The notes beneath the pieces are model-generated. The model made no database searches. It was given only the letters and a program-made list of their open reading frames with translations, and was not told the origin of the DNA. A stretch of 64,000 bases of DNA, taken from NCBI GenBank assembly GCA_963712745.1, contig CAVQJC010000017.1, positions 256,001-320,000 of the forward strand. The letters are read 5' to 3'. A program made the position numbers and the translations under genes. How positions within the stretch are numbered: the stretch's first letter is position 1; each line of letters starts with the position of its first letter. Source of the DNA: an uncultured Chloroflexia bacterium. Its GTDB lineage: Bacteria > Chloroflexota > Limnocylindria > Limnocylindrales > CSP1-4. Below, piece after piece: positions 1 to 64,000 of this stretch.

Positions 1-916
1 CGCGCAGCACCAGGATGTGCTGGTGGACGATGTTGGGCACGAACGCATGGGGGTAGCCGTACGGCCGTAGCCGTGTTCCCGCCTGGTACCAGATGAGGTC
101 GCCCTTGGCGGCGAACCCGTGCGGCTCGGCTCGCGCGGCGAGGTCGGAGGCCACGAAGCGGTAGCGCCCCTGCTGATAGGCGTCGCGCACGATCACGACT
201 GCGTAGCCCCTTGGCCGCAGGACCCGACGCAGCTCGCCGAAGAGCACTCCCATCCGCTCGAGGTACTCCGCGTAGGTCCGGCTGTTGGCCAGGTCGGCCG
301 GGTCGTCGGTGACCATGGCGTAGTCGGTCCTGCGATTGGCGTACCGCTCGGACAGTGCGCCGCCCGACATGGTGGCCTTGAGCTGCGGGTTGTAGGGCGG
401 GTCGGTAGCCACGAGGTCGACGCTGGCATCGGCCACGCCCCGGACCAGCTCGAGCGCATCGCCGAGCTCGAGGCGGCAGCCTGACGGGTCAAAGCCCCGG
501 GGTCCGCCGGGGTCGTTGTCACCGAGGTCGCGCAGCACCGGACCGGACCCGCCGTTCTCGGCCATCGCGGCCTCTACCACCGAGGCGTACACCGCTGCCC
601 AGCGGGGCTCGATCTCGAACCCGAGCGCGCGGCGCGGGTGCCGGCAGATGGCCGCTCCCAGCAGCGTACCCCCCACGCCGGCGAAGGGATCGAGGACCAG
701 TTCGCCGCCCTTGGTGAAGAACTCGATCAGCCGCGCCATGAGCCGCGGCGGCTTGTTGGCCCCGTGGGCCTTGCGCGCGGCATGCCCCACCTCGGAGGGG
801 TAGGCCGTGGTCAGCAGCGACTTGGTGAAATAGAGCCACTCGTCGCCGCTGAGCTCGTTGAGCGTGTTGTTCGGATGCACCACCCGGGTGCTGGGGGAAG
901 CCTCTGGCACTGGCAC
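1..916 (-). CDS. N4-cytosine/N6-adenine DNA methyltransferase (3' end runs off the window)
   Basis: Own translation, not in the ORF track: ...HGANKPPRLMARLIEFFT...VLDPFAGVGGT (SAM motif I)...VDLVATDPPY (catalytic motif IV)...HQHILVLR; GTG start at 916 or 910. Confidence 0.85.
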   Translation of the reverse strand, partial: MPVPEASPSTRVVHPNNTLNELSGDEWLYFTKSLLTTAYPSEVGHAARKAHGANKPPRLMARLIEFFTKGGELVLDPFAGVGGTLLGAAICRHPRRALGFEIEPRWAAVYASVVEAAMAENGGSGPVLRDLGDNDPGGPRGFDPSGCRLELGDALELVRGVADASVDLVATDPPYNPQLKATMSGGALSERYANRRTDYAMVTDDPADLANSRTYAEYLERMGVLFGELRRVLRPRGYAVVIVRDAYQQGRYRFVASDLAARAEPHGFAAKGDLIWYQAGTRLRPYGYPHAFVPNIVHQHILVLR

Positions 917-956
917 GAGCGAAGTATGTGGCACGCGGCGACTATGCTTCTGCTCT

Positions 957-3900
957 ATGGCGTTCTTGGGCCGAGAGCGCGAGCTGGCCCAGCTGGCCGA
1001 AGCCGTGCGCCGTGTCGCGGAGGGGCGACTCGGACGTGTGGTCCTTACCGGGCCGGCCGGCATCGGCTGCACGCGCCTACTCGACGAGCTGTCAACTCGC
1101 GTCTCCTCCGTGCCGGGCGTCCTCGCCTGCCGCGGCCGGGCGTACGAGCCGGGTGCGGGCATGCCCTACCAGGCGGTCGGTGATGCGCTGGCCTCGGCGT
1201 TCAGGAAGGTACCTGACGAGCGGGTTCCCGAGATCGTCAGCCGGGTGGGCGCGGACCTTGCGGCTCTCGTACCCGGCCTGGCCGAGCGGCTCGACGACCT
1301 GGCTGTCGATCGCACCCCACCCCAGCTCGAGGCGCCCGAGCTGCTGGGCCGGAGGGTAATCGAATCGATCCTGGGCACGCTGGAGCGCCTGTCCGCCGGC
1401 GGTGTCGTGCTGCTCATGCTCGAGGACGTCCACTTCGCGGACCCCGCGACGCGCAAGCTCATCGAGGCGCTCCAGGACGTGGGCCGCTCGCTGCCGGTGT
1501 GCCTGGTCATCACTTACCAGGCTGAAGAGGTGCACCGCCGACATCCCATGCAGGCGCTGGCCGACCGACTGGCCGAGGACGAGGAGGTCGTGCGGCTCAG
1601 ACTGGGGTCGCTCAGCGCCCCCGAGGTCGAGCGGCTCGTGGTCGATGCGCTTGGAGAGAAGCCTCCACAGAACGCGCTCACGGCTGTCATCGAGGGCGCT
1701 CGCGGGAATCCACTGATCGCCCTCGAACTCGCCCGCAGCGCTCGTTCGCTCGAAGGCGTACGCCTTTCCGACGCGTTCGACCAGCTCTACGGCGCACGCG
1801 TGGAGGCGCTCTCACGGGAGGCTGGACGCGTCGTGCGCGTGCTGGCGGCGGCCCGCTCGCCCTTGCTGCGATCGACGGTGATGTCGATCCGCCCGCAAGA
1901 CGGCCGATTGACGATCCAGGGCCTTGAGGAGGCCATCGCCGGCGGGTTCGTCATCGAGGCCGGCGAGCGTCTCGTCATCTCGCATGAGTTGTGTGCGGAA
2001 GCGGTGGAGGCACTCGAACTGACGCCCGAGCGCCAGGGGATCCACGCGGCCATGGCCGAGAGGCTGGTCGAGGAGCCGGCGCTGGCTGCATGGCATTGGG
2101 CACGGGCGGCTCGACCACAGGAGGCCCAGGCCGCCCATGTCGAGGCCGCCCGCATGGCGTCGCGCCTGGACCCGTCTGACACGGTGTTGCTGCACTACGA
2201 GGCCGCGCTCGAATTGCCCAGCCTTGAGCCGGTCGGGCCTTCGGAGGCCGCCACGCTGCTGGCCGGGGCGGCTCGTGCTTCCGCCGCGGCAGGTGCGTAT
2301 CGAAGCGCTGTGGCCCTGATGCGGCGTGCCATCGACAGCCGGGCCGCCCGTGAAGCTTCGAGGCACCGCGGGGAGCGCGATCCAGCGACGCGCATCGCGC
2401 TGGGCGAGATGTACGAGGACCTGGGGCGCTACCAGTGGAACGCCGGCGACCTCGACGGCGCCATCGCCTCCATCGAGCGCGCGCTCGGGATCATGCCGCA
2501 GGCACCAAGCTGCAGCCGAGCCTGGGTCCTCGCCTCACTGGCGCAGCACCTCATGCTCGATGGCCGCTTCGACCAGAGCCTCAGTGCTGCCGAAGAGGCT
2601 CTGGGGATGGCGGCCGCGGCCGAGACCGGTGGCGAGGACACGCTGCGGGTGCGAGCACATGCGCTCTGCACCAAGGGGGTCGACATCGCCTACCGCGGAG
2701 ATGCCGAGCTTGGATTGGCTCTGCTCGAGGAGGCGGCGACACTGTCGAGGCGCACCGGTCGACTCGATGACCTCATGCGCGTGGCTGCCAACCGCACGTA
2801 TCTCCTGGATCTGGACCTCCGCCGCGAGGACGCCGTGGCCGTGGTCCAGGAGTTCCTGCAGGACGCCGCGGCCGGTGGTCTTGAGGCGACATACGGAGCG
2901 TTCCTGCGTGGCAACGCGGCCGACATCCTCTTCCACCTGGGTCGGTGGCAGGAGGCCGAGCGGCTTTGTCGCAGCGACCTGAAGTGGCAGACGAACTGGC
3001 AAACGAGCGGCCATGACATCACCTGGCTGTCGCTCGCGGTGCTCGGCTTGCTCCTGACCGAATCGCGCGCGGACCAGGAGGCGACGAGCCTCGTCGGCCG
3101 GGCGCTGCTCGAGCTCCACGCCGTCGCGCCCGGCCAGGGCATGAATTTCGTCATGCGCTCGGCGGTCAGCCTCGCGCTCTGGAACGGGCGAGTCGAGGAG
3201 GCTCTCAGTATCGCCGAGCGCGAGTGGCCACGCGCCATCGAGAGCGATGAACTCGGCATCGTCGCCATCGCCGCGTCGACGGCCATGGAGGCGGCCGCGG
3301 CTGCTGCCGAACATGGTCGAGCCGACAGCAACGCGGGACTGATCGCCCGGGCACGTGCACTGACCGAAGGCGTACTGCCCGCGGCCGAGTCGTATGTCGC
3401 CGGCTCCAGCATCGGTCCGGAGTTGGGTGGACGCCGGGAAGCGGAGTTGATGCTACAGACGGCGCGGGCGCATGCCCTGCGCGTTCGCGGCCGCCCCGAT
3501 CCCACCGCCTGGGACATGCTTGCCCAGGCGTGGGAACGCAATACCGTGCCCTATCGGCAGGCCAAGGCGCGCTGGTGGCAGGCACTGGCGATCCTGGGGG
3601 AGGCGCCCGAGGAGGATCGCGAGTCGGCCCGGGTGGAGGCCAGTGCGCCGCTGTCGGAGGCCTACCGCATCGCCCGTGGCCTGCCGGCCCTGCCCCTGCT
3701 TCGGGAGATCGTGGACCTCGCGGCACGAGCTCGAGTCTCGTTGCCCATCGCCAAGGAGGTCGACCGTGACCTCGTTGCTGTCGGCCCTGGCCGGCCGCCG
3801 GACGCCGGTGTCGGCAACCCCGATATCGCTCGTGCCATCGAAGAGCGCGTCATCGCCACGTTGCGCAAGGGCCCGGCCGATACGTACGGGCTCAGCCCCC

Positions 3901-4133
3901 GGGAACGCGACGTGCTCAACATCCTGGCCGAGGGTCGCACCGACCGTGATATCGCCGGTCGCCTCTTCATCAGCGAGCGCACGGTCCATGTCCACGTGCG
4001 CCGCATCCTGGCCAAGCTGGGCGTCTCCAGCCGGACCGAGGCCGCCGGGGTGGCCATCCGCCAGGGCCTGGTGCCGGCCACGTCGACGACGCCGGAACGA
4101 AAGCAGGCCGATGACGTAGCATCCGGCGCATGA
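957..4133 (+). CDS. Large AAA-ATPase/TPR/LuxR-HTH transcriptional regulator (MalT/LAL-like)
   Basis: FLGRERELAQL start, Walker A-like GPAGIGCT, LEDVHFAD Walker B, TPR-like helices, C-terminal LSPRERDVL...IAGRLFISERTVHVHVRRILAKLG. Confidence 0.9.
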   Translation: MAFLGRERELAQLAEAVRRVAEGRLGRVVLTGPAGIGCTRLLDELSTRVSSVPGVLACRGRAYEPGAGMPYQAVGDALASAFRKVPDERVPEIVSRVGADLAALVPGLAERLDDLAVDRTPPQLEAPELLGRRVIESILGTLERLSAGGVVLLMLEDVHFADPATRKLIEALQDVGRSLPVCLVITYQAEEVHRRHPMQALADRLAEDEEVVRLRLGSLSAPEVERLVVDALGEKPPQNALTAVIEGARGNPLIALELARSARSLEGVRLSDAFDQLYGARVEALSREAGRVVRVLAAARSPLLRSTVMSIRPQDGRLTIQGLEEAIAGGFVIEAGERLVISHELCAEAVEALELTPERQGIHAAMAERLVEEPALAAWHWARAARPQEAQAAHVEAARMASRLDPSDTVLLHYEAALELPSLEPVGPSEAATLLAGAARASAAAGAYRSAVALMRRAIDSRAAREASRHRGERDPATRIALGEMYEDLGRYQWNAGDLDGAIASIERALGIMPQAPSCSRAWVLASLAQHLMLDGRFDQSLSAAEEALGMAAAAETGGEDTLRVRAHALCTKGVDIAYRGDAELGLALLEEAATLSRRTGRLDDLMRVAANRTYLLDLDLRREDAVAVVQEFLQDAAAGGLEATYGAFLRGNAADILFHLGRWQEAERLCRSDLKWQTNWQTSGHDITWLSLAVLGLLLTESRADQEATSLVGRALLELHAVAPGQGMNFVMRSAVSLALWNGRVEEALSIAEREWPRAIESDELGIVAIAASTAMEAAAAAAEHGRADSNAGLIARARALTEGVLPAAESYVAGSSIGPELGGRREAELMLQTARAHALRVRGRPDPTAWDMLAQAWERNTVPYRQAKARWWQALAILGEAPEEDRESARVEASAPLSEAYRIARGLPALPLLREIVDLAARARVSLPIAKEVDRDLVAVGPGRPPDAGVGNPDIARAIEERVIATLRKGPADTYGLSPRERDVLNILAEGRTDRDIAGRLFISERTVHVHVRRILAKLGVSSRTEAAGVAIRQGLVPATSTTPERKQADDVASGA

Positions 4134-5282
4134 AACTCACGTTTGCACGGGTCATCGTGGCCCTCTTCGCGCTCACCCTTGTCGTGGTCGGCTGCGCCAG
4201 CGAAAGCGGCAGCGCCTGGACGTTCGCCCCCTCGACCGCGTCGACTGGCGAGGCTGAAGCCGCTCCGGTGGGATCGGACACACCGTCCGCCGAGCCTGAG
4301 GCCGCGACCGCTGCGCCGGCCGAGTCTGAGGCCGCGACCGCTGCGCCGGCCGAGAGTGCCGTGCCGGCCGAGAGTGCCGTGCCGGCCGAGAGTGCCGCGC
4401 CGGCCGAGAGTGCCGCGCCGGCCGAGAGTGCCGTGCCGGCCGAGAGTGCCGTGCCGGCCGAGGCTCCCTCGTCACCGGCGCCGGCCGAGCCTGCGGAGGC
4501 GCAGGAGCCTGCGACTGCCGAGGCGCGCGTCATCGACCTCCAGGCCGACAGCGCGCTGCGTTTCACCGATGCTGCCGGCCAGCCCGTGCCGGACATCGCG
4601 CTCACGCCCGGTGAGACCGTCGTCTTCCGCATCGACAACACGGCCGGCTTTGCCCACAACTTCTGGATCGGCACGGACGCTGAGCTATCGGTCCCGAACG
4701 GCAGCACGGACGTCGGCCTGCCTGACTGGGCGACCGGCGTGCAGGAGCTCGAGTGGGTCGTGCCCGAGGACCTCACCGGTCTGAAGTTCGCCTGCACCGT
4801 GCCCGGCCATTACTACACCATGCAGGGCACGTTCTCGCCGGCCGATGGTGCATCGGAGCCGGCCGAGCCCGAGCAGACGGCCGAGCCCGAGCAGCACGGC
4901 CGAGCCCGAGCAGACGGCCGCGACTGCGGCACCGGCCGACTCCGCTGCCAGCGGCGAGCCGCGGGTGATCGAGCTCGAGGCCGACGCCGCCATCCGCTTC
5001 CTGCAGGGCGGCGAACAGGTCGTGAACATCGACGTGACCCCCGGCGAGACCGTCCTCTTCCGCATCGACAACACCGCCGGTTTCGCGCACAACTTCTACA
5101 TCGGCCCGGACTCTGAGCTATCGGTCCCGAGCAACAGCACCGAGGTCGGCCTTCCCGACTGGGAGACAGGCGTGCAGGAGCTCGAGTGGGTCGTGCCGGC
5201 TGATCCCACCGGCGTGCGTTTCGCCTGCACCGTCCCCGGCCACTACTACACCATGCAGGGCGACTTCACCGTCAGTCCGTAG
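4130..5282 (+). CDS. Lipoprotein with two cupredoxin (type-1 copper) domains; reading frame broken near 4895
   Basis: Lipobox VVVGC; two copies of HNF(W/Y)IG...FACTVPGHYYTMQG split over ORFs 4130..5116 and 4845..5282; extra C in the second copy of an 18-bp repeat. Confidence 0.8.
4290..4462 (+). repeat. Intragenic tandem repeats encoding a PAESA(V/A) linker
   Basis: Repeated 18-bp gccggccgagagtgccg(t/c) units in frame. Confidence 0.9.
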
Positions 5283-5303
5283 GCGGCGCGAGGCCAGCCC
5301 ATC

Positions 5304-6020
5304 ATGGAGCACGAGCCTCGACCGACCCGCCGACCCCGACCGAGGGCGCGCTCGATGGGTGACGACGCGCTCGTCGAGGCGCTGGCCGGGACGGGCTGCC
5401 CGATGTGCGCCCACGTGTCACGGGTGGCGCCGCGCTACCTCGATTCGCTCCTCTACCAGCACACCACCGACCGGGCCTACCGTGACCGCTTCCTCGAGGG
5501 TGGCGGGTTCTGCGCGCGTCATGTGCGTGCGGCGCTGGTCGCTGACACGGCCGGCAACGGTGATGGCGTCGGGGGTGGCATCTTCCTGCGTTCCCAGCTG
5601 GGGGCGCGGCGTCGGGCGCTCGAGGATACCGGTGGGTTCCGGGCGGCCCGGCGCGTCCGGGCGGCCACGAGTCCCGCGTGGGATTGCCCCGTCTGCGAGA
5701 ACGAGCGGGCGCTCGCGGCCGCCGTCGCCCAGCGGCTGGTCGACCTCGCCGGCGGTGATGAGACCTGGCGCGAGTCTGTCACCAGCGCGCCGTGGTGCCT
5801 GAGGCACCTCGGCGACCTCCTCTCCATCGCGGCCGTGACCGGGCGCGGGGCGCTCGCCGAGCTGCGCGACCGACAGCTGGCTCAGATGCGCGACATCGAG
5901 GCACGCCTCGACGCACTCGCTCACGACTCCAGCCATGGACGACGTGACCGACTCACCCCGGAGGTGCGCGCTGCGCTGGCCGAGGCCGCGGATGTCCTCG
6001 CCGGAGACGAGGATCGCTGA
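5304..6020 (+). CDS. DUF6062-like putative Zn-binding protein
   Basis: Duplicated CPxC...(F/W)CxRH motifs: CPMC/GGFCARH and CPVC/WCLRH. Confidence 0.65.
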   Translation: MEHEPRPTRRPRPRARSMGDDALVEALAGTGCPMCAHVSRVAPRYLDSLLYQHTTDRAYRDRFLEGGGFCARHVRAALVADTAGNGDGVGGGIFLRSQLGARRRALEDTGGFRAARRVRAATSPAWDCPVCENERALAAAVAQRLVDLAGGDETWRESVTSAPWCLRHLGDLLSIAAVTGRGALAELRDRQLAQMRDIEARLDALAHDSSHGRRDRLTPEVRAALAEAADVLAGDEDR

Positions 6021-6023
6021 AGG

Positions 6024-6692
6024 TCAGTCGGTCGGCAGCTCGGCCATGAACTCGGCCAGGGTGGGGTAGATGACGTCGGCCCCGGCTTCGGTCAGGGAGT
6101 CCTCGGTGGTGGCACCGGTGAGCACCGCGATGGCGCGCATGTCGGCCGCCTTCGAGGCCACCATGTCCCAGCGCGAATCGCCCACGTACCAGGTCTCGGC
6201 CGGCTCGACCTCCAGCAGGTGAGCTGCCTTGAGCAGCAGGTCGGGCGCTGGCTTGGCGTGCTCCACGTCGGCTCCGTCGCAGATGAGCGGCATCGAGCGC
6301 AGGCCCAGCGACAGGACCGACTCGCGTGCGTCGTCCGGCAGGCTGGACGTGGCGACCGCCCAGGGCATGCCCCGCTCGGTCAGCGACTCCAGCAGGTCGT
6401 GCACCGCGGGCAGCGGCCGCGGATCGGCGTTCAGCACACGGAACTCGTTGCCGGCTTGGATGTCGATCTCGGCGTCGTCGCCGGGCTTCAGGCGCACGCC
6501 GTAGTGCTCGGCGACCATGCGCGCAAGGTACTTGCCGTCGGATCCGATGAGCGGAGCCAGGAACTCTGGATCGGGGTCGATGCCGAACTTGGGAAAGACC
6601 GCCATCCAGGAGTCGACGCGGGTGCCGACGGTGTCGACGAGCGTGCCGTCGAGATCGAAGATGATGGCGCGCGGGGCGCGGGCTGCCGTCAT
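6024..6692 (-). CDS. HAD-superfamily hydrolase/phosphatase
   Basis: IFDLDGTLVD, ATSS, KPAPD, VGDSRWD motifs. Confidence 0.9.
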   Translation of the reverse strand: MTAARAPRAIIFDLDGTLVDTVGTRVDSWMAVFPKFGIDPDPEFLAPLIGSDGKYLARMVAEHYGVRLKPGDDAEIDIQAGNEFRVLNADPRPLPAVHDLLESLTERGMPWAVATSSLPDDARESVLSLGLRSMPLICDGADVEHAKPAPDLLLKAAHLLEVEPAETWYVGDSRWDMVASKAADMRAIAVLTGATTEDSLTEAGADVIYPTLAEFMAELPTD

Positions 6693-6721
6693 GCGGTGAT
6701 GTCGGAGTGCATGGCCTAAGC

Positions 6722-8806
<2,085 letters not shown>

Positions 8807-8914
8807 CAGCCCGAATGGTAGGGGAGGCGAGTGACAACACTGCCGCAGGGCTGCGAGCCATGGCGCTCCGTGGCCCGGTCTGCCGCACTCGAATCGCGCG
8901 CCTGGCCGGGCGGC

Positions 8915-9152
8915 TCATGGCCTATGGGCGACTCATGGCCGCCGGGCGACCCATGGCCTATGGGCGACTCATGGCCTATGCCGCGTGCGCCTATGGCCGC
9001 CGGGCGACCCATGGCCTATGCCGCGTGCGCCTATGGCCGCCGGGCGACCCATGGCCTATGCCGCGTGCGCCTATGGCCGCCGGGCGACCCATGGCCTATG
9101 CCGCGTGCGCCTATGGCCGCCGGGCGACCCATGGCCTATGCCGCGTGCGCCT
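8915..9152. repeat. Intergenic tandem repeat, 40-bp unit x about 4.5, preceded by 18-bp sub-units
   Basis: atggcctatgccgcgtgcgcctatggccgccgggcgaccc at 8971, 9011, 9051, 9091, partial at 9131; no spacers. Confidence 0.95.
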
Positions 9153-9159
9153 GTACGGA

Positions 9160-9270
9160 CCGATCAACGGCGACCGTTGGTGTTCCAAGTCAACTCCGAT
9201 GGCGGGATGCTCCCAGGATTGGGTGGTCAGTCCCGGGAGCACTCGATGCGCCAGGGTAAGCCGTGATCGG
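9160..9270. other. Long imperfect nested inverted repeat (fold-back core)
   Basis: ccgatcaacggc (9160) pairs with gccgtgatcgg (9260-9270); tgctcccaggattg (9208-9221) pairs with cagtcccgggagca (9228-9241). Confidence 0.75.
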
Positions 9271-9371
9271 CCCTCCCCGCCGTCTTCACTTGGTTGACGT
9301 AGTCGCCTGCGGCATAGCGAGCATGGTGCCACGGCCGGCACGATGGCTGCGGCGACCATCGATGGTGCGGT

Positions 9372-9486
9372 GCGGCTGCCGGGTCCCGTGTGGAGCGGCT
9401 GCCGGGTCCCGTGTGGAGCGGCTACCTGGTCCCGTGTGGTGCGGCTGCCGGGTCCCGTGTGGAGCGGCTGCCGGGTCCCGTGTGGA
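9372..9486. repeat. Tandem repeat, 23-bp unit x5
   Basis: gcggctgccgggtcccgtgtgga, third copy variant; ends 4 bp from the stop codon of the HTH-nuclease gene. Confidence 0.95.
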
Positions 9487-9490
9487 GGAG

Positions 9491-10141
9491 TTAGAGGAGG
9501 ATGATGCCGTTCCCCTTCGGGATGTCGCCCTGGCGCAGAGAGTGCAGGATGTCGCGCGTGTCGAGCGGGAATGTGCTCGCTAACGATGCGCGGTACTCGC
9601 GCAGGATGGCCCTGTTGTGCTTGGTCGCCGCCACCACGAGGATCACTCGCGAGACGCCGCTGTCGCGCCACTTGAGCTCTGTCCTGCGCTGCAACGCTTG
9701 GATATCCCTGAGCTTCGTCTCGGCGTCAACACCGATCGACTCGCTACCCTCCAGCAGCACATCCCAAGCGCGGCGGTCGTCGAGCCCTCCGACCGGGACC
9801 TCCGATCTCCACCGCAGGCGCGGGCTAACCCTCGCCCGGAACCTCTGCAGCAGAGCCAGCTGCGCTGCGTCCCGGACCGGCAGTCCATCCGGATAGGCCT
9901 TCAGCGACAGGCGCAGACCGAGGGCCGCGCAATGGCGGGCGAGTTCGTCGAGTCGAGGTGAGACGCGCCTTCCGCGCTCAGTGCGGCTGATTCGAGTTTG
10001 CGTCAGGCCTGCCACGGTCGCAACGTGCTGCTGACTGAGACCGGAACCGTGACGAGCCTCCCGAAGCTCCGTGCCCAGTCTCGCGAGCAGCCGATCCGCC
10101 TGCCGAGTGCCCTTGTCTCGCGCCCGTTCCCTCGAGGTCAT
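9491..10141 (-). CDS. XRE-type HTH fused to a PD-(D/E)XK/DUF559-like nuclease-fold domain
   Basis: ELREARHGSGLSQQHVATVAGLTQTRISRTERG (HTH_3); C-terminal EVPV...WDVLL...GVDAETKLRD. Confidence 0.7.
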   Translation of the reverse strand: MTSRERARDKGTRQADRLLARLGTELREARHGSGLSQQHVATVAGLTQTRISRTERGRRVSPRLDELARHCAALGLRLSLKAYPDGLPVRDAAQLALLQRFRARVSPRLRWRSEVPVGGLDDRRAWDVLLEGSESIGVDAETKLRDIQALQRRTELKWRDSGVSRVILVVAATKHNRAILREYRASLASTFPLDTRDILHSLRQGDIPKGNGIILL

Positions 10142-10199
10142 GTCACAAGCCTGACCGCCGCCTCTTCACCGGGGCTTGCCTGGCGTGTACCGTCGGGCT

Positions 10200-10823
10200 G
10201 TGGAAAGGCGACGTCTCGACTTGGCCGGTGTCGTGCTCGCGGCTGGGGCCGGCTCACGGTTCTCGGACACGCCCGGCGCCAAGCTCCTCGCGGAGATCGA
10301 CGGCCAGCCGATGCTGGCCCGGGTGCTGGGCGAGGTGCGCGAGTTCGGGCCAGCCGCCACGATCGTCGTGATCGGCTATGGCGCCGATGCCGTCGAGGAG
10401 GCCACCGACTGGCGTGACGAGATCCGCGTGCGCAACCATGCCCCTGAGCGAGGCCTCGCATCGTCGCTGCAGGTCGGCATCGACGCGCTCCGTGCCCTGC
10501 CCGATGCGTTCGACGGCACGTTCATCGTGCTCGGGGACCAGCCGCTGCTCCGCGCCGACGTGATGCATCGGTTGGCCGCAGCCGCAGCAGCGCAGCGCCC
10601 GGCTGATCGACCGGCGGTGGTGCCCCGCTACGACCAGCCCGGCCCTCGTAACCCCGTGCTCCTGCTGCGACCCGCCTGGTCATGGGTCGACGAGCTCGAT
10701 GGCGACCACGGACTCTCGGAGCTGATCGACCGCAACCCCGACCAGGTCCTGGCCGTGGCCGTGGAAGGCTCGATGCCTGACATCGACTCGCCGGCCGACC
10801 TCGATCGGCTGGCAGAGGTGTAG
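10200..10823 (+). CDS. mocA: Molybdenum cofactor cytidylyltransferase (MocA-like NTP transferase); start uncertain
   Basis: GVVLAAGAGSRF..KLL, LGDQP, NPVL, GDHG, DIDSPADL; lies near the xanthine dehydrogenase genes. Confidence 0.8.
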   Translation: MERRRLDLAGVVLAAGAGSRFSDTPGAKLLAEIDGQPMLARVLGEVREFGPAATIVVIGYGADAVEEATDWRDEIRVRNHAPERGLASSLQVGIDALRALPDAFDGTFIVLGDQPLLRADVMHRLAAAAAAQRPADRPAVVPRYDQPGPRNPVLLLRPAWSWVDELDGDHGLSELIDRNPDQVLAVAVEGSMPDIDSPADLDRLAEV

Positions 10824-10833
10824 CGGATTTCGT

Positions 10834-11863
10834 CTACGACGGCACTCCCACTGACAGGTGCAGCGGCGCGACCTCGTCCAGCCGAGCCAGCAGCGTCGTG
10901 GCACCAAGCGCTTCCAGGTTCGCCCGCGCATCTTCGGCCAATACCTCGCGGTCATCGAGGCGGTCACCGAAGAGGCGCAGCATCTCCATCTGTGTGACGG
11001 CCCCGAGCGGGCGCATGGAGCGAGTCCTTGAGCAGGCGCAACTCCTCCTGTCGCCCGACGTAGGGTGGCTCGAGGCCCTCGCGGCGGCCCATCCCTCCTC
11101 GCTCGGCGACCACACGCAGGGCGGTCCAGGCCCTGACGGGCTCGGCCTTGCCCTTCAGCTTGAGCTCGCCGACGGTATCGAAGGCGATGGCGCGGCCGGC
11201 GGCCACCATCGTGGTCTCGTCGACGAGGACGCTGCCGGCTGCGGCTGCGGCCTGCAGGCGTGAGCTGGTGTTCACGAGGTCGCAGGCCACCAGGCCCTGG
11301 CCTTGGGCGGACGGGTCGACCACGGCCTTCCCGGTGGTCACCGCGGCCCGGACCTGGGTGCCAGGGTCCAGCCCTGAGACCATCGTGACCAGGTCGAGCG
11401 CGGCGCGGACCGCGCGCTCGGCATCATCCTCGTGCGCCGCCGGCGTCCCCCATACGGCCATGACCGCGTCGCCGATGAACTTCTCCACCATGCCGCCGTA
11501 GCGGCCGATGATCTCCGCGGCGCGTTCGAAGTACGTGGACAGGAACTCGCGCACGGCCTCCGGGTCCACGTTCTCGGAGCGCGCGGTGAAGCCGACCAGG
11601 TCCAGGAAGAGCACCCAGACCAGCCGTCGCTCGGTAACACCTGGGGCCCCCACGGACGTCGCCCCGGTCGATCCGCGGCGCGTGCGATGTCTCCGTGTCA
11701 GCTTCGAGCAGCGTCCCGCATTGACCACAGAAGCGCGCGCCCAGGACTCGTGGCGTTCCGCAGCTTGGGCAAGCGGATGAGGCCAGGGATGTCCCACAGG
11801 CCAGACAGAACCGCAATCCCGGGCTGACGTCGGCAGCGCAGGACGGGCAGTGGCCCTGCACAC
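10834..11863 (-). pseudogene. Double zinc-ribbon/class III adenylate-guanylate cyclase/AAA-TPR protein remnant (frameshifted, internally deleted)
   Basis: CPSC..FCLACG..CPSC..FCGQCG in one frame; ERRLVWVLFLDLVGFT...EKFIGDAVMAVWG...VGRQEEL in a second; a C-terminus-like LEALGATTLLARL in a third, directly after the AAA start. Confidence 0.8.
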
Positions 11864-11878
11864 CCCCTGCCGGGAGCG

Positions 11879-12730
11879 TCACCAGCCGGCTTCCTCGCGC
11901 AGCAGTCGATGCAGGACGCGGGCGCTGACCGAGCGGCGGTAGTCGGCTGTCGAGCGGACATCGTCGATGGGCTCGATCTCCTGCGCCAGGGTATGCGCAG
12001 CCGAATCGGCCACGGTCTCGTCAGGGCGTGTGCCCTCCAGCACTCCCTCGGTCCGCGATGCGCGCACAGGGGTGGGGGCCACGGAGCCCAGCGCCACCCG
12101 CACGTCACGCCATGTGCTCCCGTCCTCGCGGTAGCTGAGCGCGATCACGACCTTGGAGATCGCCTGGGCCGCACGCGTGCCGACCTTGCGGAACCGCGTC
12201 TGCCGGCCGTGGTCGACCGCGAAGCGGACGCCCAGCAACAGCTCGTCCTCGGCCAGCGCGGTCTGGCGATAGCCGGTCCAGAACTCATTGGCCGGGATCG
12301 TGCGTTCACCACGCGCAGAGGCCACCGCGAACTCGGCATCGACGACCAGCATCACGGGCAACGAATCGCCGGCGGGGGAGGCGTTGCAGATGTTGCCGCC
12401 GATGGTGCCCCGGTTCTGGATCTGGGCCGCGCCGATGGTGCCGGCCGCCTCCGCCAGCGCCGGCAGCCGGGCCGAGATGACCGGGGAGTGGCGCAGCTCG
12501 GTCCAGGTCGTGAGCGCACCGACGCGGACCTCGTAACCGTCGGTACTCACGCCACGCAGCTCGCGCAGTCGCGCCAGGTCAAGCACCGCGGCGGGGGCTT
12601 CGCCCACGTCGGCCTCGAGTTGGACCATCAGGTCGGTCCCGCCGGCGATGGGCCGGAAGCCGCCATCGGCCATGAAGGCGAGGGCTTCAGACAGGGTAGT
12701 CGGGCTAACGACGGGCGGCTCGAGTGCCAT
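11879..12730 (-). CDS. Xanthine dehydrogenase family FAD-binding subunit
   Basis: PIAGGTDL, QIQNRGTIGGNICNASPAGD, PIDDVRSTADYRR. Confidence 0.92.
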   Translation of the reverse strand: MALEPPVVSPTTLSEALAFMADGGFRPIAGGTDLMVQLEADVGEAPAAVLDLARLRELRGVSTDGYEVRVGALTTWTELRHSPVISARLPALAEAAGTIGAAQIQNRGTIGGNICNASPAGDSLPVMLVVDAEFAVASARGERTIPANEFWTGYRQTALAEDELLLGVRFAVDHGRQTRFRKVGTRAAQAISKVVIALSYREDGSTWRDVRVALGSVAPTPVRASRTEGVLEGTRPDETVADSAAHTLAQEIEPIDDVRSTADYRRSVSARVLHRLLREEAGW

Positions 12731-13260
12731 CAGCGCTCCACCTCGTCCGACCCATCGCGTCTGAGAGCGGCGGCCTCGATGGCGTCGATGATCTTGGTGT
12801 AGCCGGTACACCGGCAGAGGTTGCCGGCGATGGCCTCCCGGATATCCGCCTCGTCGGCCGAACCGCCGTCGTCGAGGTAGGCCTGCGCGGCCATGAGCAT
12901 GCCCGGGGTGCAGATGCCGCACTGGGCACCGCCGTACTCGAGGAACGCCTGCTGGAGCGGGCTCAGCGCCGCCGTCTCGGCATCGGAGAGGCCCTCCACG
13001 GTGCGGACGTCGGAGCCGTGCACCTGGCACACCGGCACAAGGCAGCTGTCGACGACCAGGCCGTCGAGGATGACGGTGCAGGCGCCGCACTCGCCCTCGC
13101 CGCAACCTTCCTTGGTGCCGGTCAGACCCAGGTCTTCGCGGACCACGTCGAGCAACCGGCGCATCCCCGGGACCGATACCTCGCGCGGCTCACCGTTGAG
13201 CGTGAAGCGGTAGGTCGTGCCCGGGCCGGCAGGACCCGGACCCTCGTGTAGGGCGGTCAT
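12730..13260 (-). CDS. Xanthine dehydrogenase family 2Fe-2S subunit
   Basis: GTKEGCGEGECGACTV, QCGICTPG, NLCRCTGY. Confidence 0.95.
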   Translation of the reverse strand: MTALHEGPGPAGPGTTYRFTLNGEPREVSVPGMRRLLDVVREDLGLTGTKEGCGEGECGACTVILDGLVVDSCLVPVCQVHGSDVRTVEGLSDAETAALSPLQQAFLEYGGAQCGICTPGMLMAAQAYLDDGGSADEADIREAIAGNLCRCTGYTKIIDAIEAAALRRDGSDEVER

Positions 13261-15563
13261 GCCCGCTCCTCCAGTGCCCTCAGCACCCGCTCGGGGGTGG
13301 CCGGCAGTTCCGTGACCCAGACGCCGACCGCGTCGTGGATGGCATCGACGACTGCCGGTGCGGCCACGTTCATGGGCAGCTCCCCGACGCCCTTGGCTCC
13401 GTGGGGCGAGCCGCTGAACGGTGCCTCCACGAGGATGGCGGTGATGTCGGGCGCGTCCATCGAGGTGGGGATGATGTACGTCGAGAGGCGGTCGTTGAGG
13501 TAGCGGCCGTCCTGCAGCTTCATCTCCTCGATGGTGCCGTAACCGACCGATTGCAGGGTGCCCCCCTCGATCTGGCCCTCGGCCAGCAGCGGGTGGATGA
13601 CACGGCCCACGTCGTCCGCGGATACGACCGAACGTACGCGCACCTCGCCGGTGTCGAGGTCGACGTTCACCTTGGCCACGGCGCAGGCCCAGCCGAAGGC
13701 GGGATACGCGTCGCCCGTGTGTGTCTCGTCGTCGAACTCGACCTCGACCTCGGATTCGTACTGTTGATCGATGCGCGTGGCACCATGCGTCGCGGCATCA
13801 GCCCGGTACACGTTCGCGAAACGGCCGCCGGACCGCTCCTCGACCAGCGCGCGCAGCCTGGCCGCCGCCTTCGAGACGAGCCCACCTACGACCATCACCG
13901 TGCGCGAGGCGACGGTAGGCCCGCTGTTGGGCACGATCGAGGTGTCGATAGGAGCGAGCTCGATCTCCTCGGGGTCGATGTCCAGCACCTCGGCCACGAT
14001 CATGGGCATGACCGTGTTGGTACCCTGGCCGATCTCGGTGTTGGCGATGAGCAGGCGCACGACACCGTCGGCACCGAGCTCTACGCCTGCGGTGCTGCCC
14101 ATCATCACCTCGCCCCGGCCGGTGAACCCGGCGCCGTGCCAGCCCATGGCGATGCCGATGCCGGAGGCCGAGCGGACGCGCGTGGAGGTGAACCCGTTCC
14201 CTGCCTCCGCGGCCTGGCCCCAGCGCACCGCGCGGGTCTGGCGGCTGACCGCCCGCACGCCCTCGTAGTCGGCCGCCTTGGTCGCTTCGCGCAGCACCTC
14301 TTCGGCGGCGACGCTCTCGCGCAGCACCTGACCGCTCGGTGTGGTGCCACCCTCGCGGTAGATCCAACGCTCGCGCAACTCGGCCGGAGAGACACCCAGC
14401 TCATCGGCGATGCGGGCCATCTGCAGCTCGTGGGCGAAGCCGACCTGTGGTGCCCCGAACCCGCGGAAGGCGCTGTTGGGCGGCGTGTTGGTGGCCATCG
14501 AGCGGCCCTTGATGTGCACGTTGTCGCACTCGTACGGGCCGCCGGCATGGAGCACGCCGCGGGACAGCACCACCGGGCTGAGGGTGCAGTAGGCCCCGCC
14601 GTCCATGATGACCTCGATGTCCTGGGCTACCAGCTGCCCGGCGGCCGAGACGCCGGAGCGATAGCGCACGATGGCCGGGTGTCGCTTGGTGGTCGAGGCG
14701 ATGTCCTCGTGACGGTCGTAGATCATGCGCACGGGCTTGCCGATGCGCTGGGCCAGCAGCGCCGCGTGGATGGCCACGACCGAGGGGTAGTCCTCCTTGC
14801 CCCCGAACCCGCCGCCAGTCTCCGCCTGCGTGATGACGGCCTGCTCGTCGCTGAGGGCGAGCGCCCGCTTCAGCGCGCTGTGCACGTAATACGGGCACTG
14901 CATGGACCCGGTGATGGTGATGCCGCCATCCGGACGGGGCTCGGCGATCATCGCCTGGTTCTCGATGTAGAGCTGCTCCTGGTGGCCGACCCGGTATTCG
15001 CCCTCGACGATGAGCGTGGCCTCCACGAACGCGGCTGCCGGGTCGCCCTTGGTGATCTCGTAGGCCGCGAACTGCTGCTCGGAGTCGAGCGGGTCGAAGA
15101 CCGGAGGCAGCGGTTCGGTCACCGGCCTGATGCGCTTCCTGGCCTCGCGCAGCGTGGCCTTGTCGGGTGCGGCGATGAGCGCGACAGCTTCGCTGTGATG
15201 GCGGATCTCATCGACCGCCAGCGCGGGCATGTCGTCGATGATGATGCTCACCACGTTCTCGCCGGGGATGTCCTCGGCGCTCATGACCACGACTCTCGAC
15301 CAGTCGAAGTCCGCATCCCGCTCGAGGCCCAGCAGGCGTGCATGAGCCTCGGTCGAGCGGATCGTCGCGCCGTACCAGGCGCCCGGGAAGACGAGGTCGT
15401 CGGTGTACTTGGCCTTGCCCGTCAGTTTCGGCCGGCCCTCCCGTCGCAGCGGGGCAGGGGTCGCCCGGCCCAGCGTCGGGGCAGGGGCCTGACCGGGTGC
15501 CGGCGGCGTCATCACCACGGGGCCTTCGGCCGAAACGTGCTGGTCGCGAACTCTCTCGCTCAA
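13257..15563 (-). CDS. Xanthine dehydrogenase molybdopterin-binding subunit (start may be 15512)
   Basis: QEQLYIE, GGGFGGKE, AFRGFGAPQ, EIGQG, GPTVASRT, GQIEGG, KGVGE. Confidence 0.93.
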   Translation of the reverse strand: MSERVRDQHVSAEGPVVMTPPAPGQAPAPTLGRATPAPLRREGRPKLTGKAKYTDDLVFPGAWYGATIRSTEAHARLLGLERDADFDWSRVVVMSAEDIPGENVVSIIIDDMPALAVDEIRHHSEAVALIAAPDKATLREARKRIRPVTEPLPPVFDPLDSEQQFAAYEITKGDPAAAFVEATLIVEGEYRVGHQEQLYIENQAMIAEPRPDGGITITGSMQCPYYVHSALKRALALSDEQAVITQAETGGGFGGKEDYPSVVAIHAALLAQRIGKPVRMIYDRHEDIASTTKRHPAIVRYRSGVSAAGQLVAQDIEVIMDGGAYCTLSPVVLSRGVLHAGGPYECDNVHIKGRSMATNTPPNSAFRGFGAPQVGFAHELQMARIADELGVSPAELRERWIYREGGTTPSGQVLRESVAAEEVLREATKAADYEGVRAVSRQTRAVRWGQAAEAGNGFTSTRVRSASGIGIAMGWHGAGFTGRGEVMMGSTAGVELGADGVVRLLIANTEIGQGTNTVMPMIVAEVLDIDPEEIELAPIDTSIVPNSGPTVASRTVMVVGGLVSKAAARLRALVEERSGGRFANVYRADAATHGATRIDQQYESEVEVEFDDETHTGDAYPAFGWACAVAKVNVDLDTGEVRVRSVVSADDVGRVIHPLLAEGQIEGGTLQSVGYGTIEEMKLQDGRYLNDRLSTYIIPTSMDAPDITAILVEAPFSGSPHGAKGVGELPMNVAAPAVVDAIHDAVGVWVTELPATPERVLRALEERA

Positions 15564-15730
15564 GCGGTTGCTCCCTCGTGCGTGGAGGTTGGCGCCCGTA
15601 TCGTACTGCCCACGGACTGGTCCTTGACTCGGCGAGCGCTGCGGCGCCGTGGTCCTCCTCGTGCGAGAGGGTTCCGCAACCCCGCGCGGCGAAGACGACG
15701 ACCGACCCCGACCGCGCTACCCTTGGCGTC

Positions 15731-16195
15731 ATGTTCGCCCTTTGGATGTTCCTGCATATCCTCGGCGCCATCGCGGCGTTCGGGTTCGGCTTCTATGCGC
15801 CGATCTTCGGCATGGCCACGGCCAAGGAGCCCCAGCACGGCAACTGGTTCATGCGTGCCTCGAAGCGTGTCTCCAACGTCATCATCGTGCCCTTCGCCAT
15901 CCTCATGTTCATCACCGGGGCGATGCTGGTGCAAAGCGGCGGCACCGAGTGGTCAGACCGCTGGCTGTCGGTCGCCCTGCTGCTCTACTTCATCGCGCTT
16001 GGCATCGTGTTCTTCCTCCAGCGCCCCGCGCTCAGCAAGGTCATCGCCCTCACCGAGCAGCCGCCCGGTCCGGAGGGCCCACCGGCGGAGCTCACGACCA
16101 ACGTCAGGCGCATGCAGATCTACGGCGTGGTGCTGCTCATCCTGACGCTGTCGGTGCTGGCGCTGATGGTCTGGAAGCCGGCCCTCGGTCAGTAG
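15731..16195 (+). CDS. DUF2269-like four-TM membrane protein
   Basis: FLHILGAIAAFG start, hydrophobic helices, LMVWKP end. Confidence 0.75.
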   Translation: MFALWMFLHILGAIAAFGFGFYAPIFGMATAKEPQHGNWFMRASKRVSNVIIVPFAILMFITGAMLVQSGGTEWSDRWLSVALLLYFIALGIVFFLQRPALSKVIALTEQPPGPEGPPAELTTNVRRMQIYGVVLLILTLSVLALMVWKPALGQ

Positions 16196-17667
16196 CGGCC
16201 AGCCTCCAGGAGCAGGGTGGAGAGGCGCGAGTAGCGCGCGTACACCTCGTCGTACCGACGCGCTCGCTCAGGGTCCGGCTCGGAAAGCACCAGCCTGGGC
16301 CGAGCGGCCTCGCTGGCCTCGGCATAGTCGTCATACACGCCGGTCGCGATGCCACCGATGAGCGCCGCGCCGACCCCGGTCCGTTCGGGCGCATCGACGT
16401 AGGCAAGCGGCTCCCCGAAGACGTCGGAGAGGATGCCCCGCCATAGCGGACTGGCCAGCCCGTTGCCCGTGGCCAGCCAGGTATCGCAGTGGCCGCCTGC
16501 GTCGATGACCGCGTCGCGGGTCGCGCGCAGTGAGCAGGCCACGCCCTCGAGGACCGCTCGCGCCAGGTGCGCCCGCCGATGCCCCAGCGTCAGGCCCACG
16601 AAGGCGCCGGTGGCATCGGGGTCCATGACCGGCGAACGCTCGCCGACCAGATAGGGCAGGAAGACGAGGCCCTCGCAGCCGGCCGGCACCCCCGCCGCCA
16701 GCCGGTCGAGCGCGGCATACGGGTTCTCCGACCGGAGCCGCAGCCGATCCCGCAGCCAGCGCAGGGACATGCCCGCCGAGAGCGTCGCACCCAGCTGGTA
16801 CCAGCTGTCTGAAGGCGCGTGACAGAAGGTGTGGATGCGGCCCTTCCGGTCCGGCATCGGCGTATCGGCGGCGACGAAGATCTGCCCGCCCGTGCCGAGC
16901 GTCACCGAGCCGCTGCCGCCTACCACCAGGCCATTGGAGACCGCCTGGGCGCATTGATCGGCACAGCCGGCGGCGACGGGGATACCGCGGCGCAGCCCCA
17001 GCTCAGCGGCCGCCCCTCCGGTCAGGCTCCCCGCCACATCGGCCGAATCGAGCAGCGGCGGCAGGATCGTCGCCGGTGCTCCGAGCCGCTCGCAGAGCTG
17101 GGTCGACCAGGCGCGAGCGCCCACATCGAACATGGCCGTGCCCGACGCGTCGCTCACGTCGGTGGCGGCATGGCCGGTCATCTTCAGGCGCAGGTAGTCC
17201 TTCGGTAGCACGAACATGGCAGCCACATCGAGGCGCTCAGGCTCGTGCCGGCGGAGCCAGGCCATGGTCGGTCCCATGAAGCCCGCCGCGGGCCGCGTCC
17301 CGGCCACGGCCAGGAACGTCTCGATGCCGATGTCGGCCTCGAGCTCGGGAATCAGCTCGGCCGTGCGCTGGTCGGCCCAGGTGATGGCCTTTCCGAGTGG
17401 GTGCATCGAGCCGTCGAGCAGCACTCCGCCGTGCATGTGGCCGTCGAGCCCGATGCCGTCGATGTCGTTGGTACCGGCCTCGTGGAGCGCCTCGCGGACG
17501 GCCATGACGCAGTTCGACCACCATGACGCCGGGTCCTGCTCGGCGCGACCAGGTTCCGGAACCTCCATGGGGATCTCGCGGTAGCCGCTGCCGAGCACCG
17601 TGGCCGACGCGTCGATGACCACGGCCTTCACGCCCGAAGTGCCCAGGTCGATGCCCAGCAGTGCCAT
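16189..17667 (-). CDS. xylB: FGGY carbohydrate kinase (xylulokinase-like)
   Basis: LLGIDLGTSGVK, WADQRT, PKDYLR, TDVSDASGT, FLPYLVGERSP, RAVLEGVA. Confidence 0.85.
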   Translation of the reverse strand: MALLGIDLGTSGVKAVVIDASATVLGSGYREIPMEVPEPGRAEQDPASWWSNCVMAVREALHEAGTNDIDGIGLDGHMHGGVLLDGSMHPLGKAITWADQRTAELIPELEADIGIETFLAVAGTRPAAGFMGPTMAWLRRHEPERLDVAAMFVLPKDYLRLKMTGHAATDVSDASGTAMFDVGARAWSTQLCERLGAPATILPPLLDSADVAGSLTGGAAAELGLRRGIPVAAGCADQCAQAVSNGLVVGGSGSVTLGTGGQIFVAADTPMPDRKGRIHTFCHAPSDSWYQLGATLSAGMSLRWLRDRLRLRSENPYAALDRLAAGVPAGCEGLVFLPYLVGERSPVMDPDATGAFVGLTLGHRRAHLARAVLEGVACSLRATRDAVIDAGGHCDTWLATGNGLASPLWRGILSDVFGEPLAYVDAPERTGVGAALIGGIATGVYDDYAEASEAARPRLVLSEPDPERARRYDEVYARYSRLSTLLLEAGRY

Positions 17668-17677
17668 CAGTGCGATG

Positions 17678-19003
17678 CTAGGCGCCCTGCGGCCCCTCGA
17701 GGCGGCGTCCGCGCACCCAGGCCGCACGGACCATGCCGGGGCGCTCGCGGAAGATGAGCCGGCCGGCGACCTCCTCGAGGTCCCGACATGGCTCGCCGTT
17801 GGGCGGTCGGCCGAGGTCCGGGTCGACCGCGATGAGATCGGCCTCCTTGCCCGTCTCCAGGCTGCCGATGACGCGGTCCAGGCCGAGCGCCTCCGCGCCC
17901 CCGAGCGTGCCCAGCCGGAGCCACTCGAGCGGATCGGGCACCGCAGCACCATCGCCCACCACGGTCGCGCGCGAGTTGTGCTGGAAGAAGCCGAGGCGCA
18001 TCTGGGTGACGACCGAGAGCTCGGGTGCGCCGGCCACATCGGTCCCCAGGCCGATGCGCAGGCCTGCCTCGAGGTATCGACCGATGGGCATCACGCCGCT
18101 GCGGATGAACATGTTGCTCACCGGGCAGTGGGCGATGGCCGAGTCGGTCTCCACCATGCGCCCGAGCTCACGCTCGGAGAGGTGGATCGAATGGGCGAAG
18201 AGCGCCTTCCGACCGAGCCCGCCCGCGCGGTCGTAGACATCGAGGTAGTCGGCCGCCTCGGGGAAGTGCTCAGCCACCGTGGCCATCTCGGCCACGTCCT
18301 CGGAGAGGTGGGTCTGCCAGGTGGCACCGTAGTGCTCGGCCAGCGACGCCGACTCGCGCAGCATGTCAGGGGTGCAGGCGACGGCGAAGCGCGGCGTGAA
18401 CGCGTACCGAAGTCGTCCGTCCGCGGCGCCGTGCCAGCGTTCGCAGAGCTCGCCGGAAGCGCGGATGGCGTTCTCGATGATGTCACCGGGCGGGGTGAGC
18501 TCGTCGTAGGTGACGCGGTCCATGAGCACGTTGCCGATGACCGCGCGGATACCGTGCTCGTCTGCGGCGCGGAAGCAGGCCTCGGTCGAATCGGGCCAGA
18601 TCGCGGCGTAGCCAGAGAAGGTGGTGGTGCCGGCCGCGGCCATGGCGCGATAGACCTGTGGGGCGAGAGCCTCGGCCGTGGGCACGTCGAAGGCGCGTTC
18701 GAGTGGGAAGACGTAGCGCTCCAGCCAGGACAGCAGGTCCATGCCGGCTCCCAGGCCGGCGGCGGGCACCTGCGGGATGTGGACGTGGGTGTCGACCAGG
18801 CCCGGCATGACCACCAGCGGCCGCAGGTCGATGGCCGATCCGGCGGCCTGCGGGGCATCCGCCGCGGCGCGGACCGAGCGGATACGCCCGGCCTCGTCCA
18901 CTTCGATGATTCCGTCGGGCTGCCAAAGTGTGTCGCCCTCGGGGAGCGGGCTGAGCAGGCGGGCCCGCAACGTGAACGGCGGCTCTTGCGGGATGGTCGT
19001 CAT
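17678..19003 (-). CDS. guaD: Guanine deaminase-like amidohydrolase
   Basis: PGLVDTHVHIPQ, LLSWLERYVFP, TPRFAVAC, QTHLSE, HCPVSN, GLGTDVAG. Confidence 0.85.
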   Translation of the reverse strand: MTTIPQEPPFTLRARLLSPLPEGDTLWQPDGIIEVDEAGRIRSVRAAADAPQAAGSAIDLRPLVVMPGLVDTHVHIPQVPAAGLGAGMDLLSWLERYVFPLERAFDVPTAEALAPQVYRAMAAAGTTTFSGYAAIWPDSTEACFRAADEHGIRAVIGNVLMDRVTYDELTPPGDIIENAIRASGELCERWHGAADGRLRYAFTPRFAVACTPDMLRESASLAEHYGATWQTHLSEDVAEMATVAEHFPEAADYLDVYDRAGGLGRKALFAHSIHLSERELGRMVETDSAIAHCPVSNMFIRSGVMPIGRYLEAGLRIGLGTDVAGAPELSVVTQMRLGFFQHNSRATVVGDGAAVPDPLEWLRLGTLGGAEALGLDRVIGSLETGKEADLIAVDPDLGRPPNGEPCRDLEEVAGRLIFRERPGMVRAAWVRGRRLEGPQGA

Positions 19004-19410
19004 CGCGGGATCTCCACCGGCACGACCCGCAGTTCGTCGATGCCACTGAAGTCGCCCGGGTTGCACGTGTACAGCGGAAGTCCGTTGGCGATCGCGACAG
19101 CAGCGATCATCGCGTCGAAGGGGCGCGCCGAGCTCTTCCGACCTCTGCGCCGAAGAGATGCGGCGACACGCCCGAATGCACGCGCAGCTCCGACGTCGAA
19201 GGGGATAGCCTCGAAGTCGGCTTCGGCGCTCTGTACCTGCGCCTGTCTCGCGGCCTGTTCCTCACCATCTGCCACGAGCGGTCCGACGCTGAGCTCCGCA
19301 AGCGTCACGGTCGAGATGCGAGGCCGCCGCGGAAGCAGTGTGGGGTCGGGCAACCGACCAGACAGGATCAGCGTGCTCGTGTCCAGCAGCCCTTCGTCGT
19401 GGCGGGTCAC
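19000..19410 (-). CDS. vapC: VapC PIN-domain toxin
   Basis: LLDTSTLI, TLAELSVG, FDAMIAAVA, YTCNPGDF. Confidence 0.9.
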   Translation of the reverse strand: MTRHDEGLLDTSTLILSGRLPDPTLLPRRPRISTVTLAELSVGPLVADGEEQAARQAQVQSAEADFEAIPFDVGAARAFGRVAASLRRRGRKSSARPFDAMIAAVAIANGLPLYTCNPGDFSGIDELRVVPVEIPR

Positions 19411-19643
19411 AGTGACTGGTCGATGATCTTGTCGATGTCACGTCGCAGGGACTCCGGGTCCACCGAGGGCAGGTTCCTCCGGCGTTCCAGCAGTGCTTCC
19501 ACCGACAGTGTTCTTGTGGGCAGAGGGGAGAGACGGGCGACTGGCATGCCATCCCGCGTGATCGTCAGCACCTCTCCCGCGATTACTCGCTCGATGACCT
19601 CGCCACCCTTGTTCCGTAGATCCCTGATCGTCACGTCAGCCAT
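19407..19643 (-). CDS. vapB: Phd/YefM-type antitoxin
   Basis: VTIRDLRNKGGEVIERVIAGEVLTITRDGMPVARLSP; 4-bp overlap with the toxin gene. Confidence 0.9.
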   Translation of the reverse strand: MADVTIRDLRNKGGEVIERVIAGEVLTITRDGMPVARLSPLPTRTLSVEALLERRRNLPSVDPESLRRDIDKIIDQSL

Positions 19644-19653
19644 GTCTCACATC

Positions 19654-19669
19654 GTATCACCGGTGATAC
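19654..19669. promoter_or_regulatory. Perfect 16-bp palindrome, likely TA autoregulatory operator
   Basis: gtatcaccggtgatac lies 10 bp upstream of the antitoxin ATG. Confidence 0.75.
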
Positions 19670-19690
19670 AGTCCCCGCGTTCCGCGGGTC

Positions 19691-20776
19691 TCAGCCGGCT
19701 TCGTCGTCGAGCTCTGCCAGGGTGCGTGTTCGCAGGTCGATGATGAGCCCCAGCTGCAACACCGTGATGATGGTGGAACCCAGAGCGGTGACCTGCGCGG
19801 CGTAGAAGGTCACCAGCCCTCCGGCCACGAGGTTCGTGAGCACAGCAGCGACGGCCAGGTTCAGGCCCGGCTGCGTCTTGCCCCGCCACAGGGCCACGAG
19901 CGCCGCTCCGGCCCCGAGGCCCACGACCACGTTGATGCCTAGGACCAACAGGATCCAGACCGGTTCGGTCGGTAGCTCCATCCGTCCGGCATCCCGGGCC
20001 ACGAGCAATGCCTCTTCCAGGTCGAGCTGTGTGCTCGCCAGCAGGAGCAGGGCAGCCGCCACCGCCCCCAGGAAGGCCCAGATCAGCGACAGGACCACCA
20101 GCCACCGCTCCAGGCGTGTCGGCAGGAGCCGCTCGAGCAGCCGGTGACCTTCGCCCCTGGCGATCCAGCCTTCGGCTGTCAGGCGGGCGTCCATGGCCGG
20201 GGATTCCAGGGCCGCCAGCAGCATCTCTGCCAGCCGATCGGCCTCCGCGGAAGGCTCGGCGGTCCGTACCTGGGCTGCGAGCATCTGGTCGATCACCCTC
20301 CGGCGATCCTGCGCGGTCAGGTTGCCATCGAGGCCGTCGGCGAGCGCCTCGATGACCGCACCGCTCGCGTCATAGCCGTCGACCCCGCGCCGGCGTACCA
20401 GCACCCAGAGCAGGACGAGCAGCAGGATGCTGCCGTAGATGATGGGGGCGGCCGGGGCGTAGAAGTAGTCGTTCGAGGTGGTCATGAACTTGCCGATCTC
20501 GTCGATGAACAGGCCCGCGCCCAGTCCGGCCAGGAGGGCTGAGATCTGAAGAGTGCGTTGCCCCGAATAGAGGAGCGGCAGCAGGGCGGCGATGAACAGC
20601 GCCAGGCCGCCCCAGAGTGCGTGGGCGATGTGGAGTTCGCCGCCTCCCACGGTGGGATAGCCGGCCAGGTCCAGGTACCAGCGCACGCCTGCGACCGTCA
20701 CCGCGAAGGCGGCGATGGTCAGGACCAGGTAGCTGGTAGCACGGTCCCGCCGTGTTCCCAGGTATCGGCTGCGCAC
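19691..20776 (-). CDS. Multi-pass membrane protein of unknown function
   Basis: About 8 hydrophobic segments; LHIAHALWGG and GLFIDEIGKF motifs. Confidence 0.75.
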   Translation of the reverse strand: MRSRYLGTRRDRATSYLVLTIAAFAVTVAGVRWYLDLAGYPTVGGGELHIAHALWGGLALFIAALLPLLYSGQRTLQISALLAGLGAGLFIDEIGKFMTTSNDYFYAPAAPIIYGSILLLVLLWVLVRRRGVDGYDASGAVIEALADGLDGNLTAQDRRRVIDQMLAAQVRTAEPSAEADRLAEMLLAALESPAMDARLTAEGWIARGEGHRLLERLLPTRLERWLVVLSLIWAFLGAVAAALLLLASTQLDLEEALLVARDAGRMELPTEPVWILLVLGINVVVGLGAGAALVALWRGKTQPGLNLAVAAVLTNLVAGGLVTFYAAQVTALGSTIITVLQLGLIIDLRTRTLAELDDEAG

Positions 20777-20877
20777 CGTCGGAGCCTACCGCAGCGAAAG
20801 CGGAGTCGTTTCGGGCTGGACGCGGCTCATACCCTGACGAGCGCCACCAGACGGCGGCGCCACGAGGCAGAGACTCC

Positions 20878-21000
20878 ATGGACACCGAGCTCGTCAGCAG
20901 GGCCCACAGGGGACCAGGCGGCATTCGCCGAGATCGCGTCGGCCACGTACGGGCGGCTGCACTCGCTCGCGTTCGGCATCCTGCGCGACCGGGTCGGCCT
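20878..21000 (+). pseudogene. Truncated ECF sigma factor remnant
   Basis: MDTELVSRAH then frameshift to DQAAFAEIASATYGRLHSLAFGILRDR, homologous to the N-termini at 23507 and 26006; similarity stops after that. Confidence 0.75.
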
Positions 21001-21381
21001 TCACGGCCGGCCCGGTCGCGGTGTCCGGCCCGAGCCTTTCGCGAATCGAGATCGCCGCTGAGCGGGACAACTCGACCCTGGCAGGCTACGGGAGGACTCG
21101 TCTGTCCCGCCAGACGAGAACTCGCGCCACCCTTTCCCGCTCCCCGGTAACAACCAGGCATCTGCGGGGGCGGTCTGGCCGAACTGTCCCGTTGAGCGAG
21201 AGGCAAACCCTCCGACGAAGGTCTTGCAGCCTCTCGCTCGGACGAAGGCCACCTGCGACACGCCCGATGAATTCGGGAACCCTTGCGCACTCCGGCTCCC
21301 CAGACCAGATGAGAGCGGCCACACCGGTCGCCTCGCCGCGGCAACGGAAGACCAACGGGGGGGAACACGGAGGCACTACGC

Positions 21382-22095
21382 GTGAGGAACCGATACACCC
21401 TGAGCCTGGCCCTGGCGGCTTCACTCGCCGTCGTCGGGGCACCGGCGACGCTCGCCCAGGATGGGACCGATGTGGGCAACCCTGACCAGCTCGCGTACAA
21501 GGTCATCGAGCGCAGCAAGGACATCGCTGGGCGCTCCTACCAGGACTGGATCAACGACTACGGCACGTGGTTCATCTGGGATCGCTCCCCCGACAACTTG
21601 CCGCCCGATGCCATGCAGGATTGCGATGGCGGCCAGCCGGGCGGCGACGTCTTCTTCATCCCGAGCACGCAGATCGGACAGACCACCGAGTACGGATGCG
21701 ATGTCCGCTCGGACCAGCACCTGCTGCTGTGGCTCGGCGGCACGCTCGGTTGGGTCGATGACGGCCAGACCCAGGACGAGCGGCTGGCTGACCTCTATAC
21801 CGGATTCAGCCACTGGCACGGCTTCGAGTTCACCCTCGATGGCGAAACGCTGCCGGCCGGTGGGCACCTCGTGTTCGAGCCCGACTTCTATACCGTCGAG
21901 CTGGCCGATGACAACCTCTTCGGGCTGCCGCCCGGGCCGCGTGACGTGTTCATGGTCGGGGCTTTCGTGATGCTCGAGCCGCTCGACGCCGGCCAGCACA
22001 CGGTGACGGCCAAGGGCAGCCTCTTCGATCCCGAGCTTGGCACGGCCGATACCGTCGCCATCGCCACGCTGAACGTGACCGACCCTGGCGAATAG
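21382..22095 (+). CDS. Secreted hypothetical protein
   Basis: Signal peptide ending ATLA-Q; GGAGG upstream of the GTG; acidic, beta-rich mature region. Confidence 0.75.
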   Translation: MRNRYTLSLALAASLAVVGAPATLAQDGTDVGNPDQLAYKVIERSKDIAGRSYQDWINDYGTWFIWDRSPDNLPPDAMQDCDGGQPGGDVFFIPSTQIGQTTEYGCDVRSDQHLLLWLGGTLGWVDDGQTQDERLADLYTGFSHWHGFEFTLDGETLPAGGHLVFEPDFYTVELADDNLFGLPPGPRDVFMVGAFVMLEPLDAGQHTVTAKGSLFDPELGTADTVAIATLNVTDPGE

Positions 22096-22224
22096 CGCCC
22101 GAGCCGGCGCCTCCACGCTCCTGCCCCTGGGAACCACTGGGGCAGGAGCGTTGTCGTGTCTGCTGCAGTCGCGTAAGGTGCGCGCTTCGGCTGCGTGACT
22201 CGGCACGCGTACAAGGGAGGGTCC

Positions 22225-23412
22225 ATGCGAATCACTCGAATCTCGGTGGCGGCCGGTCTGGCCCTGGACCTGGTCGTCGCCGGTGTCGTCGCCGTCGCGG
22301 GTCAGGGCCCCGCCACGTTCACGGTGGCACGGGACGGGAGCGGCGACCACGAGACGATCGGGGCCGCGATCGCGGCTGCTGCCGCAGGGGACACCATCCT
22401 CATATCCCCCGGCGAGTACGTCGAGAACCTCTATATCGACAAGCCCGTCACCCTCTCGGGCGACGGGCCGCGTGAAGACATCGTGCTCAGGCCGAACGAG
22501 CGCGACCCGCAGATCCTCGACATCTACGGCGAAGGCCTGGACGAGGACTACTTGCCGGTGACGGTCTACGTCGACGGTGTCGACGTGACGCTCGAGCATC
22601 TGGTCGTCAAGGACGAGCAGGGCGAGACCGTGTCGCTGGTGCTCATGGGCGGCTCCCCGACCGTGCGCGACATCGTCGCCGGCTACGTTGGTGTCCGTGG
22701 GCGTGCCTCAGCCGTGCTGGAGGGCTCCGACATCCGACGCGTCAGCCTCTGGGGACCCAACATGACGACCGTGCGCAACAACACCGTCCGCAACATGATC
22801 TGGGCCAGCACGGGCGCCACCGGCGTGGTCGAAGGCAATCTCGTGCTCGACCGGCCGATCATGGCTGACCGAGGTGCCAGCCTGGAGATCGTGGGCAACA
22901 CCATCAGGCCCCTGGACGACGAGCTGGGCATCAACATCATCGATGGCGAGACCACGGCCGTGGTCACGGGCAATGATGTCCAGGGCGGCTGGCTCGGCAT
23001 CCACCTCGAGGTCGCCAAGCAAGGGCGGATCGAAGGCAACAGCCTCAGTGGGCACGAGGTCGGCATGCTGGTCAAGCAGAGCCGGACCGTTGTGCGCGAC
23101 AACACCGTCTCCGACATCAGCGAGACCGGGATCGTCATCGTCGGTGATGGCATCCAGGCCGAGGACAACATGGTGACCGGCGGACGCATCGGCATCCACG
23201 TGGAGAAACCGGACACCTATCCCCCGGAGCTTCTCCTCGATGAGCCCACCCGCATCACCGGCAACTCGATGACCGGCGCCTCGCATTTCGGGATGGTGGT
23301 GGAGGGCTCCGCGGAGATCTCCGGCAACACCATCTGTGCCCGGCGGGAGCCCTTGCGGGTCCTCGGCGGCGATCCCCGGATCGGCTCGAACGACATCTGC
23401 GACGTGGACTGA
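22225..23412 (+). CDS. Secreted right-handed beta-helix (NosD/pectin-lyase fold) protein
   Basis: TIGAAIAAAAAGDTILISPGEYVEN, many xxGN/NNT repeats, C-terminal Cys pair; RBS aagggagg. Confidence 0.85.
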   Translation: MRITRISVAAGLALDLVVAGVVAVAGQGPATFTVARDGSGDHETIGAAIAAAAAGDTILISPGEYVENLYIDKPVTLSGDGPREDIVLRPNERDPQILDIYGEGLDEDYLPVTVYVDGVDVTLEHLVVKDEQGETVSLVLMGGSPTVRDIVAGYVGVRGRASAVLEGSDIRRVSLWGPNMTTVRNNTVRNMIWASTGATGVVEGNLVLDRPIMADRGASLEIVGNTIRPLDDELGINIIDGETTAVVTGNDVQGGWLGIHLEVAKQGRIEGNSLSGHEVGMLVKQSRTVVRDNTVSDISETGIVIVGDGIQAEDNMVTGGRIGIHVEKPDTYPPELLLDEPTRITGNSMTGASHFGMVVEGSAEISGNTICARREPLRVLGGDPRIGSNDICDVD

Positions 23413-23430
23413 GGGCCCGCTGTCCAAGAT

Positions 23431-23466
23431 GGAACCCCTGATCGCCGAGCATCCCCAGACTGGGTA
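23431..23466 (+). promoter_or_regulatory. Putative ECF-sigma autoregulated promoter
   Basis: atGGAACC...GGGTA; same internal spacing and near-identical distance to ATG as the copy at 25931. Confidence 0.55.
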
Positions 23467-23506
23467 GGCGCGGCCGACCACGACCGGGCCAGCACCGGAG
23501 GAACCG

Positions 23507-24055
23507 ATGCAGCGAGAGCTTGTCGAGCAGGCGATCAAGGGGGACCACGACGCGTTCAGTGAGCTCGTCCGGCTGTCGAGCCGGAAGCTGTACGCCGTGG
23601 CCACGTTGATCCTGCGTGACAAGACGCGAGCAGAGGACGCCACGCAGGAGGCACTGGTGGCCGCCTGGCGCGACCTCTCGGGGTTGCGCGACCCGGACCG
23701 TTTCGAGGCCTGGCTCCACCGCGTGCTCGTGCGCGAGTGCTACCGCATGGCCAAGCGCGAGCGCCGGCGCATCGAGGTCGAGGGCCAGGTCCGCGCCCTG
23801 ACCGAGACCGACGACCCCAGCCGCCAGCAGGCTGCTCGCGACGAGCTCGAGCGTGGGTTCGCCCGCCTGCCGGTCGACCAGCGGACCGTGCTCGTACTGC
23901 ACCACTACGTGGGCTACTCCTTTCCAGAGATCGCTGAGACGCTGGGTATCCCGGTGGGTACCGCCAAGTCGCGCGTGCACCGGGCCACCAGTGCCATGCG
24001 TGCCGCGCTCACCGCCGATGCCCGCACTCCGACCCTGGGAGGGTCTTCGGCATGA
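23507..24055 (+). CDS. ECF RNA polymerase sigma-70 factor
   Basis: AEDATQEAL, FEAWLHR, region 4 LPVDQRTVLVLHH...EIAETLGIPVGTAKSRVHRA. Confidence 0.95.
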   Translation: MQRELVEQAIKGDHDAFSELVRLSSRKLYAVATLILRDKTRAEDATQEALVAAWRDLSGLRDPDRFEAWLHRVLVRECYRMAKRERRRIEVEGQVRALTETDDPSRQQAARDELERGFARLPVDQRTVLVLHHYVGYSFPEIAETLGIPVGTAKSRVHRATSAMRAALTADARTPTLGGSSA

Positions 24056-25314
24056 ATGACCGCGGCAAGGCTCCCTGGGACGAGCCTGTGAACGAGCTCG
24101 ACACCGATCAGCTGCTCACCGAGTGGTTCGAGGAAGAGGCGCCCCTGCGTGAGCCGGCCCTGCTCGCGCCCAACGTCATCGCTCGCACCGCGCTCACGCG
24201 TCGACGCTCCCGGTGGTTGGTACGCGATTGGTGGCGCGATCTCCTTCGCGGCGTTCGCTGGCCGTCGCTGGTGCCCGCGCTGGCCGCGGGCGTGGTCGCG
24301 ATCGTGGCTCTTGTCTTCGCGGTCGTGACGTGGCTGCCCGAGCGCGCCTCGCAGCCCGTCCTCCCCGACTACGTGCCGGCCGATGCGCTCATCGTGTCGA
24401 GCAACGACGCATCGAAGAAGTCGACGATCGCGGAGGCTATCGCCCAGGCGCAGCCCGGCGACACGGTGGCCATCCTGCCGGGCGAGTACGAGGAGAACCT
24501 CCTCGTCGACAAGGACATCACGCTTCTCGGCGCTGGGGCGGCGGAGGAGATCGTGGTGCGTCCGGCCCAGCCGGACGAGCCCGTCATCCGTATCGACGGC
24601 GGGGATGCCACGCTCACCGGCTTCACTGTCACGGGGCCGGGCGGTGGCGTTGAGGTCGTGGCCAGCCAGGCGGTCATCGACCAGATGGTCTTCCGGGATG
24701 CCGGTCAGCGGTCGTGGAGGTTCACCGGCTCGGGTTGGGAGGAGTCCGACAGTGCCCGACCGTCGATCCTGGTGGAGCTCTTCGCCGAGGCCACCATCAC
24801 CAACAACCTCCTCGACGGCGGGGGCGACATCGAGGTGCAGCGTTCGTCGACAGCGCTGATCGAGCAGAACGAACTCAGCAACGGCCCGTCCATCGCCCTC
24901 ATGGACGCGACCGGCGAGACCGTGGTGCGCGGGAACACGATCACCGCATCTGGCGTCTTCTCGATCGAGTCCGCGTCACCGACGGACCTGCTCATCGAGG
25001 GCAACGTCATCCGTCAGCGCGATCCGGGCATCGCGATCTTGGCCTTCGACCTGGACGGCACCATCCGCGGCAACACCATCGAGGGCGCCAACGTGGGCAT
25101 CCAGATCGTGGATCGCACCACCGCGACGATCGTTGACAACACCATCGACGCGGTGGGTGTGGCCTTCGAGATCCACGAGGGCGTGGAGCCCACGATCAGC
25201 GGCAACGATCTCTGCGGGCAGAACGCGATCATCGCGCTCGTCGGGAGTGCCACCGCGCCGGACGTCTCGGACAACACGCTCTGCAAGGGCGTGCCGGTGG
25301 TCTACGAGCGGTAG
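24052..25314 (+). CDS. Putative single-pass anti-sigma factor with extracellular beta-helix domain
   Basis: ATGA overlap with the sigma gene; short cytoplasmic N-terminus, TM helix, NosD-like repeats. Confidence 0.8.
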   Translation: MNDRGKAPWDEPVNELDTDQLLTEWFEEEAPLREPALLAPNVIARTALTRRRSRWLVRDWWRDLLRGVRWPSLVPALAAGVVAIVALVFAVVTWLPERASQPVLPDYVPADALIVSSNDASKKSTIAEAIAQAQPGDTVAILPGEYEENLLVDKDITLLGAGAAEEIVVRPAQPDEPVIRIDGGDATLTGFTVTGPGGGVEVVASQAVIDQMVFRDAGQRSWRFTGSGWEESDSARPSILVELFAEATITNNLLDGGGDIEVQRSSTALIEQNELSNGPSIALMDATGETVVRGNTITASGVFSIESASPTDLLIEGNVIRQRDPGIAILAFDLDGTIRGNTIEGANVGIQIVDRTTATIVDNTIDAVGVAFEIHEGVEPTISGNDLCGQNAIIALVGSATAPDVSDNTLCKGVPVVYER

Positions 25315-25399
25315 CGATCCCTGGCCCCGGGCCACCCGGGCCATCACCGACTCGAGCTCTGCGGCGGCCTGCGCTTCGTGTGCGACGTCCTCCCGCTGC

Positions 25400-25655
25400 C
25401 GGGCGCCTGGCTGTGCGTCCGCTGCACGAGTCCGACGATGCGGGCGCCTGGCTGTGCGTCCGCTGCACGAGTCCGACGATGCGGGCGCCTGGCTGTGCGT
25501 CCGCTGCACGAGTCCGACGATGCGGGCGCCTGGCTGTGCATCCGCTGCACGAGTCCGACGAAGCGGGCGCCTGGCTGTGCATCCGCTGCACGAGTCCGAC
25601 GAAGCGGGCGCCTGGCTGTGCATCCGCTGCACGAGTCCGACGAAGCGGGCGCCTG
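25400..25655. repeat. Tandem repeat, 41-bp unit x6 (two variant blocks of 3)
   Basis: gggcgcctggctgtgc(g/a)tccgctgcacgagtccgacga(t/a)gc at 25401, 25442, 25483, 25524, 25565, 25606. Confidence 0.95.
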
Positions 25656-25794
25656 CGCAAGTCCATCGGGCCGCGTTGGCACCCTTCCTTTGCGCCCGGT
25701 GCCCGGCGGTGACGTTCGTTGTCACCCCGTGAGAGGCTTCGGCAGATACCGGAACCGGCATACGCCGAAGTGGCGCACCGAGGTCGAACTGGTG

Positions 25795-25928
25795 CACCCG
25801 GTGCAGACACCCGGCACCCGGTGCAGACACCCGGTGGCCGATGGCAGACACCCGGTGGCCGATGGCAGACACCCGGTGGCCGATGGCAGACACCCGGTGG
25901 CCGATGGCAGACACCCACTGGCCGATCG
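25795..25928. repeat. Tandem repeat, 21-bp unit x5 plus shorter precursor units
   Basis: gcagacacccggtggccgatg from 25823; cacccggtgcaga twice upstream. Confidence 0.95.
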
Positions 25929-25930
25929 AT

Positions 25931-25966
25931 GGAACCTTTCGCACCGCGCGGCGACGCAATAGGGTA
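25931..25966 (+). promoter_or_regulatory. Putative ECF-sigma autoregulated promoter
   Basis: atGGAACC...GGGTA starting 75 bp upstream of the sigma ATG. Confidence 0.55.
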
Positions 25967-26005
25967 TGAGCGCGGCCAAGTGTGTCGCGCCGAAGCGGTG
26001 GCCAC

Positions 26006-26575
26006 ATGACACGAGAGCTCGTCCGGCGAGCGATCGAGGGCGATCACGACGCGTTTTCCAGCCTGGTGGACGCGTCGATCGATCGCCTGTATGCCGTGGC
26101 CACACTCATCCTGCGTGACTCGGACCGTGCCCAGGACGCGGTGCAGGAGGCGCTCATGTCCGCCTGGAAGGACGTGCGCGCGCTCCGCGATCCCGACGCG
26201 TGGGATGCCTGGCTCCATCGCATCACGGTGTGGGCCTGCTACAAGGCAGCCAAGAAGGAGCGTCGACGCAAGACGGTCGAGCTGAAGGTCGTTCCCGACC
26301 CCGAGCGCACGACCGCTCCTGACTCCGCGGCTACGCTGGCCAACCGCGACCTGGTCGAGCGGCAGTTGAACGACCTGCCCATCGAGCATCGCGCGGTCAT
26401 CGTCCTGCGCTTCTACCTCGACCTGCCTCTCGACGAGGTGGGCGACATCCTCGACATCCCTGTCGGGACCGTGAAGTCCCGCTTGCATCGGGCACTGGCC
26501 TCACTCCGCGAGTCGATGGCCGAGCCCGCTGCCGGCATTCCCCCGGTCGGCCTCCTGAAGGACGGCACAGCATGA
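26006..26575 (+). CDS. ECF RNA polymerase sigma-70 factor (paralog of 23507)
   Basis: RELVRRAIEGDHDAFS, AQDAVQEAL, IPVGTVKSRLHRA. Confidence 0.95.
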   Translation: MTRELVRRAIEGDHDAFSSLVDASIDRLYAVATLILRDSDRAQDAVQEALMSAWKDVRALRDPDAWDAWLHRITVWACYKAAKKERRRKTVELKVVPDPERTTAPDSAATLANRDLVERQLNDLPIEHRAVIVLRFYLDLPLDEVGDILDIPVGTVKSRLHRALASLRESMAEPAAGIPPVGLLKDGTA

Positions 26576-28008
26576 ACGACCATGTCCGCTTCGAGCGGCT
26601 GTTCGCAGATGGCATGCATGAGCTCGCGCCCAAGCGTGCGCCCGACCGGCTCCGGACGAAGGTCAAGGACGAGACCGGCGACGTGCGTCCGCGCGCGCGT
26701 TGGCTCGCGCTCATGAAGGAGCCCCCCATGCGTACCAACTCACACCTCGCTGTCGGGTCACCGACTGCTCGAGTGGCGGCCATCGTCACCGCGACCCTGC
26801 TTGCGGCGATGATGATCGTGGGCGCCGGCATCGCCGGTGCTCAGCTCTTGGCCGCCGACGGCCCGATCATCGTCGACCAGTCTGGTGGAGGCGCGACCAC
26901 CACCATCACCGAGGCCATCGCCATGGCCGGGGACGGCGACGAGATCCTGGTCCGTCCCGGCACCTACACCGAATCATTCGTCATCGACAACGACATCGCC
27001 GTGCGTGGCGATGGACCTGTGGAAGACATCGTCGTCATGGCGCCGGAGGGCGGACCGATCGCAGCCACGTCCGGCGAGACTGCGGGCGAGCCGTATGCGG
27101 TGTTGTTGTCCGAGTCCGCGGGCCGCCTGTCGGGACTCACGTTCCGCGGTCAGCCCTCGATGGTCATCGCCAGTGGCGGCTCGCCCACGGTCACGGGCAA
27201 CATCATGGACGGCGTCGGCTGGGCGTTCGATGGCAGCAACCTCTCATCCGGCGGAAGTTCGATCGTGGCCACTGCCGGGACGACCGCGAACATCACCGGC
27301 AACACGGTTCTGAACGGTGGGCCGATCGCGGCCTTCGAGGGTGCCAGTCCGATGATCGAGGGCAATCGTCTCCAAGGCGGTCCGCACATCTTCCTGAGGG
27401 GCGCCGCCTCCGACACCATCGTGCGGGGCAATGAGATCCTCGGCACGCATTCGCGGGGGATCGCCGTGTCCAGTCCCGGGCCCATCATCGTCGAGGGCAA
27501 CCGCATCTCGGACTACGGGCAGGCCGGCATCCGCGTCGGGAGGAACGCGGGGGCGGAGGGCTACGAGACCCAGGTGAGGAACAACACCATCGAGGGGACA
27601 GGAACAGGGGTCGCCGTCACGCAGGGCGGAGCCCCGACCATCGAGGGCAACACCCTGTCGGGCAACGACCTCGGCATCGAGCTGAGGGGCGGGACCGCCA
27701 CCGTTGCCGACAACACGTTCAATGACAACATGGTCGCGCTCAGCTTGGGGCCCGGCAGCCACTCGGTCGATGGAAACAACATCTTCGCTGGCACCACCGG
27801 CATCATGGCCACGGGTGGCGAAGCGCAGCTCACCCGCAACGTCGTCGTGGGCGCGTCCGGTCGTGGCATCGCCATCGGCGGCACGTCGAGCCCGATGCTC
27901 GCCGGCAACCGCTCTTGCGGCAACGGCGAGAACCTCTGGGTGAGCGAGGACTCCACCCCAAGGATCGACGAGTCCAACGAGATCTGCGAGGACGCGGTGG
28001 CCGAGTAG
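26572..28008 (+). CDS. Putative anti-sigma factor with extracellular beta-helix domain
   Basis: ATGA overlap with the sigma gene, TM segment, TITEAIAMAGDGDEILVRPGTY, GN repeats, C-terminal Cys pair. Confidence 0.8.
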   Translation: MNDHVRFERLFADGMHELAPKRAPDRLRTKVKDETGDVRPRARWLALMKEPPMRTNSHLAVGSPTARVAAIVTATLLAAMMIVGAGIAGAQLLAADGPIIVDQSGGGATTTITEAIAMAGDGDEILVRPGTYTESFVIDNDIAVRGDGPVEDIVVMAPEGGPIAATSGETAGEPYAVLLSESAGRLSGLTFRGQPSMVIASGGSPTVTGNIMDGVGWAFDGSNLSSGGSSIVATAGTTANITGNTVLNGGPIAAFEGASPMIEGNRLQGGPHIFLRGAASDTIVRGNEILGTHSRGIAVSSPGPIIVEGNRISDYGQAGIRVGRNAGAEGYETQVRNNTIEGTGTGVAVTQGGAPTIEGNTLSGNDLGIELRGGTATVADNTFNDNMVALSLGPGSHSVDGNNIFAGTTGIMATGGEAQLTRNVVVGASGRGIAIGGTSSPMLAGNRSCGNGENLWVSEDSTPRIDESNEICEDAVAE

Positions 28009-28076
28009 CCCGGGCGGACTCGGCAGCTCAGCCCGGGTCGGTCGATATGGCCGGCCCGGGTCGGCGACTATCCAGC

Positions 28077-28857
28077 CTATCCCCGCGGAGCGTCGGGGTC
28101 GATGAGGCGGGTGACGAAGAACTCGTAGCCATAGGCGTCGGGGTAGTCACGGCGCAACTGTTGCTCGCCCTCGGACTCGGCGATGAACCGTAGTGCGGCC
28201 GGGTCGAGCCGGTACTTCTCGCGCATCCTCTCGAGGTTTGCCGCCAGCGGCGTGTAGTAGTCGGTCCACCAGGACTCGTCGGGCAGCCTGAAATGGCCGA
28301 GGACCTCGTAGCCGCAGTCGCGGATGCGCGCGATGTTGCCGGATACGTCCGTGATACCCGGGTACTCGCTCTCGAAGAACGCGCGCACCTCGGCGGGCAC
28401 GTCGGGCACCAGCCAGCAGATTCTCAGACACGACGAGGCAGGCCTGGGGCCGCAGGAACTCCTGCCACTGAGTGAATGCCGCGGTGATGCCCATGATGTA
28501 GGCCGCGCCCTCGGACCAGATCAGGTCGAACGAGTGCTTGCCGAAGGGCAGGTCTCTCATGTCCCCGCGCATCACCTGGATGCGATCCCGCATACCCGCC
28601 GCGGCCGCGCGCTCGCGGAGCTCATCGAGGAACTGCTCGAAGAGGTCGACCGCGGTGATGGTCCCACCCGTCGCGGCCGCCAGTGCCACCGTCTGCATGC
28701 CCGGCCCACAGCCGACATCGAGCACGTCGGGCTGCATCGGCAGCTCCGTGCACATCTCGAGAGCGCGGAGCGTGGAGGCGTCGTCCCCGGGGCCCTGTCG
28801 CGGAAGGCCGCCATGGACATCGAGAAGGATCTCCATCAGCCAGTCGTTGTCGGTCAT
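28077..28857 (-). CDS. Class I SAM-dependent methyltransferase; +1 frameshift near 28421
   Basis: PRQGPG, VLDVGCGPG, FDLIWSEGA; continues in a second frame (EICWLVPD...WWTDYY...YGYEFF). Confidence 0.85.
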
Positions 28858-28932
28858 AGCCCGGAGAGGGTAGCGGCCGGGCCCGCCTGAGGGATAGGCG
28901 ATTCGGCCCCGATGTCGGGCGCCCTTGAGCCC

Positions 28933-29595
28933 CTACTCGAGACCCCAGAAGGGGCCGGACAGTCCGACTCTGCGGAAGTACTCGAGCGCACGTACCGGCT
29001 CCCGGCGCTCGTAGCCGGCCTCGAGCCGGCCCTCGTACCAGCGCGAGGCGAGCCGCCACAGGGTAGCCAGGTCCATGACGTAGCCGGGCTCGACCCCGGA
29101 TGAATCGGTCCAGCGCTGGACGCACTCGACACTGCAGAAGAGCCGCTGGTTGCCACAGGTGTGGACGACGTCGTCCCAGCACTTGGCCATGGGCACCAGG
29201 AAGTGGGCAACCTCATCGCCTACTGGTGGGGCCTCGCGGTTGACGACCCAGGCGAGTGGCTTGCCGCAGCCGGGGCACTGGGTAGCCACCAGCACCTCAG
29301 GGTCATCCGGGCAGAGCTGCGGGATGGCGAACGAATCCCAGGCACAACCACCCCACCACAACGTGTCGCGGCCCATCACGCTGAAGCCGAGGGGGACCGA
29401 GGCGAACGGGTGGGCCATCACGATCTCGCCGTCGCGCAGGACCACGTGCCGCTCGAGCGCAAGAGTGCGTAGTGACTCCCGGACCGCGTCGGCGCTGAGG
29501 CCCAGCTCTACGGCCATCTCCTCGGCCGAAGCCGGTCGGCCGTCCTCGACATAGCCTCGATACACCGCCAGGCGGACGGCTTCGTCGTGGTTCAT
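28933..29595 (-). CDS. merB: MerB-like organomercurial (alkylmercury) lyase family protein
   Basis: N-terminal wHTH, MAHPFASVP, CAWDS, CPGC, TCGNQRLFCS. Confidence 0.75.
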   Translation of the reverse strand: MNHDEAVRLAVYRGYVEDGRPASAEEMAVELGLSADAVRESLRTLALERHVVLRDGEIVMAHPFASVPLGFSVMGRDTLWWGGCAWDSFAIPQLCPDDPEVLVATQCPGCGKPLAWVVNREAPPVGDEVAHFLVPMAKCWDDVVHTCGNQRLFCSVECVQRWTDSSGVEPGYVMDLATLWRLASRWYEGRLEAGYERREPVRALEYFRRVGLSGPFWGLE

Positions 29596-29703
29596 CGGCG
29601 TTCTCCTCTCAGTCGGCGGCGGGGGAGGCGGCCACGGGCCCGGCGAGCCCCGGCTCGCTTGCTGATGATGCCCGACTCGTCGTGCGTCGATGCGATGGAC
29701 CGG

Positions 29704-30360
29704 CTAGTTGACCGGGGTCGTCCGCCGCAATGACTCGGGCACGCCGACAGCCTGGCTGAGCTGGCCATCGACCAGGGCCAGCAGCGGCACATCGAGGGCG
29801 TTCATGTCGACCTCGGCGAACTCCTCGAGCAGCCAATGGGCGAACTCGCGCTCGACGTCGAGCGGCAGGCTGATGATGAGGTCGCGCATCGGTGCCAGGA
29901 TCAGGCCGTTGCGGTCGCCCAGGACACGAGTCAGTTCGTCCGGGAGCAGCAGCAGCGAGGAGGCCCAGCCCTCGCGCGACTGGTAGGCGATCGTGGGAAC
30001 GTCCGCGATGCGCTCGTGGATGAGGGCGAACTGCCTGCGCGCCTTGACCCGGGCTCGGACGTTGTCGAGAGCGCGCTCGAACGCGTCGTCTGCCGTCACG
30101 CCCCAGCCCTCGAGTTGTTCGGGGGCGACGAAGAGCATGGCCGGCCCGACGTCGAGCCCAAGGACCACGCGGATGCCCGGCGCGAACTCCCGCTGGGGCA
30201 GACCCCCGATGTCCACCGGCAGCGCGCGCCGCCGGGGGAGGGCCAGACGGAGATCTGGGGCCACCTTCTCCCAGGGCGCGCTGAAGTCGACCGATTCGAT
30301 GGCCGACATGACCTCCTCCACCGAGGCGGTGATGACCAGGGGCTCTTCGGGCGTCGTCAT
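29704..30360 (-). CDS. Hypothetical protein (DUF1444/YtpQ-like)
   Basis: WGVTADDAFERALDNV, EGWASSLLL, APMRDLII. Confidence 0.55.
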   Translation of the reverse strand: MTTPEEPLVITASVEEVMSAIESVDFSAPWEKVAPDLRLALPRRRALPVDIGGLPQREFAPGIRVVLGLDVGPAMLFVAPEQLEGWGVTADDAFERALDNVRARVKARRQFALIHERIADVPTIAYQSREGWASSLLLLPDELTRVLGDRNGLILAPMRDLIISLPLDVEREFAHWLLEEFAEVDMNALDVPLLALVDGQLSQAVGVPESLRRTTPVN

Positions 30361-30462
30361 GGGTGCCACGATGACGGCAGGCACTTGGCGCGGGCTATCC
30401 GCTCGCTTATCGGGGACTTGTGGCCCTGCGTGCGCGTGTGGACGAGCCCGTAGCATCAAGCG

Positions 30463-31620
30463 GTGAGTTCCGCCCCTGCGCCCGTGGCCGAGCTTCGGCG
30501 TGCCTACGTCGACCAGACGGCCGTCAGCTACAGCTTCTACGTCGTCGGGGCCGCGACTGCCTTCGTGGCCGTGGCGCTCAGCCTGTCCGAGACGGAGGCC
30601 GGGCTGCACTCGTCGGCCATGGCGGTCGGCATGATCGTGGCCGGGCTCGCAGGTGATCGCTTCGACGGGTCGGCCGGCGTACGTCGCGTCCATCTCGCGG
30701 CCATGGCCTTGCTGGCGGTCTCGCTGGTCGGGCTGGCCCTCGCGCCCGCGCTGGCGGTGAGCCTGGCTGCGGCGCTCGGCATCGGACTGGGGGCGGGCAC
30801 CATGTTCGGGCACGTCAACCAGACGCTGGGTGCCGGCGGTGGGGCCAGCGCCCGGGTGCAGCTGACCCGGGGCGCATTCGTGGCCAAGGTCTCGCAGTTG
30901 ATGGCGCCGGTGGCCATCGGGATCGGCATCGCGCTCGGGTTCGACTGGCAGTTCGTGATCCTGCCGGTGCTCGTGCTGCTGGGGTTGCTGTTCGTCTGGT
31001 CGCGGTCCGATGGGACGGGTGCGGCAGCGCACGTGCAGCTCGGGCGGCTGCCCTGGGCCTACTGGTTGCCCTGGATGCTGACCGTGTCGGTCATCGGCCT
31101 GGAGTTCTTCGTGGTCGTCTGGGGCGGGACGCTCGTGGGTGAGAAGACCGGCGTCTCGCTGGCCGATGCCACGCTCACGATCTCGGCCTTCATCGCAGGC
31201 ATGATCGCCGGTCGAGCCGTGATGTCCGTACGTGCGATGGGCCGACTTGCGCCGATGCTCGTGATCCGAGCCGGGATCGTGCTCACCTTTGGGGCCGTGC
31301 TGCTGCTGTGGCTGTCGGGCTCGTATCTGCTCAGTGTGGTTGGGATGGCGGTGGCCGGCTTCGGCGTGGGCATCCTCTATCCCGCGTGCGCCTCGATGGC
31401 CCTGGCCGCTGCGCCCGACCAGCCCGCGGCCGCCTCCTCCAGGCTGACGCTGGCGGCCGGGTTGGCCATCCTGGTAGCGCCGCTGCTACTGGGCGTCATC
31501 GCCGACCTGAGCGACATCGGCTCCGCCTGGCTGCTGGTGCCGGCGGTCTGCGCGGGCGTGCTGCTGTTGACGGTGCCGGTGGAGCGGGCGCGGCTCGCGC
31601 GCGGTAGCGCGGTGGACTAG
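30463..31620 (+). CDS. MFS transporter
   Basis: About 12 hydrophobic helices in two halves. Confidence 0.85.
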   Translation: MSSAPAPVAELRRAYVDQTAVSYSFYVVGAATAFVAVALSLSETEAGLHSSAMAVGMIVAGLAGDRFDGSAGVRRVHLAAMALLAVSLVGLALAPALAVSLAAALGIGLGAGTMFGHVNQTLGAGGGASARVQLTRGAFVAKVSQLMAPVAIGIGIALGFDWQFVILPVLVLLGLLFVWSRSDGTGAAAHVQLGRLPWAYWLPWMLTVSVIGLEFFVVVWGGTLVGEKTGVSLADATLTISAFIAGMIAGRAVMSVRAMGRLAPMLVIRAGIVLTFGAVLLLWLSGSYLLSVVGMAVAGFGVGILYPACASMALAAAPDQPAAASSRLTLAAGLAILVAPLLLGVIADLSDIGSAWLLVPAVCAGVLLLTVPVERARLARGSAVD

Positions 31621-32054
31621 GCGCGGTCGTTCAGCGTGGTCGATATCTCCGCGACGACGCCATCGAGCCGGTCACGGATGTCGCACTCCCAGATCTCATA
31701 GACCGCCCAGTCTGCGGCTTCGAGCTGCCGTCGCTTGCGCGCATCCCGTTCGCGGTTGAGCTCGAACTTCCGGGCCCAAAACTCGGGGTTCGACTTGGGC
31801 AGGTTGGGGTGACAGCGCGGGCAGTGATGCCAGTAGCAGCCGTGAACGAATATCGCGACCTGCCGACCCGGATACGAGATGTCCGGCCGACCCGGGGCTT
31901 GCTTCCAGTTCAGCCGGTAGCCGGGATGCCCAGCCTCCCGAAGTGCCGACCGGAGCTTCCGCTCAGGCTCCGTGTCCTTCGCCCGATTGGCCCTCATCAC
32001 AGCTCGCACCGCCGGCGACGACGGTGGCGGATTGGGCAACTGCAGGCCGGGCAT
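31617..32054 (-). CDS. vsr: Very short patch repair endonuclease
   Basis: MRANRAKDTEPE, PGRPDI, FVHGCYWHHC, WARKFELNRERD, IWEC. Confidence 0.93.
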   Translation of the reverse strand: MPGLQLPNPPPSSPAVRAVMRANRAKDTEPERKLRSALREAGHPGYRLNWKQAPGRPDISYPGRQVAIFVHGCYWHHCPRCHPNLPKSNPEFWARKFELNRERDARKRRQLEAADWAVYEIWECDIRDRLDGVVAEISTTLNDRA

Positions 32055-32094
32055 GGGGGCAGTATCCGCCACGCCCGCGTCGCATACTGGCGAC

Positions 32095-32802
32095 GTGCGG
32101 ACCAGGATCGAGAGCCACCAGTACGCCGAAACGGTTCTCCAAGGGAAGTTCCGCGACGAGTGGGAGGAACTGCTCGACGTCATCGGCACGCTCGAAGTGC
32201 CCCTTCGGCCAGCAGGACCGTTCACGAGAACCGGACGGCCCAAGTCACCAAAGCGGCAGTCTCGTGTCATCGGCGGACGGCGTGCAAGTGCCCTCATGCC
32301 GGTCGATCAGGCCGAGATGAACAAGCGGATACGCGGCACGCTTTCAGGGCTCGGGTGGAACGCCGAGCCGTACATCCTCATCGACCGCGAGGGTCAGCCG
32401 ATCGACACCCGTCTTCGTGGTGACTTCGAGAAGGCCGGCGTGTTCGTGGAAGTCGAGTTCGGCAACGTCGCCAGCTTCTATCGCGACCTCTTCAAGTTCC
32501 ATATCGCTGGCACGACCGGAGCTGCCAAGGTCGGTGTCATCGTCGTCGCGACCGACTCGCTAGCGCGGCTATTCGACCAGGGCCAGGCGCGATTCGAGCA
32601 GGCCGTGTCCCTGCTGCCCTACATGCGCGCGGGAGTGCAACTCCCGACTGCGATCATCGGGATCGACGTGAACGATTGGGAGCCCATCCGGGCCCGGTAC
32701 CGGCAGATGCAGACGCTCGTCGAGTCGAATGGCGAGGCCTGCCACACGTTCGAAGCCGTGATGGCCTCTACGAGGCCTGCTCACGCGCGCCCGATCGGCT
32801 GA
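32095..32802 (+). CDS. BglII/BstYI/BamHI-fold type II restriction endonuclease
   Basis: SHQYAE..L, NKRIRGTL..LGW, GDFEKAGVFVEVEFGNVASFYRDLFKF, VGVIVV, FEQA. Confidence 0.75.
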   Translation: MRTRIESHQYAETVLQGKFRDEWEELLDVIGTLEVPLRPAGPFTRTGRPKSPKRQSRVIGGRRASALMPVDQAEMNKRIRGTLSGLGWNAEPYILIDREGQPIDTRLRGDFEKAGVFVEVEFGNVASFYRDLFKFHIAGTTGAAKVGVIVVATDSLARLFDQGQARFEQAVSLLPYMRAGVQLPTAIIGIDVNDWEPIRARYRQMQTLVESNGEACHTFEAVMASTRPAHARPIG

Positions 32803-34051
32803 CCGACGAGGCGTCTCGGTGCTCGTTCATCAACTCCGCACCGACCCGCTCGATGAGCCCCACTACCAGGGCATTACCCATCATGAAGGCGCGCCGGCCC
32901 TCGGGCATCCCCGTGTCCGTCCAGTCGTCCGGGAAGCCGTTGAGGCGCTCGAGCTCGCGGGGTGTCAGCCGCCGAAAGCGACCGTCCTCCAACTCGATCA
33001 AGTGCTTGAAGCGCGACGGGGTGCGCCCGCCTTCGCCGGTCAGGATCGTTCGCGCCGGCCAGTCGGTCCGGTCGGGATAGGGGATCGGGCCCTCGACGTA
33101 GAAGTAGGGCGTGCCCGACCCCTTGTGGAACCGCTGCTCTCGCTTGGCGCCCTTCAGGTACTCCCATCGAGGCAGATCCGCATCGGTGACGATGTACTGC
33201 TCCGGAACGGCGTCGACGGGTTCGAGGATGTCGCCGAGCGTCTCGACCCGGCCATCCCACGCAGGTTCGACATCGAGCGTCCACACCCGTCTCTGTGCCA
33301 TGTAGCCGGCACTTCGGAACGGCGAGACGCCCTTGGTGGCCCCGAAACCTTCCGAGACATCGGCAGGCGCTCCCTCTATGACGAAGGTCGGTGAGGATGA
33401 GAGCACCGGGCCCTCGTTCACCGGCAGGGCACGTGCGAGCGCTCCCCTGTACAGGACCTCGTTGGGGTCCTTCGCCGCCATGCCGACGTCACGGCCGATG
33501 AGCAGCACACGCCGTCGTTTCTGCGGAAAGCCGTAGTCAGCCGCGTTCACGACTCGCCACTCGACCTCGTAGCCGAGGTTCGCGAGGGCAGCCAGCATCA
33601 CCCCGAAGTCACGTCCCCGCTGCCTGGTCGGCGACTTCAGGAGTCGGTCAACGTTCTCGAGAAAGAGGTATCGGGGTCGCTTCATCATCAGCAGGCGGTA
33701 GATCTCCCACCACAGGACGCCCTTCCTGCCGACGATGCCGGCCGCCTGGTTCAGGGTCTTGGCCACCGAGTAGTCCTGGCAGGGGAAGCCGCCAACCAGC
33801 AGCTCGTGGTCCGGAATCACGCGCTGGCCGGCTTCCGCCTGGTTCATGATCTCGTGGATGTCCTCGCACACTGCTTCAGCCTCGCCGAACCGCTGGACAT
33901 AGCAGTCGAACGCATGCTGGGTCTTGGTGCTCGGCTCCCACTGGTTCGCCCACACGGTCTCCCACCCGGAGCGCTCCAGCCCGAGACGAAACCCGCCCAC
34001 GCCCGCGAACAGCTCGACGACGCGCGGCTTCTGGGATCGGGTCACGACCAT
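32768..34051 (-). CDS. dcm: C5-cytosine DNA methyltransferase, M.Sau3AI-like
   Basis: ELFAGVGG, WANQWEP, GGFPCQDYS, ENVDRLLKSP, QKRRR, RLTPRELERLNGFP, MGNAL. Confidence 0.95.
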   Translation of the reverse strand: MVVTRSQKPRVVELFAGVGGFRLGLERSGWETVWANQWEPSTKTQHAFDCYVQRFGEAEAVCEDIHEIMNQAEAGQRVIPDHELLVGGFPCQDYSVAKTLNQAAGIVGRKGVLWWEIYRLLMMKRPRYLFLENVDRLLKSPTRQRGRDFGVMLAALANLGYEVEWRVVNAADYGFPQKRRRVLLIGRDVGMAAKDPNEVLYRGALARALPVNEGPVLSSSPTFVIEGAPADVSEGFGATKGVSPFRSAGYMAQRRVWTLDVEPAWDGRVETLGDILEPVDAVPEQYIVTDADLPRWEYLKGAKREQRFHKGSGTPYFYVEGPIPYPDRTDWPARTILTGEGGRTPSRFKHLIELEDGRFRRLTPRELERLNGFPDDWTDTGMPEGRRAFMMGNALVVGLIERVGAELMNEHRDASSVSRSGAREQAS

Positions 34052-34082
34052 CGCTGCATCCTATTCGATCTCGCCAATTCGA

Positions 34083-35936
34083 TCAAGCGTCGGTCTCCCG
34101 CGCGCGCAGCCACTGCAGGATCTCCGCCATCACCTGGCAGTCGACCCGGTTGTAGTCGGCCACGTCCGTCATCAGCGGGTCGTCCAGCAGCACTCCGCCG
34201 GACTCCGCCGTGACCTCATCCACGCGCCAGGCAGCGACCATTGCGCCGAGGCCGTCGGTGGGTCCGTCACCCCAGGCCGTCTCGATCAGGCCCTGCGCGT
34301 GCATGGCCTTGGCGATGGCCTTGAGCCCGAAGTTGAACGCGCCCGTCACCGTCACCGGCGCCGCCTTGACGACCTCGTTGAGCAGGTCGAACCAGGGCAG
34401 CTCGGGCCAGCCGTTATCGGGATGGCGTTTGCGAGCCGAGTTGTAGGCACTCGTCAGCGTGGACGTCTCAGCCGGGCTCCAGTGGTAGATACGCGCCCCG
34501 CCGAGCGCGATGCCCCGCTCCGCGCAGAGCTCCTCCATGCGCGTGATCCAGGCGTCGATGATGGCCGCCTCCGAGGGCTCGTCCAGCCGGTCCGTGGTCC
34601 ACTGGTCGAAGCGCCACTCCCCGTCCTCGATGCGCCCGCAGCCGATCTGGAAGATGAGCGGCAGGCCACCCTCCAAGGGCAGGCTCTCGAAGTCGTCGGC
34701 CATGTTGGAGACCGTCTCGAAGTCCACGTACAGTTCCAGCGGTGCGGGCCGCAGCCAGGCCCCGTCATCGAGTAGCAGCTTGGGCGGCAGCACCACCGGC
34801 TCCAGGGCACGGTTCGCCTCCAGCACCGCGTCGCACAACCGGCCGGCCACGCCGTCGATGCCCAGGGATCGTGCCGACACGCGGGAGTCGCTCCAACGCT
34901 TCAGCCCCTGCTGGTGCGCGTCTGCCCGAACCTGCGGATTCACGCCCGGCAGCAGGGTCAACTCCTCCAGCTCGCGGGCGATCTCGACCTTGGCCCCGTG
35001 CCAGGGATCATCCTGGTCGTGGCGCATGTGCGGGTACAGCTCCGGCCGCGTGGGCACCGGCAGCGCCTCCCATTCGGAACCCTCTCGCCTCAGCTCACGG
35101 ATCCAGCGGTGCGCCCGAAGGGTCAGGTCGCGCAGCGTGGCCCCGTCGTGCTTGTCGAACGTGTTCTCCATCCGCACGCGACCGATGCGCTCGAGACAGC
35201 CCTTGCCACGGCCGTCCTTGCCCTGCTTCCAGTTCCGCCCCAGCAGGTAGCCGAACGGCGGCTCGTAGCCCTGGATCCGCCCGAGCGCGGTGTTGTAGAC
35301 CCACACCTGGGACTGATACGCGAGCGACTTGGCGGACCCGCCCATCGAGCCGTCCTTGACCAGCGCCAGTTTGCGGTACTTGATGTCGATGACGCGGTAG
35401 TGGCGGTCGGCCAGCCCCAGGCCGGGTGCAGCCGCCGACGCCTCGTCGAGCGAGACGTCGTCAGGGAACAGCCCGGCCAGCACGTCCGAGCGCACGAGCA
35501 GGTCCGCCATGCCGTACGTCCGGTGCTGCGGATCGCGGAGTACGCCCTGGGTGATGGCGGGCACGCCCTCGCGCATGGCCCCGATCGTCTTCTGGGCAGC
35601 CTCGAGCGAGCGGCTGTCTTCCCAGTGGGTGGCGATCTCCAAGACCTCTGACTCCTGCCGCAGCAGCTCGATGACGCCGTCCTCGAAGGCGTCGCCCTTG
35701 CCGAAGACGAACTCGCGAAAGCTGGTCCGCGGCTCGTAGCCGTCGATCTTGTGGTCAGGCACGAAGCCCTTCTCTTCGCCGTACCGTTCGAGCCAGTCGA
35801 GCAGCGGGTCGTCGTTCAGCCAGTTGCGGGACTTGGTCGCAGAGACCCAGTCCCGCCAGTCCTCGCGGGCTTCAGGCACGACGATCCGTCCGTCGTCAGC
35901 CGTGGTGAGGGCGTGCTCGCCCGCGATCTGGTCCAT
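34083..35936 (-). CDS. TM0106-type RecB-family nuclease with C-terminal RNase H-like domain
   Basis: ADLLVRSD...VIDIKY...QVWVY (PD-(D/E)XK plus QxxxY); YVDFET, HWSPAE, FDLL, GLKAIAK, YNRVDC. Confidence 0.8.
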   Translation of the reverse strand: MDQIAGEHALTTADDGRIVVPEAREDWRDWVSATKSRNWLNDDPLLDWLERYGEEKGFVPDHKIDGYEPRTSFREFVFGKGDAFEDGVIELLRQESEVLEIATHWEDSRSLEAAQKTIGAMREGVPAITQGVLRDPQHRTYGMADLLVRSDVLAGLFPDDVSLDEASAAAPGLGLADRHYRVIDIKYRKLALVKDGSMGGSAKSLAYQSQVWVYNTALGRIQGYEPPFGYLLGRNWKQGKDGRGKGCLERIGRVRMENTFDKHDGATLRDLTLRAHRWIRELRREGSEWEALPVPTRPELYPHMRHDQDDPWHGAKVEIARELEELTLLPGVNPQVRADAHQQGLKRWSDSRVSARSLGIDGVAGRLCDAVLEANRALEPVVLPPKLLLDDGAWLRPAPLELYVDFETVSNMADDFESLPLEGGLPLIFQIGCGRIEDGEWRFDQWTTDRLDEPSEAAIIDAWITRMEELCAERGIALGGARIYHWSPAETSTLTSAYNSARKRHPDNGWPELPWFDLLNEVVKAAPVTVTGAFNFGLKAIAKAMHAQGLIETAWGDGPTDGLGAMVAAWRVDEVTAESGGVLLDDPLMTDVADYNRVDCQVMAEILQWLRARETDA

Positions 35937-35994
35937 CGCACCCGATGGTACGTGGGTGGCGTGTCAGCTCGTGTGGCACGGGAGCATCGACCGG

Positions 35995-36759
35995 TCAGGG
36001 CCTGGTGACGATGACCTCTGCAGCGCCCGCGTTATTGGACTTGATGGCTTCGGGCGAGGTGGTCGAGGCCGTCACCTTCAGCGACACCGTACCCTCGTCG
36101 CCGATGGGCAGGCCGCAATCCTGGAGGTACGAGGTGGCCTCGAACTCGCCCGACTCCAGCGTGCCTAGGACCTCGACGCCTGTCGGGTCGTCGGCACCGC
36201 GACACGTGACTCCGGTCTCGTCCCAGGTGATGTCGACCTTCACCCCCGCGGCATCCTTGGGGCCGATGTTCTTGACCCTCCAGGTGATATCGAACATGGG
36301 CTCCGGGCCAGCCTGACCGACCACGCTGGAGGTGGAGGCACGCACGATTACCTTCAGGTCTGCGCCTTCACAGCCGGACTTCAGGGCGCCGTCGGCGCCG
36401 CCGTAGCAGGCGTCCTTGTCCTTGCCACCGAAGAGCTTGTCGAAGCCGCCGTCGCCCTTGAGGATGTCCTTGCCGGCGTTCCCGAAGATGCGGTCGCGGC
36501 CGTCGCCGCCGAGGACCACGTCGTTGCCGTTGCCGGCGCAGATGATGTCGTTGCCGCCCAGGCCGAGGATCTTGTCCCGGCCGCCCTTGGCCACGATGAC
36601 GTCCCGCCCGGGCGTGCCCTTGATGTAGTTGGCCTTGTCGTTGCCCACGATGGTGGCAGGTATGCCAGCGCACTTGGGTGGACCGGCGCTGACTGAAGTG
36701 GCTGCTGCCGGTAGCGCCAGCAGGGCGAACGTGATCGCGGTCACGACGATTCGCTTCAT
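35995..36759 (-). CDS. Secreted protein with RTX/hemolysin-type Ca-binding repeats and a DUF11/CARDB Ig-like domain
   Basis: Signal peptide; GGRDKI/GGNDII/GNDVV/GGFDKL nonapeptides; ADLKV...VKNIGP...SNNA. Confidence 0.8.
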   Translation of the reverse strand: MKRIVVTAITFALLALPAAATSVSAGPPKCAGIPATIVGNDKANYIKGTPGRDVIVAKGGRDKILGLGGNDIICAGNGNDVVLGGDGRDRIFGNAGKDILKGDGGFDKLFGGKDKDACYGGADGALKSGCEGADLKVIVRASTSSVVGQAGPEPMFDITWRVKNIGPKDAAGVKVDITWDETGVTCRGADDPTGVEVLGTLESGEFEATSYLQDCGLPIGDEGTVSLKVTASTTSPEAIKSNNAGAAEVIVTRP

Positions 36760-36843
36760 GATCCCCTCTCGATCAGTGCAGACGGTCGAGCCTAGGCGTC
36801 CTCCAGCCGCTCGTCCACCCTCTCCCGCGATACGCTGGTGCGG

Positions 36844-38235
36844 ATGTCCACCACTGGAACGGGACCGCGGGCCCGTGTCTCCGCCTGGCTCCGTCGATGG
36901 CGTCCGCTGCTGCCCCTGTTCGGGGCCGAGCTCATCGTGCTCATCGGCTTCGGGGCGCTGCTGCCGGTGCTGCCGCTCTACATCGAGGAGCACGGCATCG
37001 ACCCGACCGGGCTGGGCATCATCGTCGCGGGCTGGGCCCTGGCCAAGCTCATCTTCGAGCCGCTCTGGGGCTGGTGGGCCGACCGGCACTCGCGCAAGCC
37101 GCAGATGGTGGTAGCCCTGATCGGGCTCGGCGTGGTCAGCATCCTGCCGCTGTTCTTCACGACCTTCGTGGCCTTCTTCCTAGCGCGCTTCCTGGCCGGC
37201 TTTGCGGCCGCGGCCTATGACCCCGCGGCCCGCGGCATGGTCGTCGACGCCACGGCCGAGAACAAGCGCGGAGAGGCCTTCGGCTACTACGGCGCGTTCC
37301 AGATCGCCGGCTTCGTCATCGGCCCGGCCATCGGCGGCCTCGGCGCCACCATCTTCGGCACCTACACCTTCCCCTTCGTCTTCACCTCGCTGCTCTCGCT
37401 GGTCGGTGCCTTCGTACTCATGCGCTACCTGGCCCCGACGCCCAGCGCCGTGCGTGACGAGGAGCCCGCGCTCCGGCTGGCGCCCCAGCCCGGCTCCGGG
37501 CCTGAGGTGACGCCCGAGTCACGACCCCTGACCGATTCCATGGCCCGTCCGCTGCCGGCGGGAGATCCATTCACCGCGTCGGAGACGCTCGTCGTTCCGG
37601 CCGACGCGTCCGAGTCAGTGACGCCGGCGCCGCTCTCGGCGCTCTTCAACCGCACCGTCATCGCCGCCCTGGTCCTGACGTTCGGGCTGCACCTCTCCTT
37701 CGGCACGTACGAGGTGGTGTGGTCGTACTACTTGATCGCGCTGGGCGCCACCGTGGCCTGGGTCAGCCTCACGTTCGTGCTGTTCGGCATCCCCGAGATG
37801 CTCATCGGGCCGTACGCAGGACGCATCGTGGACCGGCGCGGGCCCGTGGGCCTGGTCATCGGCAGCGGCCTGGTCATCATCGTCGCGGGCAGCATCTACG
37901 CGAGCGCTTCGTACTTCCTGGTCCCCTCGATCTACCTCGTGCCGACGATCGTGGTGCCCTTCGAGGCAGCGGCCACGGCCGCCATGATGCCTGCGCTGTA
38001 CGCCATGCTGGCACGCGGCACGCCACAGGGCCGCGCTTCTACGACCCAGGGCATCTTCGGTGCCATGAGCACGCTGGCGCTGGTGGTGGCGTCGGTCGTC
38101 GCGGGCGCGCTCTTCGAGCGGGGCATCGGCCTGCCGTTCTGGTTCTTCGTGGGCGGCATCATCGTCTGTCTCGTGCTCGGCCTGGCCATCTACCGCAGCG
38201 CCGGGCGAGACCCTGCCGCTGCCACGAGCGCATAG
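36844..38235 (+). CDS. MFS transporter (DHA1/TetA-like)
   Basis: GWWADRHSRK motif A, ARFLAG, GPAIGG, 12 TM segments. Confidence 0.9.
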   Translation: MSTTGTGPRARVSAWLRRWRPLLPLFGAELIVLIGFGALLPVLPLYIEEHGIDPTGLGIIVAGWALAKLIFEPLWGWWADRHSRKPQMVVALIGLGVVSILPLFFTTFVAFFLARFLAGFAAAAYDPAARGMVVDATAENKRGEAFGYYGAFQIAGFVIGPAIGGLGATIFGTYTFPFVFTSLLSLVGAFVLMRYLAPTPSAVRDEEPALRLAPQPGSGPEVTPESRPLTDSMARPLPAGDPFTASETLVVPADASESVTPAPLSALFNRTVIAALVLTFGLHLSFGTYEVVWSYYLIALGATVAWVSLTFVLFGIPEMLIGPYAGRIVDRRGPVGLVIGSGLVIIVAGSIYASASYFLVPSIYLVPTIVVPFEAAATAAMMPALYAMLARGTPQGRASTTQGIFGAMSTLALVVASVVAGALFERGIGLPFWFFVGGIIVCLVLGLAIYRSAGRDPAAATSA

Positions 38236-38372
38236 GCCGCTCCCGCCCACTCGGGGAGTGGGTCACTCGAGCCCGCGCGGGTCGTGGGTCTCCGGTGCCC
38301 ACCGCGCCTGGGCTGCTGCTGCCCTCGAGGGGGGTAGGACCTCTTCTGCCCGAAACTCGTCCATTCGGCCCT

Positions 38373-38400
38373 TTGACACCGATGTAAACGTTGTCATGCT
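38373..38400 (+). promoter_or_regulatory. Sigma70-like promoter with overlapping inverted-repeat operator
   Basis: TTGACA-16 bp-CATGCT; TGACAcCG-atgtaaa-CGtTGTCA; strong RBS aaaaggagg downstream. Confidence 0.55.
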
Positions 38401-38431
38401 CGTAGCACAAGAGAAAAGGAGGTTCGGGTAT

Positions 38432-38692
38432 ATGTCCTGGGTCTTCATGGTGTCGGTCGCCATCCTCCTTGCGGCGATCGTGCTCATCGAGTTCCGCGCC
38501 GTTCGCGCGGGCGATGAGCGTCTGCACCACGCCCCCGGCTACGCCCTCGTCATGGGCGGGCTGGTCGTCATCGGCGTCGGCGTCGCAGCTGCGGTGACGG
38601 AGCATGTCGTCATCGCGCTGGCTGCGTCATGTGCCGGTCTCCTCTCGGTGGCCCTGGGGGCCACTCGACACAGGGAAGCAGCCGCACACTAA
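38432..38692 (+). CDS. Small three-TM membrane protein
   Basis: 86 aa, three hydrophobic helices, strong RBS. Confidence 0.7.
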   Translation: MSWVFMVSVAILLAAIVLIEFRAVRAGDERLHHAPGYALVMGGLVVIGVGVAAAVTEHVVIALAASCAGLLSVALGATRHREAAAH

Positions 38693-39145
38693 CCACAGAC
38701 GTCTCCTCGGCGGCACCGCTGGCCGCCGCTCAAGCGGAGCCCGTCCGGCCTTCTCCGGACGGGCTCACTCCACCTCTTCGCCCGCGGGGCACTCCCCAGT
38801 TACGCCCGCCCGCCCGCGGCCCGCCCCAGTTGCGCCCACCCCAGGCCCCGCGCTGCGGGCACGGCCAGTCACTGGCCCTGCCCTGTGGGCACGGCCAGTC
38901 CCGGGAGTGAGTCCTCGGCAGACTCCAACAGGCAGGCATCGCCCAGGCCCGCCAAGCCGGGCCCGTGGCTGCAGCCGTTCGAGTCCAAGGCAGACTCAGA
39001 ACGACCGCGCACACGCCGAATCGAGTCGGCTCCGAACTGAGGACGGCCAGACTGGCGCCGTTGTCCGAGCTGGCCTCACCGTGGGCGTCCACGGCGGACT
39101 CGGCGGCCCTGCACCGCATGCGACTCATGCCCAACCGTGCGATCG

Positions 39146-39335
39146 GCCGTTCGCCATGCCGCGGACGCCTGTGCCGTTCGCCATGCCGCGGACGCCTGTG
39201 CCGTTCGCCATGCCGCGGACGCCTGTGCCGTTCGCCATGCCGCGGACGCCTGTGCCGTTCGCCATGCCGCGGACGCCTGTGCCGTTCGCCATGCCGCGGA
39301 CGCCTGTGCCGTTCGCCATGCCGCGGACGCCTGTG
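39146..39335. repeat. Tandem repeat, 27-bp unit x7
   Basis: gccgttcgccatgccgcggacgcctgt, identical copies. Confidence 0.97.
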
Positions 39336-39606
39336 TGGACCAGGAAGACCAACCCGGGCCGCAGGCTGGAGGGCCTCGCGCGCCGGTTCAGTCACCACGG
39401 ACTCAGCGGTCCGTCGAGTCGGCGTTCCGAGTCCCTCATGACTCGGATGGCGCTTGGCAGAGAGACTGGGGTAGAGCGGGCACCTCTTCGCGGTCCTTGT
39501 AGTCCTGGCCGGCATAGCGTTCCGGGCGCCGCGGCAACCCAGGACCGGACAGCCACGCCCGGCGCCACAGCCACGCCCGGCGCCAAGACGGCAACCCCGC
39601 CAAACG

Positions 39607-40428
39607 CTAGATCGTCTGGTTGGCCAGCTCCAACTGATGGACCGTGCGCCGCTGCAGCGCGTCGAGCCGCGCGGGGCCCAGCACCTCGCAGGCCCAGTCC
39701 CAGTGCAGCGCGACGACGTCACCGGGCGAGACATCGGAGACGAATCCTGTCCCGTCCAGCCAGCGCCGGACCGTCTGCACCTTCGGCTCCGCCAGCGCCA
39801 GTTTCCCGTCCTCCAGCCCCAGTGGCACCGCGTTCACCACCAGCGACTCTCCCGCGACCTCCATCACCCGCCCCCAGCGGATGCGGCAGGAATCCATGAG
39901 CCCGATCGCATCGGTCACCGCACCGCCGCGCATCAGTCCCACCCGCGGGAAGACGTCGAAGACGTGGAAGGCATGTGTCGGCCGTGCCCCCGCCTCCGGC
40001 TTGCCCTCGAGCCACTTCCAGGCTTCGGGCAGCAGTTGCGAGCGGAAACGCGTGTCCATCGAACGGGTCATGAGCCCCGGGTCCACGCTGTCGGAGAAGG
40101 CACTGCCGATCCAGTAGGCGTCAACAACGCGCAGATCCATGGGGTCATCGATGCCGTGGGCTGAAGCGATGAGCTCCAGGTAGGGATAGGCGCCCTCGAA
40201 GCCGGCTGCCAGGTCGCGCAGGCCGTGGTCGATCTCCAACGCCTGGGCCTGGCTGGGCCCGCTCGCCGAAGCACCGCCGGACGCGGCCGCGCCCAGCTCC
40301 AGCAGGGAGCGCCAGTCCTCCGGGCCACACAGGCCCAGGCGGTTGGGGCCGAAGGCGTAACGGGCGAAGAGCACGGGGCCCGTGGGCGTCGGGCGTGCGC
40401 TGGTGTCGGGAGGAGCGGGGAGGTTCAT
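39607..40428 (-). CDS. DUF6390-family protein with HypC-like C-terminal domain
   Basis: LFARYAFGPNRLGLCGP, FEGAYPYLELIA, VVDAYWIG, PTHAFHV, CRIRWGRV, GDVVALHWDWAC. Confidence 0.8.
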   Translation of the reverse strand: MNLPAPPDTSARPTPTGPVLFARYAFGPNRLGLCGPEDWRSLLELGAAASGGASASGPSQAQALEIDHGLRDLAAGFEGAYPYLELIASAHGIDDPMDLRVVDAYWIGSAFSDSVDPGLMTRSMDTRFRSQLLPEAWKWLEGKPEAGARPTHAFHVFDVFPRVGLMRGGAVTDAIGLMDSCRIRWGRVMEVAGESLVVNAVPLGLEDGKLALAEPKVQTVRRWLDGTGFVSDVSPGDVVALHWDWACEVLGPARLDALQRRTVHQLELANQTI

Positions 40429-40802
40429 CGGTAGCGGCACGTGGTGCGACTCAGCCGGTCGGCTCGGCGACTCCGCGCCGGAGCCTCGACCGTCGCCGGA
40501 GCCTCGACCGTCGCCGGAGCCTCGACCGTCGCCGGAGCCTCGACCGTCGCCGGAGCCTCGACCGTCGCCGGAGCCTCGACCTCGGGTCCAGGACCCATGA
40601 GGATGCTGAATGCGCGCGACATCTCTGCGGCCTGGTCCTCGTCGAGCTTGCGTACGACGGTGCCGCTGTTGACCAGCACCCAGTCGCCCACGACCAGGTC
40701 CGGCTCGAGCATCATCGAGGCCTTGTCCACGCGACCTCCGACCTCCACCTCGCACAGGCTGCCGTCGACGGCCACGACTCGCGCGGGGGCCATCAGGCAC
40801 AT
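40425..40802 (-). CDS. hypC: HypC/HupF-family hydrogenase chaperone with VEAPAT repeat tail
   Basis: MCLMAPARVV...VGDWVLVNSG...LDEDQAAE; 18-bp repeat at 40476-40581. Confidence 0.85.
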   Translation of the reverse strand: MCLMAPARVVAVDGSLCEVEVGGRVDKASMMLEPDLVVGDWVLVNSGTVVRKLDEDQAAEMSRAFSILMGPGPEVEAPATVEAPATVEAPATVEAPATVEAPATVEAPARSRRADRLSRTTCRYR

Positions 40803-41125
40803 GGCGCCACCTCGTGACAGACGACCGCGGGTCCGGGCACCTGCGGCAGGGGCGCACCGCAGTGGCCACACTGCGGGTGGGACGGCGAAGCGGTCGTGGC
40901 CAGCTCCCCGCACAGCTCGCAGTGCACGTCGTTCGTCTGCACCGTGAACGTGGTCGAGGGGTAGCCGTGTTGGGCCAGGATGGCAGAAGCGTAGAAGGCC
41001 ACGGCGCCAGCTTCTGCCCGCGTGGCATCGCGGATCTCCAGCTCCAGCTGGCCTCCACATCCCGACTTGGGCCAGCCGGCGATGACCTTCTCGATAGCGC
41101 CGCCGACGGCTCCTGCCTCATGCAT
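40793..41125 (-). CDS. hypA: Hydrogenase nickel metallochaperone HypA
   Basis: MHE N-terminus, CELC...CGHC. Confidence 0.85.
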   Translation of the reverse strand: MHEAGAVGGAIEKVIAGWPKSGCGGQLELEIRDATRAEAGAVAFYASAILAQHGYPSTTFTVQTNDVHCELCGELATTASPSHPQCGHCGAPLPQVPGPAVVCHEVAPCA

Positions 41126-41326
41126 GCGACCAGCATGCCCCAAGGGGGCAAACTGCGCCGATGCCGAGCGGCCTGCCGCAGCCGGGTCATGCGGCCCCAC
41201 CGCACCGTCCGAGTGGCCGAATGGCCTGCCGCACACCGCCGTTCGGCGGCGACACCGCCGAACGGCCCGTCGCGCGCATGTCCATCGGCCCTGTGGACCC
41301 GCTCACGACCGGTGCAACGTGGCTGG

Positions 41327-41809
41327 ATGACCGACTTCGCCACGTTGGCCTCCGGGATCAGCGCCACGTGGTTCGGCTCCGGGCTGTCGGAGGGCTCCGT
41401 GGAGCGCCTCGCCGGCATGGCCCGTGAGTACGAAACACCGGCTCGGGCGCGCCTTCTCCGGGAGGGCGACGAAACCAAGGAGCTCAGCGTCCTCGTCGAG
41501 GGACGCGTGGCATTGACCGAGCACGTCGCCGGGCGTGGCTCGGTCACCCTCATGACCGTCGAACCGGGCGACGTGTTCGGCTGGTCCGCACTCATCAACC
41601 CCTACAAGGCCACCTCTACGGTGGTCAGCCTGGAGCCCGTGAAGGTCCTCGCCTTCGACGCGGCTGCCCTCCGCGACGAGGTCCGCTCCAACTGCGAGCT
41701 GGCCGCGGGCATCTATCCCAGGCTCCTCGAGGCGCTGGCTCGCCGGCTCGGTGCCACGCGCCACCAGCTGCTCGACCTCTACGGGTCCGAACAGCGCGAA
41801 TCCTGGTAG
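41327..41809 (+). CDS. Stand-alone cyclic-nucleotide-binding domain protein
   Basis: LLREGD...VEGRV...PGDVFGWSAL...ATSTV; no C-terminal HTH. Confidence 0.85.
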   Translation: MTDFATLASGISATWFGSGLSEGSVERLAGMAREYETPARARLLREGDETKELSVLVEGRVALTEHVAGRGSVTLMTVEPGDVFGWSALINPYKATSTVVSLEPVKVLAFDAAALRDEVRSNCELAAGIYPRLLEALARRLGATRHQLLDLYGSEQRESW

Positions 41810-41897
41810 TCGTGTCGGTCGTCCAGGCCGGCTGAACCCAGGTTCCCCCACAACCAAAGAAACGGAGAGCTGGAAACAGCAAGGAGGGAGCCTGGCT

Positions 41898-43874
41898 GTG
41901 ATCGATCTGACCACAAGGGCGTGGCTCGCCCGCGAAGACCTTGACCGCCTCATCGCGCTGCTGCGCGAGGACGGCCGCAAGGTCGTCGGGCCCACGGTGC
42001 AGGACTCGGCCATCGTCTACGACGAGATCGGGTCCACGGCCGACCTGCCCACGGGCATCACCGACGAGCAGGCGCCGGGCCGCTACCGGCTGGAGCGCGA
42101 CACGAACGACAGCTCTGAACGGTCGTTCGACTTTGCCTCCTCGCCCATGTCGTGGAAGTCGTTCACCTATCCCGCTTCCGTGCCCCTCGCCCGCGCCCAT
42201 CGCGACGGCGACGCGCTGACCTACGACCACATCAAGCATGACGCCCCGCGCATGGCCTACCTCGGCGTCCGCGCCTGCGACCTGGCTGCCCTCGACATCC
42301 ACGACGACGTGCTTGCCGGCGGGCCCTATATCGACGAGGACTACGCCGACCGCCGGGGCAAGGCTTTCATCGTGGCAGTCCAGTGCGCGCGCCCGGCGAG
42401 CACCTGCTTCTGCGCTTCGATGGGCACCGGTCCGGAGGTGAGCACCGGCTTCGATGTCGCCCTCATCGAACTCGACGAGGGCTATGTGGCCAGGGCCGGC
42501 AGTGAGGCCGGCCAGGATCTGCTTGAGCAGCTCGAGTTGGGCGAGGCCACGTCGATCCAGATGCACGCGGCGGCCGGCGTGGGCGTGGAGTCCCGCGCCC
42601 GCATGAGCGAACAGCTCGGAGTGCACACCGAGGGCCTACGCGACCGGCTCATGAAACAGCTCGAAGCGAAGGGCTGGGACGATATCGCCGAGCGCTGCCT
42701 GGCCTGCACCAACTGCACCATGGCCTGCCCCACCTGCTTCTGCACTGACGTCCGCCAGACGTCCGACCTGGCCGGTACCGAGACGACGAGCGAGCGCCAG
42801 TGGGCCAGCTGCTTCACGCTCGACTTCGCGCGCGTTGCCCACGGCAACTTCCGACCTCGCGTGCGCGACCGCTACCGCCAGTGGCTGACCCACAAGTTCA
42901 GTACCTGGGTCGACCAGTTCGGAACCTTCGGCTGCGTCGGCTGCGGCCGCTGCATCACCTGGTGCCCGGTGGGCATCGATGTGCGCAAGTCGCTGCTGGC
43001 CGTGGCCCCGATGAAGCCGTCGCTGGCCGGGACTGAGAAGCCGGTGCCGGTCTCGGCCAACCCCGGTCGCTACTCGATCGGCACCATCGCCGACGTCTGG
43101 GCAGAGAACAGGAACGTCTACACCATGACCCTCACTGACCTGCCCGAGGCGGTCTGCTCCGGCACGCCGGGCCAGTTCCTGATGCTCGATCTGCCGGGCT
43201 TCAGTGCCGTGCCCATCTCGGTCTCGCGCTACCGGGAAGGCGAGGTCTACCTCACCATCCGCACCGAGGGTGCGACCACGCGCGCGATCACCGCCCTGCG
43301 CCCCGGCTCCCAGCTGGGGTTGCGCGGTCCGGTCGGGCGTGGTTGGCCCATCGAGGAGGCCTTCGGCCGCGATGTCGTCATCGTGGCCGGGGGGATCGGG
43401 CTGCCCCCTCTCCGGCCCCTCATCGACGAGATCCTCAAGTCACGCGGCCACTTCGGGCGGGTGCGCCTGTTCTACGGCGCCCGCACCCCCAACGATCTGC
43501 TCTTCACCGAGGAGTTGAAGGCCTGGGGTGCACGCCAGGACATCAGCGTGGGCGTGACCGTCGACCGCGCCCAGGTGGGCACCTGGGCGGGCGCGGTGGG
43601 CGTGGTCACCCAGCTCTTCGACCGCGAGCCCATGGACGGCAGCCACACCACGGCCTTTATCTGCGGCCCCCAGACGATGATGTCGGCCACGGCCAACTCG
43701 CTAGCCGGCCGGGGCATCCTGCCCGAGCGCATCTTCCTCTCGATGGAGCGGCACATGCAGTGCGGCATCGGACTCTGTGGGCACTGCCAGATGGGCCAGA
43801 ACTTCGTGTGCAAGGACGGGCCGGTGTTCTCCCGCAGAGAACTGGGTGAATCGCTGGACGTGGAGGGTCTGTGA
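41898..43874 (+). CDS. Fused group 3b hydrogenase beta (4Fe-4S, AsrA-like) and gamma (FAD/NAD(P)-binding, AsrB-like) subunits
   Basis: [35 protein letters not shown]; then [36 protein letters not shown]; RBS aaggagg. Confidence 0.9.
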
Positions 43875-44728
43875 TGGCGGCCGACGGGAACAAGGCCCCG
43901 CGCGTGGGGGTCGTCAAGCTCGCCTCGTGTGACGGCTGCCAGCTGGGCTTCCTGGACCTGGGGCCGGCGCTGCTCGACATCGGCGCCACCTACCACATCG
44001 TGGAGTTCGCAGAGGCCTCGTCGAGCCGCGCGCCTGACGGGCCCTTCGACATCCTCTTCGTGGAGGGCTCGGTCTCGACCGTCGAGCAGGCCCGCCACAT
44101 CCGCCGCCTGCGTGAGCGGGCCGCGGTGCTCGTGACCATCGGTGCCTGCGCCACCAGCGGCGGCATCCAGGCCCTGCGGGCCTGGGCCGGCAACGACGGT
44201 GGCATCGCCGGCTTCGTGGACGCCGTCTACGCCACACCCGAGTACATCTCCACGCTGGAGCGGGCGCAGCCGGTGGCCGACTTCGTCGAGGTCGACGCCG
44301 AGCTGCGGGGTTGCCCCATCGACACCGGCCAGCTGGTGGAGCTGCTCACGGCCACGGCCATCGGCCGCCGGCCGCAGCTGTCCTCCGAAGCGGTGTGTGT
44401 GGAGTGCAAGCGTGCAGGCCGGGTGTGCGTGATGGTCGCGCGCGGCGAACCCTGCCTGGGCCCCATCATCTCAAGTGGCTGCAACGCGCTCTGCCCGGGC
44501 ATGGCACGCGGCTGCTACGGCTGCTTCGGCCCGCGCGAGAGCGCCAACGGGGCCTCGCTCTCAGGTTGGTTCGGCGACTCGCTGGAGCTGCCTGACGAGC
44601 AGGTCGCCGCCAAGTTCGCCGTCTTCACGGCCTGGGCGCCGGAGTTGCGCGAGGTCATCGAGGCGAGGGGAGGGCCGCCCGGCATGCGTGCCGACAAGGC
44701 TCAGAGCGGCGAAGGAGGTGCGGCATGA
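43874..44728 (+). CDS. [NiFe] hydrogenase small (delta) subunit, group 3b
   Basis: SCDGCQ, GACATSGG, RGCP, VCVEC...PCLGP...CNALCP...CYGC. Confidence 0.92.
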   Translation: MAADGNKAPRVGVVKLASCDGCQLGFLDLGPALLDIGATYHIVEFAEASSSRAPDGPFDILFVEGSVSTVEQARHIRRLRERAAVLVTIGACATSGGIQALRAWAGNDGGIAGFVDAVYATPEYISTLERAQPVADFVEVDAELRGCPIDTGQLVELLTATAIGRRPQLSSEAVCVECKRAGRVCVMVARGEPCLGPIISSGCNALCPGMARGCYGCFGPRESANGASLSGWFGDSLELPDEQVAAKFAVFTAWAPELREVIEARGGPPGMRADKAQSGEGGAA

Positions 44729-46053
44729 CCCGCGTGAAGGCGACCGAGACGATCTCGGTGCCCGAGGAGCGCACCTTCGCGGTCGATTCGATGTCCCGGG
44801 TCGAAGGCGAGGGTCGGCTCAAGGTGGTGGTCAGGGGCGACGAGGTCGTCTCGGCCGAGCTCTCGATCTTCGAAGCTCCGCGCTTCTTCGAGCGGCTGGT
44901 GGTGGGCCGGGAGCCCGACCAGGTCATCGACATGGTCGCCCGCATCTGCGGCATCTGCCCGGTGGCCTACCAGATGACCGCGGCAGAAAGCTTCGAGCGG
45001 CTCTTCGGGGTGGAGCTCGATCCATCGGTGCGAGCGCTGCGGCGGCTGTTCTACTGGGGCGAGTGGCTGCAGAGCCACGCCCTGCACGTCTACCTGCTAA
45101 ACGCGCCCGACTTCCTCGGTTACGACAGCGCCATCGACATGGCCCGCGACCACCGCAAGATCGTGGAGCGGGGCCTGGCTCTCAAGCAGGCCGGCGTCGA
45201 CATCATGGCCCTCATCGGTGGTCGGTCGGTCCATCCGGTCGGCATGCGCGTGGGCGGCTTCTATCGAGTGCCCTCGAAGTCCAAGCTGCGGGCCATGCTG
45301 CCGGGGCTCGAGACGGCCCTGGCCCAGGCGCAGGAGACGGTGCACTGGACGGCCTCGTTCGAACTGCCCGACTTCGAGCGCGATCCGCTCATGCTCTCGA
45401 TGTACGACCCGGAGTTGTACGCCCTCGACACCGGCCGGCTGGTCACCACCGAGGGCCTCGACGTCGATCCCGGCGAATGGGACTCGGCCTTCACCGAGCA
45501 GCATGTCGAGCACTCCACCGCGCTGCAGGCCACCAGCCTCGATGGCAAGCACCATCTGCTGGGCCCGGCCTCACGTGTCGTGCTATCCGGCCAGGGCCTG
45601 CACCCGCTGGCCAAGGCCGCGCTGGAGGAGGCCGGCGGCGAAGAGACGATCCGCCGCAACATGTTCGCGGCCATCACCGCGCGTGGCGTGGAGATGGTGC
45701 ACGCCGCCGCGGAGGCCATGGCCATCGTCGAGGCCTGGGAGCCGCCGACGGACCCGTACGTGGAGTGGGAGCCACGGTCGGGCGTCGCCTCGTGGGCCAC
45801 CGAGGCGCCGCGTGGCGTGCTCTTCCACCGCTACGATGTGGACGAGGACGGGCGCGTGACCAAGGCGCGCATCGTGCCGCCGACCTCGCAGAACCAGGCC
45901 TTCATGGAGGACGACATGCGCGAGTTCGTGCCCTCGGTCCTCGACCTGCCCGAGCCGGAGGCCGCGGCCAGGCTGGAGGCGCTCATCCGCTGCTATGACC
46001 CCTGCATCAGCTGCGCCACGCACTTCCTGCGCCTGGAGATCGAGCGCGTCTAG
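44725..46053 (+). CDS. [NiFe] hydrogenase large (alpha) subunit, group 3b
   Basis: RVEGEG, L1 RICGICPVAY, EAPRG, L2 YDPCISCATH plus cleavable C-terminal tail. Confidence 0.95.
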   Translation: MTRVKATETISVPEERTFAVDSMSRVEGEGRLKVVVRGDEVVSAELSIFEAPRFFERLVVGREPDQVIDMVARICGICPVAYQMTAAESFERLFGVELDPSVRALRRLFYWGEWLQSHALHVYLLNAPDFLGYDSAIDMARDHRKIVERGLALKQAGVDIMALIGGRSVHPVGMRVGGFYRVPSKSKLRAMLPGLETALAQAQETVHWTASFELPDFERDPLMLSMYDPELYALDTGRLVTTEGLDVDPGEWDSAFTEQHVEHSTALQATSLDGKHHLLGPASRVVLSGQGLHPLAKAALEEAGGEETIRRNMFAAITARGVEMVHAAAEAMAIVEAWEPPTDPYVEWEPRSGVASWATEAPRGVLFHRYDVDEDGRVTKARIVPPTSQNQAFMEDDMREFVPSVLDLPEPEAAARLEALIRCYDPCISCATHFLRLEIERV

Positions 46054-46118
46054 TGGCCGGCCGCTCGTGGTGATTCGCTAGTGGCCAGCGCGCGGCGGCT
46101 CCCCGACGGCCTCGTGGG

Positions 46119-46742
46119 GTGACCAGCCGCGTGGTCGTGTTCGCCTGCGGTGATCCCCTGCGGGGCGACGATTCGGTGGCTCATGTGGCCTGCCGGGCGT
46201 TGCCGCCGGAGGCCCTGGCGCGCGTGGACATCAAGCTCGTCGGCGCGCTGCAGCCCGAGTACCTGCGGGACCTGCCGGCGGGGGTGCGCGCGGTCATCGT
46301 CGATGCCGTCGTCGGTCCGTCCCCGGGCCAGATCGTGGAGATGCTGCTCTCGGAGATGAGTGGCCGCGCGGAGTCGGTCATCACCACCTCCACACACCAG
46401 CTGCCGCTCGACGAGGTCGTGGCCCTGGCGCAGCTGCTCCGCGACGAGCCCGTTCAGGGGCGTTTCGTGGGCATGGGCATCGAATTGGTCGAGGTCGGCG
46501 AGCACGTGACGCCGTCGGTGGAGTCGTCCCTGGCCGCCCTCACCGCGGCCGTGGCACGGGCGGTGGCAGAGCTCGACCCCGGCGACAGAGATCGAGCTCG
46601 GGAAGGTCATCGCGTCGGAGGCGTGGGTGCCGGTCCGAGGCCGCTAGCGTCGCCTCCATGCGCCTCGATCAGATCCCCGAGTGCCTCCCAGTCTTCCGCG
46701 TCCACGTCGGCGTCGTCGTCCAGGTCGAGGCGCGGGTCGTAG
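46119..46742 (+). CDS. Hydrogenase maturation protease
   Basis: VVVFACGDPLRGDDSV, IVDA, STHQL; directly downstream of the large subunit. Confidence 0.8.
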   Translation: MTSRVVVFACGDPLRGDDSVAHVACRALPPEALARVDIKLVGALQPEYLRDLPAGVRAVIVDAVVGPSPGQIVEMLLSEMSGRAESVITTSTHQLPLDEVVALAQLLRDEPVQGRFVGMGIELVEVGEHVTPSVESSLAALTAAVARAVAELDPGDRDRAREGHRVGGVGAGPRPLASPPCASIRSPSASQSSASTSASSSRSRRGS

Positions 46743-47903
46743 CCGCCTGTCAGGAACGTCCCGAATGCGGCTCCCGCATCCTTGGTCGTGACCATGCCGT
46801 CTCGGTTGAAGTCGCCCAGGATCTCGCCCTCGGGCGGGATCGGCGCCCAGCCGCTCCTCGACCTGCCGGATGCGGGCGCTGCGCTCGACGTCTTCGGGCT
46901 CGGGATCGACGACGTCGACGTCGTTCGCGAGCAGCCGGAAGAGCTCGGCGTCGTCGGCGTCGAGGCTTCGGTCGCCGGTCAGGTCGAGCCGCCCGTCGAA
47001 GCCGGGGTCCGTACTGCCGAGGGGCGGTTCTCCCTCGCCCGGAAGCCCGCCCTCGAGGATCGCCTGGTCCGTCTCGTCGATGAGGCCGTCGCCGTTCATG
47101 TCGTGGAAGAACGGGTCGTCGTACGGCCCGCGGGCTCCCTGCAGCGAGGGCAGCGTGCCGCCGATGGCGGTCGTCAGCTGGGCGCCGAGGAAGATCAGGT
47201 CGCCGGGGACATCTGCGGGGAAGGCCTGGAACTCCAGCACCACGGTGGGTCCCAGCAGCGCGCGCCGGACCAGTGGCGCACCCGGGTCGATGTTCACCGA
47301 CTCGATGGGCACCGTCGTGCAGCCGTCGTCGAGCCCATCGGGCTCCTCGTTCGGGCCCAGCCGCGAGCCGTCGAGCAGCGGGCAGCCCCAGGCCACCAGC
47401 CGGATCACGCCGCCCTCGCCGATGGTGGCGTCCTCGGGTTGCACGTACAGCCGCTGCTCGCTCGCTGACGAGGCGCTGCCGCCTGATCGGTCGGGCGGCT
47501 CGTTGATGGTGACGGTGGTGGTGCCCTCGGCCTTGCCTTGCTTGACGGTCAGCGTGTAGGTCCCCGGCCTCTTGCCCTCGACCACCGACTGGGCGCCCTT
47601 CTTCGCGCCCAGCGTGAGGCCCTTCTTGGGCATGACCTGCCACCTGGCCTTCCTGGCGTCCTTGCAGCCAGTGCCGTCCGCGTTGCAGATGCTCGCCCAG
47701 AGGCTGCGACGTTGGCCCACCAGCATGATGTGATCGGCCGGGTCGACCATGATGATCTTGGCCGCCCTGGGTTCGCTGGCCTTCTCGGAGGCTCCCTCGC
47801 CGGGTAGATGCTGGCTGGCCTGCGCGGCGCTGCCCATCGCCAACACGGCTACGAAGGCCAGGCCAGCGGCCGCTCTCCACGGGTTCTGGGGTCGAGTGCT
47901 CAT
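46607..47903 (-). CDS. Secreted Ig-like protein with dockerin/EF-hand-like Ca-binding repeats; frameshift near 46845
   Basis: Signal peptide (AAQA-S); DMNGDGLIDETD and DLTGDRSLDADD, then in a second frame DFNRDGMVTTKD and DLDDDADVDAED. Confidence 0.7.
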
Positions 47904-48031
47904 GGGTCCTCCCGCCGGTCTCGTCGCCCCCACGCCTGGCGTCAGTATCGCCAACGGCGTCAACGCTGCCTTGAGACGCTGCCTTGACGCCGGCCTTGAC
48001 ACCACGAGCGCCGCCCATCCACGCTGAGCCG

Positions 48032-49354
48032 ATGCCTGACGTTCGCTTCGCCCGGAGCGGTGATATCTCTGTCGCCTACGCAGTCAACGGCGACGGTCCC
48101 ATCGACATCGTCTATGTCCAGGGCGCCTACTCCCACCTCGAGGTCTGGTGGGATCTGCCGCCGTTCCGCGCGTTTTGCGAGCGCATCGGCGAGTTCGCCC
48201 GGCTCATCCGGTTCGACAAGCGTGGCATGGGCATGTCCGACCGGGTCCCCGGCGCGACCACGCTCGAGGAGCGCATGGACGACATCCGCGCGGTGATGGA
48301 CGCGGTCGGCAGCGAGCGAGCAGCGCTCATCGGCGAGTCCGAAGGTGGGCCCCTGGCGATGCTGTTTGCGGCCGCGCACCCGGAACGCACCCGAGCCCTC
48401 ATCCTGCAGGGCGCCGAGGTGCGTGAGCGGACCGATGACGAGTGGCCCTGGGGCGAGAACACTGCGGAGGAGTTCGAGGCCGCCATCGCGGCAATCCCCG
48501 ATCGATGGGCTCAGGGTCGCTCGTTCCAGCACCTGGTGCCGAGCATCGGCGACGCCGAGTGGGGCCGCGAGTTTCTGGCGCGCTTGCAGCGCAATGCCGC
48601 CACGCCCAGTGCCTGGGAGGCCTTCGCGCGGATGGCCTTCGACATCGACGTCCGCCACGTCGCCCCGGCCATCAACGTGCCCACGCTCATCTTCCACGCG
48701 GTCGATGACCGAGTCTGTCACGTCGAGAATGCCCGCTTCCTCGCGCGCACCATCCCCCATGCCCAGTACGTGGAGCGTGACGGGGCCGATCACCTGCCGT
48801 GGGCAGAGGACGCCGACGGTTTCATCGCCGAGCTCCGCGGATTCCTGACCGGCGAGCGCGAGTCGGTCGACGCCGACCGCGTTCTCGCGACCATCCTCTT
48901 CACCGACATCGTGGGTTCGACCGACGGTGCGGCCACGCTCGGTGACCGCCGTTGGCGCGAGGTGCTCGCACAGCATCACCGCATCGTGCGGGGGGCAGTC
49001 GAGCGCCATGCCGGGCACGAGGTGGACATGGCCGGTGACGGCATCCTGGCCACCTTCGACGGTCCGGCCCGCGCCATCCGTTGCGCCCAGGCTATCCAGC
49101 GCGAGACCGCACCGCTGGGGCTGCAGGTTCGCGCTGGAGTGCATACGGGAGAGATCGAGCGGATGGGCGATGGGGTCGCCGGCATCGCCGTCCACGTGGG
49201 GTCGCGGGTGGCCTCAGCCGCGGGACCGGGAGAGGTCTGGGTATCGTCCATCGTGCCGCAGCTCACGGCCGGTAGCGGCATCGCGTACCAGGAACGAGGC
49301 GTCCACCAGCTCAAGGGTGTGGACGAGGAGCAGCGCCTCTACTCGGTAGCATGA
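48032..49354 (+). CDS. Alpha/beta hydrolase fused to class III adenylate/guanylate cyclase (LipJ-like)
   Basis: FDKRGMGMSD, GESEGG; ATILFTDIVGST, AGDG, RAGVHTGE, LKGV. Confidence 0.9.
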   Translation: MPDVRFARSGDISVAYAVNGDGPIDIVYVQGAYSHLEVWWDLPPFRAFCERIGEFARLIRFDKRGMGMSDRVPGATTLEERMDDIRAVMDAVGSERAALIGESEGGPLAMLFAAAHPERTRALILQGAEVRERTDDEWPWGENTAEEFEAAIAAIPDRWAQGRSFQHLVPSIGDAEWGREFLARLQRNAATPSAWEAFARMAFDIDVRHVAPAINVPTLIFHAVDDRVCHVENARFLARTIPHAQYVERDGADHLPWAEDADGFIAELRGFLTGERESVDADRVLATILFTDIVGSTDGAATLGDRRWREVLAQHHRIVRGAVERHAGHEVDMAGDGILATFDGPARAIRCAQAIQRETAPLGLQVRAGVHTGEIERMGDGVAGIAVHVGSRVASAAGPGEVWVSSIVPQLTAGSGIAYQERGVHQLKGVDEEQRLYSVA

Positions 49355-49621
49355 CTGACTGCGACCATGAGAGCGCGACGTCGACGTGCCGGGAGGCCGT
49401 TCCGCCACGGGTGGCGCCGCGAAGGGATGGCGGCTGGATGCGCCCTCGCGCCCGATGGCCCTTGACCCCGTCGTACCATTGTGTCGCCCAGTGATCCCGG
49501 CTCCCGCCGGGCAGGCTTTGGAGGAGGCGTGGGCGATAGGCACGGTCCGTGCGGATTGGGAGACGCGCGGTTGCGGGTCTGCCGTTGACGTGCTCCTCTC
49601 GCAACGAAAGGAGCAACCCAT

Positions 49622-50917
49622 ATGAGCTTGGGCAAGCGCGCATTCGGCATCGGCATGACCGTCGCGCTGACTGCATCGCTCTTCGGCGGTGCCGTCACAG
49701 CACAGGACGACGTCGTGATGCTCTCGACGCAGTTCAACATCGAAGATGAAATGCAGAAGCTGAACGACAACATCCTTTCCGGATCGCCGGTGGGCGTCGA
49801 GTACGTCGGCAGCGAGTCCGGGCCTTTCATCGACACCATCCGCGCAGAGGCTGAGAGTGGCTCCGGCGATGTCAGCATCGCGGCCGCACTTCATGGTGAG
49901 CTTTCGACGCTCGGCTCCGAAGGCCTGCTCCTGGACCTCACCGACCTGGCTGCCGAGGTCGACGTCGCTCCGGCGTTCATGGAGCTCGGCAAGCTGGGCA
50001 CGGACCAGCAGTGGTATATCCCCTGGATCCAGGCCACCTACATCATGGCCGCCCGCACCGAGGCCCTCGAGTACCTGCCCGAGGGTGCGGACATCAACGC
50101 CCTCTCCTGGGACGACGTCATGCAGTGGGGCATGAACCTCCAAGAGGCGACAGGCGAGCGTCTGCTCGGCTTCCCCTTTGGCGCGGATGGCCTCCGGCAC
50201 CGTCTCCTCCAGGGCTACCTGTACCCGTCGTTCACGGGCAAGGTGAACAACGAGTTCGCGACCCAGGCGGGCGTGGACATGTGGAACTGGCTGTCCGAGC
50301 TGTGGCCCTATGTGAACCCGCAGTCGACGACCTACAGCTTCATGCAGGAGCCTCTGCAGAGTGGGGAAGTCTGGGTGGCCTGGGACCACACGGCCCGCCT
50401 GATCGATGCACTCAACGCCGATCCGGAGGGCTTCGTGGCCTTCCCGGTCCCGGCCGGTCCCGCGGGCCGAGCGTTCATGCCGGTCATCGCCGGTCTGTCC
50501 ATCCCGGCCACCGCTCCTGACCCCGAAGGGGCCATGGAAGCCATCAAGTACCTGCTGGAGCCCTCGACGCAGGGCCTGACCCTGGCCAACGTCAGCTTCT
50601 TCCCGGTCGCCGCCGGCGAGGTCAAGGCAGACGTGGGCCCCGGTGTGCAGGCACAGATGGCTGCCATCAGCGGCCAGTCCGGTGCTCCGGATGCGCTGCC
50701 GGCGCTGCTGCCGATCGGCCTTGGTGATCAGGGTGGTGCCTACAGTGGTGTCTTCCAGGACGCCCTCAAGGCCATCATCGTCGACGGGGGCGACCCCGCC
50801 GAGGTGACAGCAGACCTGGCTCCGACGCTGCAGGCGATCTTCGACAGCGAGAACGCGCCGTGCTGGTCGCCCGACGAGGTCGTTCCAGGCGAGCCCTGCG
50901 TGGTCGGCACCCCGTAA
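49622..50917 (+). CDS. Carbohydrate ABC transporter substrate-binding protein
   Basis: Signal peptide, acidic SBP, first gene of the ABC operon; RBS aaggag. Confidence 0.9.
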   Translation: MSLGKRAFGIGMTVALTASLFGGAVTAQDDVVMLSTQFNIEDEMQKLNDNILSGSPVGVEYVGSESGPFIDTIRAEAESGSGDVSIAAALHGELSTLGSEGLLLDLTDLAAEVDVAPAFMELGKLGTDQQWYIPWIQATYIMAARTEALEYLPEGADINALSWDDVMQWGMNLQEATGERLLGFPFGADGLRHRLLQGYLYPSFTGKVNNEFATQAGVDMWNWLSELWPYVNPQSTTYSFMQEPLQSGEVWVAWDHTARLIDALNADPEGFVAFPVPAGPAGRAFMPVIAGLSIPATAPDPEGAMEAIKYLLEPSTQGLTLANVSFFPVAAGEVKADVGPGVQAQMAAISGQSGAPDALPALLPIGLGDQGGAYSGVFQDALKAIIVDGGDPAEVTADLAPTLQAIFDSENAPCWSPDEVVPGEPCVVGTP

Positions 50918-51054
50918 CCGTCTTCGCACCCAGCGGTGTGTGACCTCGGCCACGCACCATCTGTATCGGGCGGCCTGCTGAGAGGTCGCCCGATACGCAA
51001 CCATCGCCAGCGCGGAGGAGCGACGCCACTGAGCGGAGGAGCGACGCCACTGAT

Positions 51055-51936
51055 ATGACTGCACAGACGGTGGAGTACACCGGGAAGCGGAAGCGCAACT
51101 GGGCGCCGTACATCCTGCTGGCACCCTCGCTCGTGTTCCTCGTGTTCTTCTTCGCCACGCCGATGTTCTCGTCGTTCTTGCTGGCGTTCCAGACCCCCGA
51201 CGGAGCCTGGTCGCTCGAGTCGATCCGGACGATGGTGGACGATGTCAACTTCTGGCCGGCGATCAGCGCCACGCTGACGCTGGTCATCATCGTCATCCCC
51301 ATCCAGTTGGCGCTGGCCATGGCCATGGCTCTCATCGTGAACAAGCGCCTCAAGGGGACGAGCCTGTGGCTCTACATCTACGTCCTGCCCCTCGCCATCA
51401 GTGAGCTCGCGGCAGGCATCGTGTGGGTCTCGATCTTCACCCAGAAGGGCTGGCTCAACAGCATCCTCGAGACGCTCGGCATCGTCGAGCGGGGGATCAT
51501 CTGGCAGTCGGCCGAGTCGTACTGGACGCTCATCGCCATCATCGTCGTGGCGGAGATGTGGCGCGCCACATCGATCATGATGATCATCCTGGTGGCCGGC
51601 CTGCAGTCCATCCCCGATGAATACGTCGAGGCGGCTGAGGTCTACGGCGCCACGCTCTGGCAGCGCGTGCGACGGGTCATCATGCCCATGCTTCGACCCA
51701 GCCTCCAGGTGGCGCTCATCCTGCGCATCGTCCTGGCCCTCCAGGTCTTCGCCACGGCCATCGCATTGGCTGGCACAGGCCTGACGGTGATGTCGCAGCA
51801 GACCTTCGAATGGGCCTACACCGTCGACAACGACAATGTCGCCGCGGCCTGGGCCGGGATGATGCTGCTGATGAGCATCATCGCCACCATCGGCGTGCTG
51901 TGGATGCTGCCGGTGAAGGATGAGCAGCAGGTATGA
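51055..51936 (+). CDS. Carbohydrate ABC transporter permease
   Basis: AGLQSIPDEYVEAAEVYGA EAA loop. Confidence 0.93.
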   Translation: MTAQTVEYTGKRKRNWAPYILLAPSLVFLVFFFATPMFSSFLLAFQTPDGAWSLESIRTMVDDVNFWPAISATLTLVIIVIPIQLALAMAMALIVNKRLKGTSLWLYIYVLPLAISELAAGIVWVSIFTQKGWLNSILETLGIVERGIIWQSAESYWTLIAIIVVAEMWRATSIMMIILVAGLQSIPDEYVEAAEVYGATLWQRVRRVIMPMLRPSLQVALILRIVLALQVFATAIALAGTGLTVMSQQTFEWAYTVDNDNVAAAWAGMMLLMSIIATIGVLWMLPVKDEQQV

Positions 51937-52808
51937 CCGCACCCGCTGTGCCCGCCACGGGCACTCAGGCCCCGCCGCCACCGCGCCGCAAGTGGACGCC
52001 ACGCAAGGTCCTCAACACCTTCCTCTGGTACGCCTCCGCGGTGGTGCTGGCGCTGTTCATCATCTTGCCCATCTACCTCATCTTCGTCAGCGCCACCACG
52101 CCCGCCGAGCACACCTACGACTACCCCAAGTCGATCATCCCCACGGGCATCGACACCGACAACATCCAGAAGTTCATCAGCGCCTCCGGCGTCATCGACG
52201 CCTTCTGGCGCAGCGTGATCGCCGGTGTCATCACGGTCGTGCTGGCCTTGGGCATCGGCGCTCCCGCCGGCTATGCCATCGCGCGCTACGCCTTCCGCGG
52301 TCGCGACGGCTACCGGCTGGTCGTGCTCTCCACGCGCGCGTTCCCCATCGTCATCCTCTCGATCCCGCTGGCGGTCATGTACCGCAGCATCGGCCTCTAC
52401 GACTCGGTCTGGGGCGTGGCTCTGATGCACACCGCACTGGCGCTGCCGTTTGCTGTGCTCATCACCAGCTCCGTCTTCGTGTCCATCCCCAGAGAGCTCG
52501 AGGAGGCGGCCCAGACCCTGGGCTGCTCACCTGCGCGGGCCTTCCTGAAGGTCTCGTTGCCGCTGGCCCTGCCGGGCCTGACCGCGGCGGCCATCTTCAC
52601 CTGGGTGCTGTCCTGGAACGACGTCTTCGCGGCGGCGGTCCTGACCTTGCGTAACCCTACGCTGCCGGCTCGCATCCTGACGTCGCTGACACAAGCCTCG
52701 CTGCCCTGGCAGTTCGCGGCCGCGTTCGTGATGTTGGTGCCCAGCCTCATCGTCATCTTCATCATCCGCAAGTACCTGCTCGGCCTGTGGGGCCGGGTCG
52801 TCAAGTAG
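51933..52808 (+). CDS. Carbohydrate ABC transporter permease
   Basis: IPRELEEAAQTLG EAA loop. Confidence 0.93.
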   Translation: MTAPAVPATGTQAPPPPRRKWTPRKVLNTFLWYASAVVLALFIILPIYLIFVSATTPAEHTYDYPKSIIPTGIDTDNIQKFISASGVIDAFWRSVIAGVITVVLALGIGAPAGYAIARYAFRGRDGYRLVVLSTRAFPIVILSIPLAVMYRSIGLYDSVWGVALMHTALALPFAVLITSSVFVSIPRELEEAAQTLGCSPARAFLKVSLPLALPGLTAAAIFTWVLSWNDVFAAAVLTLRNPTLPARILTSLTQASLPWQFAAAFVMLVPSLIVIFIIRKYLLGLWGRVVK

Positions 52809-52817
52809 GGGAGCCAC

Positions 52818-53911
<1,094 letters not shown>

Positions 53912-53915
<4 letters not shown>

Positions 53916-55780
53916 CGACTCCGCATAAACCGCGTGACATCGGAAACGGCCTGGTCGCCGCCTCGTTCGGCAAGGGCGGCGAGTGGCTGAGCCTGTCCAC
54001 CGTGCATCCCGAGGCCGGTTTCGTCGAACTGACGGGGCTGCCCGTGTTCGCGCCCGAGTGGCGCGGCGATGCCCATGAGGTCCGCCGCTATCGCTCGTGG
54101 ATGCGACGCGAGGAGCACGCTTTCCTGCATGTCGAGGCCGGACGGGCCACGGTCACCACGCGCCAGGATGCGCCGCGCGGGACGCGCGGTGTTGTGCAGC
54201 GGCTGGTCATCCGGGCCGCACACCGAGATCGCCCGGCGGGCATTCGCATCCGTCTCAACGGACGGCTGGGCTGGCCGGCGTACGCGGAGCTCACCGAGGT
54301 CGATCCACCGACCGAACCCGGCCTGAAGTCCCGCTTCAAGGCCCGGGAGGGAACGCTGCGCATCGGCGGCGAAGGTGGACCCGTCATCGTGCAGGCCTGG
54401 CTGCGAAAGGGCGGGGCCTCGTCGCGCGGCTCCGCCGAGGCACGGTCGGACCGGCGAATCAGCTGGAAGGTCCTCCGACGACGCATGCCCACGGCGGTCG
54501 CGTGGGTCGATTGGCCCGGTGAGGCAGAGGAGATCCACCTCGACATCGCCTGCACCTTCGACACGCCGCCCGTCGAGGCGCCCGACTGGTGTGACCGCGG
54601 ACGGCTGGGGCCACCCGAGCGCACTGAGGAGGATCTCCGCGCGGAGCTTCGACCGCTACGCGTGCCCGCCCGCATGGTCAAGCCGCTCGGTCGCATGAAC
54701 CAGCGGGCAGCGATCTACACGCGCAACTGCACTGCCCTGACGGTCGGCGGGGCCGAGCGCACCATCCTCACCGACCACCGCATCCTGCCACTGTCGTGGA
54801 CCCGGGACGCGTACTGGCAGGCCCGGCTGCTGCTCACGACCTGGTCGCGCGGGGGACACAACGAGGACGAGCAGATCGTGGCTGACCACCTGCGCTGGCT
54901 CTTCCTCCGCTGTGAGCGACCCGACGGACGCTGGGTTCGCAGCCACCATGCCGACGGGCGACGCAAGGACCACCCGCTGCAGGCCGACCAGCAGCTGTAC
55001 CCGCTCCTCGAGCTGGCCGACTACCTCAGCGTGACCGGGCGCCTGCCCGGTCTGCCGCCAGAGTCGACATGGGAGGACCTGGTGGCAGAGTCGTGGGACG
55101 CCGTGCTGGAGGTCATCGACCCCCGGCTCCTGCTCATCCGCACCGACGAGAACCCAGCCGATGACGTGCCCGCGAACCCGTTCCTGCTGTCGGACCAGAT
55201 CCTGCTCTGGCACACCGCCACGCGGCTGGCGAGCCTGGCCTCGCGGCTGGGCCTGGACAAGTCGGCGCTGCACGAGCTGGCTTCGAGCGTCCGCGCTGCG
55301 GTCAGGGAGCACTTCACGGCGGAGGGACCGCTGGGGCCGATGTGGGCCTACTCCGTCAACGGTCGTGGCGGCGTCGAGCGGTACATGGATGCTAATGACC
55401 TGCCCGCAGCGCTGGCGCCGCTGTGGGGCTTCTGCAAGCCGACCGACGAGGCCTGGCAGACGACGCTGCGCTTCGCCTTCGACCCGGAGAACCCGGGCTT
55501 CGTCGAGGGGCCGATGGGCGGGCTGGGCTCGCGCCACACCCCCGGGACCTGGCCACTCGGCGACATCATGGGCTGGGTCGCCTTCGGGCTCATGGAGGAG
55601 GAGGAGCTGTCCGAGGCTGCGCTCGAGCGGCTCGTGCGCTCGGCGTTCACCGACGGCATGCTGCCCGAGGCCTACGACCCCGAGGGCTCCGGTTCGGCGG
55701 TGCGTCACTGGTTCGCCTGGCCCGGTGCCGCACTGGCCGCGCTCCTGCTGGGACACGCCGCTCGCGACAGCGGCGAGTAG
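53912..55780 (+). CDS. GH125-like (alpha/alpha)6 glycoside hydrolase (putative alpha-mannosidase)
   Basis: WTRDAY, MDANDLP, GLGSRHTPGTWPL, EAYD, RHWFAWP. Confidence 0.7.
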
Positions 55781-55892
55781 GCCGGGTCCGAGCGAGCCGG
55801 GTCGTCAGGCGGAGGTCGCCCGGCGAGTGCCCGAGACGTGGCTGCCCACACCAGCTCGCCGGGTGGCCCCTGCGAGGCCTGGCCCGGGGTGA

Positions 55893-56115
55893 CTTGCACG
55901 TGATGACCGAGTTCGACACTGATGCCGGCCTGCCCCCATACCGTCAGTCCTCCCGTGGCAGGCGTTGACACCTTCGCTCACGTGGTGCAAAGACCGGTCA
56001 AGCGGTGGCTCGGATCTGTCACCTGGTGCAACGATCTCAGTCATTTACGGGCAAGGATGGATCGAGGGGTCAGACTGACGGTTGCCTCGCGTCGAACTGG
56101 TGCACCGGGTGCAAG
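55893..56115. other. About 220-bp nested inverted-repeat element
   Basis: Nested pairs cttgcac/gtgcaag, agttcgac/gtcgaact and accgtcagtc/gactgacggt. Confidence 0.7.
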
Positions 56116-56139
56116 CGAAGCCGACGAACGCTCGCCAGG

Positions 56140-56212
56140 CACCAGCCCGCGCCGGACACCAGCCCGCGCCGGACACCAGCCCGCACCGGACACCAGCCCG
56201 CGCCGGACACCA
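56140..56212. repeat. Tandem repeat, 17-bp unit x4
   Basis: caccagcccgc(g/a)ccgga. Confidence 0.92.
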
Positions 56213-56246
56213 GGATGGGCCGGCCCCAGGCAGGAGTGGGCCGGGC

Positions 56247-57147
56247 CTACGGCTCCAGGGCGATGCCGGCGACGCGCAGATCGGCCGCGAAGGACTCGAG
56301 CGCTTCGGGACCGTCGACCATGCCGTCGATGAAGGACTGCACTCGGGTCAGGCCCAGCTCGGCATAGGCACCGTAGAGGTCCACGCGCTGCTGTCCCTGG
56401 ATCTGATACGCCCGGCGACTCACGCCAGGTATGCACCGATATGGCCAGCGTGCCCGGGTCGCGGTCGATCTCTCGGCAGCGCGCGTGGATGACCGGCAGC
56501 GCCTGGGCTACCTCCGGCGGGGTCAGGCCGTCGAGGTTGAGCTCGTCGGCGAAGCGAGCAGCGAGGCGCCAGGTCACGTCGGGGCCGTTGCCGCCGACCA
56601 TCAACGGAACGCTCGGTCGCTGCACCGGCTTGGGCTGGTTCACCGCCCCCGCCACGCGGGCATAGCGGCCCTCGAACGAGGCCCGCCGGTCGCCCGGCTC
56701 GAGCATGCGCGTGATGATTTCGAGATGGTCGCGCAGCATGGCCAGCCGCACCTGCGTGGAGGGGTAGTCGTAACCGAAGGCTTCCCACTCCTCCTGCTTC
56801 CAGCCGGCGCCGATGCCCAGCTCGGCACGACCGCCACTGACGACGTCGAGGGTAGAGATCATCTTGGCCGTCAGGGCCGGGTTGCGGAAGCCCGTGCAGA
56901 TGACGATGTGACCGATGCGCACCCGCTGGGTGAGGGCCGCGAGCGCGGTAAGAGCCACGAATGGCTCGAACAGGACTTCATCGCTGGGCGTGGGCCAGTG
57001 GTGGAAGTGGTCGTACATCCAAACCGACTCGAAGCCGAGCTGCTCCGCCTGTAACGCGACAGCCACGGTCCGCTCCCAGGCTGCCGGCCCGTCCCAGCCG
57101 CTGTACTCCAGCACCCAGCCCTGGGGCACGACGATGCCGACCTTCAT
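56247..57147 (-). CDS. LLM-class (probably F420-dependent) oxidoreductase; +1 frameshift near 56396
   Basis: GFESVWMYDHF, RNPALTAK, SGGRAELGIGAGW, VGGNG; a plausible true C-terminus GQQRVDLY...GIALEP* lies in a second frame. Confidence 0.85.
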
Positions 57148-57149
57148 CT

Positions 57150-57857
57150 TCAGCGTGCCTCGCGGTAGCGCTGGGCCGCCTCGGCTCGCTTGCGCACGTC
57201 GAGCTTGTGCAGGATGTTGCTGACGTGCGTTTCCACCGTGCGCGGGCTGATGACCAGGGCGGAGGCGATCTCGCGGTCGGTGAGGCCGTCGGCGAGCATC
57301 CGGAGCACGTCGTTCTCTCGCGGGCTCAGCCCTTCCAGCCCCCCAGTGTTGCCGGTCCGACCCTTGCGTGCCGCTTCGATGAAGTGGCGCATGACACGCG
57401 CGGCGTGCCGGCGCGACATCGCCAGCTGGCCCTTCTGGGTGCCTCGCAGTGCCCGCAGCAGCGCCTCTGGCGCCAGGTCCTTGGTGAGGTAGCCGGCTGC
57501 ACCGCGGGCCAGCGCCTCGATCATGTCGCGCTCGGAGTCAGACACGGTGAGCATGACGATCTTGGTATCGGGCAGACGTGGGGACAGTTCCTCGAGCATC
57601 TGGATGCCGTTCATGCCGGGCAGGTCGATGTCGAGCAGCATCACGTCCGGACGCACGCCGAGGGCCAGTGCGAAGGCGTCTTCGGCGCTGCCGGCCTCAC
57701 CCACGAGCTCCACGTCGGGTGCGTCGATCGCCTGGCGTACGGCCGAGCGAACGAGAGCGTGGTCGTCCACGAGCATCACGCGTAGCGGAGTCGCGGATCC
57801 GGCGGTTTCGGTGCCGAGGCTGGGGGCGCCCGCGGTGCGTGGTTGCTGGACGGTCAT
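57150..57857 (-). CDS. NarL/LuxR-family response regulator
   Basis: LVDDHALVR, PDVMLLDI, GYLTKD, LSPRE...TVETHVSNILHKL. Confidence 0.95.
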   Translation of the reverse strand: MTVQQPRTAGAPSLGTETAGSATPLRVMLVDDHALVRSAVRQAIDAPDVELVGEAGSAEDAFALALGVRPDVMLLDIDLPGMNGIQMLEELSPRLPDTKIVMLTVSDSERDMIEALARGAAGYLTKDLAPEALLRALRGTQKGQLAMSRRHAARVMRHFIEAARKGRTGNTGGLEGLSPRENDVLRMLADGLTDREIASALVISPRTVETHVSNILHKLDVRKRAEAAQRYREAR

Positions 57858-57864
57858 GGCCCCG

Positions 57865-59580
57865 CTAGGGTTGCATACCTGTGGGCTTGACGTCGGCGGC
57901 GTTCGCCGAACCCTGACCTGAAGCGGTCGTCCCGCCACCTGGGATCGCGTTCGGCAACTCGAGCTGGCCGGGCGGCTCCGCGGCGATCGACTCGGGAGCC
58001 ATGGGCGTGCGCTCGCTCGTCTCCGAAACGCTGCTCACCCCGGCGGTCACCAGCGGCGCGCGGACCTCGATGGTGGTGCCGCCGGAGATCTCCGACCTCA
58101 CCAGCAGGCTGCCGCCGATGAGGCGCGCCCGCTCGCGCATCCCCTGCAGGCCCAGGCCCCTGTCGAAGGCTTCGTGCTCGGCGAAGCCGCGGCCGTTGTC
58201 GGTGACGCTGATGAGCAGCTGGCCGTCGGCTACCTCGGCGGTGATGCGCACGATGGTGGCGTCGGCATGCTTGCGCACATTGTTGAGCGCTTCGCTGATG
58301 ATGCGCAGCAACTCCACCTGCACTCGTGGCGCCAGCGTGGAGGGGATGCCGGTCGAGGCCGTGAACTCCGTACGCAGACCCGAGCGGCTCTCGAAGTCCT
58401 CGACGCTGCGCACCAGCATGTCGGCGAAGGGCACGTCCTCCTCGAGGCTGGAGCGCATCGTGACCAGGGCCTCGCGAGCCTCGATGATGGCAGCGTCGAG
58501 GGCCTGCGTGACCTCGTCCGCCAGGGGCCGGTCTCCATCCGAGAGCGCAGAGCTCAGCCGCTCGAACTTGAGCTTGGCAAACCAGAGATGCTGGGCCAGC
58601 CCGTCGTGGATCTCTCGCGCCAGCCGGGCTCGCTCCTCGAGCGTGGCCCGTTCCGCTTCGTTGACGCGCATGCGATCGAGCGCCGCATACGCCGAGCGCA
58701 ACGACCGCAGGTCACTGCGCTGGTCGGCGAAGGCGCCGGCGAGGAGGATGGTGTAGGCCACCAGACGCATGACGTCGGAGATGGTCACGAGGTTGGTATA
58801 GATGCTGGGCCAGAGTGCGTATTGCACCTCTGCCACCGCCAGGATGACCAGGCCGAGCGCGGTGAAGGCGTCGCTGGTGGGGCCGCCCCGCCCCCACGTC
58901 ATGCGGTAGAGGAAGACGCCCGCGATGAGGCCGGTGACCGTAACGATGACGATGACGAGGGCCAGGCCGGTGAAGCCCGGCAAGAGGGCGAAGTCGCCCG
59001 GCTCGGCCAGCAGCGCAGCCAGGCCCTGAGGCTCGATGAGCGGCGGCAGGTACTCGCGGAAGGGGTAGATCAAGACCGTCGCCGCGGCGATGACGATGAC
59101 CGGCCACAAGACCGTGCGGAAGCGCCGCCGGGCTCCGCCGTAGATGCCCATGATGGCCGCGATGCCGCTGACCATGAAGAGGCCGGACACACTCATGCGT
59201 ACGACTCCCGAGACCCACAGGGGCAACTGCCCGGGGTTAACCAGCGAGAGACCCACCTCGTCGTCCAGGCGGAAGACCATCAGCAGCAGCGTCACGAAGG
59301 TGAAGATGGCCCACAGCGCGAAGGCCGAGGACTGCACGAACGAGGCCAGTCGGCCGGTCTCGCGATAGCGCAGGAAGGAGATGACCGCCAGGCCCGTCAC
59401 GGCCACGAAGGTGAGCGCCGACAGCGCCACGTCGAGCGTGCGGTCCTTCATGACGATGTTCAGGTCCGGGTCGACCTGGGGCAACAGCGTGGCGATGAGC
59501 AGGATGCCGGCCGACGCAAGCAGGACCACGTCGAGCCGGACGGCCCGGCGCCGTTGCTGCCTCGTTCGAGGGGTCCGCAT
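57865..59580 (-). CDS. Membrane-bound sensor histidine kinase (HisKA_3)
   Basis: About 8 TM segments; ERARLAREIHDGLAQ, EALNNVRKHA, DNGRGF, GLGLQGMRER. Confidence 0.93.
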   Translation of the reverse strand: MRTPRTRQQRRRAVRLDVVLLASAGILLIATLLPQVDPDLNIVMKDRTLDVALSALTFVAVTGLAVISFLRYRETGRLASFVQSSAFALWAIFTFVTLLLMVFRLDDEVGLSLVNPGQLPLWVSGVVRMSVSGLFMVSGIAAIMGIYGGARRRFRTVLWPVIVIAAATVLIYPFREYLPPLIEPQGLAALLAEPGDFALLPGFTGLALVIVIVTVTGLIAGVFLYRMTWGRGGPTSDAFTALGLVILAVAEVQYALWPSIYTNLVTISDVMRLVAYTILLAGAFADQRSDLRSLRSAYAALDRMRVNEAERATLEERARLAREIHDGLAQHLWFAKLKFERLSSALSDGDRPLADEVTQALDAAIIEAREALVTMRSSLEEDVPFADMLVRSVEDFESRSGLRTEFTASTGIPSTLAPRVQVELLRIISEALNNVRKHADATIVRITAEVADGQLLISVTDNGRGFAEHEAFDRGLGLQGMRERARLIGGSLLVRSEISGGTTIEVRAPLVTAGVSSVSETSERTPMAPESIAAEPPGQLELPNAIPGGGTTASGQGSANAADVKPTGMQP

Positions 59581-59965
59581 GTAGGCGATGATAGTCCCGC
59601 CGAAAGTGTGAGAGCCGGACGCGCCCCAGCGCTGTCCGACTCTCTTCTCGCTCGACTCCGGGCCCCGCCGTGAAGGGCCAAGGGGGCGAGTGCTTTTATT
59701 CGTTTCGGTGCCGCCATGATGAGCCAACGCCTGGGCCGGGTCATCCGTGCACATACGGAACCGGGTACGGAGGCAGGGGTCCGTATCACCACGGAGAGCA
59801 CCCGGAGACCTACGGAGCGTTCGCGCCCCCTCGGTGACGGGACGCACCGCTTGGGCGGGAGGTGTGAGGTCCCGGCCCAGCCACGCGCGGACCCGTCAGT
59901 CCTGGCTGCCGGTCCATGCCGCCTCGGGGGCACGACCCCGCGTGGACCGCTACCGTGTGCGTGTC

Positions 59966-61285
59966 ATGACCTCCCTCGTCCTTCGTCACGGACCGAAGCC
60001 GGCGGCGATGCTGCTCCTGCTGGCGCTCCTCTTCGGGCTCGTGCCGGCGGCCACCGCGTCGGCCGCGACCAGCCTGGACCTCGAGGCGCGCTACACCGCG
60101 GACGTGCACCTCGACTGGGATACGCGCTGGGTGAAGATCCGCACTGCCATCGACGTGCGCAACACGACATCGAAGTCCATCAGCCGGCTCGAGCTCAACA
60201 CCGTGGCCGCCAAGCTGGGCGGTCTGCAAAAGCTCAAGACCAGCTCCGGCGGCTCGCCGGTGACGGCTTCGGTCACGGGACAGACCATCAAGGTGCCGCT
60301 CGGGACCGTCCTCTCACCCGGCAGCAGCACTCGCGTGTGGGTCAGCTTCAGGGCCAGGCTCAGGACCACGACCGGAGCCCGCTCGTACTTCTTCACCCAG
60401 GTCAACGGCGTGGCACAGCTCTACCGTTTCATCCCCTGGATCAGCCGCCGCATCGCCTTCGGCTCGGGCAACCACGGCGAACCGTTCGTGACGCCGGTCA
60501 GTCCGCGCGTCGAGGTCACCCTCAGCGCAGACCGCAAGCTCAACTGGGCCACCAGCGGGCGACGTGCGCAGACCGTCGATGCGCGCACGGCCCGCTACGT
60601 GGCCACCGACGTGCGTGACTTCAACGTGGCCGCCAGCCCGCACTGGCGGACCGTGGCCGGCAAGTCCAGCGACGGCAAGGTCAAGATCACCGCACACACG
60701 CGCAGGCATGAAGGCAAGCGGCTCGTCCAACTTGCACGCGAGGAGCTCGCGAGGTATCAGCAGAAGACGGGCGTGGCCTATCCGCACTCGACATTCCGCA
60801 TCGCCGAGACCGGTGGCGGGCTGGCCATGGAATCACCCGCGCTCATCTGGATCCCGGCTGCCCGGCCCGCACGCGACCACGACTACCTCATCTCCCACGA
60901 GGTCGCCCACCAGTGGTGGTACTCGACCGTGGGCAACGATCAGTCGACCGATGCCTTCGCCGACGAGGCCCTCGCCGACTATCACGCTCGCAAGGCCCAC
61001 CTGTCGATCCGTTCCAGTCGCTGCAAGACGGACCGGCTGGACCGTGAGATCCGGGCCTATTCGGACATCTGCTACTTCGAGGTCATCTACATCCAGGGTG
61101 CGCGCTTCCTCGACGGCCTGAGGCGGGACTACGGCAAGGCCAAGTTCAACGCCGCGCTGCGGGCGTACACGCGCAACAACCGCTACGAGATCTCGAACAA
61201 CGCGCGCCTGCTCGCGGCCTTCCACAAGACCATGGGCGACGGCGTGCTCAAGCGCTTCCACAAGCGCTTCCCGAGCCTGTACTGA
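59966..61285 (+). CDS. Secreted M1-family zinc aminopeptidase
   Basis: Signal peptide (TASA-A), GLAMES, HEVAHQWW...DEALA, YIQGA. Confidence 0.85.
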   Translation: MTSLVLRHGPKPAAMLLLLALLFGLVPAATASAATSLDLEARYTADVHLDWDTRWVKIRTAIDVRNTTSKSISRLELNTVAAKLGGLQKLKTSSGGSPVTASVTGQTIKVPLGTVLSPGSSTRVWVSFRARLRTTTGARSYFFTQVNGVAQLYRFIPWISRRIAFGSGNHGEPFVTPVSPRVEVTLSADRKLNWATSGRRAQTVDARTARYVATDVRDFNVAASPHWRTVAGKSSDGKVKITAHTRRHEGKRLVQLAREELARYQQKTGVAYPHSTFRIAETGGGLAMESPALIWIPAARPARDHDYLISHEVAHQWWYSTVGNDQSTDAFADEALADYHARKAHLSIRSSRCKTDRLDREIRAYSDICYFEVIYIQGARFLDGLRRDYGKAKFNAALRAYTRNNRYEISNNARLLAAFHKTMGDGVLKRFHKRFPSLY

Positions 61286-61356
61286 CCGTCACCACTGGCT
61301 GGTCGTCGGTGGTCTCGGGTTTAGACTGCGGGTCGTGTACTACCTCTCCCGCGCTC

Positions 61357-61782
61357 ATGCCCAGATCCGGCGAACGTATCGCCAGCCGTGATGCGAGCGG
61401 CGCGCCGAACCATCGCGGCTGGATGCCCGTGGCGGCCCGGCGCCGCTGGATCGAGCCCTTCGTGCTGGCCATGCTCGCGCGCGGCAGCACCTACGGCTAC
61501 GCCATCATCGGGCGACTCGAGGAGATGCATATCAGCGATGGCTCGCTGGACGTCGGCCTGGTCTACCGCACCTTGCGCGACCTGGAGCGTGACGGTCTGG
61601 TCAGCTCCTCCTGGGCGGACGAATCGGCCGGTCCCCGTCGCCGCGCCTACCAGCTCACCGATGCCGGCCTCGAGGCGCTCGATGACTGGGCCGCAGTGAT
61701 GCGGGAGCGGGCGCGACTGATCGGGGAGTTCAATGCCGACTACCTGGAGGTCGTGGCCGCGGCGCGCTCCCGGGGTCGCTAG
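61357..61782 (+). CDS. PadR-family transcriptional regulator (start uncertain)
   Basis: YGYAII, VYRTLRDLERDGLV, GPRRRAYQLT. Confidence 0.9.
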   Translation: MPRSGERIASRDASGAPNHRGWMPVAARRRWIEPFVLAMLARGSTYGYAIIGRLEEMHISDGSLDVGLVYRTLRDLERDGLVSSSWADESAGPRRRAYQLTDAGLEALDDWAAVMRERARLIGEFNADYLEVVAAARSRGR

Positions 61783-62273
61783 ACCGGCTCGGCCATGGCG
61801 TGCTTGAGCCCCCTGGCCAGCTCAGCCTGCTCCTCCTCGGAGAGGTTGAGCGCGAGCACGCGCATGTACTCCTCCTCCTCGGCCAGGTGCACCTTCATCA
61901 ACGCATAGATGCGATACAGCACACGCCGCAGCCCGATGGTGCCGGCCGGTCCAAGCGCGTCAGCCTCGACGGCCTGGAGGAAGACGCCGAGCCGCGAGAT
62001 GAGGCCCCTGAGGTCCTCGTGCTCGCGACGCATCTGCAGCATCGAATGCCGCTTTCGCATGAGCCGATCGAGCTCCGGGTAGAGGCTGGCCTCCACGGCT
62101 TCGATGTGCGGCTCGAGCGTCTCGGTCACGAAGCGGACCAGACTCGCGAGGCCTTCGTCGAAGGCGGCTGGGCGTGGTCGTTGGCCGAGCATGTCGGCCA
62201 GCTCCGGCAGCTGGTCGAGCACCTCCGAGATGCGCTCGTGGTGCTCGTGCCCGACATCGGTGACCGCTGGCAA
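61779..62273 (-). CDS. Hemerythrin-like (HHE cation-binding) protein
   Basis: HEHH, PHIEAVEASLYP, MRREH, KVHLAEEEEY; TTG start after GGAGG. Confidence 0.85.
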   Translation of the reverse strand: MPAVTDVGHEHHERISEVLDQLPELADMLGQRPRPAAFDEGLASLVRFVTETLEPHIEAVEASLYPELDRLMRKRHSMLQMRREHEDLRGLISRLGVFLQAVEADALGPAGTIGLRRVLYRIYALMKVHLAEEEEYMRVLALNLSEEEQAELARGLKHAMAEPV

Positions 62274-62364
62274 GAGCCCATTCCTCCCGTTGCTGATGTG
62301 AACAACGATACGCGGCCCGACGCCGTGGGTCCACAAGGCTGGCGCCCGCCCCTGAACTATATGC

Positions 62365-62380
62365 TTCCTACATGTAGAAT
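62365..62380. promoter_or_regulatory. AT-rich palindrome in a divergent promoter (candidate PadR operator)
   Basis: ctacatgtag (62368-62377) overlaps the -10-like TAGAAT between two divergent hemerythrin genes. Confidence 0.55.
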
Positions 62381-62424
62381 ACTGACAGCGGTCCTGACCG
62401 CGAGCGCGCACCGGGAGGCACAAG

Positions 62425-62928
62425 ATGCAGACGCTGGGCGGTGTCTCGCATGAGCACCACGACCTCCTTTGGCGAGCCGTCGACCGGCTGAGCGACCTGG
62501 CCGAGTGTCTCGATTGCGATTGTCTCGACCGGGCTGAACTCCTGGCCCGGTTGCCACAGTTGCAGGAGATCCACGACAGCTTGACCATGCAGCTGATCCC
62601 GCACATGGAAGCTGTCGAGACTGCGGTGTACCCGACGCTCGAGAGGATCGTGGCCGACCACGGCGTGACCGTCACGATGGCGGACGAGCACGAGCAGATC
62701 CGTCGGCTGGTGGCGGCGTTGGGCTCGTTCATCGACGAACCCGCGGCTCACGCCGATCGATCGGCCATCCTGGTCCTGCGGCGCATCCTGTTGCGCCTGC
62801 ACGCGCTGCTCAAGACACATCTGGCGGAGGAGGAGCTGTACATCCCCATCCTCGAGGACCGCTTGACGCCGGGGCAGGAGGCGGCCCTGGCCAGGGCGCT
62901 CGACCACCTCGCGGCCGAGCGACTGTAG
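62425..62928 (+). CDS. Hemerythrin-like protein with CLDCDC motif
   Basis: SHEHH, PHMEAVETAVYP, MADEH, KTHLAEEELY. Confidence 0.88.
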   Translation: MQTLGGVSHEHHDLLWRAVDRLSDLAECLDCDCLDRAELLARLPQLQEIHDSLTMQLIPHMEAVETAVYPTLERIVADHGVTVTMADEHEQIRRLVAALGSFIDEPAAHADRSAILVLRRILLRLHALLKTHLAEEELYIPILEDRLTPGQEAALARALDHLAAERL

Positions 62929-63018
62929 GAGCAGGCCGAGTCCGTCCTGCTGCCGCCCGCCCCCGACCCTTGGCCCGCCTGTCGCAGCCCTGCCTCGAGC
63001 GACTATGCTCACCAACCC

Positions 63019-63507
63019 ATGGATGCGTCCAGCGAACGAGCGGCCGACGGCGCGGCCTCCATCACCAGCGACCTTGCCTCCGACCACGACGAGACGGGGG
63101 TTCCTGTCCATCGTGGCTGGGCTCCGCGCGGCGGGCGGCACCGCTGGATGGAGCCGTTCGTGCTGGTCCTGCTGGCCGACGGGGGAGCGCACGGCTACGC
63201 CATCACCGCCCAACTCGAGGAGATGGGCATCACCGGAGGGCCCGTGGACATCGGGCAGGTGTACCGCACGCTGCGCGAGCTGGAGGGGGCCGGACAGGTC
63301 ACCTCCTCCTGGTCGGCCACCCCTGTGGGACCGCAGCGACGCGAGTACGAGCTCACCGATGCCGGCTACGCGACCATCGACGCCTGGGCAGCGGTGATGA
63401 AGGAGCGGGCCAGGCTCATCGGCGAGTTCAACGCTCGATACCTCGAATCAGTGGCTGCCCCGCGAAGGCAGGCCCAGCCTCCGACGGGCCGCGAGCCGAC
63501 CGCCTGA
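63019..63507 (+). CDS. PadR-family transcriptional regulator (paralog of 61357)
   Basis: RWMEPFVL, HGYAI, VYRTLRELE, WAAVMKERARLIGEFNA. Confidence 0.9.
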   Translation: MDASSERAADGAASITSDLASDHDETGVPVHRGWAPRGGRHRWMEPFVLVLLADGGAHGYAITAQLEEMGITGGPVDIGQVYRTLRELEGAGQVTSSWSATPVGPQRREYELTDAGYATIDAWAAVMKERARLIGEFNARYLESVAAPRRQAQPPTGREPTA

Positions 63508-63529
63508 TCGACCTACCCCTGGTCAGCGC

Positions 63530-64000
63530 TCAGAAAGCGGCGATGCCGGCGTGGTCCATGGCCTTGGCCAGTCTGGCGGCCTCAGCTTCGGACTCGCCGT
63601 GCTCGATGATGCCGAGGTACAGCTCCTCTTCGGCGAGGTGTGTCTTCAGGATCGCGTACAGGCGGAAGACGATGCGGCGCAGGGATACGCAGTCACCGGT
63701 GTGGTGGCAGCCATCAGCCATCTTGGGGCGCATGTCCGAGAGGGCGGCCACGAGCTTGCGGATCTCGTCATGCTCGCGCCGCATGGTGGCCATCGAATGG
63801 CGGTTCTGCAGCATCCGCTCCAGCTCTGGGTAGAGGGCTCGCTCGGATGCCTCCATGTGCGGGATCAGCAGTCCCTCGAGGAAGTCGGCGAGCTCCTCGA
63901 CGCGGGGCCGGAGCTCGGCCACCGGAGCTTTGCCGATCATGTCCCCGATCTCGGGCATGGCGTCGATGTGCGCGATGAGCCGATCATGGTGCTCATGTGA
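63530..64000 (-). CDS. Hemerythrin-like protein (5' end beyond the window)
   Basis: SHEHHDRLIAH..., PHMEASERALYP, MRREH, KTHLAEEELY. Confidence 0.88.
   Translation of the reverse strand, partial: SHEHHDRLIAHIDAMPEIGDMIGKAPVAELRPRVEELADFLEGLLIPHMEASERALYPELERMLQNRHSMATMRREHDEIRKLVAALSDMRPKMADGCHHTGDCVSLRRIVFRLYAILKTHLAEEELYLGIIEHGESEAEAARLAKAMDHAGIAAF

What the first reader, a model, noticed from the sequence alone, without database searches (positions are those of the whole stretch)
39607..41125. hypA-hypC*-DUF6390: a hidden HypC domain suggests an alternative [NiFe]-hydrogenase maturation module
Seen: the DUF6390 C-terminus aligns in register with the adjacent HypC. CRIRWGRVMEVAG matches CLMAPARVVAVDG (C, RV, V, G), and DVSPGDVVALHWDWACEVL matches DLVVGDWVLVNSGTVVRKL (D, GD, V, H/N, L). 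Established: canonical HypC uses its N-terminal Cys and the His of the VLVH motif and works with HypD/E/F. Here the free HypC has Asn at that His position, while DUF6390 keeps both Cys and His and has further candidate ligands (GLCGP, THAFH). The three genes overlap and face away from a complete group 3b operon; no hypB/D/E/F is in the window. Inference: DUF6390 is a metal/cofactor scaffold that takes over part of the HypC/HypD role.
Basis: partly seen in the sequence, partly recalled or inferred. Interest (0 to 1): 0.85.

Follow-up and report, generated by a model that had tools for sequence, protein, structure and literature searches.

The report
Hidden HypC domain in hydrogenase helper
A protein of unknown function next to a hydrogenase carries a disguised copy of the HypC assembly chaperone, and in this bacterium and many relatives it occurs where three assembly genes thought to be indispensable are missing.

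Summary
DUF6390 (39607-40428, minus strand) has a C-terminal ~100 residues that match HypC profile to profile (96-97% probability, E 4e-9 to 8e-11; controls below 1%). Its invariant Cys181 and His242 fall on HypC's Cys2 and its conserved His. The adjacent HypC has Asn at that His. The genome has three [NiFe]-hydrogenases, HypA and HypB, but no HypD, HypE or HypF.

In a 251-genome sample of the class, 124 carry a large subunit: 77 have DUF6390 only, 44 HypD only, 3 neither and 0 both. Two single-contig chromosomes are DUF6390-only.

The family is not a HypD replacement by nature. In 8 of 20 Actinomycetes loci, and on annotated Mycobacterium and Sulfobacillus plasmids, DUF6390 lies inside canonical hyp operons. 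In Mycobacterium it overlaps hypD by 4 nt. The N-domain is not homologous to HypD.

Best reading: a new hydrogenase maturation factor acting at the HypC/HypD step. In HypDEF-less lineages it is the only visible candidate scaffold, and the source of CN and CO is unexplained. No structure or complex could be predicted because those tools were off.

The parts
39916..40428 (-). DUF6390 N-terminal domain (residues 1-171). It is new by sequence and carries invariant C34 (PNxLGYCGP) and near-invariant H152/H155 (PHHxFHVF).
   Evidence: Alignment A1 of 71 sequences. No recurrent Pfam hit. hhalign against HypD 0.1%. hhalign against the large subunit 0.3% and against its own C-domain 0.2%.
39607..39915 (-). 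DUF6390 C-terminal HypC-like domain (residues 172-273 plus the stop codon). It has invariant C181 (DxCRIRWG) and H242 (GDxVxxHW), and near-invariant C247.
   Evidence: hhalign 96-97% against HypC. PF01455 hits in 12 of 71 members. The three best PDB profile matches are HypC chains.
40425..40802 (-). Free HypC variant (HypC*, 125 aa). It keeps Met-Cys2 and has Asn at the conserved His. Its C-terminal tail is (EAPATV)x6, encoded by a perfect 18-bp repeat at 40476-40581.
   Evidence: PF01455 at 63.3 bits. TIGR00074 at 49.8 bits against a cut-off of 48. Repeat. His column.
40793..41125 (-). HypA-like zinc-ribbon protein (110 aa). It starts MHE and has two CxxC pairs. The assignment is weak.
   Evidence: PF01155 E 0.007, 16.8 bits, below the 28.9 cut-off. 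No NCBIfam HypA hit. BLASTP against the genome's canonical HypA gives E 0.077. Motifs read.
41327..41809 (+). Stand-alone cyclic-nucleotide-binding domain protein (160 aa) at the head of the divergent hydrogenase operon.
   Evidence: PF00027 E 1.1e-13. Coordinates.
41898..43874 (+). Fused beta/gamma subunit of the group 3b hydrogenase (HyhB-HyhG). The longest ORF starts at 41751. The start at 41898 has a Shine-Dalgarno-like AAGGAGG upstream.
   Evidence: Fer4_22, NAD_binding_1 and DHODB_Fe-S_bind. Sulfhydrogenase beta and gamma models. Starts.
43871..44728 (+). Group 3b small (delta) subunit, HyhS.
   Evidence: Oxidored_q6. ShyD and HydD models.
44725..46053 (+). Group 3b large (alpha) subunit, HyhL. 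It has RICGICPVAY and DPCISCATH, so all four Cys ligands are present.
   Evidence: PF00374. Sulfhydrogenase I alpha 9nez E 8e-65. Motifs read.
46119..46742 (+). Hydrogenase maturation endopeptidase.
   Evidence: TIGR00072 at 66.6 bits, over the cut-off.

Best explanation
DUF6390 is a previously unrecognised [NiFe]-hydrogenase maturation protein. It joins a new Cys/His-bearing N-domain to a cryptic HypC-type domain. I infer that the conserved C34, H152 and H155 of the N-domain, together with C181, H242 and C247 of the HypC-like domain, form a metal site. That site would hold the iron unit of the cofactor, as HypC Cys2 and HypD Cys41 do in the HypCD scaffold. The protein would then act at the HypC/HypD step, with the neighbouring free HypC* shuttling the unit to the large subunit.

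In organisms with a full hyp set it works beside HypD. In this genome and most hydrogenase-bearing relatives HypD, HypE and HypF are gone. There DUF6390 plus HypC* is what remains of the iron branch, so it stands in for the HypD scaffold. The source of CN and CO is unknown.

Shown: the domain homology, residue conservation, gene linkage and phyletic pattern. Inferred: the metal site, the step in the pathway and the substitution.

My sub-odds: maturation factor about 0.85; acts in the iron branch about 0.65; substitutes for HypD here about 0.4.
For: HypC-like domain: hhalign 96-97% with Cys on Cys and His on His, with clean controls. PF01455 is the only recurrent secondary Pfam hit, in 12 of 71 members. 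The three best PDB matches are HypC chains.

Conservation: P28, C34, G35, F77, C181, G236 and H242 are invariant in 71 sequences. All 14 key residues are kept in 20 of 20 Actinomycetes copies. 13 of 14 are kept in each of the Sulfobacillus and Mycobacterium copies.

Linkage:
- Of 80 genome loci, HypC lies upstream in 63 and a large subunit lies within 8 kb in 46.
- Of 45 metagenome loci of at least 6 kb, a large subunit is present in 30.
- Of 20 Actinomycetes loci, 8 lie beside hypD and hypE and 7 beside hyhBGSL.
- Annotated hyp/hup clusters hold it in Sulfobacillus acidophilus and Mycobacterium intracellulare plasmids. In the latter it overlaps hypD by 4 nt.

Phyletic pattern:
- Own genome: three large subunits with intact Cys motifs, HypB and HypA, and no HypD, E or F.
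- Genus, 37 genomes: DUF6390 in 25, HypD in 6, overlap 0. HypE is in the same 6.
- Class, the same draw of 251 genomes at least 85% complete: 124 have a large subunit, split into 77 DUF6390-only, 44 HypD-only, 3 neither and 0 both. Of the 127 without one, 2 have DUF6390 and 0 have HypD (I cross-tabulated by hand). Genera g1 and g3 hold both kinds.
- 46 of 50 other DUF6390 genomes lack HypD. HypF was found in 3 and HypE over cut-off in 4, always in genomes that have HypD. The HypD-less ones include two single-contig chromosomes.
- In Actinomycetes, 9 of 10 genomes whose DUF6390 is not beside hypD have no HypD.

Against: The family co-occurs with HypD:
- It sits next to hypD in 8 of 20 Actinomycetes loci.
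- It does so in both annotated plasmids.
- 4 of 50 mixed genomes have both DUF6390 and HypD. So it does not replace HypD by nature.

Other points against:
- The N-domain has no detectable homology to HypD (0.1%).
- It lacks a four-Cys cluster motif; only three Cys are conserved.
- The HypC-like Cys is internal, whereas HypC's essential Cys is N-terminal.
- No source of CN or CO was found. HypE and HypF are absent, and HydG is absent in 5 of 5 genomes.
- One good genome of the genus (G010, 91% complete, 3 contigs) has two hydrogenases but none of HypC, HypD or DUF6390.
- In other lineages the most constant neighbour is an EamA transporter, directly upstream in 28 of 45 loci.
- Some members are fused to PadR, MarR, GntR or XRE DNA-binding domains, which fits a sensor as well.
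- Nearly all HypDEF-less genomes are metagenome bins, which can systematically lose plasmids. The two annotated hyp clusters that hold DUF6390 are on plasmids.
- Relatives are not independent counts.
- No structure or complex could be computed.
Confidence: 0.5

Rival explanations
1. DUF6390 is an extra carrier or specificity chaperone that only relays or protects the iron unit made by HypCDEF. This would be comparable to HupF/HoxL with HupK/HoxV in oxygen-tolerant systems. It cannot replace HypD. The HypDEF-less genomes either hide hypDEF on plasmids or unbinned DNA, or use unknown non-homologous enzymes.
For: It is embedded in complete hyp clusters and translationally coupled to hypD in Mycobacterium. 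It follows hypE in Sulfobacillus. It lies beside hypD in 8 of 20 Actinomycetes loci. The conserved residues are the same in both contexts. The N-domain is unrelated to HypD. Both annotated examples are on plasmids. The review describes HoxL/HoxV and HupF/HupK as intermediate carriers.
Against: Zero overlap with HypD in 251 class genomes, with 121 of 124 hydrogenase-bearing genomes having exactly one of the two. Single-contig chromosomes with DUF6390 lack HypD, E and F. In the HypD-positive genomes listed, hypD and hypE (and hypC in the genus) lie close together on one contig, including single-contig assemblies. So a plasmid location only in DUF6390 lineages would be an odd coincidence. The N-domain is not like the large subunit, unlike HupK and HoxV (0.3%).
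Confidence: 0.3
2. DUF6390 is a metal or small-ligand binding module. Together with the EamA transporter it supplies or senses nickel, iron or another metabolite for the hydrogenase. When fused to a DNA-binding domain it acts as the sensor of a regulator. The HypC-like part only docks it on the large subunit.
For: EamA lies directly upstream in 28 of 45 metagenome loci and between hypC and DUF6390 in the six genome loci whose ORFs I read (L033, L036, L038, L077, L087, L096). A gap of about 1 kb at that place is usual across the 80. EamA-DUF6390 fusions exist. PadR (15-member cluster), MarR (17-member cluster), GntR and XRE fusions exist. Cys and His are typical nickel ligands (recalled). Four good DUF6390 genomes lack HypB and lack HypA over the cut-off.
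Against: The window genome keeps HypA and HypB and has no orthologue of that EamA, yet it retains DUF6390. In canonical clusters DUF6390 sits with hypD and hypE, not with hypA and hypB. This reading does not explain the exclusion with HypD. The one PadR-fusion locus seen has no hydrogenase within 9 kb, so the fused forms may do something else.
Confidence: 0.15
3. The HypC resemblance is an old, now meaningless remnant or a chance match, and DUF6390 has no role in hydrogenase assembly.
For: Pairwise BLASTP is not significant. The window protein alone scores below the Pfam cut-off (E 0.19). PDB profile E-values are marginal (0.04-0.3).
Against: Profile-profile probability is 96-97% with controls below 1%. 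The Cys and His are invariant at the HypC positions. Hydrogenase linkage holds across at least four phyla. 77 of 79 DUF6390 genomes in the class sample have a large subunit, against 47 of 172 without DUF6390.
Confidence: 0.03

Closest known systems
HypC/HybG/HupF family chaperones (PF01455, TIGR00074)
   Same: The C-terminal ~100 residues of DUF6390 align over nearly the whole HypC profile. A Cys falls at the first strand and a His in the GDxVxxH motif. It is encoded in hydrogenase and hyp operons.
   Different: The Cys is internal (residue 181), not at the free N-terminus. An insertion of about 18 residues sits in the middle of the domain. A 170-residue new domain precedes it. The window protein scores below the family cut-off.
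HypD, the [4Fe-4S] scaffold partner of HypC (PF01924)
   Same: Proposed role only: a Cys-bearing partner that together with a HypC-type Cys holds the iron unit. DUF6390 is mutually exclusive with HypD in the class sample.
   Different: No sequence homology (0.1%). About half the size. Only three conserved Cys, so no four-Cys cluster motif. It co-occurs with HypD, and overlaps it, in other phyla.
HoxL/HoxV and HupF/HupK intermediate carrier pairs of oxygen-tolerant hydrogenases
   Same: A second HypC-type module plus an extra Cys-bearing scaffold encoded in hydrogenase clusters of aerobes. The review says they take Fe(CN)2CO from HypCD and pass it on.
   Different: HoxV and HupK resemble the large subunit; the DUF6390 N-domain does not (0.3%). 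Here the two parts are fused in one chain. The carriers are not known to occur without HypDEF (recalled).
Pfam DUF6390 (PF19927)
   Same: The window protein is a full-length member at 262 bits.
   Different: No function is recorded. No paper in the searched library names DUF6390 or PF19927. The HypC-like domain and the hydrogenase link are not mentioned in any source I saw.

Membership tests
HypC/HupF family (for the DUF6390 C-terminal domain) | Homology to the ~75-residue HypC barrel domain | tested here: met
   hhalign 96-97%, E 4e-9 to 8e-11, 63-64 columns. 12 of 71 members hit PF01455. The fold itself could not be tested because structure tools were off.
HypC/HupF family (for the DUF6390 C-terminal domain) | Essential Cys directly after the initiator Met (free N-terminal Cys2) | tested here: not met
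   The aligned Cys is residue 181, preceded by a 180-residue domain. The free HypC sequences all have Cys2, 78 of 78.
HypC/HupF family (for the DUF6390 C-terminal domain) | Conserved His in the GDxVxVHxG motif | tested here: met
   H242 is invariant in 71 sequences and aligned to the HypC His.
HypC/HupF family (for the DUF6390 C-terminal domain) | Score over the Pfam gathering cut-off | tested here: not met
   12.3 bits against a cut-off of 28.5, E 0.19, for the window's C-terminal 97 residues.
HypC/HupF family (for the free HypC* at 40425-40802) | Family score, N-terminal Cys2, conserved His | tested here: inconclusive
   Score is met: PF01455 63.3 bits; TIGR00074 49.8 against 48. Cys2 is met. 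The His is not met, being Asn. 59 of 71 DUF6390-adjacent HypC sequences lack the His.
HypD (for the DUF6390 N-domain) | Sequence homology to PF01924 and a four-Cys [4Fe-4S] motif | tested here: not met
   hhalign 0.1% against 7 HypD sequences. Only C34, C181 and C247 are conserved.
DUF6390 (PF19927) | Full-length match over the cut-off | tested here: met
   262.3 bits, profile positions 3-240 of 244.
HypA (for 40793-41125) | Family score; N-terminal MHE nickel motif; two CxxC zinc pairs | tested here: inconclusive
   PF01155 16.8 bits, below 28.9. No NCBIfam HypA hit. MHE and two CxxC pairs are read in the sequence. The meaning of those motifs is recalled.
Group 3b [NiFe]-hydrogenase (41898-46053) | Large subunit with four Cys ligands closest to sulfhydrogenase alpha; beta, gamma and delta subunits | tested here: met
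   9nez, 5yxy and 9e15 at E 8e-65 to 2e-63. ShyA-D and HydA/B/D/G are the best NCBIfam matches for the alpha and delta subunits and are among the matches for the fused beta/gamma protein. All lie below their equivalog cut-offs. Motifs. No HydDB classifier was available.
Canonical Hyp maturation system (HypABCDEF) | Presence of HypD, HypE and HypF in the genome | tested here: not met
   No match for PF01924 or TIGR02124, and none over cut-off for TIGR00143, in the 84.55%-complete genome. tblastn found nothing. The same holds in two single-contig chromosomes of relatives.

The most novel reading that the evidence does not exclude
A route to the [NiFe] active site that needs none of HypD, HypE or HypF. 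It would be built on HypC*, DUF6390 and, in most lineages, an EamA transporter. It would be used by most hydrogenase-bearing Limnocylindria and by members of Ktedonobacteria, Dormibacterota and Actinomycetota. Either the iron ligands are made by chemistry not yet known, or the site differs from Fe(CN)2CO.
Probability: 0.35. Interest if true: 0.95.

Novelty: new variant of a known kind. Interest (0 to 1): 0.82.

Why it matters
[quoted passage not shown] Here a large, environmentally widespread group of bacteria has intact hydrogenase operons, proteases and a HypC, but no HypD, E or F. They always carry DUF6390 instead.

Three things follow.
- An uncharacterised family present even in Mycobacterium hyp operons gets a testable function.
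- Genome surveys that use hyp genes as a check on hydrogenase calls get a marker for a second kind of maturation set.
- If the HypDEF-free route is real, it opens the unsolved questions of how CO and CN are made. It may also allow a smaller gene set for making hydrogenases in other hosts.

Tried and rejected
Tried without a result:
No fold search was possible.
- Complex prediction for DUF6390 with HypC* was busy and then unavailable.
- The protein atlas did not hold the window protein or P0123.

Considered and rejected:
- DUF6390 N-domain as a divergent HypD (0.1%), as a large-subunit-like HupK/HoxV scaffold (0.3%) or as an internal repeat of the C-domain (0.2%).
- HydG-type radical SAM as the CN/CO source. 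No match in G000, G244, G310, G279 or G113.
- A HypF-like enzyme in the own genome. There are only two sub-threshold partial matches, to profile positions 2-69 and 659-736, which I did not identify further.
- Rfam found no RNA family in the window.
- HTH fusions among the 20 Actinomycetes copies. The long open frames are upstream overlap, not fusions.

Inconclusive:
- Clustering of all open frames of the 80 loci was swamped by spurious GC-rich frames. Beyond hyh, protease, HypC, EamA and DUF6390 it gave only three unidentified families, in 20, 17 and 16 loci.
- Sequencing runs: short contigs of an estuary RNA library (X2) match DUF6390, hypC, hypA-like, hyhBG and hyhL without differences. Contigs from RNA libraries do not prove transcription, and uncovered parts prove nothing.
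- Literature searches found nothing on the question. I searched DUF6390, PF19927, six phrasings of 'hyp genes absent' (one unrelated paper), Limnocylindria plus hydrogenase (passages of one preprint read, no mention of hypC or hypD) and Thermogemmatispora plus hydrogenase plus maturation (listing only, plus passages of PMC6883350).
The supplements of the Chloroflexi preprint may list hyp genes per genome.
Full report
ANATOMY. The window is about 70% G+C. Its closest DUF6390 relatives lie in genomes titled 'uncultured Chloroflexia' or Candidatus Limnocylindrales. On the minus strand lie three overlapping genes: a hypA-like gene (40793-41125, 110 aa), hypC (40425-40802, 125 aa) and DUF6390 (39607-40428, 273 aa). 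hypA and hypC overlap by 10 nt, and hypC and DUF6390 share ATGA. On the plus strand, facing away, lie five genes:
- a cyclic-nucleotide-binding protein (41327-41809);
- a fused beta/gamma subunit;
- the delta subunit;
- the alpha subunit;
- an endopeptidase.
The alpha subunit keeps all four Cys ligands. It is closest to sulfhydrogenase I alpha (9nez, E 8e-65), so the group 3b label holds.

THE OBSERVATION. Pairwise BLASTP of DUF6390 against the neighbouring HypC is not significant. The window's C-terminal 97 residues alone reach only E 0.19 against PF01455. With family information the signal is clear.
- A 71-sequence DUF6390 alignment (A1), cut to residues 172-273, matches an alignment of HypC sequences at 97% probability, E 8e-11, over 63 columns.
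- Against a set of twelve His-bearing HypC sequences, seven of them hypD-adjacent, it matches at 94.2%.
- The tool's own hhalign on the full alignments gives 96%, E 4.1e-9.
- Controls are flat: N-domain against HypC 0.1-0.4%; C-domain against column-reversed HypC 0.4%.
- Twelve of 71 members hit PF01455 individually, best E 5.5e-5. It is the only recurrent secondary family.
- A profile search of the PDB returns HypC chains as its three best matches, at marginal E-values.
All alignments put Cys181 on HypC Cys2 and His242 on the HypC His. An insertion of about 18 residues sits in between. Both residues are invariant, as is C34. H152, W243 and C247 are kept in at least 90%. The free HypC has Asn at the His position.

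THE FREE HypC. Among distinct HypC sequences from my loci, the 7 that sit beside hypD all have His. Of the 71 that sit beside DUF6390, 12 have His and 59 have Ala, Asn, Gly, Ser or Glu. All 78 keep Cys2. His is retained mainly in loci whose records are titled Ktedonobacteria or Ktedonobacterales, Acidimicrobiia, Actinomycetes or Dormibacter.

THE GENOME. The assembly (4.2 Mb, 20 contigs, 84.55% complete) holds three large subunits with intact motifs:
- the 3b enzyme of the window;
- an Mvh/Hdr-type locus on C6, with its own protease and a HypA-like gene;
- a Hox-type locus on C20 (I named these types by reading the gene order, which no tool confirmed).
It has a genuine HypB (254.6 bits) with a canonical HypA on C5, one HypC and one DUF6390. 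It has no HypD or HypE, and no HypF over the cut-off. tblastn with a same-genus HypD and with a HypE taken from a hypD-bearing locus finds nothing better than E about 0.1-1.

IS THE ABSENCE REAL? In 37 genomes of the genus, DUF6390 is in 25 and HypD in 6, never together. HypE is in the same 6, next to hypD and a high-scoring HypC. A large subunit is in 35. In a class-level draw of 251 genomes at least 85% complete, the same draw was used in three searches, as shown by identical per-genus denominators. There DUF6390 is in 79, HypD in 44 and a large subunit in 124. I cross-tabulated the listed handles by hand.
- The 124 with a large subunit split into 77 DUF6390-only, 44 HypD-only, 3 neither (G010, G237 and the unpublished G278) and 0 both.
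- Of the 127 without a large subunit, 2 have DUF6390 and none has HypD.
- Two genera (g1, g3) hold both kinds, so the switch happened more than once. Even so, kin are not independent.
Of 50 further DUF6390 genomes reached through the search for related loci, 46 lack HypD. HypF is in 3 and HypE over the cut-off in 4, always in genomes that also have HypD. Two of the HypDEF-less genomes are single-contig chromosomes (the records of L038 and L077, equal to G310 and G244 by coordinates). These two, plus G279 and G113, also lack HypB and lack HypA over the cut-off. None of five tested genomes has HydG. The three 'neither' genomes are within what 85-95% completeness would produce. G010, with two hydrogenases and none of HypC, HypD or DUF6390, remains unexplained.

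LINKAGE TO HYDROGENASES.
- In 80 genome loci, HypC lies within about 1.3 kb upstream of DUF6390 in 63. A large subunit lies within 8 kb in 46, a protease in 35 and a hypA-like gene in only 5, all in the window's clade.
- The usual order is hyhBGSL, protease, hypC*, a gene of about 1 kb, DUF6390. In the six loci whose ORFs I read, that gene is a membrane protein. For two of them Pfam gives EamA.
- In 45 metagenome loci of at least 6 kb, a large subunit is present in 30, EamA directly upstream in 28 and HypC in 19.
- The window genome has no orthologue of that EamA.
- Some DUF6390-only genomes carry full-length, high-scoring large subunits close to DUF6390, for example G283 and G274. These differ from the window's 3b type, though I did not classify them. 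So the link is not limited to group 3b.

THE COUNTER-EVIDENCE. In a sample of 401 Actinomycetes genomes DUF6390 is in 36. I fetched 20 of these loci, chosen from the 30 best-scoring ones and not at random.
- 8 have DUF6390 immediately beside hypD, with hypE (and hypC in three) next to it. 7 are beside hyhBGSL and 5 are beside neither.
- All 14 key residues are identical in all 20.
- Of the 10 tested genomes whose copy is not beside hypD, 9 have no HypD anywhere. Two were not tested.
- G103 has hypF, hypD, hypE and DUF6390 on one contig.
Two annotated plasmids of cultured bacteria also hold the gene.
- Sulfobacillus acidophilus DSM 10332 has hypF, hypC, a hypothetical gene, hypD, hypE, tatA, then DUF6390. 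These are followed, after an unannotated stretch of about 0.9 kb, by the structural genes, protease, hupF, hypA and hypB.
- Mycobacterium intracellulare has hypF, hypC, hypC, a SIS gene, hypE, hypC, hypD, then DUF6390, with a 4-nt overlap to hypD.
- Each copy keeps 13 of 14 key residues.
So DUF6390 is a regular member of canonical hyp operons as well. It cannot be described as a HypD replacement by nature.

OTHER ARCHITECTURES. Longer family members carry GntR, PadR, XRE or (C-terminal) MarR DNA-binding domains, an EamA domain, or part of a HypC. The PadR and MarR forms are recurrent clusters of 15 and 17 members on many contigs. The one full PadR-fusion locus recovered has no hydrogenase within 9 kb. 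These forms suggest that the module binds something that can be sensed.

MECHANISM. These things are shown:
- a HypC-type domain with its two hallmark residues;
- a new N-domain with conserved Cys and His;
- hydrogenase and hyp linkage in at least four phyla;
- complementarity with HypD inside one class.
The rest is inferred. The two domains would build one metal site that holds the iron unit. The protein would act at the HypC/HypD node. Where HypD is lost it would serve as the scaffold, with HypC* as the shuttle. The review places the iron unit between HypC C2 and HypD C41, and a fused 'Cys domain plus HypC domain' mimics that arrangement. Against this stand the internal position of the Cys, the lack of any Fe-S motif and, above all, the lack of any visible source of CN and CO. 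I put the whole statement at 0.5, the carrier-only rival at 0.3, the transporter-linked metal or ligand module at 0.15 and chance at 0.03.

COMPARISON AND NOVELTY. The C-domain works like HypC and is homologous to it. It fails two membership features, the N-terminal Cys and the family cut-off, so I do not file DUF6390 as a HypC. The N-domain is unrelated to HypD and to HupK/HoxV. No paper in the searched library mentions DUF6390 or PF19927, and none mentions hydrogenase-bearing lineages without hyp genes under the phrasings tried. I rate it a new variant of a known kind. The HypDEF-free route, if real, would be categorically new.

LIMITS.
- No structure, fold search or complex prediction could be run.
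- Most genomes are metagenome bins.
- The cross-tabulation was done by hand from the listed handles.
- Family names for the C6 and C20 loci and the meaning of motifs are from reading and recall.
- Supplements of papers were not seen.

Noticed in passing
window 40476-40581: A perfect 18-bp tandem repeat (5.9 copies) encodes an (EAPATV)x6 tail on HypC*. Close relatives have other tails. A contig from an RNA-library run shows small deletions at 40475-40480, so the repeat may vary between strains.
   Followed up: partly
window 39146-39335, 39549-39585, 38844-38900: Just downstream of DUF6390 lie a perfect 27-bp repeat of 7.0 copies, an 18-bp repeat of 2.1 copies and a 30-bp repeat of 1.9 copies. 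It is unclear whether any of them is coding.
   Followed up: no
window 41327-41809 (+): A stand-alone cyclic-nucleotide-binding domain protein sits between the two divergent operons, directly upstream of the hydrogenase genes. It may be a regulator.
   Followed up: partly
G000 contigs C6:165600-173600, C20:544500-550000, C5:110268-111262: The genome has two further group 3 hydrogenase loci. One is Hdr/Mvh-like with a HypA-like gene and the other Hox-like, each with its own protease. A separate hypA-hypB pair lies on C5. The type names come from reading the gene order.
   Followed up: partly
L077:6821-8008, L087:6880-7986 and most of L029-L105, L182-L241: An EamA (DMT) transporter gene lies directly upstream of DUF6390, after hypC* where one is present, in other lineages. 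It is sometimes fused to DUF6390 (P0175, P0391). It is absent from the window genome. Its substrate is unknown.
   Followed up: partly
proteins P0127, P0131, P0183, P0163, P0261; locus L163:8890-10107: DUF6390 occurs fused to GntR, PadR, XRE and MarR DNA-binding domains. The one PadR-fusion locus seen is not near a hydrogenase.
   Followed up: partly
genome G010 (same genus, 91% complete, 3 contigs): This genome has two large subunits but no HypC, HypD or DUF6390. It is either an assembly gap or a third situation.
   Followed up: no
L244 (Mycobacterium intracellulare plasmid NZ_CP012886.2, record 318343-347050): The hydrogenase and hyp cluster that holds DUF6390 lies next to a RuBisCO/cbb gene set on a 437-kb mobilizable plasmid.
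   Followed up: no
window 35995-36993 (-) and 36838-38235 (+): An RTX calcium-binding-repeat protein and an MFS transporter lie downstream of the repeat region. No link to the finding was seen.
   Followed up: no
L026-L105, downstream flanks: Three unidentified protein families recur in 20, 17 and 16 of the 80 DUF6390 loci. I did not annotate them.
   Followed up: no
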